Assembly: GCA_043810165.1 (NCBI GenBank) | Contig: JBDROJ010000023.1 | Location: forward strand, 4,675 to 68,674 | Source of the DNA: a bacterium | GTDB taxonomy: Bacteria > Patescibacteriota > Patescibacteriia > Magasanikbacterales > GWA2-37-8 | Direction of reading: 5' to 3' | DNA: 64,000 nt | Part shown: in pieces, positions 1 through 64,000 of the stretch | Position numbering within the stretch: position 1 is the first letter of the stretch | Layout: every line of letters starts with the position of its first letter | Notes under the pieces: model-generated | Database searches by the model: none | Told to the model about the DNA's origin: nothing | Seen by the model: the letters and a program-made list of their open reading frames with translations, nothing else | Program-made: the position numbers and the translations under genes

Positions 1-322
1 TTTTTAAATGCACGATTGAGTTGAAGCTTAAGAAAAATAATATCGAGCCGAGCCAGTGTGTTGGTTGATAATCATAATCCAGGTCTTTAATAATTAGTAC
101 GGCCACTAATAATAAAATTATAGGAAATATGTATCGTACTTGTCCAAAACTGATGGCTAATAGGGCATCAATAAAATGTCCAAGCACGCCAGCCATTTCA
201 AAGAAGCTTAAGGCTGATAAGCCTCCGGCGATAAATAATAATATAGCCAAAATTCCCCGATTAATGTCGGGGTTTAGATTGAGGCGTCCTATCCAATTTG
301 ATTTGCGTCGTCTTTTACCCAT
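1..322 (-). CDS. FtsK/SpoIIIE-family DNA translocase, N-terminal membrane segment (partial, continues past window start)
   Basis: Minus-strand ATG at 322-320 translates to MGKRRRKSNWIGRLNLNPDINRGILAILLFIAGGLSALSFF...: a basic N-terminus followed by several hydrophobic helices, as in FtsK/SpoIIIE. It runs off the edge, so it is absent from the ORF track. Confidence 0.45.
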   Translation of the reverse strand, partial: MGKRRRKSNWIGRLNLNPDINRGILAILLFIAGGLSALSFFEMAGVLGHFIDALLAISFGQVRYIFPIILLLVAVLIIKDLDYDYQPTHWLGSILFFLSFNSIVHLK

Positions 323-396
323 ATTGGGGATATTATATCAAATACAGAACAAATTAACAAATATTTCAGAGTAAAATATTTCAGAGTAAAAAGTAT

Positions 397-433
397 TAAA
401 AAAACCTCCTGATTAAATCCGGAGGTTTTTTCG
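397..433. terminator. bidirectional intrinsic terminator hairpin (aacctcc...ggaggtt flanked by A-run and T-run)
   Basis: Perfect 7-bp stem with A6 on the left and T6 on the right. Sits between convergent minus-strand genes. Confidence 0.6.
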
Positions 434-442
434 AAGTATTTG

Positions 443-538
443 TTAAGCTTCTGGTGTAGCTTCTACTGCCGGTGTTTCTTCTACCGGAGTTTCTGGTGTA
501 GCTTCTACTACTGGCTTATCGCAGTCACAATCACACAT
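443..538 (-). CDS. tiny Cys-Asp / Thr-Pro-Glu repeat peptide MCDCDCDKPVVEATPETPVEETPAVEATPEA (31 aa), hypothetical
   Basis: Hand-translated minus-strand ORF, ATG at 538 and TAA at 445-443. It contains a 19-bp direct nucleotide repeat (451-469 and 491-509). No SD; too short for the ORF track. Confidence 0.2.
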   Translation of the reverse strand: MCDCDCDKPVVEATPETPVEETPAVEATPEA

Positions 539-742
539 AGGTTTGTGTTTAGAAATAAAATGTCAGCCAAGTGTAGCTAACAGTATATATTATAGCATAT
601 TTTGGCAATTTTGTCAAGATTTTGAGGTTTTTAGCCTTACTATTACCAACCATAGGTTGATTGGCAATAGTATGGCCAGGCACGCGTGGTTGCGTGCCTG
701 GCGGATGTGGTTGGATAGTCGGGCTGTTTTGCCCTATATCCA

Positions 743-905
743 GGTACTGCGGTCCTCGGTCGGGTGGCCGTTGAATGGCCACTCTTCCTGGATCTCCAGC
801 CGGGGAGGGGCCTCGTTTGACCGCACCGCCCTGTCGAGAATTTCTCGCAGAGTCAGTGCTTTTTTCTCTTCCCGCGGTGTTGGATTTTCCGTTTTGTCCT
901 GCATC
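743..905 (-). CDS. hypothetical small protein (54 aa) in GC-rich island A
   Basis: Hand-translated MQDKTENPTPREEKKALTLREILDRAVRSNEAPPRLEIQEEWPFNGHPTEDRSTWI, preceded by an aggaaaggaaaaaag purine tract. Same strand as the neighbouring small ORFs. Confidence 0.25.
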
Positions 906-943
906 TTTTTTCCTTTCCGTAGGTGGATTGATAATCGGTTATA

Positions 944-1111
944 TCACACGCGGTTTGCCATGAGCATGTCACGGGACAGGATGTCCTCGTGGGGCGGGCC
1001 CGGGTTGATCGGGGTCATGCCCGGCACCCAGTCACGCTTGTTGCACTGGCAGTTCTGGCTGTTTGTGGCCTTGGTGTTCTGGTTGCGAGCGATTTCTCCG
1101 AACGAGTTCAT
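944..1111 (-). CDS. hypothetical small protein (55 aa, MNSFGEIARNQNTKATNSQNCQCNKRDWVPGMTPINPGPPHEDILSRDMLMANRV)
   Basis: Internal Met of track ORF 944..1207. It has a canonical SD (AAGGAG, 7 nt before the ATG at 1111). The region is GC-rich. Confidence 0.35.
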   Translation of the reverse strand: MNSFGEIARNQNTKATNSQNCQCNKRDWVPGMTPINPGPPHEDILSRDMLMANRV

Positions 1112-1384
1112 AGCACTTCTCCTTTTTAGGGAAATTGGTTGATTCGGCGGATATTGGTGAACGAGAAGATATATTTGATTATATACTCTCTCGTTCACCA
1201 ATATCACGATTTTAAAGAACTAAAAAACCACCTGCGCGGTGGTTAATGATCTATGTAATACGCAAAATCACTAACTCACCGCTGAGTGGTTAATAACAAT
1301 GTTAATAATAACATTATATTGCGATTTTATATATTCCATAGTATTAATATATTAACACAGTGATGGTTTTCGTCAAATGTTAAT

Positions 1385-1393
1385 TGTGGATAA
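1385..1393 (-). other. perfect DnaA box TTATCCACA (reverse complement of tgtggataa)
   Basis: Exact 9-mer. One of five perfect copies in the window. Confidence 0.5.
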
Positions 1394-1403
1394 GTTGAAG
1401 TAT

Positions 1404-1440
1404 TGTTCGGGCCCCCGGCGTCTATCCGGGGGCCCGAACA
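1404..1440. promoter_or_regulatory. 15-bp perfect GC-rich hairpin (tgttcgggcccccgg / ccgggggcccgaaca, 7-nt loop)
   Basis: Read directly from the sequence. Lies between the minus-strand ORFs 1469..1654 and 944..1111. No U-run follows, so it is more likely a processing or stability element than a simple terminator. Confidence 0.5.
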
Positions 1441-1468
1441 GAACCGCGAACATCCCCCTTGCTTGCCT

Positions 1469-1654
1469 CTAGTCTCTCCAGTGATCTGCCCATTTCAGCA
1501 TCTCGCTGGAGAATCTTTCCAATGCCATGGCCTGCGTTTCGATCATCTTGATGATGCTCACCAGGGCAAGCCCGCGTACGGCGTCGCGATCGTCCCTAGC
1601 TCGTGCCAGTTTGGATTGCAGACGCACCATATTGCCGTAGTATAGTTCGGTCAT
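1469..1654 (-). CDS. hypothetical small helical protein (61 aa), first gene of the island A mini-operon
   Basis: Track ORF. SD aggagag 6 nt before the ATG. A consensus sigma70 promoter lies upstream on the minus strand. GC-rich. Confidence 0.45.
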   Translation of the reverse strand: MTELYYGNMVRLQSKLARARDDRDAVRGLALVSIIKMIETQAMALERFSSEMLKWADHWRD

Positions 1655-1681
1655 TCTGTTCTCTCCTAAATATTTTGCTTA

Positions 1682-1709
1682 ATTATATGATTTTTTACAA
1701 AAAAGTCAA
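1682..1709 (-). promoter_or_regulatory. sigma70-type promoter (TTGACT - 16 nt - TATAAT) driving the island A minus-strand ORFs
   Basis: Minus strand reads ttgactttttttgtaaaaaatcatataat. The -35 is the reverse complement of 1704-1709 and the -10 of 1682-1687. Gene start is at 1654. Confidence 0.5.
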
Positions 1710-1728
1710 CTGTTAGATTGTATAATAA

Positions 1729-1737
1729 TTATCCACA
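1729..1737 (+). other. perfect DnaA box TTATCCACA, about 25 bp upstream of the -35 of the island A promoter
   Basis: Exact 9-mer. With the 1385-1393 box it forms an inverted pair flanking gene 1469..1654. Confidence 0.5.
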
Positions 1738-1884
1738 ATCTGATTTGACAGTGATTTTAGCTTGTGTTAATGTATTAATACTATGAATTACAAGATAAAT
1801 AACAGCTACTCCTTTTTCTTTTTTTGGAACCTCTGCTCCGAGGCGTCTTGTTAATGCATAAATAAATTCTTATCAACAAGCAAC

Positions 1885-1908
1885 CTCGGAAAGCGAGGTT
1901 TTTTTAAT
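1885..1908 (+). terminator. intrinsic terminator-like hairpin (aacctcg gaaag cgaggtt + T7)
   Basis: 7-bp stem followed by a T-run. Confidence 0.45.
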
Positions 1909-2031
1909 TTAGCTCTTTGAAACAGTATAAATAGGCGAAAGAAAGCGCGTGATTAAATCCAGTGTTTTCTTTCGCCTATTTACCGAATGTCAGAAAAACC
2001 AGAACAAGGTCGGAAGACCAGGAGGATGATC

Positions 2032-2199
2032 ATGTCACATCTGTATGGTATCACGGCAGATGACGTCTTGGCCGGGCTCAAAAACCTGACCAAACAGTCC
2101 CATGACGACAACCAGGAAAGGAAGGATGATGAGGAGGTAAGTCCTAAGCCCAAGCTGGCCGTCGTGGTTGGCGACTTCTGGTGGCCCCCCGGCTGTTAG
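2032..2199 (+). CDS. hypothetical small protein (55 aa, MSHLYGITADDVLAGLKNL...VVVGDFWWPPGC)
   Basis: Track ORF 1987..2199. Start chosen at the ATG at 2032 because AGGAGG at 2019-2024 sits 7 nt upstream. GC-rich. A hairpin at 2218-2250 follows. Confidence 0.3.
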   Translation: MSHLYGITADDVLAGLKNLTKQSHDDNQERKDDEEVSPKPKLAVVVGDFWWPPGC

Positions 2200-2363
2200 T
2201 CTGGGGTTTCCGTATCTCAGGCCTGTTCCGATGTATTTCGAAGCAGGCCTTCCTTTCAAGTATTTTTGCTAAAGAATATTTAAAAGGGAGAGAGTCAAAA
2301 AACCAAGCTACTTGGTTTTTTTATTGACTAAATTAAAAAAACCAATTATAATTTGGTAATAAT

Positions 2364-2435
2364 GCGGGCGTGGTATAATGGCTATTACTCCACCCTTCCA
2401 AGGTGGTTACGCCGGTTCGATTCCGGTCGCCCGCT
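2364..2435 (+). tRNA. tRNA-Gly (anticodon UCC)
   Basis: Hand-folded cloverleaf: acceptor GCGGGCG/CGCCCGC, anticodon stem CCACC/GGTGG with loop CUUCCAA, T-loop TTCGATT. CCA is not encoded. Confidence 0.85.
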
Positions 2436-2623
2436 CAGGACCGAAAAAGCAGTCTGAAATGAGGCTGTTTTTTGCTTGACTAAGCTTAGAATTCCTAGTT
2501 CGCACAAGGCTTTTTTGACCTCTTCTTTTTCTAGGCTATTTTTAAGAACCAAATATGGTTTTTCCAATTGAATAAAGAGTTTTTTGTCCCTGTAAGTAAA
2601 GTTCTTACCAACCAGTTTTTACG

Positions 2624-2941
2624 GTGCAGTATCCAGTTGCTAAAAGTCTGTATGAAACACAGCTATATTGTGATTTCATTATATATCATCCAGAAAAGCA
2701 CGAGAAGTGTTTAATTATTGAATCTAAGTGGCAACAGTCTGCAGGTTCTGTTGATGAAAAATTTCCTTATCTTGTACTTAATATCAGAGAAAGATATCCG
2801 TGTTCAACTATAGTTGTGTTAGATGGAGGTGGTTACAAAAAAGGGGCGGAGAAGTGGTTAAGGGATCAAATTGATGATAAATTAATCCACATATTTAGTA
2901 TGATGGAATTTCAAAAGTGGAGTAATAGTGAGGAGCTGTAA
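2624..2941 (+). CDS. PD-(D/E)xK-like nuclease-fold small protein (105 aa), possibly a truncated remnant
   Basis: D...ESK motif region (CDFIIYHPEKHEKCLIIESKWQQ) fits the PD-(D/E)xK catalytic pattern. Starts with GTG right after an in-frame TAA. Terminator-like hairpin at 2977-3003. Confidence 0.35.
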   Translation: MQYPVAKSLYETQLYCDFIIYHPEKHEKCLIIESKWQQSAGSVDEKFPYLVLNIRERYPCSTIVVLDGGGYKKGAEKWLRDQIDDKLIHIFSMMEFQKWSNSEEL

Positions 2942-2976
2942 TATATAGTGTGACGAGGGTGGGGGCATATTACGAT

Positions 2977-3005
2977 CAGCGTAAAATATCGCTATACTAA
3001 GCGGT
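2977..3005 (+). terminator. terminator hairpin atatcgct-atacta-agcggtat + T-run
   Basis: 8-bp stem with one G-U pair, followed by ttttatttttc. Same hairpin family as 7650-7672. Confidence 0.45.
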
Positions 3006-3055
3006 ATTTTATTTTTCCCGCAAAAGATGATAGAATTGAGATAATAACTATAATT

Positions 3056-3925
3056 ATGTCTAAAGGTATTTTCTATCTAATAATAGCCTTGTTCACTTAC
3101 GGTTTTACTCACATTACCGATAAGCTTGGTATTGAAGCTGGGGTTGATCCAGCTGTTTTTACTTTTTTTAGAATATCATTTGCCATGGTATTTGTGGGTA
3201 TTCTCTGGTTCTCGTTAAGAAAGAAGAAGAAATTGCAATTTAAAAAAGCCGACATTAAACAAGTAGCTATTATTGGTATGTTGGCTTCAGGTTTAATGGC
3301 TCTTCTAAGTATACAAGCGCTAGAATATACTACGGCTACCAATAAAGGGATAATGCAAGGGTTGTATACTTCAGCCACTTTAGTAATTGCTTTTCTGTGG
3401 ATCAAAGAAAGATTTTCCAAGTTATTCTACCCAACATTTGCAGTAATGATTTTTGGCTTGATTTTACTTACCAGTAATGGTTTTATGCAATTGCCCAACA
3501 AAGGAGATTGGTTGTTGTTTTTAACTATACCTATGGTTGGTTTCTGCAATGTCTACGCTAAGAAGATAATGTCTGGCTTGCATTCCTTAACTGTTAGTTT
3601 TGGTAGGTTTATCTTTGGCTCACTGTTTTTATTGTTAGCTTTGCCCTTTATTGGTTTAGATAGCATACACACTGTTCAATATGGTATATTATGGGTGATT
3701 TGTTCTGGCGTATTAACTTCGATAAGAGTTGTAAGTTTCTATAAAGGAATTCAAGAAGTAGGACCAGGTTTGGCCGCAACTATTTTGGCTGTTTCACCAG
3801 CTATAACAGCTATTTCAGATCATCTTATTATCGGGACTTCTTTTAGTAGTTTACAGGTAGTTGGTTTAGTTTTAGTGCTGGGTTCTGCTTTTATTGTGGC
3901 GAGATTAAAAGCAAGTTATAAATAG
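3056..3925 (+). CDS. EamA/DMT-family transporter (10-TM drug/metabolite exporter type)
   Basis: 289 aa, about ten hydrophobic helices with duplicated halves, as in the EamA family. Confidence 0.75.
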   Translation: MSKGIFYLIIALFTYGFTHITDKLGIEAGVDPAVFTFFRISFAMVFVGILWFSLRKKKKLQFKKADIKQVAIIGMLASGLMALLSIQALEYTTATNKGIMQGLYTSATLVIAFLWIKERFSKLFYPTFAVMIFGLILLTSNGFMQLPNKGDWLLFLTIPMVGFCNVYAKKIMSGLHSLTVSFGRFIFGSLFLLLALPFIGLDSIHTVQYGILWVICSGVLTSIRVVSFYKGIQEVGPGLAATILAVSPAITAISDHLIIGTSFSSLQVVGLVLVLGSAFIVARLKASYK

Positions 3926-3938
3926 TTATATTTAATAA

Positions 3939-4364
3939 ATGATTCATATGCTAAACCACATAACATTAAGAGTAAGCGACTTTGAAAAAAGTCAGGATTT
4001 TTTTTCAAAAGCACTTGAACCACTTGGTTATAAAATACTCAAAAAAGACAAGGATGAAAATATAGATTATACATCTGTCGGATATGCGGTAATAGACAAA
4101 GAAGGTCATAGAGATTTTTGGGTTAAAAAGGTTAAGGATTACAAAGTTACAACACCTTCATTTTCGTGTTTAGCTTTTACTGCTACCAGCAAAGAAATGG
4201 TTAATGAATTCCATAAAGCGGCTATTGAAGCTGGTGGCAAAGATAACGGCAAACCTGGTTACCGTGTTAAATATCATCCAGGTTATTATGCAGCCTATGT
4301 ATTAGATCCAGATGGATATAATATTGAAGCTGTTTTTGATGATATGAGTATGTTAGATAAATAA
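3939..4364 (+). CDS. VOC-family (glyoxalase/bleomycin-resistance fold) protein
   Basis: Starts with an HITLRVSD-type motif and ends with YYAAYVLDPDGYNIEAV, as in glyoxalase I-like VOC proteins. Confidence 0.7.
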   Translation: MIHMLNHITLRVSDFEKSQDFFSKALEPLGYKILKKDKDENIDYTSVGYAVIDKEGHRDFWVKKVKDYKVTTPSFSCLAFTATSKEMVNEFHKAAIEAGGKDNGKPGYRVKYHPGYYAAYVLDPDGYNIEAVFDDMSMLDK

Positions 4365-4374
4365 TATTTACACC

Positions 4375-5235
4375 ATGTTAGATACTATAAAAGGAATAAT
4401 CTTAGACATAGACGGTGTTATCGTGGGTAGTAAAAAAGGAGTTAACTCCCCCGACCCACATCCTGATGTAATCAAAAGATTAAAACAAATAAAAGAAGGT
4501 GGTATTCCGATAAGTCTTTGTACAGCTAAGCCGTATTTTGCTATTGAAAAAATAGTTAGAGAAGCTAATTTGGATAATGTTCATATTGTTAATGGTGGTG
4601 GAGCAATAATGAATCCAATTACTGGCAAGATAGTCAAAACTCACAGTATCGATCAAACTATTTTAAGAAGTATTTTAGAAATGCTTTTAAAAGAAGATGT
4701 TTATACTGAGTTATATACAGTTGAGGATTATTATATCCAGAAAAGCCAGTATCGACATATTACTGATAAACATACTCATGTTTTACAAAGAGAACCAAAA
4801 GTAGTTGAATCTTTACTAGATGAGATTTCTTCTTTAAAAGTAGTTAGGATATTGGCTGTTACTGAAGACAGAGAAGATAGATATATCTTTGAAGATAAAT
4901 TCAAGCCTTTTACCGACAGTCTAAATCTTGGTTGGGGAGTCCACCCAGTAATCCTTCCTTTACAGTTTGGCGGTATTACTCCTAAAGGTATATCTAAAAG
5001 CCATGGAGCGGTTGAGATTGCGGAGAATTTTGGTGTGTCTCTTAACGATATGCTTGGCGTAGGTGATAGCAAACGTGATTGGGAGTTTATAGGGCAATGC
5101 GGATATGGGGCAGCTATGGGAAACGCCAGTCAAGCTTTAAAGGATTTAGTTTTGACCAAAGAGAAGAGTCGTTCATATATCGGCGGTGACGTTGATGAAA
5201 ATGGTATTTTGGAGATATTGGATTATTTTATTTAA
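4375..5235 (+). CDS. HAD-superfamily hydrolase, Cof-type (HAD-IIB) phosphatase
   Basis: N-terminal ILDIDGV (DxD) motif and C-terminal GVGDSKRD...GYGAAMGNA motif, as in Cof/YbiV phosphatases. Confidence 0.75.
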   Translation: MLDTIKGIILDIDGVIVGSKKGVNSPDPHPDVIKRLKQIKEGGIPISLCTAKPYFAIEKIVREANLDNVHIVNGGGAIMNPITGKIVKTHSIDQTILRSILEMLLKEDVYTELYTVEDYYIQKSQYRHITDKHTHVLQREPKVVESLLDEISSLKVVRILAVTEDREDRYIFEDKFKPFTDSLNLGWGVHPVILPLQFGGITPKGISKSHGAVEIAENFGVSLNDMLGVGDSKRDWEFIGQCGYGAAMGNASQALKDLVLTKEKSRSYIGGDVDENGILEILDYFI

Positions 5236-5245
5236 ACTGACGGGC

Positions 5246-5722
5246 ATGGGAGAAATCACCATAAGACAATACAAGGATTCTGACAAGGATAAGATATGGG
5301 ATTTACATATTAAAGTTCTGGAAGACGCTGGTGCGTTGGCTGATAGTGGGCCATGGGATGATGATTTGAAAAATATACAACATGAGTATATTAGTGGTGG
5401 CGGTACTTTTTTAGTAGGTTTATCAGGTGACGAAATAGTGGTGATGGGAGCCTTAAAGGTTGTAGATAATAATAATGTTGAAATAAAAAGGATGAGAGTG
5501 TTACCAAAATATCAGAGAAAAGGTTTGGGTCAGTTAATGTTGGATAAATTAGAAGAGAAAGCCGTTGGTAGTGGTTATAATCAAATTCAGCTAGACACAA
5601 CAGATAAACAAATAGCAGCTCAAAATTTTTATGTTAAAAATGGATACAAAGAAGTGAGCCGTATTAAAGGAAAAAAGTTTGAAAGCATAATTTACAAAAA
5701 GAATTTAGTGGCTGGTATATAG
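5246..5722 (+). CDS. GNAT-family N-acetyltransferase
   Basis: Track ORF 5186..5722 trimmed to the ATG at 5246 (MGEITIRQYK...). Contains the acetyl-CoA-binding motif RVLPKYQRKGLGQLML. Confidence 0.75.
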   Translation: MGEITIRQYKDSDKDKIWDLHIKVLEDAGALADSGPWDDDLKNIQHEYISGGGTFLVGLSGDEIVVMGALKVVDNNNVEIKRMRVLPKYQRKGLGQLMLDKLEEKAVGSGYNQIQLDTTDKQIAAQNFYVKNGYKEVSRIKGKKFESIIYKKNLVAGI

Positions 5723-5810
5723 TGTGGAAGGGGTGTGTACAAAACTAGACTCACCTAACCTTGCACAAATCCCCAACAATCCCAGTTCGCACGTCCTCCA
5801 CTACCCCGCT
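5714..5810 (+). repeat. intergenic repeat family, copy A (~95 bp; contains the 28-mer cagttcgcacgtcctccactaccccgct)
   Basis: Near-identical to 7543-7634 and shares the perfect 28-mer with 6750-6777. Begins at the stop codon of the GNAT gene and is followed by T7. Confidence 0.8.
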
Positions 5811-5854
5811 TTTTTTGATGGACAAACAGGTTAAAATATGCTAAAATAACACAT

Positions 5855-6109
5855 ATGACCATACAGCAATTTATAAAAAAGAGACCATATCTGGTTTGGT
5901 ATACAAAGAATTATGATGAACTCTCTGAAGATGCGATTTTAGAAGCCACTCTTAACTACGGTGATTTTGATGATGTTAAAAAAATGGTAAAAATATTGGG
6001 CATGAGAAAGGCGGCTGATATATTTAAAAAGAAAAATAAACAGAAAAGAAATAATTTCAAACCCCAAGTGTCTCATTATTTTAAATTGTTTTTTAAGCAA
6101 CATGCATAA
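5855..6109 (+). CDS. small protein (84 aa) upstream partner of the AbiEii-like nucleotidyltransferase; putative antitoxin/partner
   Basis: Overlaps the downstream gene by 8 nt (ATGCATAA). No recognisable domain by eye. Confidence 0.45.
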   Translation: MTIQQFIKKRPYLVWYTKNYDELSEDAILEATLNYGDFDDVKKMVKILGMRKAADIFKKKNKQKRNNFKPQVSHYFKLFFKQHA

Positions 6110-6716
6110 AGAAGTATTGAACCAAAAACAAACAGAACTACTACCTTTATTAAAGAAGTTTAATAAAGATTTTGGTTTAGTTGGTGGTACAGCTATCGCC
6201 TTACAACTTGGTCATCGTCAATCAATAGATTTTGATCTGTTTTCTAATAAGCCAATTAAGCCGAGTGATATTCGACGTAAGATAAAAGGAGTTGCTAATA
6301 TAGATAAGGTATTAATTAATGAGAAAGATGAGTATACGGTTATTGTCAATGGGGTAAAAATTACTTTTCTTTTTTATCCATTTAAAATAAAATTTTCTAA
6401 ATCGTTGTCAAATATTATAAAATTACCTGATCTAAAAACATTGGCAGCAATGAAGGCATATGCCCTAGGTAGGCGAGCTAAATGGAAAGATTATGTTGAC
6501 CTATATTTTATTATGAAAGATAAGTATGGTATAAAATCGGTGACGAAAAAGGCCAAACAGATTTTTGAAGAAGAATTTAATGAGAAGATATTTAGAATAC
6601 AATTAAGTTATTTTAAAGATATTGATTATACTGAAAAAGTAGAATATACCAACGATCAGAAAACACCAGATTCAGTTATCAAAAAAGAATTAAAAGATAT
6701 CAGTTTAAAAATTTAA
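6102..6716 (+). CDS. nucleotidyltransferase, AbiEii/AbiGii-toxin-like family (DUF1814-type)
   Basis: GGTAIALQLGHRQSIDFDLF matches the GS...D.D nucleotidyltransferase signature of the AbiEii family. 204 aa. Confidence 0.6.
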   Translation: MHKEVLNQKQTELLPLLKKFNKDFGLVGGTAIALQLGHRQSIDFDLFSNKPIKPSDIRRKIKGVANIDKVLINEKDEYTVIVNGVKITFLFYPFKIKFSKSLSNIIKLPDLKTLAAMKAYALGRRAKWKDYVDLYFIMKDKYGIKSVTKKAKQIFEEEFNEKIFRIQLSYFKDIDYTEKVEYTNDQKTPDSVIKKELKDISLKI

Positions 6717-6729
6717 AGTTCCTAGTACT

Positions 6730-6813
6730 ACACCTATTAGGAACTATTTCAGTTCGCACGTCCTCCACTACCCCGCTCATACGAAAATATAGCTAAAACA
6801 AGCGGTATTTTTT
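6730..6813 (+). repeat. intergenic repeat family, copy B (perfect 28-mer plus terminator-like tail)
   Basis: cagttcgcacgtcctccactaccccgct at 6750-6777, then catacgaaaata...aagcggtattttttt as in copy C. Confidence 0.8.
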
Positions 6814-6900
6814 TAATACCCAGGATCTAGGTATTAGCGTTTTTTGACAAAAGATGGTAATCTATTTTTAGACAATCATTTTGCCTAATGGAGGTGTCAG

Positions 6901-7419
6901 GTGAATAGAAATATTTTGGTGCAGGATGAGAGAAAGGTAAGACGCCTACTTCATCTTTGTAGACTAATGCAGGCGGTGTCTTTTTCAACCAAAGACATAA
7001 ATCATGAATTAGCTCGTAGAGTTGGGTATAAAAATAAGCATACGCTTGTAAATGCTATACGTCTATCTGCTTCATGGCGAAGTGTTGAGGAATTGGATAA
7101 ATATCCTTTCACCAAACCGAGCGATAGATTTATACTCAATACAGATCCCAAGAAAGATCCTGAGAGTGGGGATTATGTCACCGTACATAACTTTGTATGG
7201 AGAGACGAAGCACTTAGAAAAAGTGGTTTCATAAATGAGGAAGGCCAGCCTCTCATAGAACTACCTATTCCGAGCGAGATTGTTACTCACGCAGAAAGAG
7301 TAGCTGGGTGGTTGTACAAAAAAAGTCCTACTTACGTTTTGAATGCATTAATTGGTAATCCAGCAGAAACATTGAGTTTATTGCATGAAATGCGGAAGAG
7401 AGGTAAAAATGAAAGTTGA
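6901..7419 (+). CDS. hypothetical protein (172 aa), GTG start with GGAGG SD
   Basis: Track ORF. ggaggtgtcagGTG. No recognisable domain. Flanked by repeat copies B and C. Confidence 0.5.
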   Translation: MNRNILVQDERKVRRLLHLCRLMQAVSFSTKDINHELARRVGYKNKHTLVNAIRLSASWRSVEELDKYPFTKPSDRFILNTDPKKDPESGDYVTVHNFVWRDEALRKSGFINEEGQPLIELPIPSEIVTHAERVAGWLYKKSPTYVLNALIGNPAETLSLLHEMRKRGKNES

Positions 7420-7420
7420 G

Positions 7421-7530
7421 GAGGTGTCTGAATGTAAAAAATGGGAGGGCAACAAAGACCCGCCCCATGTCTGGTATCGCCAGCACGGGCGGGCAGACAC
7501 ATTTCCACCTAATCAAGGTGTTTTTTTTTA
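7421..7530 (+). ncRNA. GC-rich nested-stem element plus intrinsic terminator (candidate structured RNA or 3' UTR element)
   Basis: Outer stem gtgtctg(7424-7430)/cagacac(7494-7500). Inner stem cccgccc(7459-7465)/gggcggg(7487-7493) enclosing the hairpin ctgg-tatcg-ccag. Then cacct-aatca-aggtg + T9. GC-rich, unlike its surroundings. Confidence 0.4.
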
Positions 7531-7542
7531 ATCTAAAAATAT

Positions 7543-7672
7543 ATAGTGTGGAAGGGGTGTATGTAAAACCAAATTCACCTAACCTTACACAAATTATCCA
7601 TCACCCCAGTTCGCACGTCCTCCACTACCCCGCTCATACGAAAATACCGCTATAATAAGCGGTATTTTTGGT
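7543..7672 (+). repeat. intergenic repeat family, copy C (full length, with terminator hairpin ataccgct-ataataa-gcggtat + T-run)
   Basis: Aligns by eye with copy A over ~95 bp and with copy B over the 28-mer and tail. Confidence 0.8.
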
Positions 7673-7680
7673 TATTGTAG

Positions 7681-8322
7681 CTATAGTTGGTTTATTAGGT
7701 CGTAATTAATTTCTTTAATACTGCTTAACACTCGTGTAGCCAGACTAAAATCATTGTTTTTAGTATGCTTATTGGGGATGGCTATACTTTTCATACCAGC
7801 ACGATGAGCTGCCACTATACCTTTTTGAGCATCTTCTAAAACCAGGCAATTTTTTGGATCTATGTTCAGATCGTTGCTGGCCGTTAAGAATATCTCGGGA
7901 TCAGGTTTGTCTTTAGAAATTTGTTCGGCAGTTACTATAGTTGAAAAGTATTTTTTTAAGTTATTTGAACCTAATACTATATTTACAGCCATTTTTGATG
8001 AGCTGGTAGCTAAACCTAATTCAAATTTTTGCTTCAGCAGTCTAATTGTTTGGCTAACACCTGGAAACAGTCGAGCTTTTTCTTTGAGTATTTTTTTATA
8101 TAATTTCTTTTTTTCTTGGTAAACCATATTTGTATCTAAGTCTATTTTTTCTTGTTTTACGTATTTGTGTACATCTAATCCCTGGGTCGTAAAGTATTTG
8201 TAGAAATTTTTATCGCTTAGTTCAACTCCAAATTTTTTGAGAGTGGTTGTGTAGCAATAACACTGCAAAGGTTCGCTGTCAACGATTAGACCGTCCATGT
8301 CGAATATAATAGCTTTTATCAT
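7681..8322 (-). CDS. HAD-IA family hydrolase (beta-phosphoglucomutase/phosphatase-like)
   Basis: N-terminal IIFDMDGLIVDSE (DxDG) motif and C-terminal LVLEDAQKGIVAAHRAGM, typical of HAD-IA enzymes. Confidence 0.75.
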   Translation of the reverse strand: MIKAIIFDMDGLIVDSEPLQCYCYTTTLKKFGVELSDKNFYKYFTTQGLDVHKYVKQEKIDLDTNMVYQEKKKLYKKILKEKARLFPGVSQTIRLLKQKFELGLATSSSKMAVNIVLGSNNLKKYFSTIVTAEQISKDKPDPEIFLTASNDLNIDPKNCLVLEDAQKGIVAAHRAGMKSIAIPNKHTKNNDFSLATRVLSSIKEINYDLINQL

Positions 8323-8352
8323 ATTTTTTATTAATTAAAATTTATAGAGTAA

Positions 8353-8616
8353 TTGTATACTATTTTTAAATTACACACAAAATTGACTGCTAATTTTGTT
8401 TGTTTAAAAAGAATTAAGGTTGACGGGATCTCAGTCAGCCAGGTAGCTGATGAGCACGGTATTAGACCAAACACAATTTACACCTGGTTGGCTAAAGGCG
8501 TTAACAACGCACCAACCTGGAGTGAGGTATCTAAATTAAAAAAAGAAAACAAGATGTTATTAGAGCTTGTCGGAGAAATTACTGTTAAACTTAGTCAGTC
8601 CCAAAAAAAGAATTAG
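8353..8616 (+). pseudogene. IS3-family transposase OrfA remnant (HTH domain, N-terminus not conserved)
   Basis: See the mobile element entry. Confidence 0.5.
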
Positions 8617-8618
8617 TT

Positions 8619-9170
8619 ATGAATGGTCCTAACAAGACCAAGCTGGCTGAGATGATGGGAGTTTCAAGACGATTATTGTATTATGACCACAAACAACCAA
8701 ATAAAGATTGGGAGTTAAAGACCAGGATAGAACTAGCCTTGCAAAACCATCCTAGCTATGGACACAAAAGACTAGCCACCTATTTAGGCAGAAACAAAAA
8801 AGCAGTACTAAGAGTGATGAATATGTTTGGCATTAAGCCATACCGACGAAAAGGCAAAAAATACAAGTATATTAAGCTAAAAAAGGATAAGATATTTACC
8901 AACCTGCTTTTTGAAGACAAACCACAGTGTCCCAATCACATCTGGGCTTCTGACTTTACCCACATAGCTAAGTTTAACAATAAGTGGGTTTATCTGGCCA
9001 CTATACTAGATTTATTCACTAGAAAGATTGTAGGTTTTAGTATTCTAATGAATCACAGTAACCAACTGGTTATAGAAGCTTTGCTAATGGCCATATTTAC
9101 AAATAATCTAGCAAGAGTTAATTCAAAGACAGCCCAAATAGGTTGTCTTTTTAGTAACTCCAGCACATGA
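8619..9170 (+). pseudogene. IS3-family transposase OrfB, 3'-truncated (integrase core incomplete)
   Basis: HTH_21-like N-terminus and the first DDE motif region are present; the rest of the catalytic core is missing. Confidence 0.55.
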
Positions 9171-9259
9171 TAACTCCTTACAATTATTACAAAGAATTAG
9201 ACGGGCTGGAGTGCGCCCGTACATGAAACAGGAACAGATGGAAGAGAAAGGATATATGA

Positions 9260-9412
9260 CTATTTTTTTTCATCCGGTATTTTTGACGAATCGTCTTGAG
9301 ATTCGTCGTCAACTATTTTTTCTCCATCTACTTTGAACTGATACATCGTTTCTTCAATCCACTCTCTGGTTGAAGGAACTTCAGTTTTTTTGTCCTGCTT
9401 GAGTTTGGGCAT
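9260..9412 (-). CDS. hypothetical small acidic protein (50 aa, MPKLKQDKKTEVPSTREWIEETMYQFKVDGEKIVDDESQDDSSKIPDEKK)
   Basis: Hand-translated. A strong SD (GGGAGGGG) lies immediately upstream of the ATG at 9412, but the spacing is short (~4 nt). Confidence 0.3.
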   Translation of the reverse strand: MPKLKQDKKTEVPSTREWIEETMYQFKVDGEKIVDDESQDDSSKIPDEKK

Positions 9413-9523
9413 TGCCCCTCCCTTGATTTGGTTGTGTCATTAATTATTACTTAAAAATAGTTTTTTGGCAAATTCTATCTTGACAAGAGTTTGAATTTGT
9501 TTTAATATATCAACCAATGTATC

Positions 9524-9597
9524 GCGGTAGTAGCTCAGTTGGCTAGAGTGTTTCCTTGCCAAGGAAAAGGTCGCCGGTTCGAATCCGGTCTACCGCT
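9524..9597 (+). tRNA. tRNA-Gly (anticodon GCC)
   Basis: Acceptor GCGGTAG/CTACCGC, D-arm TAGCTCAGTTGGCTAGAG, anticodon stem TTTCC/GGAAA with loop TTGCCAA, T-loop GTTCGAATC. Confidence 0.85.
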
Positions 9598-9649
9598 CTT
9601 GTTCTAAATAGGATCTACAAAGCAATTTCTAGTTTAAGATCACAAATAT

Positions 9650-9721
9650 CGCGGGGTAGAGCAATGGCAGCTCGGCGGGCCCATAACCCGCAGGTTCCCG
9701 GTTCGAGTCCGGGCCCCGCAA
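9650..9721 (+). tRNA. initiator tRNA-fMet (anticodon CAU) with the C1:A72 mismatch and three G-C pairs at the base of the anticodon stem
   Basis: CGCGGGG...GGGCCCATAACCCGC...GTTCGAGTCCGGGCCCCGCA+A closely parallels bacterial initiator tRNA. Unpaired C1/A72 and the GGG/CCC anticodon-stem end are the initiator hallmarks. Confidence 0.85.
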
Positions 9722-9722
9722 C

Positions 9723-9760
9723 TAAAAAACAGATCGATAGCCGACCTGTTTTTTTATTTG
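9723..9760 (+). terminator. terminator after the tRNA pair (aacag...ctgtt + T7)
   Basis: Short stem followed by tttttttatttgttt. Confidence 0.4.
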
Positions 9761-9769
9761 TTTAATTTT

Positions 9770-10822
9770 TTAGTTGTTAGACAATTCCTTCCTATAGTGA
9801 TGGGCGTACATCTCCCACATGGATAATAACAGCGCAGCTACAATCGGACCGATTATGAATCCGGAGATGCCAAACATCACGATTCCTCCCAGAGTAGAGA
9901 ATAGGATTAGTAGAGGATGCATATTGGTATCTTTGCCAATCAATAATGGTCGTAATAAATTATCAATTGTGCCGATTACAGTGGCACCAAAGATTATTAT
10001 TACCATGCCTTGCCAGACATTTCCGGCAATCAACATTATTATTCCGGCCGGCAACCAAACAATTGATGAACCAACGCCTGGAACAGCGGCCGCCACTATC
10101 ATTATGATGCCCCATACCAAAGCGCCTTCAACTCCGGCGATTATAAAAATAATAGAGCCTAGAAAACCTTGCACAACTCCAATAATCAGAGTTCCTTTAA
10201 TGGCGGCTCGAGCCGTTGAGGTAAATTTGTTATAGAGCATTCTTTCGTTTTTATCGCCCAGGGGAGATAAATACATTAATTTTTTAAGCATATCCTGTCC
10301 ATCGCGTAGGAAATAGAATAGTGTGTAAAACATAATAATGAACATTGCCACAAACAGGAGCGAATTTTGAGTTAGATTTTTTAAGCGTATGAAAATAAAG
10401 GACGTAATTGTTTTGGTAACATCGGAAAATTTTGATACTAGCATTTCTTCATCTATATTTAGATTTTTAGTCAGGGTATTGTTTTTAACCCAATTGACAG
10501 TTTCTTGTACATTTCCAATTATTTGTCCTTTGTTGTTATCAATAGCTGCATAAAGATCCAACGATTCTTTTATAAGCAGACTGCTTAATAAGGTTAAGGG
10601 GATCACGATGATTATAAAAACAAATAACAAGGTTATCATGGCGCTAAGATTTTTCATCTTAAGGTGCCTGGCTAGTTTCAAGTGGATTGGGTAGAAAATA
10701 CTGGCAATTACTGCCGCCCAAAATACCGGCAGGAGAAATGGCTTTATCACATAAAAAAATGCTATTGTGATAAAGGCTAGCAAGCCAAAGAATAAAATGG
10801 TGCGTAGTTTGGCAAAGTCCAT
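9770..10822 (-). CDS. AI-2E family transporter (PerM/UPF0118)
   Basis: 350 aa, 8 TM helices, conserved C-terminal GISGFIIGPIVAALLLSMW-type segment typical of the AI-2E family. Confidence 0.75.
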   Translation of the reverse strand: MDFAKLRTILFFGLLAFITIAFFYVIKPFLLPVFWAAVIASIFYPIHLKLARHLKMKNLSAMITLLFVFIIIVIPLTLLSSLLIKESLDLYAAIDNNKGQIIGNVQETVNWVKNNTLTKNLNIDEEMLVSKFSDVTKTITSFIFIRLKNLTQNSLLFVAMFIIMFYTLFYFLRDGQDMLKKLMYLSPLGDKNERMLYNKFTSTARAAIKGTLIIGVVQGFLGSIIFIIAGVEGALVWGIIMIVAAAVPGVGSSIVWLPAGIIMLIAGNVWQGMVIIIFGATVIGTIDNLLRPLLIGKDTNMHPLLILFSTLGGIVMFGISGFIIGPIVAALLLSMWEMYAHHYRKELSNN

Positions 10823-10870
10823 ATGATTTGTTTTTATATTATATATATAATTTTAACACAAATATCTGAT

Positions 10871-12289
10871 TTAAGACAGGGTCTTTTTGGATAGTATCTC
10901 TTTGATTGTCTGCTTAGAAATTATTTTTAGAGCCAAGCCCAGTGTTCCATATATTATCATCCCATAAACAATAGAGACTAATACATGAGGCGATGGAAGG
11001 ATGTAAACCAGATAACCCATGACTGCACTGGAAAAAATTATTTTTAGAAATACTTTGCCAGAAGGCCAGAGTTTGGCGTAATAACAAGCCAGCATCATTA
11101 AGCCCAAGCCCGCATAAACTTGAGAGAAAACTGCTACAATAACCGCTCCCCAAACTCCGTACAAAGGTATTAGAATTATATATGCTGTTAACGATATAAT
11201 TGCATCAGTTACATAAATCCACATGCTTTGGCGTTGTTTTCCAATTGCCAAAGCAATATGGCCGAAGATCATGCCAAAGACAATTCCAAGCATGGCCAAG
11301 GTGAATACGCGCAAGATAATTCCTGAAGAAATAAATTCATGGCCACCAACTAATTTCATAATTGGAGTGGATAAAACCAGTATGCCGACAATCATTGGTA
11401 AGACCATTAAATTTACCAGATCAAAACTCATTTGAAAATATTTTTTAAATTCTTCGGATTTTTTGCTTGCCCAAGCGTGAGTAAGCAATGGCAACATAAT
11501 GCCCATTATCATGGCGATTACTTGTGCAACTATTTCCACTACCCGAAAAGCTGCGCCATACAGGCCCACATCAACCTGGCTGGCATATAGCGGTAAAATT
11601 ACTTTGTCGCTTTGTAAGTAAACCGCATTGAAAACCACTGCAATGGCCACGGGCCACATTTTTTTAAAAATATCTTTGGATATTTTTTTATCTAGACAAA
11701 GTTTAATCCTATCACTGCGCAACCACATATAGCCGGTGTAAATACTGGCAGCCACTGTGATCACAAACATCATGGGCAAGAAGCCGTAACTGCCAATCAT
11801 CATTAATGATAACCCTGCTACAAGTACAAGACGGCTAAGCACTTCAGCAGTAACTTGAATTATCATTTTTAATTTATGCTGATAATAACCTATGAAGACG
11901 TGGTTTAGGGATATAAAAAAGAAGGAGAGGGACAAAACCAATACGCCCATTTTTATGGTGTGAGGATATGGCAAAAATAAGAATATAACCGGTGCTGAAC
12001 CATTAAATATCAAGGCTGTGATCAAGCGCCAAGTAAATAAATTATTAAAAAGTTTTTTCTGGTCATGTTTAGATTCAGACAGCATGCTGGCTGTGACAAC
12101 GGAAAAACCGAAATCACAGAGAATTCCAATGAATAGCAAAAAGCCGGTGGTAGTTACATACCAGCCAAATTGTTCCACGCCTAGATGGCGGGTCATGATG
12201 GCAACAGCCAAAAGACCTAAAAAAGTACTTATGGCTTTGCCGATCAACTGGATCATTGTATTGTGTGCGATTTTTTTGGTGGTGGACAT
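10871..12289 (-). CDS. polysaccharide biosynthesis protein / oligosaccharide flippase (Wzx-like, MOP superfamily)
   Basis: 472 aa, ~12-14 TM helices. The N-terminus (TMIQLIGKAISTFLGLLAVAIMTRHLG) resembles Wzx/PST-family exporters. Confidence 0.7.
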   Translation of the reverse strand: MSTTKKIAHNTMIQLIGKAISTFLGLLAVAIMTRHLGVEQFGWYVTTTGFLLFIGILCDFGFSVVTASMLSESKHDQKKLFNNLFTWRLITALIFNGSAPVIFLFLPYPHTIKMGVLVLSLSFFFISLNHVFIGYYQHKLKMIIQVTAEVLSRLVLVAGLSLMMIGSYGFLPMMFVITVAASIYTGYMWLRSDRIKLCLDKKISKDIFKKMWPVAIAVVFNAVYLQSDKVILPLYASQVDVGLYGAAFRVVEIVAQVIAMIMGIMLPLLTHAWASKKSEEFKKYFQMSFDLVNLMVLPMIVGILVLSTPIMKLVGGHEFISSGIILRVFTLAMLGIVFGMIFGHIALAIGKQRQSMWIYVTDAIISLTAYIILIPLYGVWGAVIVAVFSQVYAGLGLMMLACYYAKLWPSGKVFLKIIFSSAVMGYLVYILPSPHVLVSIVYGMIIYGTLGLALKIISKQTIKEILSKKTLS

Positions 12290-12416
12290 ATTGGTTTCAT
12301 TATAACATCTTTTAGCAGAAAAGTAGAGATTGGTCGTTGACCAAATGTAATTATTATGGTATTAATTTGATTAGATTCCTAGATAACACAACCAATGGTT
12401 TGATAAGGATATAAAG

Positions 12417-12953
12417 ATGACAAGACCTGATGATCTGATTGTTAATACTTGGCCTACAGATACTAGGGTTTGTGTTGATGCAAATGGCGTGGTGCGCGCC
12501 ATCACCCTTAGTCTTATGCCCGGTTTGAGGGACAGAGTTGGCATGGATGCGGATTACGATACCTATCGGCGATTGGGCAAAGATGGGAGGTATCGTAGAG
12601 TGCACAATCTGTACGGGGCCTGCCGTGCTCATCGTTATGCATCTGAATTTGAGTTGAATGATGAACGTCTGTCAGTCCGTGGTATTGAGATATGCAATGA
12701 TTTGGGGGTAAGATTGGTCGGGATTGGCAGTCACACGACAGATGAACGGCTGATCACCGAGATTCTGTACCCAGTTCAACGACAATTGTTGATTCTCAAG
12801 CGCGTCTATGACGATCAAAAAGTCAAAGCGCGTTGTCACTTTGAACGCATGGCCGATCTTAAGGATAGCCGTGGGCGGGATAACCCCGGTGCCAAACGGG
12901 TCAGTGGTGTGGTCGCGCGTGTTGCATGGGATAGAAGGTCGGCAAATATTTGA
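12417..12953 (+). CDS. hypothetical protein (178 aa) in GC-rich island B
   Basis: SD (aagga, 7 nt) before the ATG. Protein-like composition. Overlapping alternative-frame ORFs on both strands make the call uncertain. Confidence 0.35.
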   Translation: MTRPDDLIVNTWPTDTRVCVDANGVVRAITLSLMPGLRDRVGMDADYDTYRRLGKDGRYRRVHNLYGACRAHRYASEFELNDERLSVRGIEICNDLGVRLVGIGSHTTDERLITEILYPVQRQLLILKRVYDDQKVKARCHFERMADLKDSRGRDNPGAKRVSGVVARVAWDRRSANI

Positions 12954-12989
12954 CGCATCCAACCATGGCTTAAGTTCTATGACGAGGCC

Positions 12990-13412
12990 ATGCGTGCCAG
13001 GATCATGCAAATTCAATGGCACTTGGAGCAGGCTCGTGGTGTGTATTCTCAAATCAAGAGTTGGTATTGGCAACGTGGGTATGATAATCGCCTTCAGTTC
13101 AAAGATCGAGACGCCATGCTGGTCAAGCTTCGCTACCACATTAGCCGGCTTAACATCAAGCCATACAGGCGGCATTACTTGCATCTATGGAAAGAAGCTG
13201 AAATCATGCAAAATTGTTCTGGGCATGATTGGTATGATCTTTGGGATATGGCTGACCGCGGTTTTCAATCTGCAGGGTTGATGCTGGCGCGTAAGCGGTT
13301 AGAGTTGGCCAAGATGCATCTGCGACTGGCTGGATTAGGCTCTGCAGTGTATGTAGCCTTGTTACCCACCTGTTTTTTTCTAAGCCTAGTACATATGTAC
13401 GGTACCGGGTAA
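12990..13412 (+). CDS. hypothetical protein (140 aa) with a C-terminal hydrophobic segment, island B
   Basis: gaggcc-ATG SD-like context. GC-rich. Follows the previous ORF after a 36-nt gap. Confidence 0.3.
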   Translation: MRARIMQIQWHLEQARGVYSQIKSWYWQRGYDNRLQFKDRDAMLVKLRYHISRLNIKPYRRHYLHLWKEAEIMQNCSGHDWYDLWDMADRGFQSAGLMLARKRLELAKMHLRLAGLGSAVYVALLPTCFFLSLVHMYGTG

Positions 13413-13523
13413 GCCAGTCCGGGCAACCAAAATTCCAAGGAGGTTGTCACCAGCCTCCGCCATTTGTCATAAATTTTTATGACAAGCGGTTGATGCTGGT
13501 GGCAAAATTTTTTTAGATATCAA

Positions 13524-13556
13524 AAAACACTCGGAGATATTCTTGAGTGTTTTTTA
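13524..13556 (+). terminator. intrinsic terminator (aacactc-ggagatattctt-gagtgtt + T-run)
   Basis: 7-bp stem followed by ttttttattt. Confidence 0.5.
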
Positions 13557-13708
13557 TTTATACGGATTTTGTTTTCTCGGTCTAATACTCCTTATTACAA
13601 AGTACCAAAGAATATTAGCGGACCGAGATAAAGCAAAAACCTTACACCCAATCCGCCTCAACCCTATGTTTTTGTTGAAGTTTTTTGGGCGTGATCCGAG
13701 GGAGTGTT

Positions 13709-14047
13709 TTATTTTTCTACCTCCTCGGACTTGGCCAGCTCGGCGTTGATTTTGGCGGACAGCCATGGAGCCAGCTGATCCACCACGATGTCCTTGGCCA
13801 CTCCGATGACCTCCGGGTAGTGTTGGCTCAGGAATTCCTTGATTTTCTTTCTCACTGTCTCGTACTGGGCTTCACCGCCGGCGTTGCCGTTGTCGGTCAG
13901 GTCCATATCAAATTGCTTTTCAGGCCAGTCAGACTCAGGCTTGTTGTCCACCTGCGCCCAGAAGGTTACTCTGGCCTGTTCTTTTTTTTCTCCGAACTTT
14001 TTGAGCTCAATTTTTTGACTAATTAGAGCTGAAAGTATTGGAATCAT
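13709..14047 (-). CDS. hypothetical acidic protein (112 aa), GC-rich, canonical SD
   Basis: AAGGAG 7 nt before the ATG at 14047. Protein-like sequence. The opposite-strand ORF 13685..14026 is rejected. Confidence 0.5.
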   Translation of the reverse strand: MIPILSALISQKIELKKFGEKKEQARVTFWAQVDNKPESDWPEKQFDMDLTDNGNAGGEAQYETVRKKIKEFLSQHYPEVIGVAKDIVVDQLAPWLSAKINAELAKSEEVEK

Positions 14048-14169
14048 GTTGAATGCTCCTTCACATAGGGTAATTATAGGCTAGCAGAAAAAACAGGTCA
14101 TGTAAAGCCCTGAACTCGGGATCCTGTGGATTAAATAAAATCGTTTTTTGTGTTATACTATTACTTGTT

Positions 14170-16296
14170 ATGAAATTGAATTTTAAATTAAAATTATCAA
14201 TTTGGCTTCTGCCTTTACTGGCTGGTTTTGTGTTGTTAAATTCGGCTAAAGCTAGCGAGTTTACCCCGCCAGAGGCCAAATATTTCAGTTATCAAGCTCG
14301 ATATTATAGCCAATCAATTGAGGATCCTATTACCATGGAAGCCGGCAGTACAAAAGAAGTGGTAGTTAAATTCAAAAATTCCGGGCAAAAGATATGGCCG
14401 ACTGATGGATGGAATTATGTTTCAGTTTATACGGTTAATCCTAATTATGGAGCCAGTGATTTGGCAGATCCAAGCTGGCTAAGCGATTATCATCCCATAT
14501 TGATTAGTAAACAAACTGCGCCCGGAGAAATCGGGGAATTTAAAATTAAATTAAAAGCACCGGACAAAATTGGAGAGTATAAACAAGATTTTAATTTAGC
14601 GGTTGAAGACTCCACTTGGATTAAGGGTGGTTATTTTTTTCTTAAAGTCAAAGTAATTCCGGCCAAGCCAAAATATAATTTTACCAAAGAATTGAATGTG
14701 GGCGATGACGGAGAAGAAGTAAAACAATTACAGTTAAAATTAAAAGAATTGGGTTATTATACTCATTCAGAAATAACCGGATATTATGGTGATTTGACGA
14801 AGCAGGCTGTGGTTGAATTCCAAAAAGCAAATAAATTAGAACCTTATCCAGGGTTTGTAGGTCCTGGCACAAGGGCAATTTTGAATAATATGTCTGACGT
14901 CGGTAAGGTTGAGAAGAAAGAAGCTCAATCGGCTGTTGTCCCCATTTCAACAAGTCAAAAAGACAAAGAGGTTGTGCAATTAAATAATGATTATCAAGCC
15001 GACATTATTGGGATTACAAGCAATCGTATTGAAGTCAAAGGAGGTCAACGAGTCAATTTTAAAGTGATATATAATAATTCCGGTGAAAAAACTTGGAATC
15101 AGTATGTTTTGCGCGAAGCCGGCAGTCAGGCCAGCACCAGTATATCCATAGCCAGCGTAAAAGAAATTAGTTTGGCTGATGAAACTTGGCTGACCGATAA
15201 AAAGGTAGTGAGTGGCAGTGGTGTTATAGCTCCGGAAGATGTTTTACGAGTAGCTTTTAATTTTCGCGCGCCAGCTAAAAAAGGAGTATATATAGCTAGG
15301 TTTGATTTAAATATTGATGGGCATATTTTAAATGGAGGCAGTCTGGAAATTCCTGTGATTGTGACAGAAGATGCGCCAACTAATTATCAAGCTCCGGTTT
15401 TATCCGCTGACCTTAGCAATCGAGATTTAATTAAGGAGCCTGATATTAAAGTAGGATTGTATAGCAGTGAAGATCCGGTCAAAGTAAAATCGCCTGTTAC
15501 TTATTTAATATATTCAGGAGATGAATACCGCGGTTTGTTGGTTCCTAACACCGAAGCGATTTTAAGTTATAGTAACGGGATTTATAAATACAAAAGCGTA
15601 GGCCTTGAATTCACCAGTAATAAGCATTTACGTTTGATGCCCGGGACAGCGGACGGGTATTTTATTCTGCCCGAATATGTGCGCACAGTTTCATGGCGAG
15701 GCGACAAAAGCTTCAATGCTTATCGCGGTATTTTGGAATATATTTACTCTCCGCGTAAAAATATACCATATATTGTAAATGAATTGCCATTGGACGCATA
15801 TGTTGCAGGAATAGCTGAAACTTCAAATGAAGCACATGCTGAATATGCCAAAGCTATTTTGGTGGCGGCTCGTAGTTATGCTTATTACAGTATTAATAAT
15901 GGTACGCCAAAAGACCAGCGTACCTTTGATGTTTATGGTAGCACAGTAGATCAATTATATTTGGGGTATATTTCTGAAACATTGATGCCACGCATAGTGC
16001 GGTCGGCCAAAGATACTTACGGAGAAATGGTAACATATAATCGTGAACCTGTTATTACTCCATATTTTGGCCATTCTGACGGAATTACGCGTACCTGGAA
16101 GCAGGTCTGGGGCGGTAGTGATAAACTTTGGATAAAACAAGTTAATTGCGAATATGACCAAGGACTGAGCATGTATGGCCATGGTGTGGGAATGAGCGCA
16201 CGCGATGCATCTTATCGCGCCGGTAAAGATGGTTGGGATTACAAGAAAATATTAAAATATTATTATTCAGGAGTAGAAGTGGAGAAAATTTATTAG
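14170..16296 (+). CDS. secreted SpoIID/LytB-domain protein with a peptidoglycan-binding (PG_binding_1-like) domain
   Basis: Signal peptide (MKLNFKLKLSIWLLPLLAGFVLLNSAKA). LKLKELGYYTHSEITGYYGDLTKQAVVEFQ is a PG-binding repeat. The C-terminal ~300 aa has SpoIID/LytB motifs (LDAYVAGIAETSNEAHAEYAKAILVAARSYAYY, YGEMVTYNREP). Confidence 0.75.
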   Translation: MKLNFKLKLSIWLLPLLAGFVLLNSAKASEFTPPEAKYFSYQARYYSQSIEDPITMEAGSTKEVVVKFKNSGQKIWPTDGWNYVSVYTVNPNYGASDLADPSWLSDYHPILISKQTAPGEIGEFKIKLKAPDKIGEYKQDFNLAVEDSTWIKGGYFFLKVKVIPAKPKYNFTKELNVGDDGEEVKQLQLKLKELGYYTHSEITGYYGDLTKQAVVEFQKANKLEPYPGFVGPGTRAILNNMSDVGKVEKKEAQSAVVPISTSQKDKEVVQLNNDYQADIIGITSNRIEVKGGQRVNFKVIYNNSGEKTWNQYVLREAGSQASTSISIASVKEISLADETWLTDKKVVSGSGVIAPEDVLRVAFNFRAPAKKGVYIARFDLNIDGHILNGGSLEIPVIVTEDAPTNYQAPVLSADLSNRDLIKEPDIKVGLYSSEDPVKVKSPVTYLIYSGDEYRGLLVPNTEAILSYSNGIYKYKSVGLEFTSNKHLRLMPGTADGYFILPEYVRTVSWRGDKSFNAYRGILEYIYSPRKNIPYIVNELPLDAYVAGIAETSNEAHAEYAKAILVAARSYAYYSINNGTPKDQRTFDVYGSTVDQLYLGYISETLMPRIVRSAKDTYGEMVTYNREPVITPYFGHSDGITRTWKQVWGGSDKLWIKQVNCEYDQGLSMYGHGVGMSARDASYRAGKDGWDYKKILKYYYSGVEVEKIY

Positions 16297-16313
16297 AAGT
16301 AACGTGGACAAGT

Positions 16314-16322
16314 TGTGGATAA
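16314..16322 (-). other. perfect DnaA box (tgtggataa), with an adjacent near-box tgtggacaa
   Basis: Exact 9-mer in the SpoIID-rpoB intergenic region. Confidence 0.5.
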
Positions 16323-16411
16323 ATATTTGGTTTTTTATAACCGAATATTTTTTTGGCTAAGTTAAGCTCAGAAATTGTTTACTTGACAAAAATAATTTTT
16401 TCCACATTTAT

Positions 16412-16440
16412 TTGACAAAATCGATAAAAACTGTTAAAAT
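16412..16440 (+). promoter_or_regulatory. candidate rpoBC promoter (TTGACA - 17 nt - TAAAAT), implying a ~310-nt 5' leader
   Basis: Second of two TTGACA hexamers; the first at 16383 has a weaker -10. Confidence 0.4.
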
Positions 16441-16759
16441 TGACCTGTTTTCCAAGCTAGTATTACAAAGAAGCCAGAAATCTTGGAGAATTTCGCTTAA
16501 ATTAGCCTTGCCTGGCAGACAGGCGGGTCAAATCACGGCAAATTTACCACATTAATTTGCTGTGTGCAAGGAACATAAACATGCTAACCTTGCCATTTTT
16601 TTATAAAATTTAGTATTTTAACAAAAAACGCCACTTTATGGTGGAGTTTTTTATTATCAAAAGCGATAAACAGTAGTAAATAGCGAATTGTTGTTATTAT
16701 CTATTTACTATTGTCTATCGTCTATTAATTATTTACTATTTTACTAATCAAATATTACT

Positions 16760-19700
16760 ATGCCTTCAGTTTTTAAGCGCCAACCTCTTAAGACAAAAGA
16801 GAGAAAATATTTTGCTGATACTCGATCAACCGTGCCCATGCCAGATTTAATTGAAGTGCAGAAAAGTTCTTATGATTGGTTTTTGAAAAATGGTATTAAA
16901 GAATTGTTTGAAGAGACTTCCCCGATTACCGATTTTAGCGGTCGTGACCTAGAAGTCTATTTGGAAGATTATTATCTGGATGACTCAAAATTTGATGAAG
17001 TTACTTGTCGAGAGCGCAATATTACCTACGATGCTCCTTTACGCGTAACCGCCAGATTAGTCAGTAAAAAGACAAACGAGGTAAAATCGCAAGAAATTTA
17101 TTTGGGAGATATCCCTTTAATGACACAACGTGGTACCTTTATAGTCAATGGCATTGAAAGAGTAGTTGTTTCCCAATTAATTAGAAGCGCTGGAGCATTT
17201 TTTACGGCCGAGACAGTGCGTGGAAGACGTTATTATGGTGCCAAAATTATTCCTAACCGCGGTGCTTGGATTGAAATTGAAACCGATTCTAATAATGTGA
17301 TTTGGGTTAAAGTAGATAGAAAGCGCAAAGTAGCTATTACTTCTCTTTTGCGTGCTTTTGGTTATGAGTCAGATGAAAAATTAATGGATTTATTTAAAGA
17401 TATTAACACTCATCCGAATATTGATTATATTGAATCAACTTTGCAGAAGGATGTTGCTAAAAATGAAGATGATGGCTTGATTGAAGTTTATAAAAGAATA
17501 AGACCGGGCGATTTGGCGACTTCTGACAACGCCAAAGGTTTGATACACGCCATGTTTTTCAATTTTGATCGTTATGATTTGGGTAAGGTTGGTTTGTATA
17601 AATTTAATACGAAATTTGATTTGGGCTATGACACCAAAGATTTTGATGACAAAGAAAAACGCGTGTTGTCCCCTGAAAAATTATTAGCAGTTGTAAAAGA
17701 GGTAATAAGATTAAACGTTACCCAAGAAGAACCGGACGATATTGATCATTTGGGCAATCGTCGCATTCGAGCTGTTGGTGAATTGGTGCAAAATCGTTTT
17801 CGTGTAGGTTTGGCACGAATGGAGCGCATCATCAAAGACAGGATGAGCACGCAAGAAATTGAAAATCTGAATCCAAATAAATTAATTAATGCCCGTCCAG
17901 TAATTAGCGCTATCCGTGAGTTTTTTATGAGCTCGCAGTTGTCTCAATTTATGGATCAAACCAATCCCTTGTCCGAATTGGAGCATAAAAGGCGTGTAAG
18001 TGCTTTGGGCCCTGGTGGTTTATCTCGCGATCGAGCAGGTTTTGAAGTAAGAGATGTTCATACCACACATTACGGGCGTATTTGTCCGATTGCCACACCA
18101 GAAGGACCCAATATCGGCTTGGTAAATCATTTGGCTAGCTATGCTAAGGTAAATGAATATGGTTTTATTGAGACGCCTTATCGCAAAGTTTTAAAAGAAG
18201 TTGATAATAAAGCCGAATTAACTGAAGGTGAGATTTTATTTGAAGATGTAGAAAAAATTGAAGCCGGTACTAAAATTACTTCGGATATAGCTAAAAAATT
18301 GGCCAATGTTAAGTTGGAAAAAATTAAGATAAAGCCCAGAGCCACAAATGAGATTGTTTATCTCAATGCTTTTAAAGAAGAAAAATCCATAACTGCTTCG
18401 GCCACGATTGATCTTGATGAATCTGGATATTTCATGGGAGAAAATGTACCTGCTCGCATCTATGGACAGCCAGGCACGGTGAAAACCGATCAAATTGATT
18501 ATCTTGACGTATCATCTAACCAAATTGTTAGTGTGGCTACTTCCTGTGTTCCATTCTTAGAGCATGATGATGCTACTCGCGCTCTTATGGGTTCAAATAT
18601 GCAACGCCAGGCCGTACCTTGCATAAAGGCTGAAGAGCCGATTGTGGGCACAGGCATAGAAGCCAAAGCCGCTGTTGATTGCGGTCATATTATATTGGCC
18701 GAGTGTGACGGCGAAGTTGTTGAGTTGGATGGTGCTCATATGGTGATCAAAGATCAAAAAGGTGAAAAATATACTTATAATTTAAATAAATTTATTCGTT
18801 CAAATGCTTCTACATGCGTGAATCAAACTCCAGTAGTGAATTTGGGAGAAAAAGTTAAGAGAGGACAAGCATTAACTGATGGACCAAGCGTGAGCAATGG
18901 CGAATTAGCCCTGGGTCAAAATGTATTGGTTGCCTACATGATTTGGGACGGCTATAATTATGAGGATGCCATAATTGTTTCAGAATGTTTGGTGCAAGCT
19001 GATCGATACACTTCTATTCATATTGAAGATTATACCATTGATGTACGTGAGACCAAATTAGGTTCAGAAGTTGTTACATCTGATATACCAAATGTCAGTG
19101 AAGAAAAATTAAAAAATTTGGATAGTGAAGGCATAGTTCGCATAGGTGCTGAAGTAAAATCAGGAGATATTTTAGTGGGTAAAATTACCCCTAAGGGTGA
19201 AACTGAATTAAGCGCTGAAGAAAGATTGTTAAGAGCGATTTTTGGAGAAAAAGCTCGAGATGTGCGTGACTCTTCTTTGTATTTAGAGCACGGCGAACAT
19301 GGCCGTGTGATTGGCATTAAGATTTTTTCAGCCGAGCAGGGCGATAAATTACAGCCAGGAGTTGTTAAACAAGTACAAGTTAGGGTGGCTGATATGCGCA
19401 AGGTGCAAGTAGGCGATAAAATGGCTGGCCGACACGGCAACAAAGGTGTAATTTCCAGAGTGGTACCCCGTGAAGATATGCCATTCCTGGCTGATGGCAC
19501 GCCTGTTGATATTATCTTATCTCCTTTGGGAGTTGTTTCCCGCATGAACTTAGGACAGTTGCTAGAAACTCATATCGGTTTAGCAGCTAATGCTTTGGGC
19601 TATAAGATGGCCACTCCTGTTTTAAATGGTCTGACAGAAGAACAAATTAAACAAGAATTAATCAAAGCAGGCTTTCCGGAAAATGGCCAAGTAACTTTGT

Positions 19701-20191
19701 ACAATGGCCGTACCGGCGAAGCTTTTGATCATCAGGTGACGGTCGGCTACAGCTATATGTTAAAATTGAACCATATGGTTGAAGATAAAATTCACCAGAG
19801 ATCTATTGGTCCGTATAGCTTGATCACTCAACAGCCATTGGGAGGCAAGGCTCAATTTGGCGGACAGCGTTTTGGTGAAATGGAAGTTTGGGCTTTGGAA
19901 GCTTATGGGGCCGCTCATATTTTGCAGGAAATGCTGACTATTAAGTCAGATGATGTGCCAGGGCGATCTAAAGCTTATGAGTCCATCATTAAAGGTGAAG
20001 AAATCAGCAAAATTAATTTGCCAGAATCATTTAATGTTTTAGTGCGTGAATTAAAAGGATTATGTTTGGACGTTGAATTGTTGAAGAGATCTGAATCAGG
20101 CGCGTATATTACCAGCGATGAATATAAAAAAGAAAGAGCGGATGTTGAACGTTCAATTGACGAAGAGGATAAAATAGTAGAGCAAGAGTAG
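16760..20191 (+). CDS. rpoB: DNA-directed RNA polymerase subunit beta
   Basis: 1143 aa. Conserved RpoB motifs throughout (e.g. GEMEVWALEAYGAAHILQEMLTIKSDDV). Confidence 0.97.
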   Translation: MPSVFKRQPLKTKERKYFADTRSTVPMPDLIEVQKSSYDWFLKNGIKELFEETSPITDFSGRDLEVYLEDYYLDDSKFDEVTCRERNITYDAPLRVTARLVSKKTNEVKSQEIYLGDIPLMTQRGTFIVNGIERVVVSQLIRSAGAFFTAETVRGRRYYGAKIIPNRGAWIEIETDSNNVIWVKVDRKRKVAITSLLRAFGYESDEKLMDLFKDINTHPNIDYIESTLQKDVAKNEDDGLIEVYKRIRPGDLATSDNAKGLIHAMFFNFDRYDLGKVGLYKFNTKFDLGYDTKDFDDKEKRVLSPEKLLAVVKEVIRLNVTQEEPDDIDHLGNRRIRAVGELVQNRFRVGLARMERIIKDRMSTQEIENLNPNKLINARPVISAIREFFMSSQLSQFMDQTNPLSELEHKRRVSALGPGGLSRDRAGFEVRDVHTTHYGRICPIATPEGPNIGLVNHLASYAKVNEYGFIETPYRKVLKEVDNKAELTEGEILFEDVEKIEAGTKITSDIAKKLANVKLEKIKIKPRATNEIVYLNAFKEEKSITASATIDLDESGYFMGENVPARIYGQPGTVKTDQIDYLDVSSNQIVSVATSCVPFLEHDDATRALMGSNMQRQAVPCIKAEEPIVGTGIEAKAAVDCGHIILAECDGEVVELDGAHMVIKDQKGEKYTYNLNKFIRSNASTCVNQTPVVNLGEKVKRGQALTDGPSVSNGELALGQNVLVAYMIWDGYNYEDAIIVSECLVQADRYTSIHIEDYTIDVRETKLGSEVVTSDIPNVSEEKLKNLDSEGIVRIGAEVKSGDILVGKITPKGETELSAEERLLRAIFGEKARDVRDSSLYLEHGEHGRVIGIKIFSAEQGDKLQPGVVKQVQVRVADMRKVQVGDKMAGRHGNKGVISRVVPREDMPFLADGTPVDIILSPLGVVSRMNLGQLLETHIGLAANALGYKMATPVLNGLTEEQIKQELIKAGFPENGQVTLYNGRTGEAFDHQVTVGYSYMLKLNHMVEDKIHQRSIGPYSLITQQPLGGKAQFGGQRFGEMEVWALEAYGAAHILQEMLTIKSDDVPGRSKAYESIIKGEEISKINLPESFNVLVRELKGLCLDVELLKRSESGAYITSDEYKKERADVERSIDEEDKIVEQE

Positions 20192-20232
20192 AAAATCATT
20201 TTTTAATTATTTTTTAATTATTTTTCTATATT

Positions 20233-23200
20233 ATGTCTGATTATAAATTAAATCCAAATGATTTTGACGCCATCCGTTTGCGCTTGGCCTCACCAGAAGT
20301 GATTAAAAGATGGTCTCAGGGCGAAGTTCATAAGCCGGAAACTATTAATTATCGCACGCAGAAACCAGAAAGGGGCGGGCTATTTGCCGAGGAAATTTTT
20401 GGGCCTACAAAAGATTGGGAATGTTATTGCGGTAAATATAAGAAGATTCGCTATAAAGGAATTGTTTGTGATAAATGCGGAGTGGAAGTAACTCGTTCTT
20501 CAGTACGTCGTGAGCGCATGGGTCATATTGAATTATCTGCACCAGTCTCTCATATTTGGTTTTTACGCTCCGTGCCTTCTAAAATTGGTTTAATTTTAGA
20601 TCTATCTGCTCAAGCTTTGGAAAAAGTAGTATATTTTGCTTCTTTTATTATATCTGATGTTAACGAAGAAGAGAAAAAAAATACCTCCGATTTATTGCGC
20701 CAAGAATATAAGAGCAAGCGCAGGCAAATTCAAAAGGAAGCTGAAAAGAAAATGCAGGAGGCTAATGACAAGAAAGCAGATAAGAAAGTTCTAGAAGACA
20801 TCCAAGTTCAGGCCGAAAGAAAATCAAAAGCTTTGGAAGAGGATTTTCAAAAAGCAGACAAGGAATTAAAAGAAATACAGGTACTAAAGATTATTTCTGA
20901 AAACAAGTATCAAGAATTATCTTTGCGATATGGCCATTTGTTTGAAGCGGCCATAGGCGCTGAAGGCGTGCGTGGTTTGCTGGAAAGGATTAATGTAGAT
21001 GAAACCATTAAAAAATTGGAAGATGAGCAAGAAAAAGCCAAGGGCGCTAAACTGGAAAGAATTATCCGTCGTAAAAAAGTTTTAAAAAGTTTTAGTTTAA
21101 ATAATATTAAGCCAGAGTGGATGGTTTTGAAATCAATCCCGGTAATTCCTCCGGATCTTCGACCAATGGTGGCTTTGGACGGTGGCCGTTTTGCCACTTC
21201 TGATTTAAATGATTTGTATCGCCGTGTGATTAATCGCAACAACCGCTTGCGCCGTTTGATTGATTTGGATGCCCCTGAAGTTATTTGTCGCAATGAAAAA
21301 CGCATGATGCAGGAAGCGGTAGATGCTTTAATTGACAATAATGCCCGTCATTCCAAAACCGTGACTGCTTCTACTGGTCAGAAAAGACAACTGCGTTCTT
21401 TGGCTGACATCCTGAAAGGCAAACAAGGCCGATTCCGCCAGAACCTATTGGGAAAGCGCGTGGATTATTCAGGTCGCTCTGTAATTGTGGTAGGTCCTAA
21501 TTTGGATATTGATGAGTGCGGTCTGCCAAAGCGCATGGCTTTAGAATTATTCAAACCTTTTATCATGAGCGAAATTATTAAGCAGGAATTAGCTCACAAC
21601 GTACGCAGTGCTTCTCGTTTCGTTGAATCTGAACGCGATGAAGTTTGGGATATTTTGGAAGATCTTACCAAGACTACGCGCGTATTGTTAAATCGTGCTC
21701 CTACTTTACATAGATTGGGAATTCAGGCTTTTCATCCAAGATTGATTGAAGGCAAGGCTATTCAATTGCATCCTTTGGTGTGTACAGCTTTTAACGCTGA
21801 CTTTGATGGAGATCAAATGGCTGTTCATTTGCCGTTGACAGTGGAGTCCCGCTGGGAGGCTGATAATTTGATGGCTGCTGAAAAGAATATGCTTAAGCCG
21901 GCTACTGGTAGCCCAGTAATTACTCCTAAACAAGATATTGCCTTGGGTTGCTATTACCTAACTCAATTTAAAAAGGATGATAAGGCTGATGTAAAAAAAT
22001 ACTTTGGCTCTGAAAAGGAGGCCATCTTTGCTTATAAAACACGTCATATTAATTTACAAGAAAGAATCAAGGTTCGTTTCAGCGACTTAAGCAAGTTTCC
22101 CAAAGATACTGATTCGCTTGTTGAGACATCGGTTGGTCGTATTCTATTTAATGAAGTATTACCCAACAAGCTTCCATATTTGAATGAAGTTGTTGATGTT
22201 AAAAAATTGGCCATGATTATTCGTCTAGCTTTGGAATTGTGTAATAAAGAAGACGTGGCTCCGTTTGTAGACAGATTGAAGAATATGGGATATCGCTATG
22301 CCACCAAGTCGGGTTATTCTCTTGGAATGGAAGATTTTCCTACTATTCCGGAAAAACCAGGATTGTTAGAAGAAGCAGAAGCTTTGGTTTGTCAAGTAGA
22401 AGATCAATATCAGGAAGGATTGTTAACAAAGTCAGAAAGATTGACCAAAGTATTAAATATTTGGGCTGAAACCAAAGATCGAGTAGTTGCTAAAAATCAG
22501 CAGGCCTTGGATAAAGATGGCCCCGTATTTGCCATGATTGATTCTGGAGCGCGCGGTAGCTGGGGGCAATTAGGCCAGGTTATTGGTATGAAAGGCTTGG
22601 TAGCTTCTCCTTCAGGAGAAACCATAGAACTGCCGGTACGTGGCAACTTTAAAGAAGGTTTTAGCGTGTTGGAATTTTTTATATCATCACATGGTACTAG
22701 AAAGGGTCTATCTGATACGGCTTTGCGTACAGCCAATGCAGGCTATCTTACCAGACGCTTGGTTGATGTCTCACAAGACGTAATAGTAGTTGAGGATGAT
22801 TGCGGAACCGAAGGAGGCGAGTTATTTACAATTGAGCAATCAAAAGAAATGGGACAAAAATTATCCGAACGCGTTTGGGGCAGGTATGTGATGGAAGATG
22901 TAAAGGCCGGCAATAAGAAGATAATAAAAGCCGGAGAGTTGGTTGATGACAAAGCTGTTCGGTTGATAGATGAACATGAAATTAAGGAAATTAGAGTGAG
23001 AAGTATTTTACAATGCAAATTAAATAAAGGTATTTGTCGCAAGTGTTATGGATATGACCTTGCATATAACAAGCCAGCTGAAAACGGCGCGGCTGTTGGC
23101 ATTATCGCGGCTCAATCAATTGGTGAGCCAGGAACACAGCTGACCATGAGAACTTTTCATACTGGTGGTGTGGCAGGAGGCGGTGATATTACACAAGGTC

Positions 23201-24108
23201 TGCCACGAGTTGATGAGTTGTTTGAAGCGCGTAAACCAAAGAAACAGGCTGTATTGGCAGAAGTGGCTGGTGAGATTGAAATAGAAGAAGCTGACGGCAA
23301 AATCATTACCTCTCCTACCGGCAGAAAAATATTTGAGGGACGCCGTGGCCAGAAAATTGTTCATATTCATTTTTCAGGAATGGATGAAATGAAGATTAAA
23401 GTTAAAAAGAGTGATGAAGTTTTGGTCAAAGATGGTGATGTGGTTAAGAAAGGTCAAGTTTTGGTGGTAGTAGGCAGTTCCGGCGAAGAAATAAAGTCAA
23501 AATATACTGGTTCCGTTAAGATTGAAAAGAATACCATTATTTTGACTTACGAAGGTCCGCATGTAAGAGACTATATTGTCCCACTTGGCTACAAAATTCA
23601 TGTGAAGACCGGAGACCAGGTAGAAAAAGGTCAAAGATTGACTGATGGCAGTATTAATCTTCATCAGTTGTTTGAGCTTAAAGGCAGAGGATCTGTACAA
23701 AGATATATATTAGAAGAAGTACAAAATATTTATTCTTCTCAAGGACAGAAAGTTAATGATAAGCATGTTGAATTGATTATTAAGCAGATGTTTAGCCGTG
23801 TATATATAGAAGACGCTGGTGAGACCGATTTATTGCCAGGCGAGGTGGTGGAAAAGGCACAGTTGGATACATCTAATTTGCAGGCCAAAAAGAATAAGCA
23901 GAAATTAGCTGTTGGCAGAGAGGTGTTTATGGGCATTAGCAGAGTTGCCTTGTCAACTCAAAGTTTCTTGTCAGCCGCTTCTTTCCAAGAAACAGCTCGC
24001 GTGTTGATTAACACAGCAATTACCGGGAAAATTGATTATTTGGAAGGACTGAAAGAAAATGTAATTATAGGTAGTTTGATACCGGCCGGTACTGGTTACA
24101 GAGATTAA
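20233..24108 (+). CDS. rpoC: DNA-directed RNA polymerase subunit beta'
   Basis: 1291 aa. Zn-finger CYCGKYKKIRYKGIVCDKCGVEV and catalytic NADFDGDQM. Confidence 0.97.
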   Translation: MSDYKLNPNDFDAIRLRLASPEVIKRWSQGEVHKPETINYRTQKPERGGLFAEEIFGPTKDWECYCGKYKKIRYKGIVCDKCGVEVTRSSVRRERMGHIELSAPVSHIWFLRSVPSKIGLILDLSAQALEKVVYFASFIISDVNEEEKKNTSDLLRQEYKSKRRQIQKEAEKKMQEANDKKADKKVLEDIQVQAERKSKALEEDFQKADKELKEIQVLKIISENKYQELSLRYGHLFEAAIGAEGVRGLLERINVDETIKKLEDEQEKAKGAKLERIIRRKKVLKSFSLNNIKPEWMVLKSIPVIPPDLRPMVALDGGRFATSDLNDLYRRVINRNNRLRRLIDLDAPEVICRNEKRMMQEAVDALIDNNARHSKTVTASTGQKRQLRSLADILKGKQGRFRQNLLGKRVDYSGRSVIVVGPNLDIDECGLPKRMALELFKPFIMSEIIKQELAHNVRSASRFVESERDEVWDILEDLTKTTRVLLNRAPTLHRLGIQAFHPRLIEGKAIQLHPLVCTAFNADFDGDQMAVHLPLTVESRWEADNLMAAEKNMLKPATGSPVITPKQDIALGCYYLTQFKKDDKADVKKYFGSEKEAIFAYKTRHINLQERIKVRFSDLSKFPKDTDSLVETSVGRILFNEVLPNKLPYLNEVVDVKKLAMIIRLALELCNKEDVAPFVDRLKNMGYRYATKSGYSLGMEDFPTIPEKPGLLEEAEALVCQVEDQYQEGLLTKSERLTKVLNIWAETKDRVVAKNQQALDKDGPVFAMIDSGARGSWGQLGQVIGMKGLVASPSGETIELPVRGNFKEGFSVLEFFISSHGTRKGLSDTALRTANAGYLTRRLVDVSQDVIVVEDDCGTEGGELFTIEQSKEMGQKLSERVWGRYVMEDVKAGNKKIIKAGELVDDKAVRLIDEHEIKEIRVRSILQCKLNKGICRKCYGYDLAYNKPAENGAAVGIIAAQSIGEPGTQLTMRTFHTGGVAGGGDITQGLPRVDELFEARKPKKQAVLAEVAGEIEIEEADGKIITSPTGRKIFEGRRGQKIVHIHFSGMDEMKIKVKKSDEVLVKDGDVVKKGQVLVVVGSSGEEIKSKYTGSVKIEKNTIILTYEGPHVRDYIVPLGYKIHVKTGDQVEKGQRLTDGSINLHQLFELKGRGSVQRYILEEVQNIYSSQGQKVNDKHVELIIKQMFSRVYIEDAGETDLLPGEVVEKAQLDTSNLQAKKNKQKLAVGREVFMGISRVALSTQSFLSAASFQETARVLINTAITGKIDYLEGLKENVIIGSLIPAGTGYRD

Positions 24109-24127
24109 TTTTAAATTTTGATATTAT

Positions 24128-24165
24128 ATGGAGAACGTTTAATCAACGTTCTCCATTTGTATTAA
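24128..24165 (+). terminator. rpoC terminator, 12-bp perfect hairpin atggagaacgtt-taatca-aacgttctccat followed by a T-rich tract
   Basis: Read directly from the sequence. Confidence 0.6.
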
Positions 24166-24217
24166 TTTAGATTTTACATTAGAATACCATATATTGAACT
24201 CATATTAAGTTTTAATT

Positions 24218-24940
24218 ATGTCAGGACATTCTAAATGGCACAATATTCAAGCCCGCAAGGGCAAGCAAGATGCTAAACGAAGCGGTATGTTTAGTAAAAT
24301 TAGTAAAATGATTACAGTGGCTGTTCGCTCTGGCGGTGGAGATATGGATACTAATTTTTCTTTGCGTTTGGCAATTGATAGAGCTAAAGCCGGGGGTTTT
24401 CCCAAAGATAATATAGACCGTGCCATTAAAAGCGGTACAGGCGAATTAAAAGGCAACCAAATTGAAGAAGTAAGTTATGAGTGTTATGGACCGGGCGGAG
24501 TAGCCATATTAGTTAAAGGTTTTACTGACAATAAGAATAGAACAGTTTCTGATATCAAACATATTTTATCTAAAAACGGTGGGTCAATGGGCGGATCTGG
24601 CAGTGTAATTTGGATGTTTGACCAAAGAGGTGTTGTGGTAGTTGACAAAGGCAAAATATCAGATAGAGAAGAGTTTGAATTAGAAATGATGGATGCTGGA
24701 GCCGAAGAAATTCAAGATATTGAAGATAATAAAATTAAGATTGATACTAAAATTGAAAATTTAAAAATGGCTTTGGATAAATTAAAGAATTTGGTAATTG
24801 AATCGGAAGAATCTGGCATGGAATGGGTGGCTAAGGATAAAGTAAAAGTTGGATCTGATGTGGAATCTAAATTAAATAATCTATTTGAACACTTAACTGA
24901 CCATGATGACGTTGAAGATTTTTATACTAATGCTGAATAG
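24218..24940 (+). CDS. yebC: YebC/PmpR-family DNA-binding transcriptional regulator
   Basis: MSGHSKWHNIQ...RKG start and overall length are typical of YebC. Confidence 0.9.
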   Translation: MSGHSKWHNIQARKGKQDAKRSGMFSKISKMITVAVRSGGGDMDTNFSLRLAIDRAKAGGFPKDNIDRAIKSGTGELKGNQIEEVSYECYGPGGVAILVKGFTDNKNRTVSDIKHILSKNGGSMGGSGSVIWMFDQRGVVVVDKGKISDREEFELEMMDAGAEEIQDIEDNKIKIDTKIENLKMALDKLKNLVIESEESGMEWVAKDKVKVGSDVESKLNNLFEHLTDHDDVEDFYTNAE

Positions 24941-24945
24941 TAGTT

Positions 24946-25443
24946 ATGAATAAATCCGAGATAATTTTAGGTATTGATCCAGGTTTTGGCAGAATAGGCT
25001 GGGGCGTGATAATTCAAGAAGGCAAAGATTGGTTGCCCGTAAATTACGGCTGTATTGAAACTGACATGAAAGAAAGGTTTGTCGATCGGCTTGCTGAATT
25101 ACATAAGGAGGTTAAAAAAATCATCAAAAAATACAAGCCAACGCGCATGGCCGTAGAAGACCTATTTTTTTTCAAGAATTTGAAAACTGCTATAAAAGTT
25201 GGACAAGCGCGCGGAGTGATTTTGTTGACTGGCGTGGAAAATGGCCTAGCCATTGATGAGTTTACTCCTTTGCAAGTCAAACAAGCCATTACTGGTTATG
25301 GCCGAGCCGAAAAAAAACAGATGCAGAAAATGGTGCAAGCCATTTTGAGTTTAAAACAGCCCATTGAATCTGATGATGCGGCTGACGCTCTGGCTGTTGC
25401 TTTATGTGCCGGACAGAGTTTATGGGTAAAGAAATATGATTAA
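24946..25443 (+). CDS. ruvC: crossover junction endodeoxyribonuclease RuvC
   Basis: ILGIDPGFGRIGWGVI N-terminus and the MAVEDLFF acidic catalytic motif. Confidence 0.9.
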   Translation: MNKSEIILGIDPGFGRIGWGVIIQEGKDWLPVNYGCIETDMKERFVDRLAELHKEVKKIIKKYKPTRMAVEDLFFFKNLKTAIKVGQARGVILLTGVENGLAIDEFTPLQVKQAITGYGRAEKKQMQKMVQAILSLKQPIESDDAADALAVALCAGQSLWVKKYD

Positions 25444-25894
25444 AGAAAAATTTGTTTTAGTATTGCCGAGCATACGCAGTGGCCATAATGTTGGCGCGAT
25501 GTTTAGGACTGGCGACGCGGTTGGCGTGGATAAAATATATCTGACCGGATATACTGCATGTCCGCCACATACACAAATAGACAAAGTTTCTCTTGGCGCT
25601 GAAAAATGGATTCCATGGCAGTATTACAAAAGCACTGGTTGTTGTTTGAATAAACTAGAGAAAATGGGGTATAATATAGTAGCACTTGAACAGACAGATA
25701 AAAGCAAAAATATATTTGATTGGAAGCCCAATTTTCCTCTAGCTCTGGTGGTTGGAAATGAAGTAAGAGGGGTTGATAAAAAGTATCTAGATAGATGCAG
25801 TGAACATGTGGAGATCCCCATGAGAGGACGAAAGGAGAGCTTGAATGTAAGCATAGCAGTCGGGGTGGCCTTGTATTATATAAAAAATCTTTGA
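25436..25894 (+). CDS. SpoU/TrmH-family RNA 2'-O-methyltransferase (TrmL-like)
   Basis: LALVVGNEVRGVD...ESLNVSIAVGVALY SPOUT knot motifs. Confidence 0.8.
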   Translation: MIKEKFVLVLPSIRSGHNVGAMFRTGDAVGVDKIYLTGYTACPPHTQIDKVSLGAEKWIPWQYYKSTGCCLNKLEKMGYNIVALEQTDKSKNIFDWKPNFPLALVVGNEVRGVDKKYLDRCSEHVEIPMRGRKESLNVSIAVGVALYYIKNL

Positions 25895-26664
25895 TTTGGA
25901 CAAAGCAAATGTGCTCGGTCTGGGGTAGTAGTAATTATTTTTTAATTATTTTTATGTCTGTATACACTTTACAATTGTTTCGTCATCTTTTTGAAAATTT
26001 ACCGCCTTTATTTCCAGACGATCTTGTAAAAGAGATTGAACAGCGCCTGCAAGAATTTGAACAATCCGGAGAGGTGCTTATTGATGAATTGGAAAAAGAA
26101 ATGGTTAAATATGGATACCATGTTTGGCCTTATGCACAGGCACATAAAGAATTTTTGTATAAGGCCCAAGATAAGTTGGCTGATCATTTTTTATTGCCAT
26201 ATCTTAGCGATGGATTGCAAAAGAAATATTTAGAGTTGAGAGATTATGGAGAGAGCTGGGATCGCGTTTATAATGGGCAGACAATCCATCATTTTGATAG
26301 TGGAGAAAGAGTTTTACTGGCCAGAGCTTTTATCCAGGCGCGCAACAAATTAAAACAGTATGTTGAACAGGAAATAAAAGGAACCGGGAGAGATAAATAT
26401 CTGCAAAGAGTGGGTAAGTATAATCAAATTTTGGGAGAAATGAAAAATGAATTAGATAATTTAAAAGAATTAGCTGAACAAGAAAAAGATCATCCGGTTT
26501 TAGCCAGAGAGCTCGGAGCCAAAATACAAGACATTGAGCACAGTCTGTGCCTATTGGGTAGAGAACTGCAACATCATGAATTATTTAATGCAAGAGAGCA
26601 CTTTATAGGCCGTAAAGAAGAATTGAGCCGTTTGCGAGGTATTCATGAGCCATTGATTTTATGA
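25891..26664 (+). CDS. hypothetical alpha-helical/coiled-coil protein (start ambiguous: TTG 25891 or ATG 25909/25954)
   Basis: Track ORF. Charged, helical sequence with no recognised domain. Confidence 0.45.
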   Translation: MIWTKQMCSVWGSSNYFLIIFMSVYTLQLFRHLFENLPPLFPDDLVKEIEQRLQEFEQSGEVLIDELEKEMVKYGYHVWPYAQAHKEFLYKAQDKLADHFLLPYLSDGLQKKYLELRDYGESWDRVYNGQTIHHFDSGERVLLARAFIQARNKLKQYVEQEIKGTGRDKYLQRVGKYNQILGEMKNELDNLKELAEQEKDHPVLARELGAKIQDIEHSLCLLGRELQHHELFNAREHFIGRKEELSRLRGIHEPLIL

Positions 26665-26671
26665 TTTGGTC

Positions 26672-26712
26672 AAAAAAATATCCCCGGATGTGTATTCGGG
26701 GATATTTTTTAA
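26672..26712. terminator. bidirectional terminator (atatccccgga-tgtgtat-tcggggatat flanked by A7/T6)
   Basis: Between convergent genes 25891..26664(+) and 26721..27743(-). Confidence 0.6.
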
Positions 26713-26720
26713 TAATTTTT

Positions 26721-27707
26721 TTAAAAGATTGGCTTTGGTTTAATATCCGAATACCGTTCTATCGTTTTGATAATAGTCTTTTTATTCAACAGGCCATTTT
26801 GCGCTCCTACTTGAGTAATTACCCCGCAACTATTAGCTATGCCCCAACGCAAAGCCTGCGGGCGGTTATATCCATAACAGCGAGCTGAAACATATCCGGA
26901 TGAAAAAGCATCGCCAGCACCTGTTTTGGCTACGACTTTCGCCGGGTAACTAGGCATATACCAAACTTCGTCCAAACTGCCCACATATGCTCCTTTGGCC
27001 GAATCAGTGATTACGACTTCTTTAGCTCCCAAGCCAACCAATTGGCGAAGCAGGGCTGTCATGTTTTTAACTTCTTTAAGGCTGGTTTGTAAAATATGCT
27101 CGGCTTCCTGTGTATTCACTATTAAAATTTCTGATATGGCAATGGTTTCTTTTACCTCATCCAAATGATTTTTTAATTGATAAGATCCTGGATTAAAAGC
27201 TAGACGGACAGTTGGGTGTTTTTTTAACCAAACCAGCATGTTTTTCTTGATTTTTTTAAAACCCATGCTCAATCCGGTATAATAAAGCCAATCTGTGGCA
27301 GGCATCTTGCTGGGCCAGATATAGTTTCTTTTTCCATGATAAGCCAATATAGTTCTTTCTCCTTTGAAGTTTAACACAACTGAATAACGGGTCTGTTTTT
27401 TATCTTTCACTATTACATGTTCGATGTCAACATTGAATTTTATTAATTCGTCAAGAGCCAGACGGCCATTAGGGTCATTGCCGATGGAGCTTATTATGGC
27501 TGATTTTAATCCCAATTTTACTGCTCCGACCGCCACATTAGATGCATTTCCGCCCAAAGATTGAAAACTATCGCGAATAGGAATTTTAGTAGCAAAATCT
27601 AGGCATAATTGGCAAGGTTTATTTTTTATTTTACATTGCAAGTTGGCATCGTCAATTTGGACATGCGTGTCAATCACTATATCTCCAACTGTAATTAAAT
27701 TGAACAT
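26721..27707 (-). CDS. PfkB-family carbohydrate kinase (ribokinase-like)
   Basis: GG motif (LGGNASNVAVG) and C-terminal TGAGDAFSSGYV anion-hole motif. Start is uncertain: ATG at 27707, or TTG at 27743 as in the track. Confidence 0.7.
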   Translation of the reverse strand: MFNLITVGDIVIDTHVQIDDANLQCKIKNKPCQLCLDFATKIPIRDSFQSLGGNASNVAVGAVKLGLKSAIISSIGNDPNGRLALDELIKFNVDIEHVIVKDKKQTRYSVVLNFKGERTILAYHGKRNYIWPSKMPATDWLYYTGLSMGFKKIKKNMLVWLKKHPTVRLAFNPGSYQLKNHLDEVKETIAISEILIVNTQEAEHILQTSLKEVKNMTALLRQLVGLGAKEVVITDSAKGAYVGSLDEVWYMPSYPAKVVAKTGAGDAFSSGYVSARCYGYNRPQALRWGIANSCGVITQVGAQNGLLNKKTIIKTIERYSDIKPKPIF

Positions 27708-27753
27708 ATTATTTAATATGTCATTGCGAGCGTAGCGAAGCAATGACAGTTGA

Positions 27754-28041
27754 TTATTTCCCTCCTAGGTCTTTGTGTAGGCCTATTAGAATTTCAATAA
27801 ATTCAATAAAACTCGCAAGCATTAGACCTGTCATGGCCACGGCGAACAAGACGTTGCCAATATACAAAGCGTAGATTAACAATCCGAAAGCGCCCATAAA
27901 TAAAATTATATCTTGCCTTTTTTCGGTTTTTAAAAATATTCCGTAAGTAATTAAAATTGCGCCTAGTCCGGCAACTACGCTTATAATGATTTCCAAGGTT
28001 TCCCAAGGCAAAGATGGCAATAAAATTTCTAATGGTGGCAT
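27754..28041 (-). CDS. small membrane protein (3 TM, 95 aa), hypothetical
   Basis: Track ORF immediately downstream of the trxB-like gene; hydrophobic helices. Confidence 0.45.
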   Translation of the reverse strand: MPPLEILLPSLPWETLEIIISVVAGLGAILITYGIFLKTEKRQDIILFMGAFGLLIYALYIGNVLFAVAMTGLMLASFIEFIEILIGLHKDLGGK

Positions 28042-28042
28042 A

Positions 28043-29002
28043 TTATTTTTCCTCCCACTTATTAATATACTCTATTGAGGCCAATCCGGCAATGATGCCT
28101 TGGCCTGTGGCGATTCCGATTTGATTATATGGCACGTCAGTTACATCGCCTGCCGCAAAAATCCCCGGACAGCTTGTACTGCATTTTTTATCTACAATTA
28201 TTTGTCCGCCACTATCAAGTTCAACACAAGTGGTAAAATGGGAATTAGGAATTTGCCCGATATGTACCATTACGCCTTTGACATCCAGAGTTTTTTCTTG
28301 TTCATTGGTTAGATCTTTGTACTTTAATCCTGTAACAAATGTATCCCCTATAATTTCAGTGGTTATGGCATTGTAAATCACTTCAATTTTTTCGCGTGCT
28401 TTAACTTTATCTATTAATATATTTTCTCCTGGTGGAAAACCTCCATTATTTTCTTCAGTATTGGAATATTTACTAAGCAAGTAAACCTTATCAGATATTT
28501 CGGCCATCATCAGGGCTGATTCCAGGGCGCTATTACCTGATCCGACCGTGGCAGTGGTTTTGTTTTTGTATAAGGGGCCATCACAGACAGTACAGTATGT
28601 TACACCCTTGCCTCGGTATTCTTCTTCGCCAGGTATTTTTAAATATCTTGGCCTGATGCCACTAGCGATAACAACGGCTTTGGCTTGATATTCTTTTTTT
28701 TCTTGTTCACTGCCAATTTTTTCAGCTGTGATTATATGGTAATTTTTAGTTGGCTGTATATCAGTTACGCGCCAGCCCTGATCTATCTTTGGGTTGTAGC
28801 TTTTAATGTGTTCGGAAAATTTTTGAGCTAATTCATATCCTTGGATGCTTATAATTCCTGGCCAATTGCCAACTTCGCCCGATAAAGCCACCTCACCGCC
28901 CATATCTTTGGTGACAATTTGAAAATTCAAATTTCGGCGAGCCGCATAAATGGCTGAGCTGATTCCAGCTGCTGATCCCCCGATGATTAATAGGTCAAGC
29001 AT
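28043..29002 (-). CDS. trxB: thioredoxin-disulfide reductase-like FAD/NAD(P) oxidoreductase
   Basis: LLIIGGSAAG FAD motif, redox-active CTVCDG (CxxC), second GSGNSALESA NAD(P) motif. Confidence 0.75.
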   Translation of the reverse strand: MLDLLIIGGSAAGISSAIYAARRNLNFQIVTKDMGGEVALSGEVGNWPGIISIQGYELAQKFSEHIKSYNPKIDQGWRVTDIQPTKNYHIITAEKIGSEQEKKEYQAKAVVIASGIRPRYLKIPGEEEYRGKGVTYCTVCDGPLYKNKTTATVGSGNSALESALMMAEISDKVYLLSKYSNTEENNGGFPPGENILIDKVKAREKIEVIYNAITTEIIGDTFVTGLKYKDLTNEQEKTLDVKGVMVHIGQIPNSHFTTCVELDSGGQIIVDKKCSTSCPGIFAAGDVTDVPYNQIGIATGQGIIAGLASIEYINKWEEK

Positions 29003-29009
29003 ATTTGAT

Positions 29010-29651
29010 TTAACTAGATATTAATTTTTTAACCGCTTCTTTTATATTATCAGCGCCCATTAAAGCACTGCCCACATTGAATATTTCCACTCCCCAGGAT
29101 TTTACTTCAGCAATAGTGTTTTGATTAATTCCGCCATCCACGGCTATTACTGGGTGGTTTGGTATTTTTGCAAATTCAATTATTTTGCTTTTCATTTCAG
29201 GCAGGAAAGGTGATCCTTGCCGGCCTGGATAAACAGTCATGAATAGAACTTGATCAATTTGACCTAGGTAAGGTTCTAATATCGCAATAGGTGTATCAGG
29301 ATTAAGAGCGATTCCTGCTTGCCAGTTGTTTTGTTTTATCTGTTTAATTACTTGGATTGGATCATCTTGGGATTCAATATGAAATACTACTCGAAAGACG
29401 TTTTTTATTGATTTCCATTGCTTTAATTCATTGAGAGGGTGATTGACCATCAAATGTAATTCATAATTTAAATACTGATTTAAATACTGATTTAAATCAG
29501 TATTTTCTTCCGCATGATTAAATGATTTATTGGGAACAAAATCACCATCCATTATATCCAATTGTATGTAATCAAAGAGCCGTTCCACTTGTTTAAGTTG
29601 TTTTTCTAGTTGATCGTAGTTGTCTACTAATATTGTCGGAACTATTTTCAT
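29010..29651 (-). CDS. rpe: ribulose-phosphate 3-epimerase
   Basis: IQLDIMDG and VDGGIN motifs. Contains an in-frame tandem LNQYLNQYLN repeat. Confidence 0.85.
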   Translation of the reverse strand: MKIVPTILVDNYDQLEKQLKQVERLFDYIQLDIMDGDFVPNKSFNHAEENTDLNQYLNQYLNYELHLMVNHPLNELKQWKSIKNVFRVVFHIESQDDPIQVIKQIKQNNWQAGIALNPDTPIAILEPYLGQIDQVLFMTVYPGRQGSPFLPEMKSKIIEFAKIPNHPVIAVDGGINQNTIAEVKSWGVEIFNVGSALMGADNIKEAVKKLISS

Positions 29652-29653
29652 AG

Positions 29654-30097
29654 CTAGTTTTCCAATTCTTCTATTTTCTTATTTCTCCTTATTAATCTTG
29701 GATCAGCTTCAAATGCGGTTGTTAAGAATTTTTTGATAATTGCACCCGCGTGATCTTCGGTTAATACTCTGCCGGCTAGGCAAAGTACATTTGCATTATT
29801 ATGCTGGCGCGCCAGTTGCGCTCCTTCAATACTATAACCAATAACCGCGCGTACGCCTTTGATTTTATTGGCTGTAATGCACATGCCGTGGCCACTACCG
29901 CAAATTAATATACCGCGGTTGGTTTTGTCTTCGGATACTTTTTTTGACAAAGGAATGGCAAAATCGGGGAAGTCGTCTGTTTGGTTGAATTCAGCCGGAC
30001 CCATGTCTTGAAAATCAATCTTCATCTGATTTTCTAAATATTTCACCAGGTATTTTTTTAGTTTAAAACCAGCATGGTCAGAGGCAATATATATCAT
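29654..30097 (-). CDS. rpiB: ribose-5-phosphate isomerase B
   Basis: MIYIASDHAGF...ILICGSGHGM RpiB/LacAB motifs. The track N-terminal extension is rejected. Confidence 0.85.
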   Translation of the reverse strand: MIYIASDHAGFKLKKYLVKYLENQMKIDFQDMGPAEFNQTDDFPDFAIPLSKKVSEDKTNRGILICGSGHGMCITANKIKGVRAVIGYSIEGAQLARQHNNANVLCLAGRVLTEDHAGAIIKKFLTTAFEADPRLIRRNKKIEELEN

Positions 30098-30249
30098 AGG
30101 TTTAAAATTAGATGTATGGATATTATAACTGTTTTGGCAATTGTTGGCAAATGGCATAAGATTGTTTATATTTAGCAAATAATTTAGCAAATAATTGACT
30201 TTTTTGCTTAGATTAGGTATTATTTAAGTTATAAATTAATAAATTATTT

Positions 30250-33228
30250 ATGCCATATAATGCTAATGAAAACGAAAATAAAATACTAAAATACTGGGAA
30301 AATCATGATTGTTTTGCCAAATCTGTGGATCAGCGTCCGGCTGACAAGCCTTATGTTTTTTATGACGGCCCTCCTTTTGCCACCGGTTTGCCCCATTACG
30401 GGCATATTTTAAGTTCGGTTGTTAAAGATGTAGTGCCTCGTTATTGGACAATGAAAGGCTATAAAGTAAGGCGTAGATGGGGTTGGGACTGCCATGGCAT
30501 GCCAATTGAAAATATCATTGAAAAAGAACTGGGCATTTCCGGTAAAAAAGATATTGAAGATAAAATTGGAGTGGAAAAATTCAACCAGGCCTGCGGTTCA
30601 AAAGTGCTGTTGTATACTCAAGAATGGAAAAAAATGATAGACCGCATCGGCCGTTGGATTGAATTTGATAATTCATACAAGACCATGGATTCCACCTATA
30701 TGGAATCTGTATGGTGGGCTGTGAAAAATATTTGGGATAAGGGTTTGATTTATGAAGGCAGAAAAGTCTTGATGTATTGTCCGCGTTGCGAAACCCCGGT
30801 TTCAAAAGCCGAAGTGGCCATGGATAATAGTTATAAAGATATTACAGAAGAGTCAGTTATTGTAAAATTTGAGGTTAAGAATGACCAGAAGAGCAGGATT
30901 TTAGATAAATCACTTATAAATAATAATTTATATATCTTAGCTTGGACAACTACCCCCTGGACTTTGCCGGGTAATGTGGCTTTGGCAGTGGGTGAAGATA
31001 TTGATTATGTGGTTTGTCAGGCCGAAGCGCTTGGTACTCTATATATATTGGCCAAAGATAGAGTTGAGGAAATAATGAAAGACAAAAAATATAAAATAAT
31101 TAAACAGATAAAAGGCAAAGACCTGGCAGAAATTGAATATGAGCCATTATATGAAATTGAAAGTGTAAAAGATTCTGCACAAAAAGCATGGTATGTGGCC
31201 ATAGCCGATTTTGTCACCACCGAAGACGGCACAGGCGTAGTGCATACGGCTGCAATTTATGGTGAAGACGACTATGGATTAAGCCAGGAGATTGGATTGC
31301 CAACGGTTCCTACTTTGGATGAACGAGGCCATTTTAATGATCAAGCTCCGGAATTTATTAAAGGCAGGTATTTTAAACTGGCGGAAAAAGATATTAAAAA
31401 AGACCTGGAAGATAGAGGATTATTATTTGAAAAAAAGAATTACACTCATTCGTATCCGCATTGTTGGCGTTGTGAAACTCAATTATTTTACAATGCTATT
31501 TCAGCATGGTTTATCAATGTGCAAAAGGTGAAAAAGCGTTTGATTAAATTGAATGAAAAGATTAATTGGTATCCAGAACATTTGAAGCACGGCCGTTTTT
31601 TGAATATTTTGGAAACTGCTCCGGATTGGAATATATCCCGCAATCGTTATTGGGCCACGCCTCTGCCATTTTGGAAATGTGATGACCAAGATTGCAATCA
31701 AGTTGAATGTATCGGCAGTGTAGAAGATTTAAAGAATAAAGCGGTTAATTTTTTTGAGGTTTATGATAACGACGAAGTGGAAAAAATGGACTTGCACAAG
31801 CATGAAATGGATAGGATCAAATTAAAATGTTCCAAATGCAATGGACAAATGACAAGAATACCAGAAGTAATTGACTGCTGGGTTGAATCTAGTTCAATGC
31901 CTTTTGCAGAGTTTCATTATCCTTTTGAAAATAAAGAGGTATTTGAACAAAGATTTCCGGGTCAGTATATTGGCGAATATATTGGCCAAGTCCGCGCATG
32001 GTTTTATTATATGCATGTGATGTCAGTGTTGTTATTTGATAATGCCAGTTTTGAAAATTGTGTGGTTACAGGAAATATATTAAATGAAAAGGGAGAAAAA
32101 TTATCCAAATCAAAGCAGAATTATACTGATCCGTGGGAGATCATTAAAGAGTATGGAGTGGATGCTCTGCGTTATTATTTAATGACCAATGTGGTGATGA
32201 ACGCTGAAGACCTATTTTTCAACGACCATGAGTTGCGCGATGTTTACAACAAAGTCATTAATATGACTTCAAATGTGCTTTTATTTTACAAGATGTATGA
32301 AGATGATACTTTCATTTCAAGCGAGCCCGTTCGGCAGGCTCAGGGCAGGCTCCGCGAGTTGAGAGATCCCGCGAATATATTAGATAAATGGATATTGGCC
32401 AAGTTGCAAGAGCTGGTTAGAGATGTTACTGAGAATATGGATAATTACAATACTGTAAAAGCAGGCCGGCCAATCAAAGAATTTATCACCGAATTATCCC
32501 AATGGTATGTGCGTCGTTCCCGCAATCGTTTTAAAATTGGCGACGAGCAAGATAAACAAATGGCCATTGCCACATTAAAGGAAGTGTTGTTGACGTTGGC
32601 AAAGGTTATGGCACCATTTACTCCGTTTATTGCTGAAAAAATATATTTAGAAATTGGCGGAGACTTGGAAAGCGTACACTTGGAGGATTGGCCAAAAGTT
32701 AATGGCCGGTTAGCATATGAAGAGGTTGTAAAAAATATGGATTTGGTTCGTAAAATTGTGGAAATGAGCCTGTCTTTACGCGCTGAAGTTGGAATTAAAG
32801 TCAGACAACCATTAAATAGACTATCTGTCATATCCAAATTACCAGAGGAATTATTAGATGTTATTGCTGAAGAGATAAATGTTAAAGAAGTTGTAGTTGT
32901 TCAAGATATTAAAGAAGACCTGGTTAAAGAAGATGGAGAATTAAAAGTGGGATTGGATACTGAAATCACCGAAGAATTGAAAAAAGATGGATTGGCGCGC
33001 GAAATTATTCGGGCTGTTAATCAAATTCGCAAAGAAAATAAGTTAAGTATTGATAAAAAAGTGATAGTTGAATACGCTACGGATGATGAACTACTAAAAA
33101 CAGTGTTTACCGGATATGCTGAAGAATTAAAAAAGAATACAGCTACCAGTGAATTTAAAACAGGCCAAGATGGAGTGGAAAAAGATATTAATGGAAATAA
33201 AATTAAATTAAAGGTGATTGAAGTTTAA
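30250..33228 (+). CDS. ileS: isoleucine--tRNA ligase
   Basis: HIGH motif (PHYGHIL), KMSKS motif (KLSKSK), editing domain, C-terminal Zn-binding cysteines. Confidence 0.95.
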   Translation: MPYNANENENKILKYWENHDCFAKSVDQRPADKPYVFYDGPPFATGLPHYGHILSSVVKDVVPRYWTMKGYKVRRRWGWDCHGMPIENIIEKELGISGKKDIEDKIGVEKFNQACGSKVLLYTQEWKKMIDRIGRWIEFDNSYKTMDSTYMESVWWAVKNIWDKGLIYEGRKVLMYCPRCETPVSKAEVAMDNSYKDITEESVIVKFEVKNDQKSRILDKSLINNNLYILAWTTTPWTLPGNVALAVGEDIDYVVCQAEALGTLYILAKDRVEEIMKDKKYKIIKQIKGKDLAEIEYEPLYEIESVKDSAQKAWYVAIADFVTTEDGTGVVHTAAIYGEDDYGLSQEIGLPTVPTLDERGHFNDQAPEFIKGRYFKLAEKDIKKDLEDRGLLFEKKNYTHSYPHCWRCETQLFYNAISAWFINVQKVKKRLIKLNEKINWYPEHLKHGRFLNILETAPDWNISRNRYWATPLPFWKCDDQDCNQVECIGSVEDLKNKAVNFFEVYDNDEVEKMDLHKHEMDRIKLKCSKCNGQMTRIPEVIDCWVESSSMPFAEFHYPFENKEVFEQRFPGQYIGEYIGQVRAWFYYMHVMSVLLFDNASFENCVVTGNILNEKGEKLSKSKQNYTDPWEIIKEYGVDALRYYLMTNVVMNAEDLFFNDHELRDVYNKVINMTSNVLLFYKMYEDDTFISSEPVRQAQGRLRELRDPANILDKWILAKLQELVRDVTENMDNYNTVKAGRPIKEFITELSQWYVRRSRNRFKIGDEQDKQMAIATLKEVLLTLAKVMAPFTPFIAEKIYLEIGGDLESVHLEDWPKVNGRLAYEEVVKNMDLVRKIVEMSLSLRAEVGIKVRQPLNRLSVISKLPEELLDVIAEEINVKEVVVVQDIKEDLVKEDGELKVGLDTEITEELKKDGLAREIIRAVNQIRKENKLSIDKKVIVEYATDDELLKTVFTGYAEELKKNTATSEFKTGQDGVEKDINGNKIKLKVIEV

Positions 33229-33590
33229 AAGAATATAAAATAAGGAGAGGGTATAAAATTTGAAGTTGATCAGTCTATTAGGATTGAACAATCAAAGAAA
33301 GATAGTTATCTTGCCTTGGCAAATAGAAACATTTCTATTGCCATATGTATAACATCTTTGTTTATTGGTTTTGGGCAGATATGTAAGAAATCCCCGGCAC
33401 ATTTAGTAGCTTATGATTCGTTTAAAAAGAATAGAAGAGTAGAAAGAATTGTCAGTTTTTTAGAAATGAAAAAATATATAATAAAAAAATGACCCAGAAC
33501 TGTTACACCCTTGCACTTATGTCAAGCGATTCACAGCCCTACAGGGTCACTTCTTATTAAGATAATAACATTTAATTAATTGTCAAACAT

Positions 33591-34556
33591 ATGTTAACAG
33601 TAAAACAAATTTTTGAGTTGGGAATACAAATGGGAATTAAAGCCGATCCAAGGGGTATGAACGGAGTTAAGGAATACTTGGAACGGATAAAAAAGGGATA
33701 TGGTGATTTAAAGCCCAAAGACAAGAAATATTTTGACAAGGAGAGATTGGTTAATCCTTATTCAGATAGTCAAATTCATTTAAGCGATGGGAAAACCACA
33801 GTCAAACGAGTGATGGCCGGTATAGATATTGATGAAGGAGAAATTTTGTTAGCCAGTCAATTGAATGAAAGAGATAAAAAAATAGATCTGGTAATTTCTC
33901 ACCATCCCATTGGAAAAGGTTTGGCTGACCTGCATGCAGTTATGGATTTGGTGGTTGAAATTTATGAGCAGAATGGCGTGCCCGTGCATGTGGCTGAGAA
34001 ATTGATGGAAGAGAGGATTAAAGAGGTTGGCAGAGGCGTGCATCCGGTTAATCATTATCAAGTTATTGATATTGCGCGTTTATTGAAGTTAAATTTAATT
34101 AATACTCATACTATTACTGATAATCTGGTCAATGATTACCTGGTTAAGTATTTAGCTAAGAAAAAACCGCGTACAATCGGAGATTTGGTCGATGCTTTAT
34201 TGGAAATTCCAGAATATGATGAAGCTAAAAAGCGAGGAGCCGGGCCAAGTATTTTCGCTGGTGACCCAAGACATCGCGTGGGTAAATATTTAATGGAGAT
34301 GACCGGTGGTACTAGCCCGTCTGATAAAGTTTATAAAGAGTTGTCGCGATATGGTATCAGCACTGTGGTGGGCATGCATATGAGGGATGCGGCCAGAGAA
34401 AATGCCAGTGAACATCATATGAATGTTGTGATTGCAGGTCATATTGCTTCTGATTCTTTGGGCATGAATTTATTTTTGGATGAATTGGAAAAAAATGGAA
34501 TTGATGTTGTGCCAGTGGGAGGGTTGATCCGTATCAGTAGAGTGAAGAAGAAATAG
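33591..34556 (+). CDS. Nif3-like dinuclear metal center protein (GTP cyclohydrolase 1 type 2 / YqfO family)
   Basis: Two signature metal-binding motifs: VISHHP and IAGHIASDSLG. Confidence 0.8.
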   Translation: MLTVKQIFELGIQMGIKADPRGMNGVKEYLERIKKGYGDLKPKDKKYFDKERLVNPYSDSQIHLSDGKTTVKRVMAGIDIDEGEILLASQLNERDKKIDLVISHHPIGKGLADLHAVMDLVVEIYEQNGVPVHVAEKLMEERIKEVGRGVHPVNHYQVIDIARLLKLNLINTHTITDNLVNDYLVKYLAKKKPRTIGDLVDALLEIPEYDEAKKRGAGPSIFAGDPRHRVGKYLMEMTGGTSPSDKVYKELSRYGISTVVGMHMRDAARENASEHHMNVVIAGHIASDSLGMNLFLDELEKNGIDVVPVGGLIRISRVKKK

Positions 34557-34574
34557 AATATAATTTTTTTATTA

Positions 34575-34760
34575 TCTCAGATAAATACCAAGTTTTTATT
34601 GATATGTATCTTAAATTAGTCGAGATAGATATTGATTTATAAAGCGCCAACCGCATCCCGACTGGGTCGGGATGATGTCCGACCAAATGTAGGGCTAAAT
34701 CTTGGCGCAAGTAAATCAATATCTATGAGAATAATTTGAAAACTTGGTATTTATCCGAGA
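34575..34760 (+). ncRNA. 186-bp triply nested inverted-repeat element with a GC-rich apical core (candidate rod-like structured RNA or miniature mobile element)
   Basis: Outer 22-bp inverted repeat (34575-34596 / 34739-34760, 21/22 match). Inner 14-bp inverted repeat (34625-34638 / 34713-34726). Core 7-bp stem gcgccaa/ttggcgc (34644-34650 / 34702-34708) enclosing the hairpin cccgac-tgg-gtcggg. Confidence 0.45.
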
Positions 34761-34771
34761 TATATCCACTT

Positions 34772-35344
34772 ATGATTTCATATATTCAGGGAAAAATAAT
34801 TGAAAAAAGTTTATCTGCTCTAACGGTTTTAACTTCTGGTGGGGTAGGTTATGATGTAAGCATAAAGCCGACTGCTTTGGACAAATATAAGATAGGTGAT
34901 GAAGTGCAGATGCCGACTTTTTTGGCAGTGGGCGAAAGCATGCTTGATTTATATGGTTTTGAAAATTCAGCAGAACGAGAGTTGTTTATTCACTTTAAAA
35001 GCGTGTCTGGAATTGGACCTAAATCAGCTTTGCATTTATTGTCTTTGGGCACGGTTGAAGAGATAACAGGCGCCATCAGTGCCGGAGATGTTGAATATTT
35101 GACCAAAGTCAGCGGAGTGGGGAGGAAAACCGCTGAACGCGTGGTAGTGGAATTAAAATCAAAGATGGGAGATATGACCTTGGGCAGTTTAAGCCCGCAG
35201 AATGAGAGTCTTGGAGACGTTGTTGATGGTTTGGTGGCCATGGGATATTCTATGTTGCAAGCCAGAGAATCTGTAAGATCTTTGCAAGCAGACGGAAAGA
35301 GTACAGAACAGATCATGAGGGAGGCTCTGCAGAAAATGAAGTAG
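34772..35344 (+). CDS. ruvA: Holliday junction branch migration protein RuvA
   Basis: MISYIQGKII start; HhH motifs (IGPKSALHLLS, VSGVGRKTAERVV). The track N-terminal extension overlaps the inverted-repeat arm and is rejected. Confidence 0.85.
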   Translation: MISYIQGKIIEKSLSALTVLTSGGVGYDVSIKPTALDKYKIGDEVQMPTFLAVGESMLDLYGFENSAERELFIHFKSVSGIGPKSALHLLSLGTVEEITGAISAGDVEYLTKVSGVGRKTAERVVVELKSKMGDMTLGSLSPQNESLGDVVDGLVAMGYSMLQARESVRSLQADGKSTEQIMREALQKMK

Positions 35345-35360
35345 AATTGTAAGATATATA

Positions 35361-35394
35361 AAAAATCGCCCGAATTCAATCCGGGCGATTTTAA
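35361..35394. terminator. bidirectional terminator aaatcgcccg-aattcaat-cgggcgattt
   Basis: 10-bp stem between convergent ruvA and pyrF. Confidence 0.6.
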
Positions 35395-35406
35395 ATTGCC
35401 GTGTTT

Positions 35407-36177
35407 TTATTGTGATGATCGTTGTTGGTATGCTTTCCAGCCAGCCTCACGATATTTTTTTGCTTCGGCTAGTGGGTCGTCAGCTTGATAGATTCCGCGA
35501 CCCACAATGATAATATCACTTCCTTGATTTGTAATGACTTTTTCCGGCGTATTGTATTGTTGACCTAGATCATCTTCTCCGACAGCCATTTTAACTCCGG
35601 GTGTAAAGTTGATAAAACTAGGATCATCAATCAATTTACGCATGGTAATAAAGCCAATCACGAAATCTTTATTGTCCCGGGCCATTTTTAAAGTTTCTTC
35701 AGTATAACTTCCTTTGGCTAGATTGCCTTGAGAACTCATCTCGGCCAAGAGTAATAGTGCTCGTCCTTTGTGCATGCCGACTTCTTTGAGGCCTTCAATA
35801 ATTCCAGGTCCTGGTACTGTATGAGTATTAATGATATGCGACCAATCAGCAATATGATAAATGCCGTCTTGATATTGATGTTTGACTGTATTACCAATAT
35901 CGGCGAATTTACGATCTTCAAATAATAAAAATTCATGTTCTTCAGCCAATCGTTGAAGTTCAATGACCAGATCCATATCAAAGTCTTCAATAATATCAAT
36001 ATGGGTTTTTAGCACGCAAATTTCCGGACCCAAGTCTTGAGCAATTTTAATTAATTCGGATTTGGTTGTAACGTCGGCGGCAATACATAGATTGGTTTGT
36101 TTTTTTTCCATTAAATTAAGAAGAATTTTGGCAGTTTGATTTATGCACTGTTGGGCACGTTCAGCATAAGTGGCCAT
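35407..36177 (-). CDS. pyrF: orotidine 5'-phosphate decarboxylase (long, URA3-like type)
   Basis: [13 protein letters not shown] active-site motif. Confidence 0.9.
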
Positions 36178-36181
36178 AATG

Positions 36182-36787
36182 TTATTTTTTAACTTGATTT
36201 TCTTGAATAAATTTTATGGTGTTGTCATAAGCGATCTGATCAATTTTTTGATTTTCTAATAAAGTGTTTAACAGTTCGGTCATAGTGAATACCGTATGTA
36301 GATAATAGCCCTTATTGGCCAGGTTTTCTTTTCCTCCTTGTTCACGATCCAATAGCACTACGACATCAGTGACTTTTAAGCCCTCATGTTCGGTTGGTTC
36401 TATGGTTTCAATTACACTAGAGCCACTGGTAACCAGATCTTCTATAATTAAACAATTTTGTCCAGGTTCAAATACTCCTTCAATGGCTTTTTTAGTGCCA
36501 TAGTCTTTAACTTCTTTACGGCGCATTACCATTGGCTTGTTATGTTCTAAAGATATGGCTGTGGCAATCGGCAAGGCAGTATATGGCACACCCGAGATTA
36601 GATCAAAATTTAGATTTTTTACTTTTCCCCACATGATTTCTCCTATTGCTTTTAGAATTTCCGGATAAGAAATGGTTACGCGCAGATCAATATATATAGG
36701 CGACATGATTCCGCTCTTGAGTTTGAATTCGCCGAATTTTAAGGCGTTAATTTCATGGAGCTTAAGAATTAGTTCTTTTGTATCCAT
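36182..36787 (-). CDS. pyrE: orotate phosphoribosyltransferase
   Basis: PRPP-binding motif [12 protein letters not shown]. Confidence 0.9.
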
Positions 36788-36798
36788 ATATTTTTTTG

Positions 36799-37614
36799 TT
36801 AGAAGTTAATAATTTTTCCGCTTTTATCACGGTGGTATTTTCCAAATTCAGTTATTTGATTAGCCAGTTCACGTTTAACCACTGGTCCATGTGTACACAT
36901 GCAAATACCCAGAGGATCAACCGCACATTGGCCACAGATGCCGTATCCGCATTTCATATAGCGTTCAATACTAACCTCACAATCCACATCATATTGATTG
37001 CATAAGTCAAGCACTTTTTTTTCCATTAGTTCAGGGCCACAGGTGCAAACCAGAGTTTTTTGATCATTGTTTTCGCATAGTAGAGAATTTAAGATGTCTG
37101 TAACATAACCGTGGTGGCCTTGGCTTCCGTCGTCAGTAGAAATGTGTAGCTTGGTGTTTGGTGTTTTATTAATTTTGTCTTCAAATAATAGCAAGTTTTT
37201 GCTTCGAGCGCCAATTAAAAAATCTATATTAGATCCTTGCTGGGCTACTTGTTCAGATAAATTATTTAGTGGAGCGGCGCCATATCCGCCAGCTACCATA
37301 ATATAGTGTGTGTTAGGTTTGATTGAGAAGTTGGTTCCGTATGGTCCTGTAATACCAGCTCGGTCGCCAACATTCATGTCAAATAGTTTTTCAGTTAAAG
37401 GTCCTCGTTTAAAAATAGTCAAACCAAATTTTTCGCCGTCATCGTGAGCGATAGAAAAAGGTTTTTGGTCTATTCCAGGTATCCAGAGCATTACAAATTG
37501 GCCAGGCTGGCTTTTTAATTGGTAATCAAAATAAAAAGTTTTGACTTGGGGATTTTCGTCAACTATCTCAGTAATTTTTATGTGTTTTGGTTGGTCCATA
37601 TCACTTGTGTGCAC
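36799..37614 (-). CDS. pyrK: dihydroorotate dehydrogenase electron-transfer subunit
   Basis: FAD/NAD-binding fold plus a C-terminal 2Fe-2S cysteine cluster (CGYGICGQC). Confidence 0.85.
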   Translation of the reverse strand: MHTSDMDQPKHIKITEIVDENPQVKTFYFDYQLKSQPGQFVMLWIPGIDQKPFSIAHDDGEKFGLTIFKRGPLTEKLFDMNVGDRAGITGPYGTNFSIKPNTHYIMVAGGYGAAPLNNLSEQVAQQGSNIDFLIGARSKNLLLFEDKINKTPNTKLHISTDDGSQGHHGYVTDILNSLLCENNDQKTLVCTCGPELMEKKVLDLCNQYDVDCEVSIERYMKCGYGICGQCAVDPLGICMCTHGPVVKRELANQITEFGKYHRDKSGKIINF

Positions 37615-38515
37615 AGCCTCTTATTTCATCTAAATTACCTATTCCTTCTTTTTTCATGATTTCTTGCATCTCATTGGTTATTTTTTTAAACACATCTTCG
37701 CCACGGAAATACACAGCTGAACCAACGCCTAATAGAGTTGCGCCAGCCATGATCATGGCTAGAGCATCTTCGCCGGTGGTGATACCCCCGGTGCCGATGA
37801 TAGGGATTTTGACAGATTGATAAATACTATAGACACAGTTCAAAGCGATTGGGAATAAGGCTGGTCCAGAAACACCGCCTTGTTTGTTGTGTAGTACGGG
37901 TCGTCGGCTATGGATATCAATACTTATGCCACTGATTGTGTTAACGGCCACAATTCCATCGGCTCCAGCAGATTCAGCGGCCTTAGCGATTTCAGTTATA
38001 TTCCAGGCATTGGGTGAAAGTTTAGTTAATACTGGTACAGTGGATTTTTCTTTGACTTTTTTTGTAATTGTTTCAACCGCTTCAACCGAATAGGCAAATG
38101 GTTTGCCAAATTCTTTCATTACATTGGGGCAGGAAATATTCACTTCCAAAAAATCAATCGGTGCCTGACAAATTTTTTCTGCTGTCTCGCCAAATTCGTC
38201 AAAACTACCAGCAAAAATACTGCCGATCAATGGTGCGTTGCAAACCTGTTTGAATTTTTCCAATTCAGGCAAAACATTATCAACTCCTGGGTTGGATAGG
38301 CCAACTGCATTAATAAAATAATGTTCAGTTCCCATCATGGTGGGGTTGGGGTGGCCGGGGCGCGTATCTTTGGAAACTGATTTGATGGTAATACCGCCAC
38401 AACCGTTTTTAACTGCGTTTTTCATGCAAGCAGAAGTCACACCAAGAATTCCCGAAGCTAAAACAACGGGATTATCAAATTTTTTGCCTAGAAATGTTGT
38501 TTGTAGCATAGACAC
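37601..38515 (-). CDS. pyrD: dihydroorotate dehydrogenase catalytic subunit (class 1B)
   Basis: TIM-barrel DHODH motifs (GLSNPG, active-site Cys in NISCPN). Confidence 0.9.
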   Translation of the reverse strand: MSMLQTTFLGKKFDNPVVLASGILGVTSACMKNAVKNGCGGITIKSVSKDTRPGHPNPTMMGTEHYFINAVGLSNPGVDNVLPELEKFKQVCNAPLIGSIFAGSFDEFGETAEKICQAPIDFLEVNISCPNVMKEFGKPFAYSVEAVETITKKVKEKSTVPVLTKLSPNAWNITEIAKAAESAGADGIVAVNTISGISIDIHSRRPVLHNKQGGVSGPALFPIALNCVYSIYQSVKIPIIGTGGITTGEDALAMIMAGATLLGVGSAVYFRGEDVFKKITNEMQEIMKKEGIGNLDEIRGCAHK

Positions 38516-39472
38516 CTATTGTACCATATTTTCTTTTCCTAGCAACCACATTATTATGCCTTTTTGCGCGTGCATGCGATTTTCAGCTTGGTCAAAGATT
38601 ACTGAATTGGGATGATGAACAGCACTTTTGGTAATTTCATAACCAATATGACAAGGCATGCAGTGCATTATTTTAGCCTGCGGGGCATATTTTTCAATCA
38701 GTTCAGTGTTCAATTGGTAAGGCATAAATTTTGCTTTTCTTTGTGCAAATTCCGTTTGTTTTTCCGGTCTTACCTGCCCGTCAGCAAAAAATTCCATGTC
38801 CATCCAAGTATCAGTATGTATGTAATCAGCTCCGGTTAGAGCTTCTTCTAGGTCTAAATTTTTAGTGACGAGTCCTGTACTTTCTGCCTGTTGATCTAAT
38901 TCAACATCAATACTTGGTTGATTAATTTCCGGCGCTACTATATGAATTTTGATGCCTAGTTTAGTGCACATTAGTTTTAATGTATTGGATACATTATTTT
39001 CAATACCTAACCAAACAACCTTTTTGATGTTCTCTACGCCATTAGAATTTTCAATCATGGTTAGAAGATCGCTTAAAGCTTGAGCCGGATGATATTTTTC
39101 ACTGCAAGCATCAATTACAGGTATTTGATTTTGCGAAGCCGCTAATTCAACGTCATCTGCCTTCATGGCTCTAAACATTAGTATATGTCCGAAACGCATA
39201 ACCGCTTTGATCTCATCGTCAAAGTCAGTTAGAGAAAACTGCGTAGTTTTTGAATCCACAAAAATGGCGTGTCCTCCCAGCTCGGTCATGCCAGTTTCAA
39301 AAGATAATCTAGTTCTTGTAGAACTTTTTTGGAATAACATTACCATTGTTTGGTTGGGTAGATAATTTGTTAGTTCGCCGGCTGTCCGTTTAGCCTTAAT
39401 CTTTTGGGCTACATCCAAAATTTTCAAGATTTCCTCTTTGCTTTGCTCCTTGAGCGAAATGAGATGTCTCAT
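38516..39472 (-). CDS. argF: ornithine carbamoyltransferase-like transcarbamylase, embedded in the pyr cluster
   Basis: STRTR carbamoyl-phosphate motif and an HCMPCH motif resembling the OTCase HCLP (versus HPLP in ATCase). A separate bona fide pyrB is at 41208..42131. Confidence 0.55.
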   Translation of the reverse strand: MRHLISLKEQSKEEILKILDVAQKIKAKRTAGELTNYLPNQTMVMLFQKSSTRTRLSFETGMTELGGHAIFVDSKTTQFSLTDFDDEIKAVMRFGHILMFRAMKADDVELAASQNQIPVIDACSEKYHPAQALSDLLTMIENSNGVENIKKVVWLGIENNVSNTLKLMCTKLGIKIHIVAPEINQPSIDVELDQQAESTGLVTKNLDLEEALTGADYIHTDTWMDMEFFADGQVRPEKQTEFAQRKAKFMPYQLNTELIEKYAPQAKIMHCMPCHIGYEITKSAVHHPNSVIFDQAENRMHAQKGIIMWLLGKENMVQ

Positions 39473-39488
39473 ATGATATATTTAATTA

Positions 39489-40694
39489 TTAACATTTATA
39501 TAATTTATTATTTAAAACAGTGTAAACTGGCCAACCAGTTAATTCCCATCCATGGAATGGAGACCAACCACATTTGGTTTTTAAATTTTTGTTTTCTACT
39601 TTTTTAACTAGATTTAAGTCCACGATTACCTTGTCGTTATTATTAGGTAGATTGAATATCTTTTGTATATTCGTTCTAGTTAATTTTATTATTTTTTCTA
39701 AACTGATCTTATTCTGGCTATGGGCATTTAATAATAATGGTAACAGTGTTTCTATTCCTGGCACTCCAGACGGGGATTGTGGATATGGTTTGGCTTTTTC
39801 TTTTAAACTATGAGGCGCATGATCAGTGCCAATTGTATCAATTACACCATCACCAATGGCCTGCCACAAGGCCCGTTGGTCTTCTAATGTACGTACAGGC
39901 GGGTTCATTTGTGCTTTGGTGCCCAACTGATCATAATCATCCTCTGTTAAAAATAAGTGATGCGGAGTAACCTCGGCGTATACTTCAATGCCACGATTTT
40001 TAGCTTGTTTAATAATTTCAATTTCTTCTTTTGTGTTTATATGACAAATATACAATTTAGTTCCATATTTTTCAGCCAGTTCAACGGCTTGTTTAACTGC
40101 TTTAGTAGCTGCTTGGCGGTCACGAATTTTCGAATGCATTTTTACGTTATTAGAATCAGTATAATTCTCTTGAATAATAGATTCGTCCTCAGCGTGTACA
40201 GCCACAACCAGATCTGACGCAGTCGCAGCTTTAAACACTTTAGCTTGGTCCTCTTTTTTATTTACTAATAGGTTGCCAGTGCTAGATCCCATAAATAATT
40301 TTATACCAATGATTTCATTTTTTAACAAGCTATATGTATCGTGGTTGTTTGGGGTTGCGCCAAAGTATAAATAAAAATTTAGAGGCATGTTTACCTCCTT
40401 CAATTGTTTGTTGATGATTACTTGTTTACTTTTAAGGCTATCCGAATCAATCGTGTCTGGAGAGTTGTTTGGCATGTCAAAAACAGTAGTAATACCACCA
40501 GCAATTGCTGTTCGAGCTCCGGTTTGCCAATCTTCTTTGTATTCTTGTCCGGGTGTGCGAAAATGAACATGTGGATCAATTAAAGCTGGTAAGATTGTTA
40601 AGGCCGAGCCGTTTATTGTTTGGTGTTTATCATCGTCGATAGTGTAATCGAGCTTTCCTCCAGTAGCGGTATTTAGTTTCTCAATACGAGTCAT
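39489..40694 (-). CDS. pyrC: dihydroorotase (amidohydrolase family)
   Basis: DPHVHFR and DHAPH metal-binding motifs. Confidence 0.85.
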   Translation of the reverse strand: MTRIEKLNTATGGKLDYTIDDDKHQTINGSALTILPALIDPHVHFRTPGQEYKEDWQTGARTAIAGGITTVFDMPNNSPDTIDSDSLKSKQVIINKQLKEVNMPLNFYLYFGATPNNHDTYSLLKNEIIGIKLFMGSSTGNLLVNKKEDQAKVFKAATASDLVVAVHAEDESIIQENYTDSNNVKMHSKIRDRQAATKAVKQAVELAEKYGTKLYICHINTKEEIEIIKQAKNRGIEVYAEVTPHHLFLTEDDYDQLGTKAQMNPPVRTLEDQRALWQAIGDGVIDTIGTDHAPHSLKEKAKPYPQSPSGVPGIETLLPLLLNAHSQNKISLEKIIKLTRTNIQKIFNLPNNNDKVIVDLNLVKKVENKNLKTKCGWSPFHGWELTGWPVYTVLNNKLYKC

Positions 40695-40695
40695 A

Positions 40696-41160
40696 TTAAT
40701 TATTTTTGTACTCCCTGATTTCTTTCTGCATGAATATTTTTTCGCAATAATGACACTGTAATTTCATATGATCACCATTAGCGATAACTTTAAAGACTGT
40801 CTCAGTATCATCATTGTTTGTAATACATTTAGGGTTGGGGCAAACAACTACATGCTTAATTTTTTTTGGGATTTTTACTTGACTTTTTTTAATTACTTCG
40901 TAATTTCTAATAATATTAATAGTGGCATTAGGTGCCAAAATAGCTACTCGATCAACTTCTTCATCAGTCAATTCACGTTCTTCTACCTTGATTATATCTT
41001 TGACTTTATCACTTTTTTGGCTGTGTAAATTTAATCCAACCGTGACTGTCTTGCTAAGCATTGGCAGATTTAAAATACGAATTATTTTTAAAGCGTTCTC
41101 AGTATAAATATGATCAATGACCGTACCATCTTTGATGGCTGAAACTAATAGAGTTTTCAT
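40696..41160 (-). CDS. pyrI: aspartate carbamoyltransferase regulatory subunit
   Basis: C-terminal Zn-binding Cys cluster (CPNPKC...CHYC). Confidence 0.85.
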   Translation of the reverse strand: MKTLLVSAIKDGTVIDHIYTENALKIIRILNLPMLSKTVTVGLNLHSQKSDKVKDIIKVEERELTDEEVDRVAILAPNATINIIRNYEVIKKSQVKIPKKIKHVVVCPNPKCITNNDDTETVFKVIANGDHMKLQCHYCEKIFMQKEIREYKNN

Positions 41161-41207
41161 AAGCGAATGGAATGAATAAGATTATACCTTGGCATAATCT
41201 TAATTAA

Positions 41208-42131
41208 TTATTGTAATTTACCTAATACCAAACCCAGCAAGGCTTGTCTGACATATAAACCATTTTCAGCTTGTTCAAAGTAGTAAGCGTGACTTGTTGT
41301 ATCCACATCAGTAGAAATTTCATTAACTCGAGGTAGGGGGTGCATGATTTTTAAATTAGATTTAGCATTTTTAAGCATATCAGCTTCAAGTATAAACACA
41401 TTTTTGATGCGTTCGTATTCCATGGGGTCAGCAAAACGCTCTTTTTGTATACGGGTCATATAGATAATGTCAGTTTTATCAGTAATGTCCTCTATTTTTT
41501 CATGTAGGGTAAAATTGATCCCTTTTTCTTTTAGTTCGTTGCAGATATATTCTGGCATTTGTAGTTCTTTAGGAGCAACAAAGTATAATTGACAATTAAA
41601 ATGTGTTAGAGCTTGGGCCAAAGAGTGGACGGTACGGCCATATTTTAAATCACCTACCAAGGCAATGTGTAATCCATCAATTTTTTGTTGGCATTCTTGG
41701 ATAGTGAACAGATCAAGTAAAGTTTGGGTGGGGTGCTGGTTGGCTCCGTCTCCGCCGTTAATGATTGGTTTATCTGTGGATTCAGTTGCGCGTCTGGCCG
41801 AACCCTCGATTGGATGGCGCATGGCGATCACGTCCACATATTGACCAATGATTCTCATAGAATCATAAATAGATTCTCCTTTTTTAGCTGAAGTAACTCC
41901 GGCTTGAGCAAAACCCACTACACTTCCACCCAATCTCTCCATAGCAGTTTCAAATGATAGACGCGTGCGCGTGGATGGTTCAAAAAAACAACTGCCCATT
42001 ACCTTGTTTTGTAGCAATTGCGGTTGTGGGGTCTGTTTAAGTATTTTAGCCTGCCCCAATATGTGTAGGATCTCATTTTTATTTAGATCCTTGATGGAAA
42101 CGATATCTTTGTTGGTAAAATCCATATGCAA
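41208..42131 (-). CDS. pyrB: aspartate carbamoyltransferase catalytic subunit
   Basis: STRTR, HPTQ and HPLP motifs. Confidence 0.9.
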
Positions 42132-42149
42132 GATAGATGAATTAATAAA

Positions 42150-42186
42150 TTTTTTTTAAAAAAATAGCCACTCCTCACGGAGTGGC
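42150..42186 (-). terminator. intrinsic terminator gccactcc-gtga-ggagtggc + U-run, 25 nt upstream of the pyrB start and downstream of argH
   Basis: 8-bp GC-rich stem followed on the minus strand by tatttttttaaaaaaaa. Confidence 0.65.
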
Positions 42187-42192
42187 CGATTG

Positions 42193-42234
42193 CTAATTAA
42201 GATTTTCAATTGTGTATAGGTAGGTATATTTCAT
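42193..42234 (-). CDS. candidate pyr leader mini-ORF MKYTYLYTIENLN (13 aa), essentially leaderless
   Basis: Hand-translated. ATG is ~14 nt downstream of a TATACT -10. Stop codon is 6 nt before the terminator stem. Confidence 0.25.
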   Translation of the reverse strand: MKYTYLYTIENLN

Positions 42235-42248
42235 AGGCTCTGTTACAG

Positions 42249-42277
42249 AGTATAGCAGAGTACCTGGCAGTGGTCAA
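42249..42277 (-). promoter_or_regulatory. sigma70-type promoter TTGACC - 17 nt - TATACT upstream of the pyr leader/pyrB, with a DnaA box at 42287-42295 just upstream
   Basis: -35 is the reverse complement of 42272-42277; -10 of 42249-42254. Confidence 0.5.
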
Positions 42278-42286
42278 ATGTCGACT

Positions 42287-42295
42287 TATCCACAT
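42287..42295 (+). other. perfect DnaA box TTATCCACA
   Basis: Exact 9-mer. Confidence 0.5.
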
Positions 42296-42312
42296 ATTTT
42301 GGTCACTCTTTG

Positions 42313-43611
42313 TTATTTTAATTTTTGTATTTGATGCTCATAGTGTTCAAGATTTAAATTCCCAGGTGCCCCTAGGCTGATTTTTGTTTTAATATTTTGT
42401 TCCATATTAATATTTGTACTATCTAATTGGTCCATGGCTTGGCAGTAAGCATCTCGAAAAGATAGTTTTTTTTGTATCACCATATCATTGGCAATATCAG
42501 CAGTAAAGATCTCTTTGCTGATAGTTTTTTTGATTTTTTCTTGATTGGGTTTAGTGCCTTGTATAAATAACTGAACTATGAGCAGGCTTTTTTTAATTAT
42601 ATCCACACTTTCTATTAGTGGTTTTTTAATTAATTGCAAATCTCGATGATAGCCCGAGGTGGTATGGGTAACTAGATGTTTAATAGTATTCTGGTGTGAA
42701 ATCATCACACTGATATTGGCTCGCAGTATCTCCATGGCGTCAAGATTTTTCTTTTGTGGCATAATACTAGAACCAGTAGTGAACTGTTCTTCTATAGTAA
42801 AGAAACCAAATTCTTGGCTGGTGAATAAAATCAAATCATTGGCGAATTTACTCAGAGTCATCATAACTTGTAAGAGACCTTCTAAAAATAGGCTTTCAAA
42901 TTTACCTCGACTGTTCTGGCAATACAAGCTATTGATTTGAATATTTTTGAATCCTAATTCAGCTGTGGTCAAATGTCTGTCTATGGGTATGGATGTACCA
43001 AAGCCGGCTGCGCTACCCAAGGGATTTTTATCGATGGCATCAAAAATATCTGTCAGGGTTTTGTGGTCGTCTAATAGGCTTTCTACAAAACTGGCATAGT
43101 AATGTCCCAGACTGCTTAACATGGCCTGTTGGGTATGAGAATAGCCGGGCAGAGGAATATTTTTGTATAGTTTAGCTTTCTTTAGAAACATTTCAGCAGT
43201 TTTTAATACTTCAGCATTGGTATTTTTTATCATGTCTTTCATATATAATCTTAAGGCAACTAATACCTGATCATTTCTACTTCGGCCAGTGTGGATTTTT
43301 TTGCCAACCACTCCTAGTTTGTCAGTTAGGTATTTTTCAATAACCGTATGACAATCTTCGTCAGCCAGAGCAATTACTATCTCATCATTTTTGAATTTTT
43401 GTTCAAGTTCAGTTAAACCAGAACACAACTGTTCCAATTCATTTTTATCTAATATTCCGGCCTGTTCCAGTGCTTTGGCATGAGCTTGGCTAGCTTGAAT
43501 ATCATAGGTCATTAATTCTTTGTCCAATATATGGTCTTGGCCAACCGTGTATTGTTCAACCAATGGGTGAAGTTTGGTTTGGTTTTTTTGCCACAGTTTT
43601 TGTTTGTTCAT
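42313..43611 (-). CDS. argH: argininosuccinate lyase
   Basis: Fumarase/aspartase-family signature GRSRNDQV. Confidence 0.9.
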   Translation of the reverse strand: MNKQKLWQKNQTKLHPLVEQYTVGQDHILDKELMTYDIQASQAHAKALEQAGILDKNELEQLCSGLTELEQKFKNDEIVIALADEDCHTVIEKYLTDKLGVVGKKIHTGRSRNDQVLVALRLYMKDMIKNTNAEVLKTAEMFLKKAKLYKNIPLPGYSHTQQAMLSSLGHYYASFVESLLDDHKTLTDIFDAIDKNPLGSAAGFGTSIPIDRHLTTAELGFKNIQINSLYCQNSRGKFESLFLEGLLQVMMTLSKFANDLILFTSQEFGFFTIEEQFTTGSSIMPQKKNLDAMEILRANISVMISHQNTIKHLVTHTTSGYHRDLQLIKKPLIESVDIIKKSLLIVQLFIQGTKPNQEKIKKTISKEIFTADIANDMVIQKKLSFRDAYCQAMDQLDSTNINMEQNIKTKISLGAPGNLNLEHYEHQIQKLK

Positions 43612-43615
43612 ATAA

Positions 43616-44890
43616 TTAATTTTTTAGTAATTCATTTTCGTAATTATATACATTGTAAGCTGTTTTTTGTGGCAAGTTCCAGATCTCAATGAATCCAGGA
43701 GAAGCATTTTGATTGAATTTAGGATTTTTGTCAAAAGTAGCTAGATCTTTGTCAAACAAAGAGTATGGGGATTCCAGAGCAACCACATCGATATTTCCTT
43801 TATATAATTTTACCTTGACTTTGCCAGTCACTTTTTTGTTATGACTGTTTGAAAAGGCATGTATATGATACATGACTGGGTCATACCATTTGGCACCATA
43901 GGTTAGGTATGCCCATTTGTTATCCAGAAATTCTTTTAATTCGTTTTCTTCTCTAGTAGAAACAATCTGTTCCAATTTTTTATGAGCTGAAATTAAGATA
44001 TTAGCGCCCGGGTTTTCATATACACCCCTGACTTTCAAACCAACTACCCTATCTTCAATTAAGTGTACACAACCAACACCGTGTTGCGCGCCAATATGAT
44101 TGCATTCCAAAATAATTCGACTTAATTTTTTAGCTTGGCCATTAACGGCGATTGGCTTGCCTTGTTCAAATTCAATTTCCACTATTTCTGGTTTATCCGG
44201 AGCATTTTCTGGTGTGTTACACCATTGCAATATATTTTCAACAGGTGGAATTAATTTTGGATCTTCGATTTCTCCGCCTTCGGCTGTATTGCTCCACATG
44301 TTTTCATCATAAGAATATGGAGTCTGCTTTTTTTGTTTTATTTCTATCCCATGTTTTTCTGCGTAAGCAATTTCTTCTTCTCTGCCCATGCCCCATTCCC
44401 TTACCGGTGCAATAATTTTTAAATTTGGGTCCAGAGTAGTCATATATCCTTCAAACCTAACTTGGTCATTGCCTTTGCCAGTACAACCATGAGCGATTAC
44501 TTTAATGCCGTGCTGTTGGGCAATTTTAACAGCGGTTTTTGAAATTATCACCCTCCCCAGAGGACAACCCAAAGCATAACCTCCTTGGTAATCAGCATTG
44601 GCCTTGATGGCTTCTGACAATATTATATCGGCAAATTCATCTTTAGCATCATAAACGATTGCGTCGCTAGCACCTAAATCCAGGGCTTTTTGCTTAATTT
44701 CTTCTAAATTATCTGCAGTTTGCCCGATATCTATAGTCAAAGTAACTACTTTGCTGTTGTATTCTTCTTGTATCCATTTAAGCATGACCGAAGTGTCTAA
44801 TCCTCCGGAATAGAGTAATAGGCATTGATCAAAATCTCCTTTTTCAGCTTCATACGAAGCTACTTTTTTGTATTTTGTTTGATTGTCCAT
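43616..44890 (-). CDS. argG: argininosuccinate synthase
   Basis: PP-loop ATP-binding motif YSGGLDTS. Confidence 0.9.
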   Translation of the reverse strand: MDNQTKYKKVASYEAEKGDFDQCLLLYSGGLDTSVMLKWIQEEYNSKVVTLTIDIGQTADNLEEIKQKALDLGASDAIVYDAKDEFADIILSEAIKANADYQGGYALGCPLGRVIISKTAVKIAQQHGIKVIAHGCTGKGNDQVRFEGYMTTLDPNLKIIAPVREWGMGREEEIAYAEKHGIEIKQKKQTPYSYDENMWSNTAEGGEIEDPKLIPPVENILQWCNTPENAPDKPEIVEIEFEQGKPIAVNGQAKKLSRIILECNHIGAQHGVGCVHLIEDRVVGLKVRGVYENPGANILISAHKKLEQIVSTREENELKEFLDNKWAYLTYGAKWYDPVMYHIHAFSNSHNKKVTGKVKVKLYKGNIDVVALESPYSLFDKDLATFDKNPKFNQNASPGFIEIWNLPQKTAYNVYNYENELLKN

Positions 44891-44913
44891 ACATTTGTTG
44901 CTTGTGTTAATTA

Positions 44914-44947
44914 AATAATTAAAAAACTTCTGGGAGCTCCAGAAGTA
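44914..44947 (-). terminator. intrinsic terminator cttctgg-agctc-ccagaag + U-run, ~25 nt upstream of the argG start codon
   Basis: Minus strand reads acttctggagctcccagaagttttttaatt. Confidence 0.6.
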
Positions 44948-44974
44948 AATGTGGTAGTATTGACTAGTTAAAGG

Positions 44975-45043
44975 TCAACGCAAACAACCACGCTTCCGAA
45001 GCGCGTGTTTACGACGACGATTTTGTTTAGTCTTGATAATCAT
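44975..45043 (-). CDS. candidate Arg-rich leader peptide MIIKTKQNRRRKHALRKRGCLR (22 aa), nearly leaderless
   Basis: Hand-translated. Five Arg codons (CGT x4, CGG). A hairpin gcgcttc-g-gaagcgt overlaps the Arg codons. A putative TTGACA - 18 nt - TATGGT promoter lies at 45053-45082. Confidence 0.3.
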   Translation of the reverse strand: MIIKTKQNRRRKHALRKRGCLR

Positions 45044-45087
45044 ACTAGGTCTACCATATCTCATTTCTTAAGAACTTGTCAAATAGG

Positions 45088-45096
45088 TTATCCACA
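45088..45096 (+). other. perfect DnaA box TTATCCACA abutting the gatB stop codon, just upstream of the -35 of the putative arg promoter
   Basis: Exact 9-mer. Confidence 0.5.
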
Positions 45097-46653
45097 CTAG
45101 TTTAATTTTTCTTTTAATAATTTTTCTACTACTTTGGGATCAGCACTGCCTTCAGTGGCTTTCATGGCCATGCCAATTAAGAATTTAATGACCGGTTCTT
45201 TGCCTGATCGGTATTCTTTTACTTGTTTGGGGTAGTTTTTAATAACATCATCAATTATATATCCAATTTTACCCTCGTCACTAACTTGTCCATAGCCTTT
45301 TTCTTCCATAATATGAGTTGGATCTTTATCAGTTTTAGCTTCTATCATTTCATTTAATATTTTTAAAGCATTAGTGGAATTTACTCGCTTTGCATAGACC
45401 AAGGCTATGAGCTCCGCAAAATTTTCCGGCTTGGTTTTTAAATCAGTTATATTAATTTTTTTATCACTCATAGTGCCCATGAGTTTGCTAGTAAGCCAAC
45501 CGCCGGCCAAGCGCGCTAATTCAGTATGTATATTTAATTGATCAATAACACCCTGACCGCCTGTTTTTGTTTCAGGCAAATTTTCTATCCAGTCTGCTAA
45601 TTCGCTCATTACATTTTCAGTATAGCTAGCCCAATGCTTGTCAGCTGCAAGAAGTTCGGCGTCAGAAGGCTTGAGGCCGAATTCTTCACAAAAACGGCCT
45701 CGTTTTTGATGGGGGAGTTCGGGAATGGAAATTTTTCCGGCAATTTTTTTCGGTTCAAAAGGAGGAATATCAGGTTCTGGAAAATATCGATAGTCAGCCG
45801 ATGTCTCTTTACTGCGTTGCCAGTATGTTTGTTGTTTGCCATCATCCCAGCCTCGGGTTTGTTGTTCCCATTTTTCTCCGTTGGCTATCAATTTGGTTTG
45901 CCTATCAATTTCATGGTCTATTGCCTTGGAGATGAAGCGGAAAGAATTGATGTTTTTTAATTCTACCTTAGAATTGAGTTCGTATCCTTTTTTCCCAATA
46001 ATGGCCCCATCCTTTTTTTCTGTTTTTCCGGCTTCTTGCACCGATATATTGGCTTCACAGCGCATGTGGCCTTTTTCCATATCAGCATCGCTTATGCCCA
46101 GGTGGCGGAAAATTAATTGTAATTCTTGACAGTATTTTTTGGCTTCAGTTGCATTTTGAATGTCTGGCTCGGAGACAATTTCTACCAAAGGTATTCCAGA
46201 ACGATTGAAGTCAACAAGAGAATCAGTTTTACTGCCATGTGTAAGTTTGGCTGTGTCTTCTTCTAGGTGTACCCTGGTGATGCCGATTTTAGCTGTGTCA
46301 CGGCTATTTTCACCAGTAGGAAAGGCTAGTTCAATAAAGCCATGTTTGCCTATTGGCTGGTCGTATTGAGAAATTTGGTATCCTTTGGGCAAATCAGGAT
46401 AAAAATAATTTTTGCGGTCAAATTTGCTTTGATCAGCTATATTACAGTTAAGGGCCTTGGCAATTTTTACGGCCCATTCAATTGCTTTTTTGTTAGGTAC
46501 AGGCAAAGTGCCTGGATGTCCCAGGCATATTTCGCAAATATTAGTGTTTGGCTTTTGTTCATCAGGATGGTTTTTGCAACTACAAAACATTTTACTGTTT
46601 GTCTTCAATTCAACGTGAATTTCCATGCCGATTATTGGAACGTATTTTGGCAT
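45097..46653 (-). CDS. gatB: Asp-tRNA(Asn)/Glu-tRNA(Gln) amidotransferase subunit B
   Basis: MPKYVPIIGMEIHVELKT... N-terminus and the GatB/YqeY C-terminal domain. Confidence 0.92.
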   Translation of the reverse strand: MPKYVPIIGMEIHVELKTNSKMFCSCKNHPDEQKPNTNICEICLGHPGTLPVPNKKAIEWAVKIAKALNCNIADQSKFDRKNYFYPDLPKGYQISQYDQPIGKHGFIELAFPTGENSRDTAKIGITRVHLEEDTAKLTHGSKTDSLVDFNRSGIPLVEIVSEPDIQNATEAKKYCQELQLIFRHLGISDADMEKGHMRCEANISVQEAGKTEKKDGAIIGKKGYELNSKVELKNINSFRFISKAIDHEIDRQTKLIANGEKWEQQTRGWDDGKQQTYWQRSKETSADYRYFPEPDIPPFEPKKIAGKISIPELPHQKRGRFCEEFGLKPSDAELLAADKHWASYTENVMSELADWIENLPETKTGGQGVIDQLNIHTELARLAGGWLTSKLMGTMSDKKINITDLKTKPENFAELIALVYAKRVNSTNALKILNEMIEAKTDKDPTHIMEEKGYGQVSDEGKIGYIIDDVIKNYPKQVKEYRSGKEPVIKFLIGMAMKATEGSADPKVVEKLLKEKLN

Positions 46654-46656
46654 AAA

Positions 46657-47406
46657 CTATTTTTTAATTGGCGTGGTACTTATAGGATTATTTTTTGCCT
46701 GGACATATAAGATAACCAGAGAAATCATGATTAAAGGCGCGGCAAATGTATTAACAATTGAATTAATGATTATGCTGGCAATTAATTGCCAAGTCTGACT
46801 GCTTATTAGCGCCGATACAATAGTATTGAATATACTATCAGATATAATGATTATCAATCCAAACAGGATCAAAGGCAATATTAATCTTAATACTATTGGC
46901 CACCATCTACCCACAACTAGGTTCTTGCTGAAAGACAGCGATTCTATGACTTTTTTTTCATCAAGTACCACAGCATAAAATACAAATATAAACCAGATCA
47001 TGAATATTACGCCCGGAATTATGAAAAGAATATATCCCCCTATCATAATTAGGATCACTAGTATGGTAATCAAGATGGCCGGCCAAATTAGATGCCAAGA
47101 TGAGGTAAACATCTGTTTGCAGTCGCCTGGATTTTGATTCTCATAACAAGCTTTAATGGTCTTGGCCAAAGCTATCTTAACCCAGATACTATATATGGAA
47201 CTGGCCAAAAATACTATAAAAATAACAATGCTGATAAAAGGCAGGTATGCTTCAGCGTAAGCATATATGAATAAAAGCCCCACAGCCAGCGCGATTAAGA
47301 CAAAAGCTGGGATTAGAAGGAAAAGAATATAAGGCAGTATTTTCTTGAAATTTTTTTGATACAACTCTAAACTTTGCTTAATAAGCTCTATTGGTCCAAT
47401 TAGCAT
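46657..47406 (-). CDS. integral membrane protein (about 6 TM), hypothetical
   Basis: Hydrophobic helices throughout; no catalytic motif seen. Confidence 0.5.
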   Translation of the reverse strand: MLIGPIELIKQSLELYQKNFKKILPYILFLLIPAFVLIALAVGLLFIYAYAEAYLPFISIVIFIVFLASSIYSIWVKIALAKTIKACYENQNPGDCKQMFTSSWHLIWPAILITILVILIMIGGYILFIIPGVIFMIWFIFVFYAVVLDEKKVIESLSFSKNLVVGRWWPIVLRLILPLILFGLIIIISDSIFNTIVSALISSQTWQLIASIIINSIVNTFAAPLIMISLVILYVQAKNNPISTTPIKK

Positions 47407-47410
47407 ATGA

Positions 47411-48118
47411 TTATAGGTTAGTTATTGTTTTTAAAAGTTGAATAGCCTGCATTTTCATTATATCAATTTTACAATCTACCAGCAAATAATGAATGACCGT
47501 GCTTCTGTCTGAAAATATTTTTCTGTAAGTCTCGGAACGATATTCATCAACCAATTTTTTTTGAAATTCCAAGTTTTCAAATATGGCATCATCTTGTTTG
47601 TTATTCCTTTGTCGCAAACGTTCAAAGGCTTGTTCAGCTTGAAGATCTAATAATACTAGATGGTCAGGCGCGTATTTTAAAGCTATTTCATTGCCAGATA
47701 ATTTTTTTAATTCTTCAATTGTCAGACCGTTGTCTTGGGTAGTTTGATAGGCAAAAGTGGTGCTTACTCCTCGGTCTTGGATGATAGTTTTACCTTGCGC
47801 GTGCAAGGGGATTATAAGTTTTTTATATAATTCAAGACGATCAAGCGAATAGGCCATGGCAATTGATTGGGCAGAAAAACTTTTTTTATTATTTATTTTT
47901 TTATCTCTGATATCCAAGCCAGCATGCGTATATGTTGGTTCGCAACTAAAGATCACATCAAATGGCTCTAGTTTTTTGAGTTCAGGATGAGCGTGGTGCT
48001 CAATCCAATATTCTTTTAAATCAAAGATCTTTTTGCCTTGTTCTGTCAGGTATTCTTTCCAAGTATTTAGAATAGTGCTTTTGCCACTGCCGTCAATTCC
48101 ATCTATCATTATGAACAT
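47411..48118 (-). CDS. thymidylate kinase-like P-loop nucleotide kinase
   Basis: P-loop IDGIDGSGKST and a DRGVSTTFAYQ segment resembling the dTMP-kinase DRY region. Placed next to folA and thyA. Confidence 0.55.
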   Translation of the reverse strand: MFIMIDGIDGSGKSTILNTWKEYLTEQGKKIFDLKEYWIEHHAHPELKKLEPFDVIFSCEPTYTHAGLDIRDKKINNKKSFSAQSIAMAYSLDRLELYKKLIIPLHAQGKTIIQDRGVSTTFAYQTTQDNGLTIEELKKLSGNEIALKYAPDHLVLLDLQAEQAFERLRQRNNKQDDAIFENLEFQKKLVDEYRSETYRKIFSDRSTVIHYLLVDCKIDIMKMQAIQLLKTITNL

Positions 48119-48121
48119 AGG

Positions 48122-48592
48122 TTATTTTTTATAGGTTACAAAAGAATATCCGTTATGGTCTTCTCGTTCTACCTCTTTCCAGATGGTCGTGTCAATTTTT
48201 GGAAAAAAGGCATCGCCCTCAACCAGCCCGCGTACATGAGTTATATATAAGGTATCAGCCAGATCAATGGTCTGGGCATAAATTCCAGCGCCACCAATTA
48301 CAAAAATATCTTCGTTTTCATGATCTGCAAATGCTTGTTGGATGTTGTTATACACTTCGGCTCCGTTCGGCACTTGATAGTCGGTACTGCGAGTTATAAC
48401 AATATTTTTTCGTTTTGGAAGAGGCTTGCCCAAATAGCCTAAAATTGATTCAAAAGTTTTGCGTCCCATTAATACGGTTTTTTTGGAAGTTAATTCTTTA
48501 AAATGTTTCAGATCTTCAGGTATATGCCAAGGAAGCTGATTGTTTTTGCCGATGCAATTATTGTCTGCCACGGCCGAAATTAATGCGATCAT
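48122..48592 (-). CDS. folA: dihydrofolate reductase
   Basis: MIALISAVADNNCIGKNNQLPW...GRKTFES DHFR motifs. Confidence 0.88.
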   Translation of the reverse strand: MIALISAVADNNCIGKNNQLPWHIPEDLKHFKELTSKKTVLMGRKTFESILGYLGKPLPKRKNIVITRSTDYQVPNGAEVYNNIQQAFADHENEDIFVIGGAGIYAQTIDLADTLYITHVRGLVEGDAFFPKIDTTIWKEVEREDHNGYSFVTYKK

Positions 48593-48615
48593 AATTATTA
48601 TTTTTTTATCCCAAT

Positions 48616-48713
48616 TTAGTCAGAGAGATACAATACTTCTACGAAACATTCCGCAGATCCGACCGGAGCATGGGCGGGGACGTTGAGGAGAGGTATTGTA
48701 TCTCTCTGACAGG
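48616..48713. repeat. 18-bp perfect inverted repeat (gtcagagagatacaatac / gtattgtatctctctgac; extendable to ~22 bp with wobble pairs) enclosing a GC-rich 48-56 nt core, between thyA and folA
   Basis: Read directly from the sequence. The core ccgcagatccgaccggagcatgggcgggga resembles the cores at 34651-34675 and 7457-7494 by eye. Confidence 0.6.
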
Positions 48714-48717
48714 ATGA

Positions 48718-49590
48718 TTATACAGCAATATCAAATTTAATTCTAGGATAACTTTCATATCCAATTATTTTTGTATCCTGGGCAGTCCAATCAAAAATTG
48801 AAGTAAAGTTTTCTGTGATGATTTGGGGTAGGGGATATTTGTTTGGATCACGGCTTAGTTGTTCTTTTGCGCCGTCTATGTGATTAGAATAGATATGAGT
48901 GTCACCCAAGAATCCGACTAGACGACCTTCTTTAAAACCGGTTTCTTTGGCTAATAAATGTAAGAGAGTGGCGTAGCTGGCAATATTAAAAGGTAAACCT
49001 AGCATGACATCAACCGAACGCTGGTTCCAGAGCAAGTTTAGTTTTTCATTGCTAACAACTACTTGGAATTGAAAATGGCAAGGCGGAAGAGCCATGTCTT
49101 GTAATTGGCAGGGATTCCAAGCTGATACAATCATACGGCGGTCAAATGGATCGGTTTTTAGATTGTGAATTAGTTTTTTTAATTGATCCACGCCTTGGCT
49201 AGTATAATCTGTATCGTAATTTTTGTAATCAGCATTAAAATGCCGCCATTGAAATCCATAAATCGGGCCTAGGTCTCTTTCTTCAGACATTTTCTTTTTA
49301 GTTTCTTGGTCATGACCATAAGGGACTTTTTTGGGACTGCACCATTCATCCCAAATGTGATTTTTATGATCTTTTAACCATTGTTTGTCGGTTATGCCTT
49401 GAATAAAAAATTCTAATTCTGTAGTTATTAAACGAAAAGGCATTTTTTTGGTAGTGAGCAAGGGGAATCCATCAGACATTTCGTGTTCAAATATAACACC
49501 GGCAATGGATTGAGTGCCAGTGCCGGTACGGTCTTGTTTTTTTATTCCCTTATCCAGGATTTTTTCTACTATTTTTAAGTAGTTCAGCAT
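48718..49590 (-). CDS. thyA: thymidylate synthase (ThyA type)
   Basis: Active-site LPPCH motif and GxPFNIASY motif. Confidence 0.92.
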   Translation of the reverse strand: MLNYLKIVEKILDKGIKKQDRTGTGTQSIAGVIFEHEMSDGFPLLTTKKMPFRLITTELEFFIQGITDKQWLKDHKNHIWDEWCSPKKVPYGHDQETKKKMSEERDLGPIYGFQWRHFNADYKNYDTDYTSQGVDQLKKLIHNLKTDPFDRRMIVSAWNPCQLQDMALPPCHFQFQVVVSNEKLNLLWNQRSVDVMLGLPFNIASYATLLHLLAKETGFKEGRLVGFLGDTHIYSNHIDGAKEQLSRDPNKYPLPQIITENFTSIFDWTAQDTKIIGYESYPRIKFDIAV

Positions 49591-49596
49591 ATTTTG

Positions 49597-52464
49597 TTAG
49601 GCGGCTTTTTCTTGTCTCATATCAGCAATTAATTTATCTATATGTTTTTGTGTTTTTGTCAGTTTGGCTATTTCAAGGGAAATTTGGATTTTTTTATCTC
49701 TGAATGTTGGAGATTCCAGACTCCCTTTACGGACTTTAATTCCAAATTCAATCTCTTTTTTGATTGACTGCAAATCTTCTAAATTACTATCTTCGGTAAA
49801 GCCGAGTTTGCTTAAAGTAGATTTTATTTCGGTTTCATCAATATCAGTATCATAATCATATTCATCTCGATCGGCTGTAGCTAGAGATTCTTTGTCAAGA
49901 TCTCGAACAAAAATTGAATCACTGTCTTGTTTTTGTAGTTTTTCTGTTAAGAATTTTATTGCTTCTTTAATAAAGTTTCTGTCATATTTTTTAAATAAAA
50001 GTTCATTGGATTCATCTAGATCTTTTGGTTTTTTAGTATTTGATAATTCATTTTCTGTTTTTAATAATTTTTGTTCAGCTAATTGGATGAGATTGTGTAT
50101 TTCTTTGTTATCAGTATTGCCTTGGTAACCAATTTCAGAAAGAATCATTTTGGTCCCTGTCTGTAATGATACCATTGTGTCTAATCCCAATTCTTTTTCG
50201 GCGTGTTTTGTGTGTTCCGCATCAATTTGTCTAATTTCTTCAGCTAAATCAGCCTCGTTTTCACCAGGTCCTTCTTCGTCTACATCGGCATAAATTTCTT
50301 CATCCATATTCACGTTTGTTGGAGGGATGTTTAATTCATCTGTATCAATATCCTCTAATTCGGTTTGTTTATTTTCCTTAACAATTTTAATCCGAGCAGT
50401 TGTTTTATCTCCAGGTCTTAATTTTCTGGCATGGTCAACCACAGTATCATCTTCCTCGGCCTCTTGATCTGGTGTGGCATATTCTTTGGTTTTAATATCT
50501 TTTTGGATGTCCACCACAGTGTCAGAATCTTCCACATCTATATCTATTGATGTATTCTTTTCAGCCCTTTTCTCATCTACTCGTTTTAAATTTTTGATTC
50601 TTCTCTTCAAACTTTCTGTTTTTCGTTTAAACTTGTCAATTAGTATGTCAGATGCCCCACCTGGCTGGCTTGATATTATAACATTTTCCTCATTGTAGAA
50701 GTCGTGGTGTAATTTTTCTATTCCATTATAAATGGCCGTGCCTTTAAAATCCTCTGCTTGTGAAATTAATTTAACTATATCCACATCAATTTTATAGACT
50801 TCAACTGCTTTCTTAAAGTTTTCCATTTTTAATTTTAGCGCTTCCATGGATTCGGCCGGATCACTTGGATCAAAACTATTTATTTCTTTTACAAAGTTCT
50901 CCGAAGCTTTGACTGTATTTTCCACTCTTTTTTTTGTAGCTTTTGCTTCAGGGCCTAGTTTTTTGGCTTCGTTCAGTAGTTTGTTAGCTGATTTGTCAAT
51001 TTTTTGATAGTCTGAAATTAAATTAAATTTTTCAACAGTTTTATTGGCTAGCTCGTTTTTGTTCTTTTGTTCGTCTGTTTTAACTTCTGGTCTTGGCCTG
51101 CCTAGCTTGCTTTCGGTTTGCTTGCCATAGAAAGTTTTAGCTTGGTCTGTTTTAGTTTCTTCAACCACCAGGTCTGTTTTAACTTCTGGTCTTGGCCTGC
51201 CTAGCTTGCTTTCGGTTTGCTTGCCATAGAAAGTTTTAGTGTCATCTGTTTGTTGATTATCGCTATCATCCATAATTTGATAAGCCTCTTCTTCATCTTT
51301 CACATCTGCAATTTTCACGGGCTTGCTTTCAGCTCTGGTGGCAGTGGCGGTTTTTTCTTTGGCAACACCTGACGGGAGATTAACTCCAGCTTCGGACATT
51401 GCATGGAGAATATTCGTCTCTTTGCCCGTTGGCCTTTCCATGCCTTTTGGAGAGCCCGGAGGCCTTATTCCGGCTTGGGCCATTGCGTGGAAAATATTAT
51501 CTATGTCATCATTTCCGCCAAATTGAGCTTCGGCCATGATTTTAAGTGTTTCGTCCATGTTTTCGCCACCTTGTTTACTAACGACTTTGTCAACTTTTTT
51601 TTCAACTTTGGCCACAGGAGCAGATTTTTTTTCAACAACAACAGGCGGAAGTTTTATTTCATCTTCCTCTATAATTGGTTCTGGCTCTGCCTGTGCTTTT
51701 TCTTCCCTCACTTTGGCGAATGGCTGTATGTCAGGATTTGGTGTTTTTATTTCAGGTAGTTTTTTTGCCTGTGTCTTTTCTTTTGTTATAATTACATTTT
51801 CAGATTGTTTTGGCTCAACCGTAGCGTTGTGAGTGTTTTCTGCTTTAGAACGGACAGCTGTTGGCTGATATTCAGCCGTGGCTTTGTTTTTTGATTCAAT
51901 GTGGAACATCTCTGGCCTGATTGCTGTTTTTGGCGCCATCTCCGGTTCCTCCACAGTAATTTTTAGATCGTCCAATTCTTCTTCAATTTGACCTAATTTT
52001 TGTTTAGTATCTAAACCGGCTTGGTTAGCTAAGTCTTCCAACTCTTTAAAAGTTTGACCATCATCTACGCCCGCTTTTTCAGCTGATTGTTTAAGACGGT
52101 CAAATTCAGCCTGCAATTCTTGATTTATATAATCAACCCCTTCCTGCATTTCTTTGATTTGTTCTTTCACTTTTTCGGTTACTTCCTTTACCCTATAAGA
52201 TACCTCTTCTTTGGTTTCTGCTAAGCCTTCTGGGTCTTCCGGACTGCCCATAAGTTCATTGGCCCTTTTAATGCCCCAAGCCGGGTCAACCCATCTTCTT
52301 ATTTTGTCCAAAACACTTAATTTGGGCTGGCCAGTGGCTTCAACTTGTTGTTTAATCTGCTCTTTTTTAATCTGTTCTTTTTTCAATGAAGCATTGGTCT
52401 TACCTTGTTCTTGTCTTTGCCGGTCGGCTTCTAAATGTTTTTGTTTAATTGGCATGTCTACCAT
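49597..52464 (-). CDS. large acidic coiled-coil repeat protein (955 aa), hypothetical
   Basis: Low-complexity K/E-rich sequence. Internal 98-bp-period duplication (68 identical bp at 51073-51140 and 51171-51238) encoding KTFYGKQTESKLGRPRPEVKTD. Repeated FHAMAQAG / LHAMSEAG motifs. No TM helix or signal peptide seen. Confidence 0.65.
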   Translation of the reverse strand: MVDMPIKQKHLEADRQRQEQGKTNASLKKEQIKKEQIKQQVEATGQPKLSVLDKIRRWVDPAWGIKRANELMGSPEDPEGLAETKEEVSYRVKEVTEKVKEQIKEMQEGVDYINQELQAEFDRLKQSAEKAGVDDGQTFKELEDLANQAGLDTKQKLGQIEEELDDLKITVEEPEMAPKTAIRPEMFHIESKNKATAEYQPTAVRSKAENTHNATVEPKQSENVIITKEKTQAKKLPEIKTPNPDIQPFAKVREEKAQAEPEPIIEEDEIKLPPVVVEKKSAPVAKVEKKVDKVVSKQGGENMDETLKIMAEAQFGGNDDIDNIFHAMAQAGIRPPGSPKGMERPTGKETNILHAMSEAGVNLPSGVAKEKTATATRAESKPVKIADVKDEEEAYQIMDDSDNQQTDDTKTFYGKQTESKLGRPRPEVKTDLVVEETKTDQAKTFYGKQTESKLGRPRPEVKTDEQKNKNELANKTVEKFNLISDYQKIDKSANKLLNEAKKLGPEAKATKKRVENTVKASENFVKEINSFDPSDPAESMEALKLKMENFKKAVEVYKIDVDIVKLISQAEDFKGTAIYNGIEKLHHDFYNEENVIISSQPGGASDILIDKFKRKTESLKRRIKNLKRVDEKRAEKNTSIDIDVEDSDTVVDIQKDIKTKEYATPDQEAEEDDTVVDHARKLRPGDKTTARIKIVKENKQTELEDIDTDELNIPPTNVNMDEEIYADVDEEGPGENEADLAEEIRQIDAEHTKHAEKELGLDTMVSLQTGTKMILSEIGYQGNTDNKEIHNLIQLAEQKLLKTENELSNTKKPKDLDESNELLFKKYDRNFIKEAIKFLTEKLQKQDSDSIFVRDLDKESLATADRDEYDYDTDIDETEIKSTLSKLGFTEDSNLEDLQSIKKEIEFGIKVRKGSLESPTFRDKKIQISLEIAKLTKTQKHIDKLIADMRQEKAA

Positions 52465-52761
52465 ATGTTTTTTATTATTTTGAAATTAAAAAAATTAAAG
52501 CTCGTTTATTTTATGCTTAATCTGATCAATTTTTTGTTGATCCTTTTCTTTCATTTTTTCTTCCAAAATTTGTCCGGCCTGATGCTTTATATCCTCCTCT
52601 TTTTTTAGGAAATTTGTAAAAATTTGGCTTGCGCGCGCCATCAAAACTCTTATTTTTTGTGTGTTTAGCATAATTGTAACAGTAATTTCCCAATAGCCAT
52701 TGAGTGTATGGCAGAGGAAGAATAATTAAATTCAGAATTGGTTATATTATAGTCTAAATTC

Positions 52762-53190
52762 TTAATATTTTCCAGTACTTCCCCATCTGCCTTGACCGCG
52801 TTCGCTGTCAGAGAGTTCATCCACCTCTGTTAATTTTCCAAAAGCCACTGGATAAAGTATTAATTGAGCAATTTTATGTCCTTTTTCGATTTTGTATGGT
52901 CCTTTTCCCAAGTTGATTAATTGTATTAAGTATTCACCCCTATAACCGGCATCAAATACACCGCCTAAAGCATGTATGGTCCTAAAAGCCATTCCTCCTT
53001 TGTCTTTTACGATGGCAGCATAGCCGTTGGGAAATTCCAAAGCAAAACCCAATTTAAAAATATGTTTTTCACCAGGTTGTAATTCATGGTCTTCCAAAGA
53101 ATAAAGATCTAAACCAACATCTCCGGGTAGGGCGTAATTAGGAATTATGGCTTCGGGGTTTAATTTTTTAATTTTAACGTCAATTTGCAT
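52762..53190 (-). CDS. dut: dUTP diphosphatase
   Basis: Start moved to MQIDVKIKKL (ATG at 53190). Motifs GLDLYS, RSG-like FRTIHALGGVFDAGYRGE, and C-terminal RGQGRWGSTG. Confidence 0.8.
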   Translation of the reverse strand: MQIDVKIKKLNPEAIIPNYALPGDVGLDLYSLEDHELQPGEKHIFKLGFALEFPNGYAAIVKDKGGMAFRTIHALGGVFDAGYRGEYLIQLINLGKGPYKIEKGHKIAQLILYPVAFGKLTEVDELSDSERGQGRWGSTGKY

Positions 53191-53752
53191 ACTGAATTTT
53201 TTTAATGATTTCATCGGCTTGTGTAAATAGATCTTGTTGGCTGTCGTTGTTAGTAATAACATAATCAGCTTGTTTGGCGATATCCAGGATTTCATTTTCT
53301 GCCTCTCGTTGGCATTCGGCTTGAAATTGTTCCCAGGTTTTGGTCTGGTCATCTGGATTTTCTGAACGCTGGGTCAGTCGTTCGTAACGAGAACGATTGT
53401 TGGTTTTAATAAAAATAATATAGAAGTTGTCAGGGTAAGTTTTTTTGAGAAAACTGGTGTCTTTGGGGCGACGGATGCCTTCGGTGATAACCAAATTAGA
53501 TTTTTTGCCAGATATATCTTTAGTAATGATTTTAGATATTATTTCTTGACCGAATTGCTGGCGTAAAGCCTTGGAGATATCCTGCATATTTTCGCGGGTT
53601 TGAGGTAAATGCATTCTTGTCAAAATATCACGCAGGCAATCAGAAAAACGAGCTGAATCGGCTTGGTATTTGGTTTTTAAATAATTAGTCAGCGTAGTCT
53701 TGCCGGAAGATATTTCTCCGACAATTCCTATTATAATTTTTCGTTTATTCAT
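53180..53752 (-). CDS. deoxynucleoside monophosphate kinase-like P-loop kinase (phage T4 gp1-like)
   Basis: P-loop GEISSGKTT. The C-terminal ADYVITNNDSQQDLFTQADEI segment resembles the T4 dNMP kinase C-terminus (LVITNDGSLEELF). Overlaps the dut start by 11 nt. Confidence 0.55.
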   Translation of the reverse strand: MNKRKIIIGIVGEISSGKTTLTNYLKTKYQADSARFSDCLRDILTRMHLPQTRENMQDISKALRQQFGQEIISKIITKDISGKKSNLVITEGIRRPKDTSFLKKTYPDNFYIIFIKTNNRSRYERLTQRSENPDDQTKTWEQFQAECQREAENEILDIAKQADYVITNNDSQQDLFTQADEIIKKIQYAN

Positions 53753-54209
53753 GCTCACAAGCATATTGGCGGAGTTTTATGCCTGCGGATACAAACATGC
53801 GCTTAGCGGCCATGAATGCATCCACTTGGCTGTATTTATCACTGGCATACACCACTTCGGTGATTCCATTCTGGATTATGGCTTTGGCGCATTCATTGCA
53901 GGGAAATAGCGTGCAATAAATTTTGCAATCCTTGGTAGAGTTGTTAGCGTTGTAAATCGCATTTTCTTCAGCATGGCAGACATAAGCATACTTGGTATTT
54001 AAAAAATCTCCTTGTCTTTCCCAAGGAAATTCATCATTATCAATTCCTCGTGGAAAGCCATTATATCCAAGCCCTACCACCACGTTTTTTTGGTCTGCAA
54101 TAAGAGCACCGGCTTGAGTAGACGGATCTTTTGATCTTTGAGCGATCAGGTGGGCCATGCGCATAAAGCATTCGTCCCAGGATATATGATTTTGACGTGG
54201 TCCTTGCAT
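53745..54209 (-). CDS. dCMP deaminase (ComEB-type cytidine/deoxycytidylate deaminase)
   Basis: Zinc-binding HAEENAI and PCNECAK motifs. Confidence 0.85.
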   Translation of the reverse strand: MQGPRQNHISWDECFMRMAHLIAQRSKDPSTQAGALIADQKNVVVGLGYNGFPRGIDNDEFPWERQGDFLNTKYAYVCHAEENAIYNANNSTKDCKIYCTLFPCNECAKAIIQNGITEVVYASDKYSQVDAFMAAKRMFVSAGIKLRQYACEHE

Positions 54210-54288
54210 AATATTTGAATTATACCAATTAGTTAGCTATTTGCCAAGTCCTGATTAATTAAAAATCAGGGCTGTTTTAGTCCTGATT

Positions 54289-55329
54289 TTATGTTTGGTT
54301 TTTTTTAATTGACTTAATTTTTTCTTTGTACTTTTGCGCTTGATCTATTATTTTTTTGGCCACGCTGATTGTATATGCCGGACGTTTGCCCACGGCCGTT
54401 TCATGGCAGAGCATAATAGCGCTAGCTCCATCTAGTACTATATTGGTAAGATCAGCTATTTCAGCCCTATAAGGAATAAGGTCATTCATTGAACTCTCCA
54501 ATATATGAGTGGATACTATTACCGGCTTGCGATATTTGAGAGCGATTCTGGTAATTTGTTTTTGCAGAATACAGTTTTTTTCAAAAGCGGTATTAACTCC
54601 CATTTCTCCTCTGTCAAGCATGATGATGTCATAAAATGGATCTTGGCATAGGTCTTTTAATTCTTCTAAACTTATCAGTCTTTCAATTTTTGCGACTATT
54701 TTTGTTTTTTGGTTCTTAATATATGGAATTTGCTTTATTTTTTCTTTAAAGTCAGAATCAATATATGATAAGGCTATGTAATCCGGATTGACGATCTGCG
54801 TTTTTTCTATTATTTCTCTATATCGTGTCAAAGTTTGTTCTTTACCAGGCAACCAATTCATGTTTAATGTTCTAGTATAGCGTATGTATCCGTTATTAAG
54901 CACCTTGGCTTTTATGGTTTGAGGATCAATAATTTCCTTTACTTGTGTTAATATTTCTCCATCTCCGATGGTAATAGTTTGTCCTTGTTGTACTTTATCA
55001 TCCAGGCGATCGGTGTTAACCGGTATATATTGGTTGCAGTCTGTACTAAAGCTGGCGCATTTAAAGACCACTTCCTGGCCTTCTTTTACTGGAAAGAATT
55101 TTATATCAAAATCACCCAGGCGTATTTTATTTAAAGGCATGTCAATCAATATCTTTACTGAAGAATTTAGATCTTCTATTGCTCTGCGTCCAGTTTGAAT
55201 ATGCGCAATATTTTCTTCAGTAGTACGATAAGAGAAATTATAGCGAAGAACCCTTGCTCCAGCCAGGATTATTTTTTTTATCACGCTTTTTTCAAATGAA
55301 TTTAAGCCTATGGCAGCGATTATTTCCAT
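54289..55329 (-). CDS. pyk: pyruvate kinase-like protein (barrel and lid domains; no C-terminal allosteric domain)
   Basis: IIAAIGLNS...LRYNFSYRT, MLDRGEMGV, VIVSTHILESM and DGASAIMLCHETAVGKRP parallel pyruvate kinase core motifs. Confidence 0.65.
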   Translation of the reverse strand: MEIIAAIGLNSFEKSVIKKIILAGARVLRYNFSYRTTEENIAHIQTGRRAIEDLNSSVKILIDMPLNKIRLGDFDIKFFPVKEGQEVVFKCASFSTDCNQYIPVNTDRLDDKVQQGQTITIGDGEILTQVKEIIDPQTIKAKVLNNGYIRYTRTLNMNWLPGKEQTLTRYREIIEKTQIVNPDYIALSYIDSDFKEKIKQIPYIKNQKTKIVAKIERLISLEELKDLCQDPFYDIIMLDRGEMGVNTAFEKNCILQKQITRIALKYRKPVIVSTHILESSMNDLIPYRAEIADLTNIVLDGASAIMLCHETAVGKRPAYTISVAKKIIDQAQKYKEKIKSIKKNQT

Positions 55330-55374
55330 ATTTGATTTAGGTACAAATACGCCCCGGTTCCCCAGGGCGTAAGT

Positions 55375-56052
55375 TTAGTTGGTTGTTAATTTGATGGCTG
55401 GTCCCATTGAGGAGCACATGTACATATTTTTTATGTAAGTTCCTTTGGTTCCGGACGGCTTGGCTTTTTTTAGAGCTTTGTAGAACTCTTCAAAGTTTTC
55501 CATTAGTTGTTGCTCTGTAAAACTTGCTTTGCCGATTGATTGGTGTATATTGGCCGTATCATCATTTTTAAAATTGACCTTGCCTTTTTTTAGTTCTTCT
55601 ATCATTTGTTTGACATTGGGCCCAACCGTTTCTGTTTTGGCATTAGGCATTAATCCGCGCGGTCCCAGAATTTTGGCTATTTGCGCCAGTTTTGGCATCA
55701 TATCTGGGGTAGTTACGGCGACTTCAAAATCAATTTTGCCGGTTTCTTTTATCTTTTTGATGTCTTCTTCATCATAAATAAAGTCAGCGCCAGCCTGTTT
55801 TGCTTCTTCGGCTTTGTTAGATGGCACAAAAGCGGCCACTGTTTTGGTTTTACCGGTTCCGTGTGGCAATACTACTGTACTGCGTACCAATTGGTCTGTT
55901 TTTTTAGGGTTAATTCCCAATCTAACATGTATCTCTATGCTAGCATCAAATTTGACATCAGATGTTTCTTTGGCTAATTTGACAGCTTCTTCCAGGCCAT
56001 AAGTCTGGTCTTTGTCTATTTTTGCCCTAAGGGCGTTCATTCTCTTTGACAT
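55375..56052 (-). CDS. rplA: 50S ribosomal protein L1
   Basis: Typical L1 sequence throughout. A GC hairpin terminator lies downstream at 55336-55368. Confidence 0.92.
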   Translation of the reverse strand: MSKRMNALRAKIDKDQTYGLEEAVKLAKETSDVKFDASIEIHVRLGINPKKTDQLVRSTVVLPHGTGKTKTVAAFVPSNKAEEAKQAGADFIYDEEDIKKIKETGKIDFEVAVTTPDMMPKLAQIAKILGPRGLMPNAKTETVGPNVKQMIEELKKGKVNFKNDDTANIHQSIGKASFTEQQLMENFEEFYKALKKAKPSGTKGTYIKNMYMCSSMGPAIKLTTN

Positions 56053-56125
56053 ATTAATTATAGTTAGTGGTGCAAACTCCTGAATGGATCAGGATCCCAC
56101 TTTAATGCTATTTTAGCGGATTGTT

Positions 56126-56154
56126 ATTATATGATAAATTCATTAAATTGTCAA
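56126..56154 (-). promoter_or_regulatory. consensus sigma70 promoter TTGACA - 17 nt - TATAAT for rplA
   Basis: -35 is the reverse complement of 56149-56154; -10 of 56126-56131. Confidence 0.55.
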
Positions 56155-57482
56155 TAGATTTCCAGGTATTTTTTTTTCTCCCAATCGGTTACTGCAGTAC
56201 GGAATTCATTCCATTCTTGCATTTTAATATGGTAGTATTTGGCAAAGGTTTGTTCGCCCAATACATCCCGAATAACCTGATTTTTGTATAAAGCCCGTAA
56301 AGCTCCGTATAGGTCAGGTGGGAGAGTTTGAATCTTGCGGTCTCGCATATCTGCGGAGCTCAATTCGTATACATTTTCTTCAATTGGCGTTGGAATCATG
56401 GTCTCGTGTTCAATTCCATCCAACCCAGAGGCTAGCATGACAGCAAAGGCCAAGTAAGGGTTGGCTGAAGGATCTGGACACCGCAGTTCAGCCCTGGTTG
56501 AGTTTGGCTTGTCAGTATTAATTTTTGGTATACGGATAAGAGCCGAGCGGTTGGTGGTTCCCCATGTGATGTATACTGGCGCTTCATAGCCGGCTACTAG
56601 TCTTTTGTATGAATTAATAGTTGGGTTGAGTATGGCATTCATTGCCTTAATATGTTTAAGCTGTCCGGCAATAAATTTTTTGGCAATTTTGCTTAAGCCG
56701 TATTGATCTTCAGGGTTGTGAAAGGCGTTGCCATTGTTTGTGAATAAGCTTTGGTGCACATGCATGCCAGAACCATTAATGCCAAAGAAAGGTTTGGGCA
56801 TAAAAGTTACATGCAGATCATGCTTGTCAGCGATAGTTTTTAAGACATATTTAAAACTAATGGCATTGTCTGCGGTTTTTAAAGGGTTGTCATAGCGAAA
56901 ATCAATTTCATGCTGGCTGTTGGCTACTTCATGATGCAAGGCTTCTACATCAATATCAAGAGCCTGCAAAGCCGAAGACATTTGTTTGCGCAAATCCACG
57001 GCCGATCCGTAAGTCTGATCAAAGTAGCCGGCCGAATCACCTGTAAGAGGCAGAATTTTTCCATTTTCACGTTTGAGAATAAAAAATTCTAATTCGGGTC
57101 CGACAAAATATTCATAGCCCATTTGTTTGGCTCTTTGTATTTGCTTTTTTAAAATATAGCGCGGATCACTGGCATAAGGCTGGCCGTCCGGGCAATACAC
57201 ATCACAAATAAATCTGGCAGTTAAAGACCCGTTATTTTTTGTCCAAGGCAAGACAGCAAAAGTATCCAAATCCAATTTTAAATACATATCGCTTTCTGAA
57301 ATTCTAGCAAAGCCTTCTATTGAAGAACCATCAAACCAAACATGATTTTCCATGGCCGTTTCCAATTTTGTTATGGGGATGGTTATTGCCTTTAATTGCC
57401 CCAGCAAGTCACTAAATTGCAGTTCTATGAATTTAATTTCTTGTTTTTTGCACACCTCTACTATTTTTTGCTTAGTTTGCAT
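56151..57482 (-). CDS. glnA: glutamine synthetase, type I
   Basis: 443 aa. GS beta-grasp and catalytic domain motifs (e.g. NPYLAFAVMLASGLDG). Confidence 0.92.
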   Translation of the reverse strand: MQTKQKIVEVCKKQEIKFIELQFSDLLGQLKAITIPITKLETAMENHVWFDGSSIEGFARISESDMYLKLDLDTFAVLPWTKNNGSLTARFICDVYCPDGQPYASDPRYILKKQIQRAKQMGYEYFVGPELEFFILKRENGKILPLTGDSAGYFDQTYGSAVDLRKQMSSALQALDIDVEALHHEVANSQHEIDFRYDNPLKTADNAISFKYVLKTIADKHDLHVTFMPKPFFGINGSGMHVHQSLFTNNGNAFHNPEDQYGLSKIAKKFIAGQLKHIKAMNAILNPTINSYKRLVAGYEAPVYITWGTTNRSALIRIPKINTDKPNSTRAELRCPDPSANPYLAFAVMLASGLDGIEHETMIPTPIEENVYELSSADMRDRKIQTLPPDLYGALRALYKNQVIRDVLGEQTFAKYYHIKMQEWNEFRTAVTDWEKKKYLEIY

Positions 57483-57585
57483 AGGTTTAACGGTTATTAA
57501 TAACTGGGTTATTATAGTATGTTTTTATGCTCTTGTAAAATCATTGTCAATTGAGGTATAATAACAACTAATTAATCATAATAAC

Positions 57586-58365
57586 ATGCAAGATCTTAAT
57601 CATTTTCAACCTTACACTCAAACCAGGAAAATGCCTGTGTTTCTCTATATGATATTAATAGTGGTTTTAGGTATTTTAGTGGCTGGCGGAGTAGAGTATT
57701 TTTCTCAATTAAAGAAAGTGGATAATTTGAACGCCCAAGTGGCAGAAATGGACAAAACCATTCAGAATTTGAAAAAAACCGATGTCCAAATTGTAAATCA
57801 GGTTAATCAAATTGCCAATAGTCAAGTAGAGAAAAAGCCAACTAATACTAATAAGCCCATAATAGAAGATCCATTTAAGGATTTTCCGATTGTAAAACAA
57901 GATTTTACCATGCCGTCTGCTGAAGATTTTTTTTCCAGTTATGGCACGGTTGATGTAATAGGCTATTTATTGGTGGAGAGGCGAATATGCAAGCCAGGCG
58001 ATATGTGTGGTAAAGCAATAGATCACGCTTCTTTGGTGCTTACAGAAAATCCTAGTAGTACGGATTTTATTGCTTTTATAGCCATGGATAAAAAAGACAA
58101 AACATCTGTTATAGGTGAAAAAATTGGATTGGGTTGTTATGAAAAAGATGATAATAGGATTTTTTCATATAATTTTGGGACAAGCACTGCAAGTACAAGT
58201 ACTGATGGTTCGGTAGAGAATATTATTCAAGGAGTTAGTTTTATTAAATTAATTAATAGCAGTGAGGAACAGCCAGTTAAATTAAGAATAACCAAGCCTA
58301 AGCCAGCCTTGGGCAGAGTTGCGCCTGATTGTTATTCATTTTTTAGATATTTTAAGATCTATTAG
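57586..58365 (+). CDS. membrane-anchored hypothetical protein (single N-terminal TM, coiled-coil, Cys-containing C-terminal domain)
   Basis: Track ORF. TM helix PVFLYMILIVVLGILVAGGV. A TTGTAA - 17 nt - TATAAT promoter lies upstream. Confidence 0.5.
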   Translation: MQDLNHFQPYTQTRKMPVFLYMILIVVLGILVAGGVEYFSQLKKVDNLNAQVAEMDKTIQNLKKTDVQIVNQVNQIANSQVEKKPTNTNKPIIEDPFKDFPIVKQDFTMPSAEDFFSSYGTVDVIGYLLVERRICKPGDMCGKAIDHASLVLTENPSSTDFIAFIAMDKKDKTSVIGEKIGLGCYEKDDNRIFSYNFGTSTASTSTDGSVENIIQGVSFIKLINSSEEQPVKLRITKPKPALGRVAPDCYSFFRYFKIY

Positions 58366-58507
58366 ATAGTTCAAGTAATTTAAGAATCATCTTTGTATAG
58401 AGGTGGTTTTTTAATTTTGATAAAGAGCATTGATTTATTAGTATAAGTATGCTTAAATTAATGAGGATAGTTTTCAACCACTATTGTGTATACAAGGAGG
58501 GCTGACA

Positions 58508-58975
58508 ATGTTGAGGGCAGATATTGCTGTTGGTTGGCTGTTGGAAAATTTGGGCAAGCTAAAGGACCTACCAGATCCGGTAACAGCCTATCGGCATCAA
58601 GGGAGCGTGATCTGGGTCAAGCCGGCCGAGCATGCGGCATGGGTCGTTTGTTTGGATACCAAATACAGACGATGGCAGATCAGGGGCATATCCCAAGGAA
58701 ACGGAGGATCTGTTCCGTTGGAGGTGAAAGGATTCATCAAGATTCTCTGTCGGAGGCAGGATCGTATCGCAGAGCAGATACAACTTCGGGCTGGGCAAAA
58801 AGGCAGATTGGTTTGGCAAGAGCGAGCTGAAGATGGACAGATCGTAAAAAAGTGTGGAAGTACGACTTTTGAGGTGGTGGCCACGGTCGATTCTAATCCG
58901 GACCATCCATATCAGATCTTGTTTCCGGATGGTATCAAGGCCTGGGTCAACCAGGCGCAGGTAGTGCCTGCCTGA
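58508..58975 (+). CDS. hypothetical protein (155 aa), GC-rich island C, canonical SD
   Basis: AAGGAGGG 7 nt before the ATG at 58508 (track ORF 58484 trimmed). Overlapping minus-strand ORFs rejected. Confidence 0.4.
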   Translation: MLRADIAVGWLLENLGKLKDLPDPVTAYRHQGSVIWVKPAEHAAWVVCLDTKYRRWQIRGISQGNGGSVPLEVKGFIKILCRRQDRIAEQIQLRAGQKGRLVWQERAEDGQIVKKCGSTTFEVVATVDSNPDHPYQILFPDGIKAWVNQAQVVPA

Positions 58976-59017
58976 TATCTAAAACCATAACAAGTAGAAC
59001 AAGTGGCGAGCCAGTAG

Positions 59018-59117
59018 CTTCAGCTCTCCACTTCTGATGGTTGTTAAGAATAGCAATCACCAGAAGAGAGCTGAAGTTGTAATTAAAAAATACCGATTAT
59101 GTCGGTATTTTTTTTGT
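59018..59117 (+). terminator. long interrupted hairpin (cttcagctctc...gagagctgaag, ~16 bp) followed by the intrinsic terminator aataccga-ttat-tcggtatt + T9
   Basis: Read directly from the sequence, downstream of 58508..58975. Confidence 0.55.
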
Positions 59118-59284
59118 TTATCAACTCTAATGATAGTATAGATAAAATTTTTTAACTAAGATAATCATTCTTGCTTGTAAACAGGCTAGGAATTGGATGA
59201 TCTCCAGGGGATGGACACCTACCCACTGGCAGGTGTCACAGACTTATTAATTGTACAACCTTGATTTTATTAAATATATAACGA

Positions 59285-61990
59285 CTAAAATTGTATAGTA
59301 CCTATAGTTTCTAGCATCTGTACTCCGTTTCCAGAGTTATCAAGTTCCTCAATTATTGTAGTCTCTACAGGATCTTCAAAAGTTAAAGCTTCAAAAACCC
59401 CTTTTAATATATTCATCACACCCGGGTCAGTGTCAACCCAAGATGTATTTTTAAGAGCTATATCGGCTAAATTTGTGTAATCTAATTTTTTACCATATAA
59501 ATCAGAAACCACATTGCGTGAATGACTGACATAGTTTGTTTTACCAGGATAAATACCACATAAGTGAGGAGCGCCCAATTTGATAGATAATACCTTCCCG
59601 CTATCATCTAAACTAACCATGGTGTCAAAAGTTTTGTAATATCTTAAATTTGCATATTGATTATTATCAGTTAGTACTGCTGGCAAATCACCTACACCCC
59701 AAATATTTATCCTATTCAAACTACTTGGATCACCATAATTATCACCTAACCCAAGAGTAAATAATCCATTCACGGCAGAGCCCTGCACCGTTCCTTTGAC
59801 CGGAGTACTTCCACCAGAACAGGCATTAATATTTACCGAACCTGAACCCGGAGTTAGGCTACTATGTATTGTGGCTGGATCAATCCTCTTATCAAAAGTT
59901 ATATAAATTTTTTCTTCTTGAGTTAATCTATATCGTCCAGTCAAACTGAAGCCACCTTCTTTAAAATAGACGATACTTTTAACTTTTGGTTGAACATTAT
60001 AATATGAACCCAAGCTAGTACCAGCATTGAATTTCAAAATCACACCATCTAATGGTCTGTTGTTTAATGTATCGGTAACTTCATTCTCTAACCAACTAAT
60101 ATCTATCTTTGTATCGGAATCTTGCCAAACAAATCCATTGTCACTTCCAAAACCAGCGTAATCTATGCTAGCCAACATATTACTGCTAAAATTATTAAAA
60201 CCAACATCTGCATAAACATAGAAATACGCGGTTTTTCCTTCATCAAGTAAATTTAGACCGTTCTCGGTAGTAAAATAACATCTCCACTTGTGTTGTTGAG
60301 TAGTAACATAACCTAGGCTAGAACAATCACTTGATGGAGCCGGTGTATAAGTAGTGGGAGAAACTAATTTTAAGTTGTCTATAATAGCACCACCCAGATC
60401 AAAGCTAATATCAATGTATTTTAAAGTTAGATTATTATTAGCTACATCTTCAGAATTGTTTTGCGCTTGAATTTTGAAACTAAACAATTCAATATTCTCT
60501 CCACCGTTTAGGTTTTCTGCATTTATTTTTAAATTACCACCCCAGTTACTTGAGTACCAATTTGATTTATTAACCAAACTAAGTTTGGGTTTGGTATCAA
60601 CTACCTGAATTTTTGTTTTTATGGCTAAAGTATCCACAGTTGGTTTTTTACCTGTGCTGGCTCCTTTGGCAGTTAAACTAGCTAATTTTAATTCAAGTTT
60701 ACGACCAACCGGAGAAGTAGAATGGGTAGGTAGATTTAGATCTGTACCAATTTTTGTTTTTAAAGTTATAATAACTGTTTCACCTTGCGGTATTTTAATT
60801 ATATAATTGTTATCTGACCAAGTAGCTTCAGCATACAACAACGCTTCTTTGAATGTAGATTTACCAGCTGTTTTGTTGTCACTTAAAAGTTCAACTGATT
60901 TAATTAATGAGTTTCCCACACTATAATGTATACCACCTTGCATTTCACTATCTAAATAGGTTGCTTGAAATTTGAGATCGGTAATATATATGTCTTCTCG
61001 TTCCGAAGCGGTGGCTTTGAAGACCAAGACATCTCGTTCAGAACCTGTCAAAACTTGTTTATCATATGTTTTTATATAATCTAATTTTAAGTCTAAAGTG
61101 GTAGGAATTTGTTGGGTTGTATTAGGGTCGGTAGTTGGCTCTGAATTTGTTTCGTCTAGTTCTGCTTCTTCTTCAGCAACAGATGGGATATTCGGAGCAT
61201 TATCAATCTGCTCCATTTCTACCTCTATAGATAATTGAGCGTATTCAATTAATTCTTGGGATTGCCTCTTTACTTCTTCCTCTAATATCTTCATATTTTT
61301 AATCATTTCCATTTCCATTTCATGTACATACACCTCTTTTAGTCCGTTCTCTTTAAAACCTTCTTCAGTAATTTCGCTAAGAGTTTTATCTGAATTCACT
61401 ACATACTTTTTTTCCTTTACTTCTACCACCATTCCTGGATGTGGGTCTGGATTTTTGCCTGTAATCTCCGGAGCTGTATTATAGTAATTCAACATAGATG
61501 GTAATGAAATCTCACGTAAGGGAAAATTCTTTCCATACAAATTTTCAGCTGCTTCTTTGGTGATTAGTGCTTTGGTATTGTCGGGTAAAACTGCATAAAG
61601 TTCTTCACTTCCACGTGTTTTTATTATACCAGACCCAGCGCGACGATTTATATAAACTGGAAATTTATTGGCTACTTGAAAACTAGCCAAACAATCAGCT
61701 GTAACTAACTTAAAATGATTGTCATAATCATTATCTGTATGCCATGTTTTGAAATCATCGCCGTCTAAATATGGGCGTATCTTATTATCACTACCCACGT
61801 TCCAAATAGCTCGAGAATTCCAGTTATTTGATTTAATATTATCGCCTTTATTGACCGTGCTACACTCCACTGGTTTTTTTTGCGAGTCTTCTTCGGCCGA
61901 AGCGTTTGGTATATAACCAGTAGGTGAAAAACTTAATGAGGCAACAAGCGCAAAAATTGCGCAAAATCCTAGAATTATTTTTTTCTTCAT
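59285..61990 (-). CDS. large secreted protein (901 aa) with signal peptide, hypothetical surface/cell-envelope protein
   Basis: MKKKIILGFCAIFALVASLS signal peptide. Acidic E/M-rich coiled segment, then a beta-rich region. Confidence 0.7.
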   Translation of the reverse strand: MKKKIILGFCAIFALVASLSFSPTGYIPNASAEEDSQKKPVECSTVNKGDNIKSNNWNSRAIWNVGSDNKIRPYLDGDDFKTWHTDNDYDNHFKLVTADCLASFQVANKFPVYINRRAGSGIIKTRGSEELYAVLPDNTKALITKEAAENLYGKNFPLREISLPSMLNYYNTAPEITGKNPDPHPGMVVEVKEKKYVVNSDKTLSEITEEGFKENGLKEVYVHEMEMEMIKNMKILEEEVKRQSQELIEYAQLSIEVEMEQIDNAPNIPSVAEEEAELDETNSEPTTDPNTTQQIPTTLDLKLDYIKTYDKQVLTGSERDVLVFKATASEREDIYITDLKFQATYLDSEMQGGIHYSVGNSLIKSVELLSDNKTAGKSTFKEALLYAEATWSDNNYIIKIPQGETVIITLKTKIGTDLNLPTHSTSPVGRKLELKLASLTAKGASTGKKPTVDTLAIKTKIQVVDTKPKLSLVNKSNWYSSNWGGNLKINAENLNGGENIELFSFKIQAQNNSEDVANNNLTLKYIDISFDLGGAIIDNLKLVSPTTYTPAPSSDCSSLGYVTTQQHKWRCYFTTENGLNLLDEGKTAYFYVYADVGFNNFSSNMLASIDYAGFGSDNGFVWQDSDTKIDISWLENEVTDTLNNRPLDGVILKFNAGTSLGSYYNVQPKVKSIVYFKEGGFSLTGRYRLTQEEKIYITFDKRIDPATIHSSLTPGSGSVNINACSGGSTPVKGTVQGSAVNGLFTLGLGDNYGDPSSLNRINIWGVGDLPAVLTDNNQYANLRYYKTFDTMVSLDDSGKVLSIKLGAPHLCGIYPGKTNYVSHSRNVVSDLYGKKLDYTNLADIALKNTSWVDTDPGVMNILKGVFEALTFEDPVETTIIEELDNSGNGVQMLETIGTIQF

Positions 61991-62026
61991 ATGATTGTTT
62001 TATACCCTAAAAATAGATTAGGGTGT

Positions 62027-62195
62027 TTAAGGCACTGTCGCCAAATACCATTTTGACTAAAAATTACATATTTCGGCCATAATTTCTGAAAAATTTTTTA
62101 GCTTAGCTAAGGCTAAACCGTAAAATTTGTTCAAAAATTCTGGCTCAAAATCTAAAATTTTTATTTCAAAAACGTATTTGGCGACAGTGCCTTAA
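62027..62195. repeat. 169-bp element bounded by perfect 22-bp terminal inverted repeats (ttaaggcactgtcgccaaatac / gtatttggcgacagtgccttaa) with an AT-rich interior
   Basis: Read directly from the sequence. MITE-like architecture. The interior contains a TTGACT - 18 nt - CATAAT promoter-like motif. Confidence 0.6.
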
Positions 62196-62307
62196 TTATT
62201 ATTCTATTATTGTATCACGGAACTGTACAAAGGTAAAATTACAAAACAAAGAGATTGTGGTTTATGAATGTGATTTCGGAAACAAAAATAGATTTGTTTT
62301 AATACAA

Positions 62308-62337
62308 CAAATACCAAGTTCATAAACTTGGTATTTG
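62308..62337. repeat. 13-bp perfect hairpin caaataccaagtt-cataa-aacttggtatttg sharing its 12-mer arms with the outer inverted repeat of the 34575-34760 element
   Basis: aaataccaagtt and aacttggtattt occur at both loci. Could also act as the Fic terminator. Confidence 0.55.
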
Positions 62338-62587
62338 CGTCAATTTAATATATTTATCAATTCCAATTTTTTCGATAAAGTATCTATCATGAGATACAAT
62401 TATTATGGGAATGGGCTGTGATAAAATAGACTTTTCCAATTCTTCTCGAGTACAGCCGATGTTAAATTTTATATGTTATCTTATTCTGTAATAGTTAAGT
62501 CGTTTATAGTTAATGTTGGTACTAATATATGTAGTAAATATTATATCCGATCAGTTTTCAATGGCAAGGGTAGTTTATTCACCATTG

Positions 62588-63655
62588 TTATTTAAAATAA
62601 TTCGCAACCGCAAATTCAATCTGTTCGATAAATATTTTTTTAATATAAGTAATATTATTTTGTTCATAAAATAATAACATAGCTTTCTTATATTCTATAG
62701 CATCAACATTTCTATAAGATAGCATTGGACATTGATTGGCGTGTAGAATAGCATTAGCAATTATACGAGAAGTCCTTTTATTCCCATCTTCAAAAGGTTG
62801 AATATAGGCGATCATAATTAGAAAAACAAAAGCCTTAAGAAAATGATTATTAGTTTTATCTATTTTTTCTGTCAAACAATTAATAGCCTGTTCAATTTTA
62901 TCTTTTTTTGACAATGGCCTGTAAAGAGTCCCTGTAATTCCAACTGAACGATTGCGAAAGTCAGTTTTTATTTCAATTCCTTGAACTAGCGATGAATGAA
63001 TTTCTTTTATTTTACTAATATTAATCTTCTTATTAAAATGGTTAGGTCTTAACAGAATGTAGTCCAAAACTTTTTTATGATTCAATATCATTTGAGCTTC
63101 GGTCTTATTTTTACCTTTGGCAAAAGACATATCTTTAATAAGAAATTCTGTTTCCAATAAAGTATATGTATTGCCTTCTATTTCTGAAGATTTCCATGAC
63201 AAATCAATAACAAGACGCTCCCATTCTTTCTTGAAAATAGTCGAACTTTCTTTTTTTAAAGAATTCACAGTTTTATTATATTTAACTTCAGCTTTTTTGA
63301 GTCTCTCATATTCTTCTTTTGAAAAAACATCCTCTGACAATTGGTTAATTATATCCCTGTCAAAAAAAGGTTTTGCATTTCTTTCACCATGATGAATTGA
63401 AAAATATGTATTCACATCATATTCTTTAATAAGTAAATATTTTTTTGATATTTGATAAGAGACACCACGTCCTTTCCCTTCTTTAGTTAATATTAATTTT
63501 TTAGTTAATAGAGACAAATCTCGAACAATGGTCAATCTTTCAACATCAAATTTGTCTTTTAGATATGCTAAAATATCCTTGGTTTGAAAGGATTTTGTTT
63601 GTTCTGCAAATTTTATTATTTTCTTTTGCCTATTATTTAATTTATCAATATCCAT
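62588..63655 (-). CDS. Fic/DOC-family protein with an N-terminal winged-helix domain
   Basis: Fic motif HPFEDGNKRTSR (matching HPFx[D/E]GNGR). Confidence 0.85.
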   Translation of the reverse strand: MDIDKLNNRQKKIIKFAEQTKSFQTKDILAYLKDKFDVERLTIVRDLSLLTKKLILTKEGKGRGVSYQISKKYLLIKEYDVNTYFSIHHGERNAKPFFDRDIINQLSEDVFSKEEYERLKKAEVKYNKTVNSLKKESSTIFKKEWERLVIDLSWKSSEIEGNTYTLLETEFLIKDMSFAKGKNKTEAQMILNHKKVLDYILLRPNHFNKKINISKIKEIHSSLVQGIEIKTDFRNRSVGITGTLYRPLSKKDKIEQAINCLTEKIDKTNNHFLKAFVFLIMIAYIQPFEDGNKRTSRIIANAILHANQCPMLSYRNVDAIEYKKAMLLFYEQNNITYIKKIFIEQIEFAVANYFK

Positions 63656-63657
63656 AT

Positions 63658-63746
63658 AATTGTATCATATTTGTATTTAATTATGCCGTAATTGTATCAT
63701 ATTCGCAACAAAAAAGCAAGTAATTTGCAATGAAATGATACAATTA
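63658..63746. promoter_or_regulatory. three copies of aattgtatcat (two direct at 63658-63671 and 63690-63703, one inverted at 63734-63746) immediately upstream of the Fic start codon
   Basis: Read directly. The first copy begins 3 bp from the ATG. Each copy contains a -10-like hexamer (tatgat / tacaat on the coding strand). Confidence 0.45.
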
Positions 63747-63931
63747 ACCTGTTGTTTTAGAAGTTTTTAGTTAACCTTAGCCAAGTAGCTCCCCAGATGG
63801 AACGAATTTCGAGCTGTTTTGGCTAATTTTAGGCAAGAATTTTTTCAAATTCAATCCACCTAATAATTAACCCAATAACATTAGTTTTCTAAATCTTGAT
63901 AAACAAAATCTTTTATTTTTCCAGAATAAAA

Positions 63932-64000
63932 TTATTTTTTATTCTTTTTTGATGGAGTCCTTTTTGTGACTTTTTTCTCCGCTGCTTTAATTGCCTGCAA
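63932..64000 (-). CDS. C-terminal end of an unidentified gene (lysine-rich tail ...LQAIKAAEKKVTKRTPSKKNKK), partial at window end
   Basis: Minus-strand frame open from the window edge to TAA at 63934-63932. Confidence 0.2.
   Translation of the reverse strand: MQAIKAAEKKVTKRTPSKKNKK

Follow-up and report, generated by a model that had tools for sequence, protein, structure and literature searches.

Hairpin C (62308-62337) is located in the 597 nt that separate a Fic gene (62588-63655, minus strand), whose product carries a winged-helix N-terminus, from the gene for a 901-aa secreted protein (59285-61990, minus strand), where the GC content of the 64-kb window (the whole stretch of DNA that was analysed) drops to 27.5%. 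It is a perfect palindrome, CAAATACCAAGTT / cata / AACTTGGTATTTG, with a 13-bp stem free of mismatches and a loop of 4 nt. A sequence-only reading had described this 13-bp perfect hairpin at the same positions, which is borne out here, and had given its loop as cataa by counting one arm base twice. Folding of the hairpin as single-stranded DNA yielded -12.5 kcal/mol (z about -8.6 in comparison with shuffled sequences). The stem, in which 4 of the 13 pairs are G/C, starts with AAA and ends with TTT, and no T-run is present on the plus strand. A terminator scan of positions 61900-62700 returned no terminator-like site on either strand, and hairpin C was not called. Inspection of the minus strand by eye revealed the same 13-bp stem with its four G/C pairs followed by TTGTTGTATT, an arrangement weaker than the clear A-run/T-run terminators of this genome and weak at best as a terminator. 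Those bidirectional intrinsic terminators (e.g. 26673-26710, 399-431 and 59085-59113) are intergenic hairpins running from an A-run to a T-run, and hairpin C likewise reads AAA...TTT; in these terminators, however, the centre of the stem is GC-rich and 4-7 T follow it. Hairpin C does not qualify as an intrinsic terminator in the sense of a GC-rich stem-loop with a U-tract, and on the minus strand it would act at most as a weak terminator or stabiliser.

Analysis of the sequence next to hairpin C revealed a minus-strand reading frame (62320-62470, …TREELEKSILSQPIPIIIVSHDRYFIEKIGIDKYIKL…) that enters one arm of the hairpin and meets its stop in the loop (…TREELEKSILSQPIPIIIVSHDRYFIEKIGIDKYIKLTQIPSL*). 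It encodes a truncated internal piece, IIIVSHDRYFIEKI, and is located downstream of the Fic gene. A Pfam search of these 51 aa gave no match. Because its best solved-structure matches are the ABC-F proteins ExpZ/VmlR (residues 447-479, E = 2e-5) and EttA, the frame is identified as an internal remnant of an ABC-F ATPase gene, truncated at both ends and with hairpin C at its 3' break. Upstream of the remnant and of hairpin C, the minus strand has a strong match to a sigma-70-like promoter (TTGCCA-16-TATAAT, 62567-62540), from which a long leader running through hairpin C and element B into the 901-aa gene is predicted to be possible. The genes found beside glnA in relatives are of another kind altogether (MazE antitoxin, hypothetical proteins, an MFS fragment), so the region of hairpin C is variable and not syntenic, with no orthologous position for the hairpin.

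Element B (62027-62195; like the other palindromes, given without strand), a 169-nt hairpin separated from hairpin C by 112 nt, has arms of 37 nt that are 86% complementary and contain CAAATACCA. A homologue is present in another Magasanikbacteria species (L003:1-195), with near-identical arms (ACTGTCGCCAAAYACC), a conserved apex (AGCTTAGCTWARGCTAAACC) and an extra 37-nt GC-rich hairpin beside this apex. Scanning of viral contigs with the arm of element B gave 66 single matches, approximately as many as chance would produce, and in no case were both arms present as a pair.

The second palindrome considered here, element A (34573-34762), is a non-coding insertion of 190 nt, built of nested palindromes, that separates a NIF3-like gene (33591-34556, plus strand; 100% match to a protein named NIF3) from ruvA (34772-35344, plus strand; RuvA_N, HHH_5 and RuvA_C). 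Its outer arms of 24 nt (34573-34596 and 34739-34762; TATCTCAGATAAATACCAAGTTTT / AAAACTTGGTATTTATCCGAGATA) are 96% complementary, 17 nt of them perfectly, and an asymmetric internal loop lies between them and a second stem. This second stem with its core extends over 34625-34726 and consists of ATAGATATTGATTTA / TAAATCAATATCTAT, a perfect 15-bp pairing (34625-34639 / 34712-34726) that encloses a GC-rich core (approximately 34645-34712) made up of a 7-bp GCGCCAA/TTGGCGC stem and a 9-bp hairpin at 34654-34674. As RNA, element A reached minimum free energies of -79.6 kcal/mol (z = -10.6) on the plus strand and -77.9 kcal/mol (z = -11.7) on the minus strand. No coding capacity was found in its 142-nt interior, the sole ORF across it being a spurious 61-aa frame, and the interior lacks a transposase, was not found again elsewhere and has no recognisable termini. 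A target-site duplication of TA (34573-74 / 34761-62) or TAT (34570-72 / 34763-65) can be read, indistinguishable from the palindrome itself or from the AT-rich background. The Rfam gathering search of the whole window was passed by three tRNAs and nothing else, leaving elements A and B and hairpin C without a family, and a permissive search of 34400-34900 and 61950-62650 gave sub-threshold matches to unrelated families only, microRNA precursors among them.

The 215-nt gap between NIF3 and ruvA, 190 nt of which are taken up by element A, was compared with the same junction in related genomes. In the nearest relatives (L035-L039, 79% identical in NIF3), the distance from the NIF3 stop to the ruvA ATG is 1-2 nt, and in six of the eight GTDB relatives with adjacent genes (L001, L010, L013, L015, L016 and L017) the gap measures about 1-40 nt and contains no palindrome. 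The two exceptions are L019, whose gap has acquired a canonical terminator-like hairpin unrelated to element A, and L008, whose gap is occupied by another hairpin, of 138 nt, with TGTCATTGCGAG…CTCGCAATGACA arms and belonging to the repeat family described below. These comparisons show that element A as a whole, together with its arms, was inserted into an operon junction in this lineage specifically, and that the same junction has been filled independently by other hairpins in other lineages. From the short, palindrome-free gaps of the relatives it follows that the arms either came as part of the insertion or were added in a separate step before it. With the closest relative only 79% identical in NIF3, the insertion is undated.

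A scan for sigma-70-like promoters gave none on the plus strand between NIF3 and ruvA, and the ruvA ATG lies only 9 nt past the end of element A. These two features lead us to infer that element A is co-transcribed with both genes. The resulting transcript would form a duplex of about 24 bp that RNase III could plausibly cut, and such cleavage could uncouple the two mRNA halves or stabilise them.

The arm core found in both palindromes is the 12-mer AAATACCAAGTT, present as the inverted pair AAATACCAAGTT / AACTTGGTATTT. It occurs at exactly four sites in the 64-kb window, at 34583-34594 (plus) and 34741-34752 (minus), within the left (34573-34596) and right (34739-34762) arms of element A, and at 62309-62320 (plus) and 62325-62336 (minus) in hairpin C. 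Shuffling gave a mean of 0.06 matches, with four matches reached in 0 of 100 shuffles, and no other 12-mer outside low-complexity sequence has four occurrences in the window. Each palindrome contributes two copies, so the independent occurrences are two and not four. The sequence-only reading had placed the right copy in element A correctly and the left one at 34586-34597, 3 nt away from its true position; the rest of its description of the sequence holds. The distance between the two 12-mers is 146 nt, and that between the perfect 17-bp arms 142 nt. Unrelated occurrences of the 12-mer, which that reading had named as a finding against its proposal, were not found in the window beyond the four palindrome-arm sites. 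As to its other condition, arms that differ on alignment, the 12-mer is exact, and the arm sequence outside these 12 bp differs. Identity between hairpin C and element A ends at the 12-mer, the ten bases outside it matching at about 3/10 on the left and about 2/10 on the right, which is the level expected by chance. The 12-mer is internal to the 24-bp arms of element A; hairpin C shows nothing equivalent to the 10 bp outside the 12-mer (TATCTCAGAT) or to the 4 bp inside it (TTTT), and no trace of the cata loop of hairpin C flanks the interior of element A.

Three further ideas were tried and set aside. The 12-mer has no single-site occurrences in the window, which rules out a DNA uptake sequence. 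The apparent enrichment of AAATACCA (13 matches vs 5 expected) includes 5 matches in elements A and B and hairpin C, the rest being coding-DNA background. Sites 53662 and 53991 do not form a third palindrome, as both are on the same strand and inside or beside coding sequence.

Repeated 12-mers are common in 64 kb of DNA; what is unusual here is that both occurrences are in perfect stems. The window contains 19 perfect inverted repeats whose arms measure 12 nt or more, and on this basis the chance of two inverted repeats sharing a 12-mer was roughly estimated at about 0.002-0.015 per window, the upper figures (about 0.01-0.015) allowing for a local habit of hairpins to begin with AAATAC(C). 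An empirical control comprised the window and 46 loci, mostly from related Patescibacteria (695 kb, 156 inverted repeats, 12,090 pairs). In this set 36 pairs share a 12-mer; besides the pair formed by element A and hairpin C, the other 35 correspond to orthologous or duplicate sequences or to members of repeat families, namely the TGTCATTGCGAG family and the ATAGCCAATAGTTC family in L010. Both the estimate and the control, with no chance sharing among the other pairs, agree with the earlier statement that such a recurrence is unlikely by chance. Descent is therefore the better bet for the common 12-mer, and coincidence keeps appreciable weight because the finding was picked from a large scan.

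Within the 64 kb there is one long copy, element A, and one short copy, hairpin C. Paired AAATACCAAGTT arms with up to two mismatches were absent from about 630 kb of other fetched loci, mostly of related Patescibacteria, and viral contigs scanned for the palindrome at arm spacings of 1-31 and 130-160 nt contained nothing. A 21-mer of the arm of element A recovered from JGI metagenome contigs one unrelated AT-rich single-arm sequence in two samples, about the number expected by chance, and blastn of element A and of the hairpin C region against phage genomes gave nothing meaningful. No transposase with matching ends was found among the window ORFs scanned, the only candidate being an rve fragment (8619-9170) whose ends do not match.

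Related genomes often contain long hairpins bounded by terminal inverted repeats. Among these is the TGTCATTGCGAG family, seen in the loci L002, L004, L007, L008, L011 and L014, with constant outer arms, 56-121 nt between them, conserved inner arms GAAGCAATCCCA…TGGGATTGC, interchangeable apical modules and nested stems; four copies are present within 11.7 kb in L008. The family is GC-rich, and in the window it is represented by a short form, the 30-nt hairpin TGTCATTGCgagcgtagcgaaGCAATGACA (27719-27748). This short form overlaps the 5' end of an ORF (26721-27743, translation LLRYARND…), for which reason the annotated start of this ORF is probably wrong. The hairpin element of the NIF3-ruvA gap in L008 (L008:1688-1825) has TAAAAATAT on both flanks (…AAATAAAAATATAAT[element]CTAAAAATATGATC…), which may represent a 9-bp target-site duplication of the family. 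No published name or relevant description of the TGTCATTGCGAG motif was found in the literature. Another arm-sharing family was observed at L010:13887-16978, where several hairpins have arms ATAGCCAATAGTTC(ACAGCCAATAG) at spacings of 23, 48 and 121 nt.

The TGTCATTGCGAG family belongs to the same phylum as element A and hairpin C, occupies the same kind of sites, including the NIF3-ruvA gap of L008, and shows the same short and long interiors and nested stems. In contrast, it has no sequence similarity to them and is multi-copy and conserved across species, whereas AAATACCAAGTT arms were found only in the window. Arm-sharing families with short and long forms do occur in relatives, and short and long palindromes with common arms are thus normal for this group.

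A further palindrome of the window, element D (48619-48710), measures 92 nt and forms a hairpin whose 18-nt arms pair perfectly around a GC-rich core. It is located between folA (48122-48592) and thyA (48718-49590), which are separated by 125 nt. Since the thyA-folA distance in L042 is just 13 nt, element D is a second operon-internal hairpin insertion. Homology between elements A and D is not claimed: the best local alignment (p about 0.006, uncorrected for six tests) involved the flank of element D, and the cores gave p = 0.26.

The explanation that we favour, with slightly less than even confidence, is that hairpin C and element A are the short and long members of a lineage-specific, non-coding family of REP/MITE-like palindromes, a type of element common in the genomes of Magasanikbacteria, and that element A was inserted whole between NIF3 and ruvA. 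Element A would have entered a NIF3-ruvA gap of 1-2 nt as a unit together with its arms, and hairpin C would have landed at the truncated 3' end of the ABC-F pseudogene, in a gene-poor stretch that is variable among relatives. The arms of both would be of common descent, AAATACCAAGTT being the part kept while the interiors and the outer arm bases diverged, and mobilisation would be in trans, by an enzyme encoded outside the window. The presence in the window of elements B and D, two further long hairpins of insertion type, speaks for such a family. Against it stand the single long and single short copy, the ambiguous target-site duplication and the lack of a transposase with matching ends among the window ORFs scanned. 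In addition, the 12-mer is internal to the arms of element A and not outermost, whereas MITE derivatives normally keep their outermost terminal bases, and a chance match of 0.2-1.5% per window is not negligible when many windows are scanned. The change may have run from short to long by insertion or from long to short by deletion.

The sequence-only reading had taken the pair as an empty and a filled version of one palindromic site. Stated as a mechanism, the C-type palindrome would be a recurrent site into whose loop a 142-nt structured element was inserted at 34597-34738, in the way that IS1397 inserts into the REP/PU of E. coli and IS1111-family elements into REP or attC. The same 12-bp arms enclose a 4-nt loop in hairpin C and a 146-nt interior in element A; apical additions are seen in related families (the 37-nt GC-rich hairpin in the L003 homologue of element B, and the modules of the TGTCATTGCGAG family); and the GC-rich core of element A within AT-rich stems looks layered. 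The junction itself argues against this mechanism. In relatives (the closest with 79% NIF3 identity) the whole of element A is missing, together with its arms, and because the NIF3-ruvA junction is without a palindrome in most relatives with adjacent genes, the hairpins of L019 and L008 being unrelated, two successive insertions would be needed. Moreover, the stem of element A runs 10 bp outward and 4 bp inward of the core with sequence missing at hairpin C, and no loop remnants are left around an interior without transposase, copies elsewhere or clear ends. What stands of the earlier proposal is the exact common arms, which are probably no coincidence, and the existence of short and long families in the group; what is not supported is one host site that is empty at one locus and filled at the other. 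We consider loop insertion unlikely, and the idea of an empty vs a filled site is not to be carried forward as stated. Element A does not qualify as an insertion sequence targeting palindrome loops (IS1397-like or IS1111/IS110-like), because its 142-nt interior is non-coding and no prior palindrome exists at the orthologous junction. Since the shared part is internal to the arms of element A and relatives have no prior palindrome at the junction, neither a MITE deletion derivative nor a filled site gives a clean fit. An extended form of loop insertion, in which small GC-rich hairpin modules enter the apical loops of existing AT-rich hairpins and so enlarge the palindromes of Patescibacteria layer by layer, with hairpin C as the bare first layer and element A as the product of three (the outer 24-bp stem, the 15-bp stem and the GC-rich core), seems to us improbable. 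The apical hairpin in the L003 homologue of element B and the interchangeable modules of the TGTCATTGCGAG family hint at it, and are no proof. If true, it would imply a mobile non-coding element that targets single-stranded DNA hairpin loops without an obvious transposase.

Coincidence is a possible, if somewhat unlikely, alternative, according to which hairpin C would be an AT-rich terminator-like or scar hairpin ending the decayed ABC-F gene, and element A an unrelated insertion. It would account for an identity that stops exactly at 12 bp with flanks at chance level. Several unrelated hairpins of the window also begin with AAATAC(C), and an A-run followed by TACC is a habitual start of hairpins here (AAAATACCGCT at 7641 and AAAAAATACCGA at 59085), which raises the odds of a match; a third copy was found nowhere in the related loci, JGI contigs or viral contigs, and the finding was selected from a large scan. 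The estimated chance of only about 0.002-0.015 per window and the 0 chance sharings in 12,090 inverted-repeat pairs count against it. Very little probability is given to the 12-mers being half-sites, either of an operator for a dimeric DNA-binding protein or of a dif/att-type recombination site. Being a perfect palindrome, hairpin C would match a large operator in size, and it lies in the variable 27.5% GC region beside a Fic gene with a winged-helix N-terminus, but its perfect 13-bp arms are unusually long for operators, it is located downstream of Fic and within a pseudogene remnant and not at a promoter, the half-sites of element A are 146 bp apart in a geometry incompatible with hairpin C, and the motif is absent from relatives.

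Regarding the family reading that we prefer, the closest known counterparts of element A are the Correia elements of Neisseria, the ERIC/IRU of enterobacteria and the RUP of Streptococcus pneumoniae, which are intergenic non-coding insertions of 100-200 nt with terminal inverted repeats that form one long hairpin. They are often located between co-directional genes and co-transcribed, and Correia elements are cut by RNase III. As in these MITEs, element A has terminal inverted repeats (24-nt arms) around a short non-coding sequence with no ORF, and it is a demonstrable insertion, the orthologous site being empty in relatives (gaps of 1-2 or about 1-40 nt vs 215 nt). Unlike them, with their tens to hundreds of copies and defined duplications (TA for Correia), element A is visible as one long copy, with an ambiguous duplication and no known parent IS. 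Hairpin C, in turn, resembles REP sequences in being a short extragenic palindrome. REP/BIME/REPIN elements, mobilised by RAYT, are extragenic palindromes of 20-40 nt, also found as larger hairpin composites, that follow genes and can stabilise mRNA or terminate transcription. REPs occur at high copy number, their palindromes are imperfect and start with a conserved 5' head of the GTAG type, and the arms of REPINs are each self-palindromic. In contrast, hairpin C is a perfect palindrome with no GTAG-like head, the arms of element A are not self-palindromic and no RAYT was noticed among the window ORFs scanned.

Elements of the proposed kind are known, and there is little documentation of them from CPR genomes; a literature search for MITE or REP elements in Patescibacteria/CPR found nothing relevant. 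If the family is true, it would illustrate on a small scale how REP/MITE-like repeats populate a streamlined CPR genome, inserting even in tight operons (NIF3-ruvA and thyA-folA). Such repeats could serve as strain markers and may affect operon expression via long RNA duplexes. No new mechanism is involved unless layered loop insertion is confirmed, the pair being otherwise a tidy but ordinary feature.

Two other repeats were observed in the window. An invariant 28-mer, CAGTTCGCACGTCCTCCACTACCCCGCT, is present in three direct copies (5783-5810, 6750-6777 and 7607-7634), each just 3' of a small plus-strand gene (GNAT, 5186-5722; AbiEii toxin, 6102-6716; unknown, 6901-7419). Copies 1 and 3 also have about 60 nt upstream in common, and copies 2 and 3 a downstream hairpin (AAAATAC.GCT…AGCGGTATTTT); the rve integrase fragment is located at 8619-9170. 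The arrangement resembles an array of cassettes or a series of attachment sites. Finally, a palindrome/tandem structure, AAATACTGATTTAAAT, was found at 29470-29505 within a coding gene (29010-29651), and its AAATACTGATTT palindrome is also present in L001 at 19304-19327, and is thus conserved at the DNA level.
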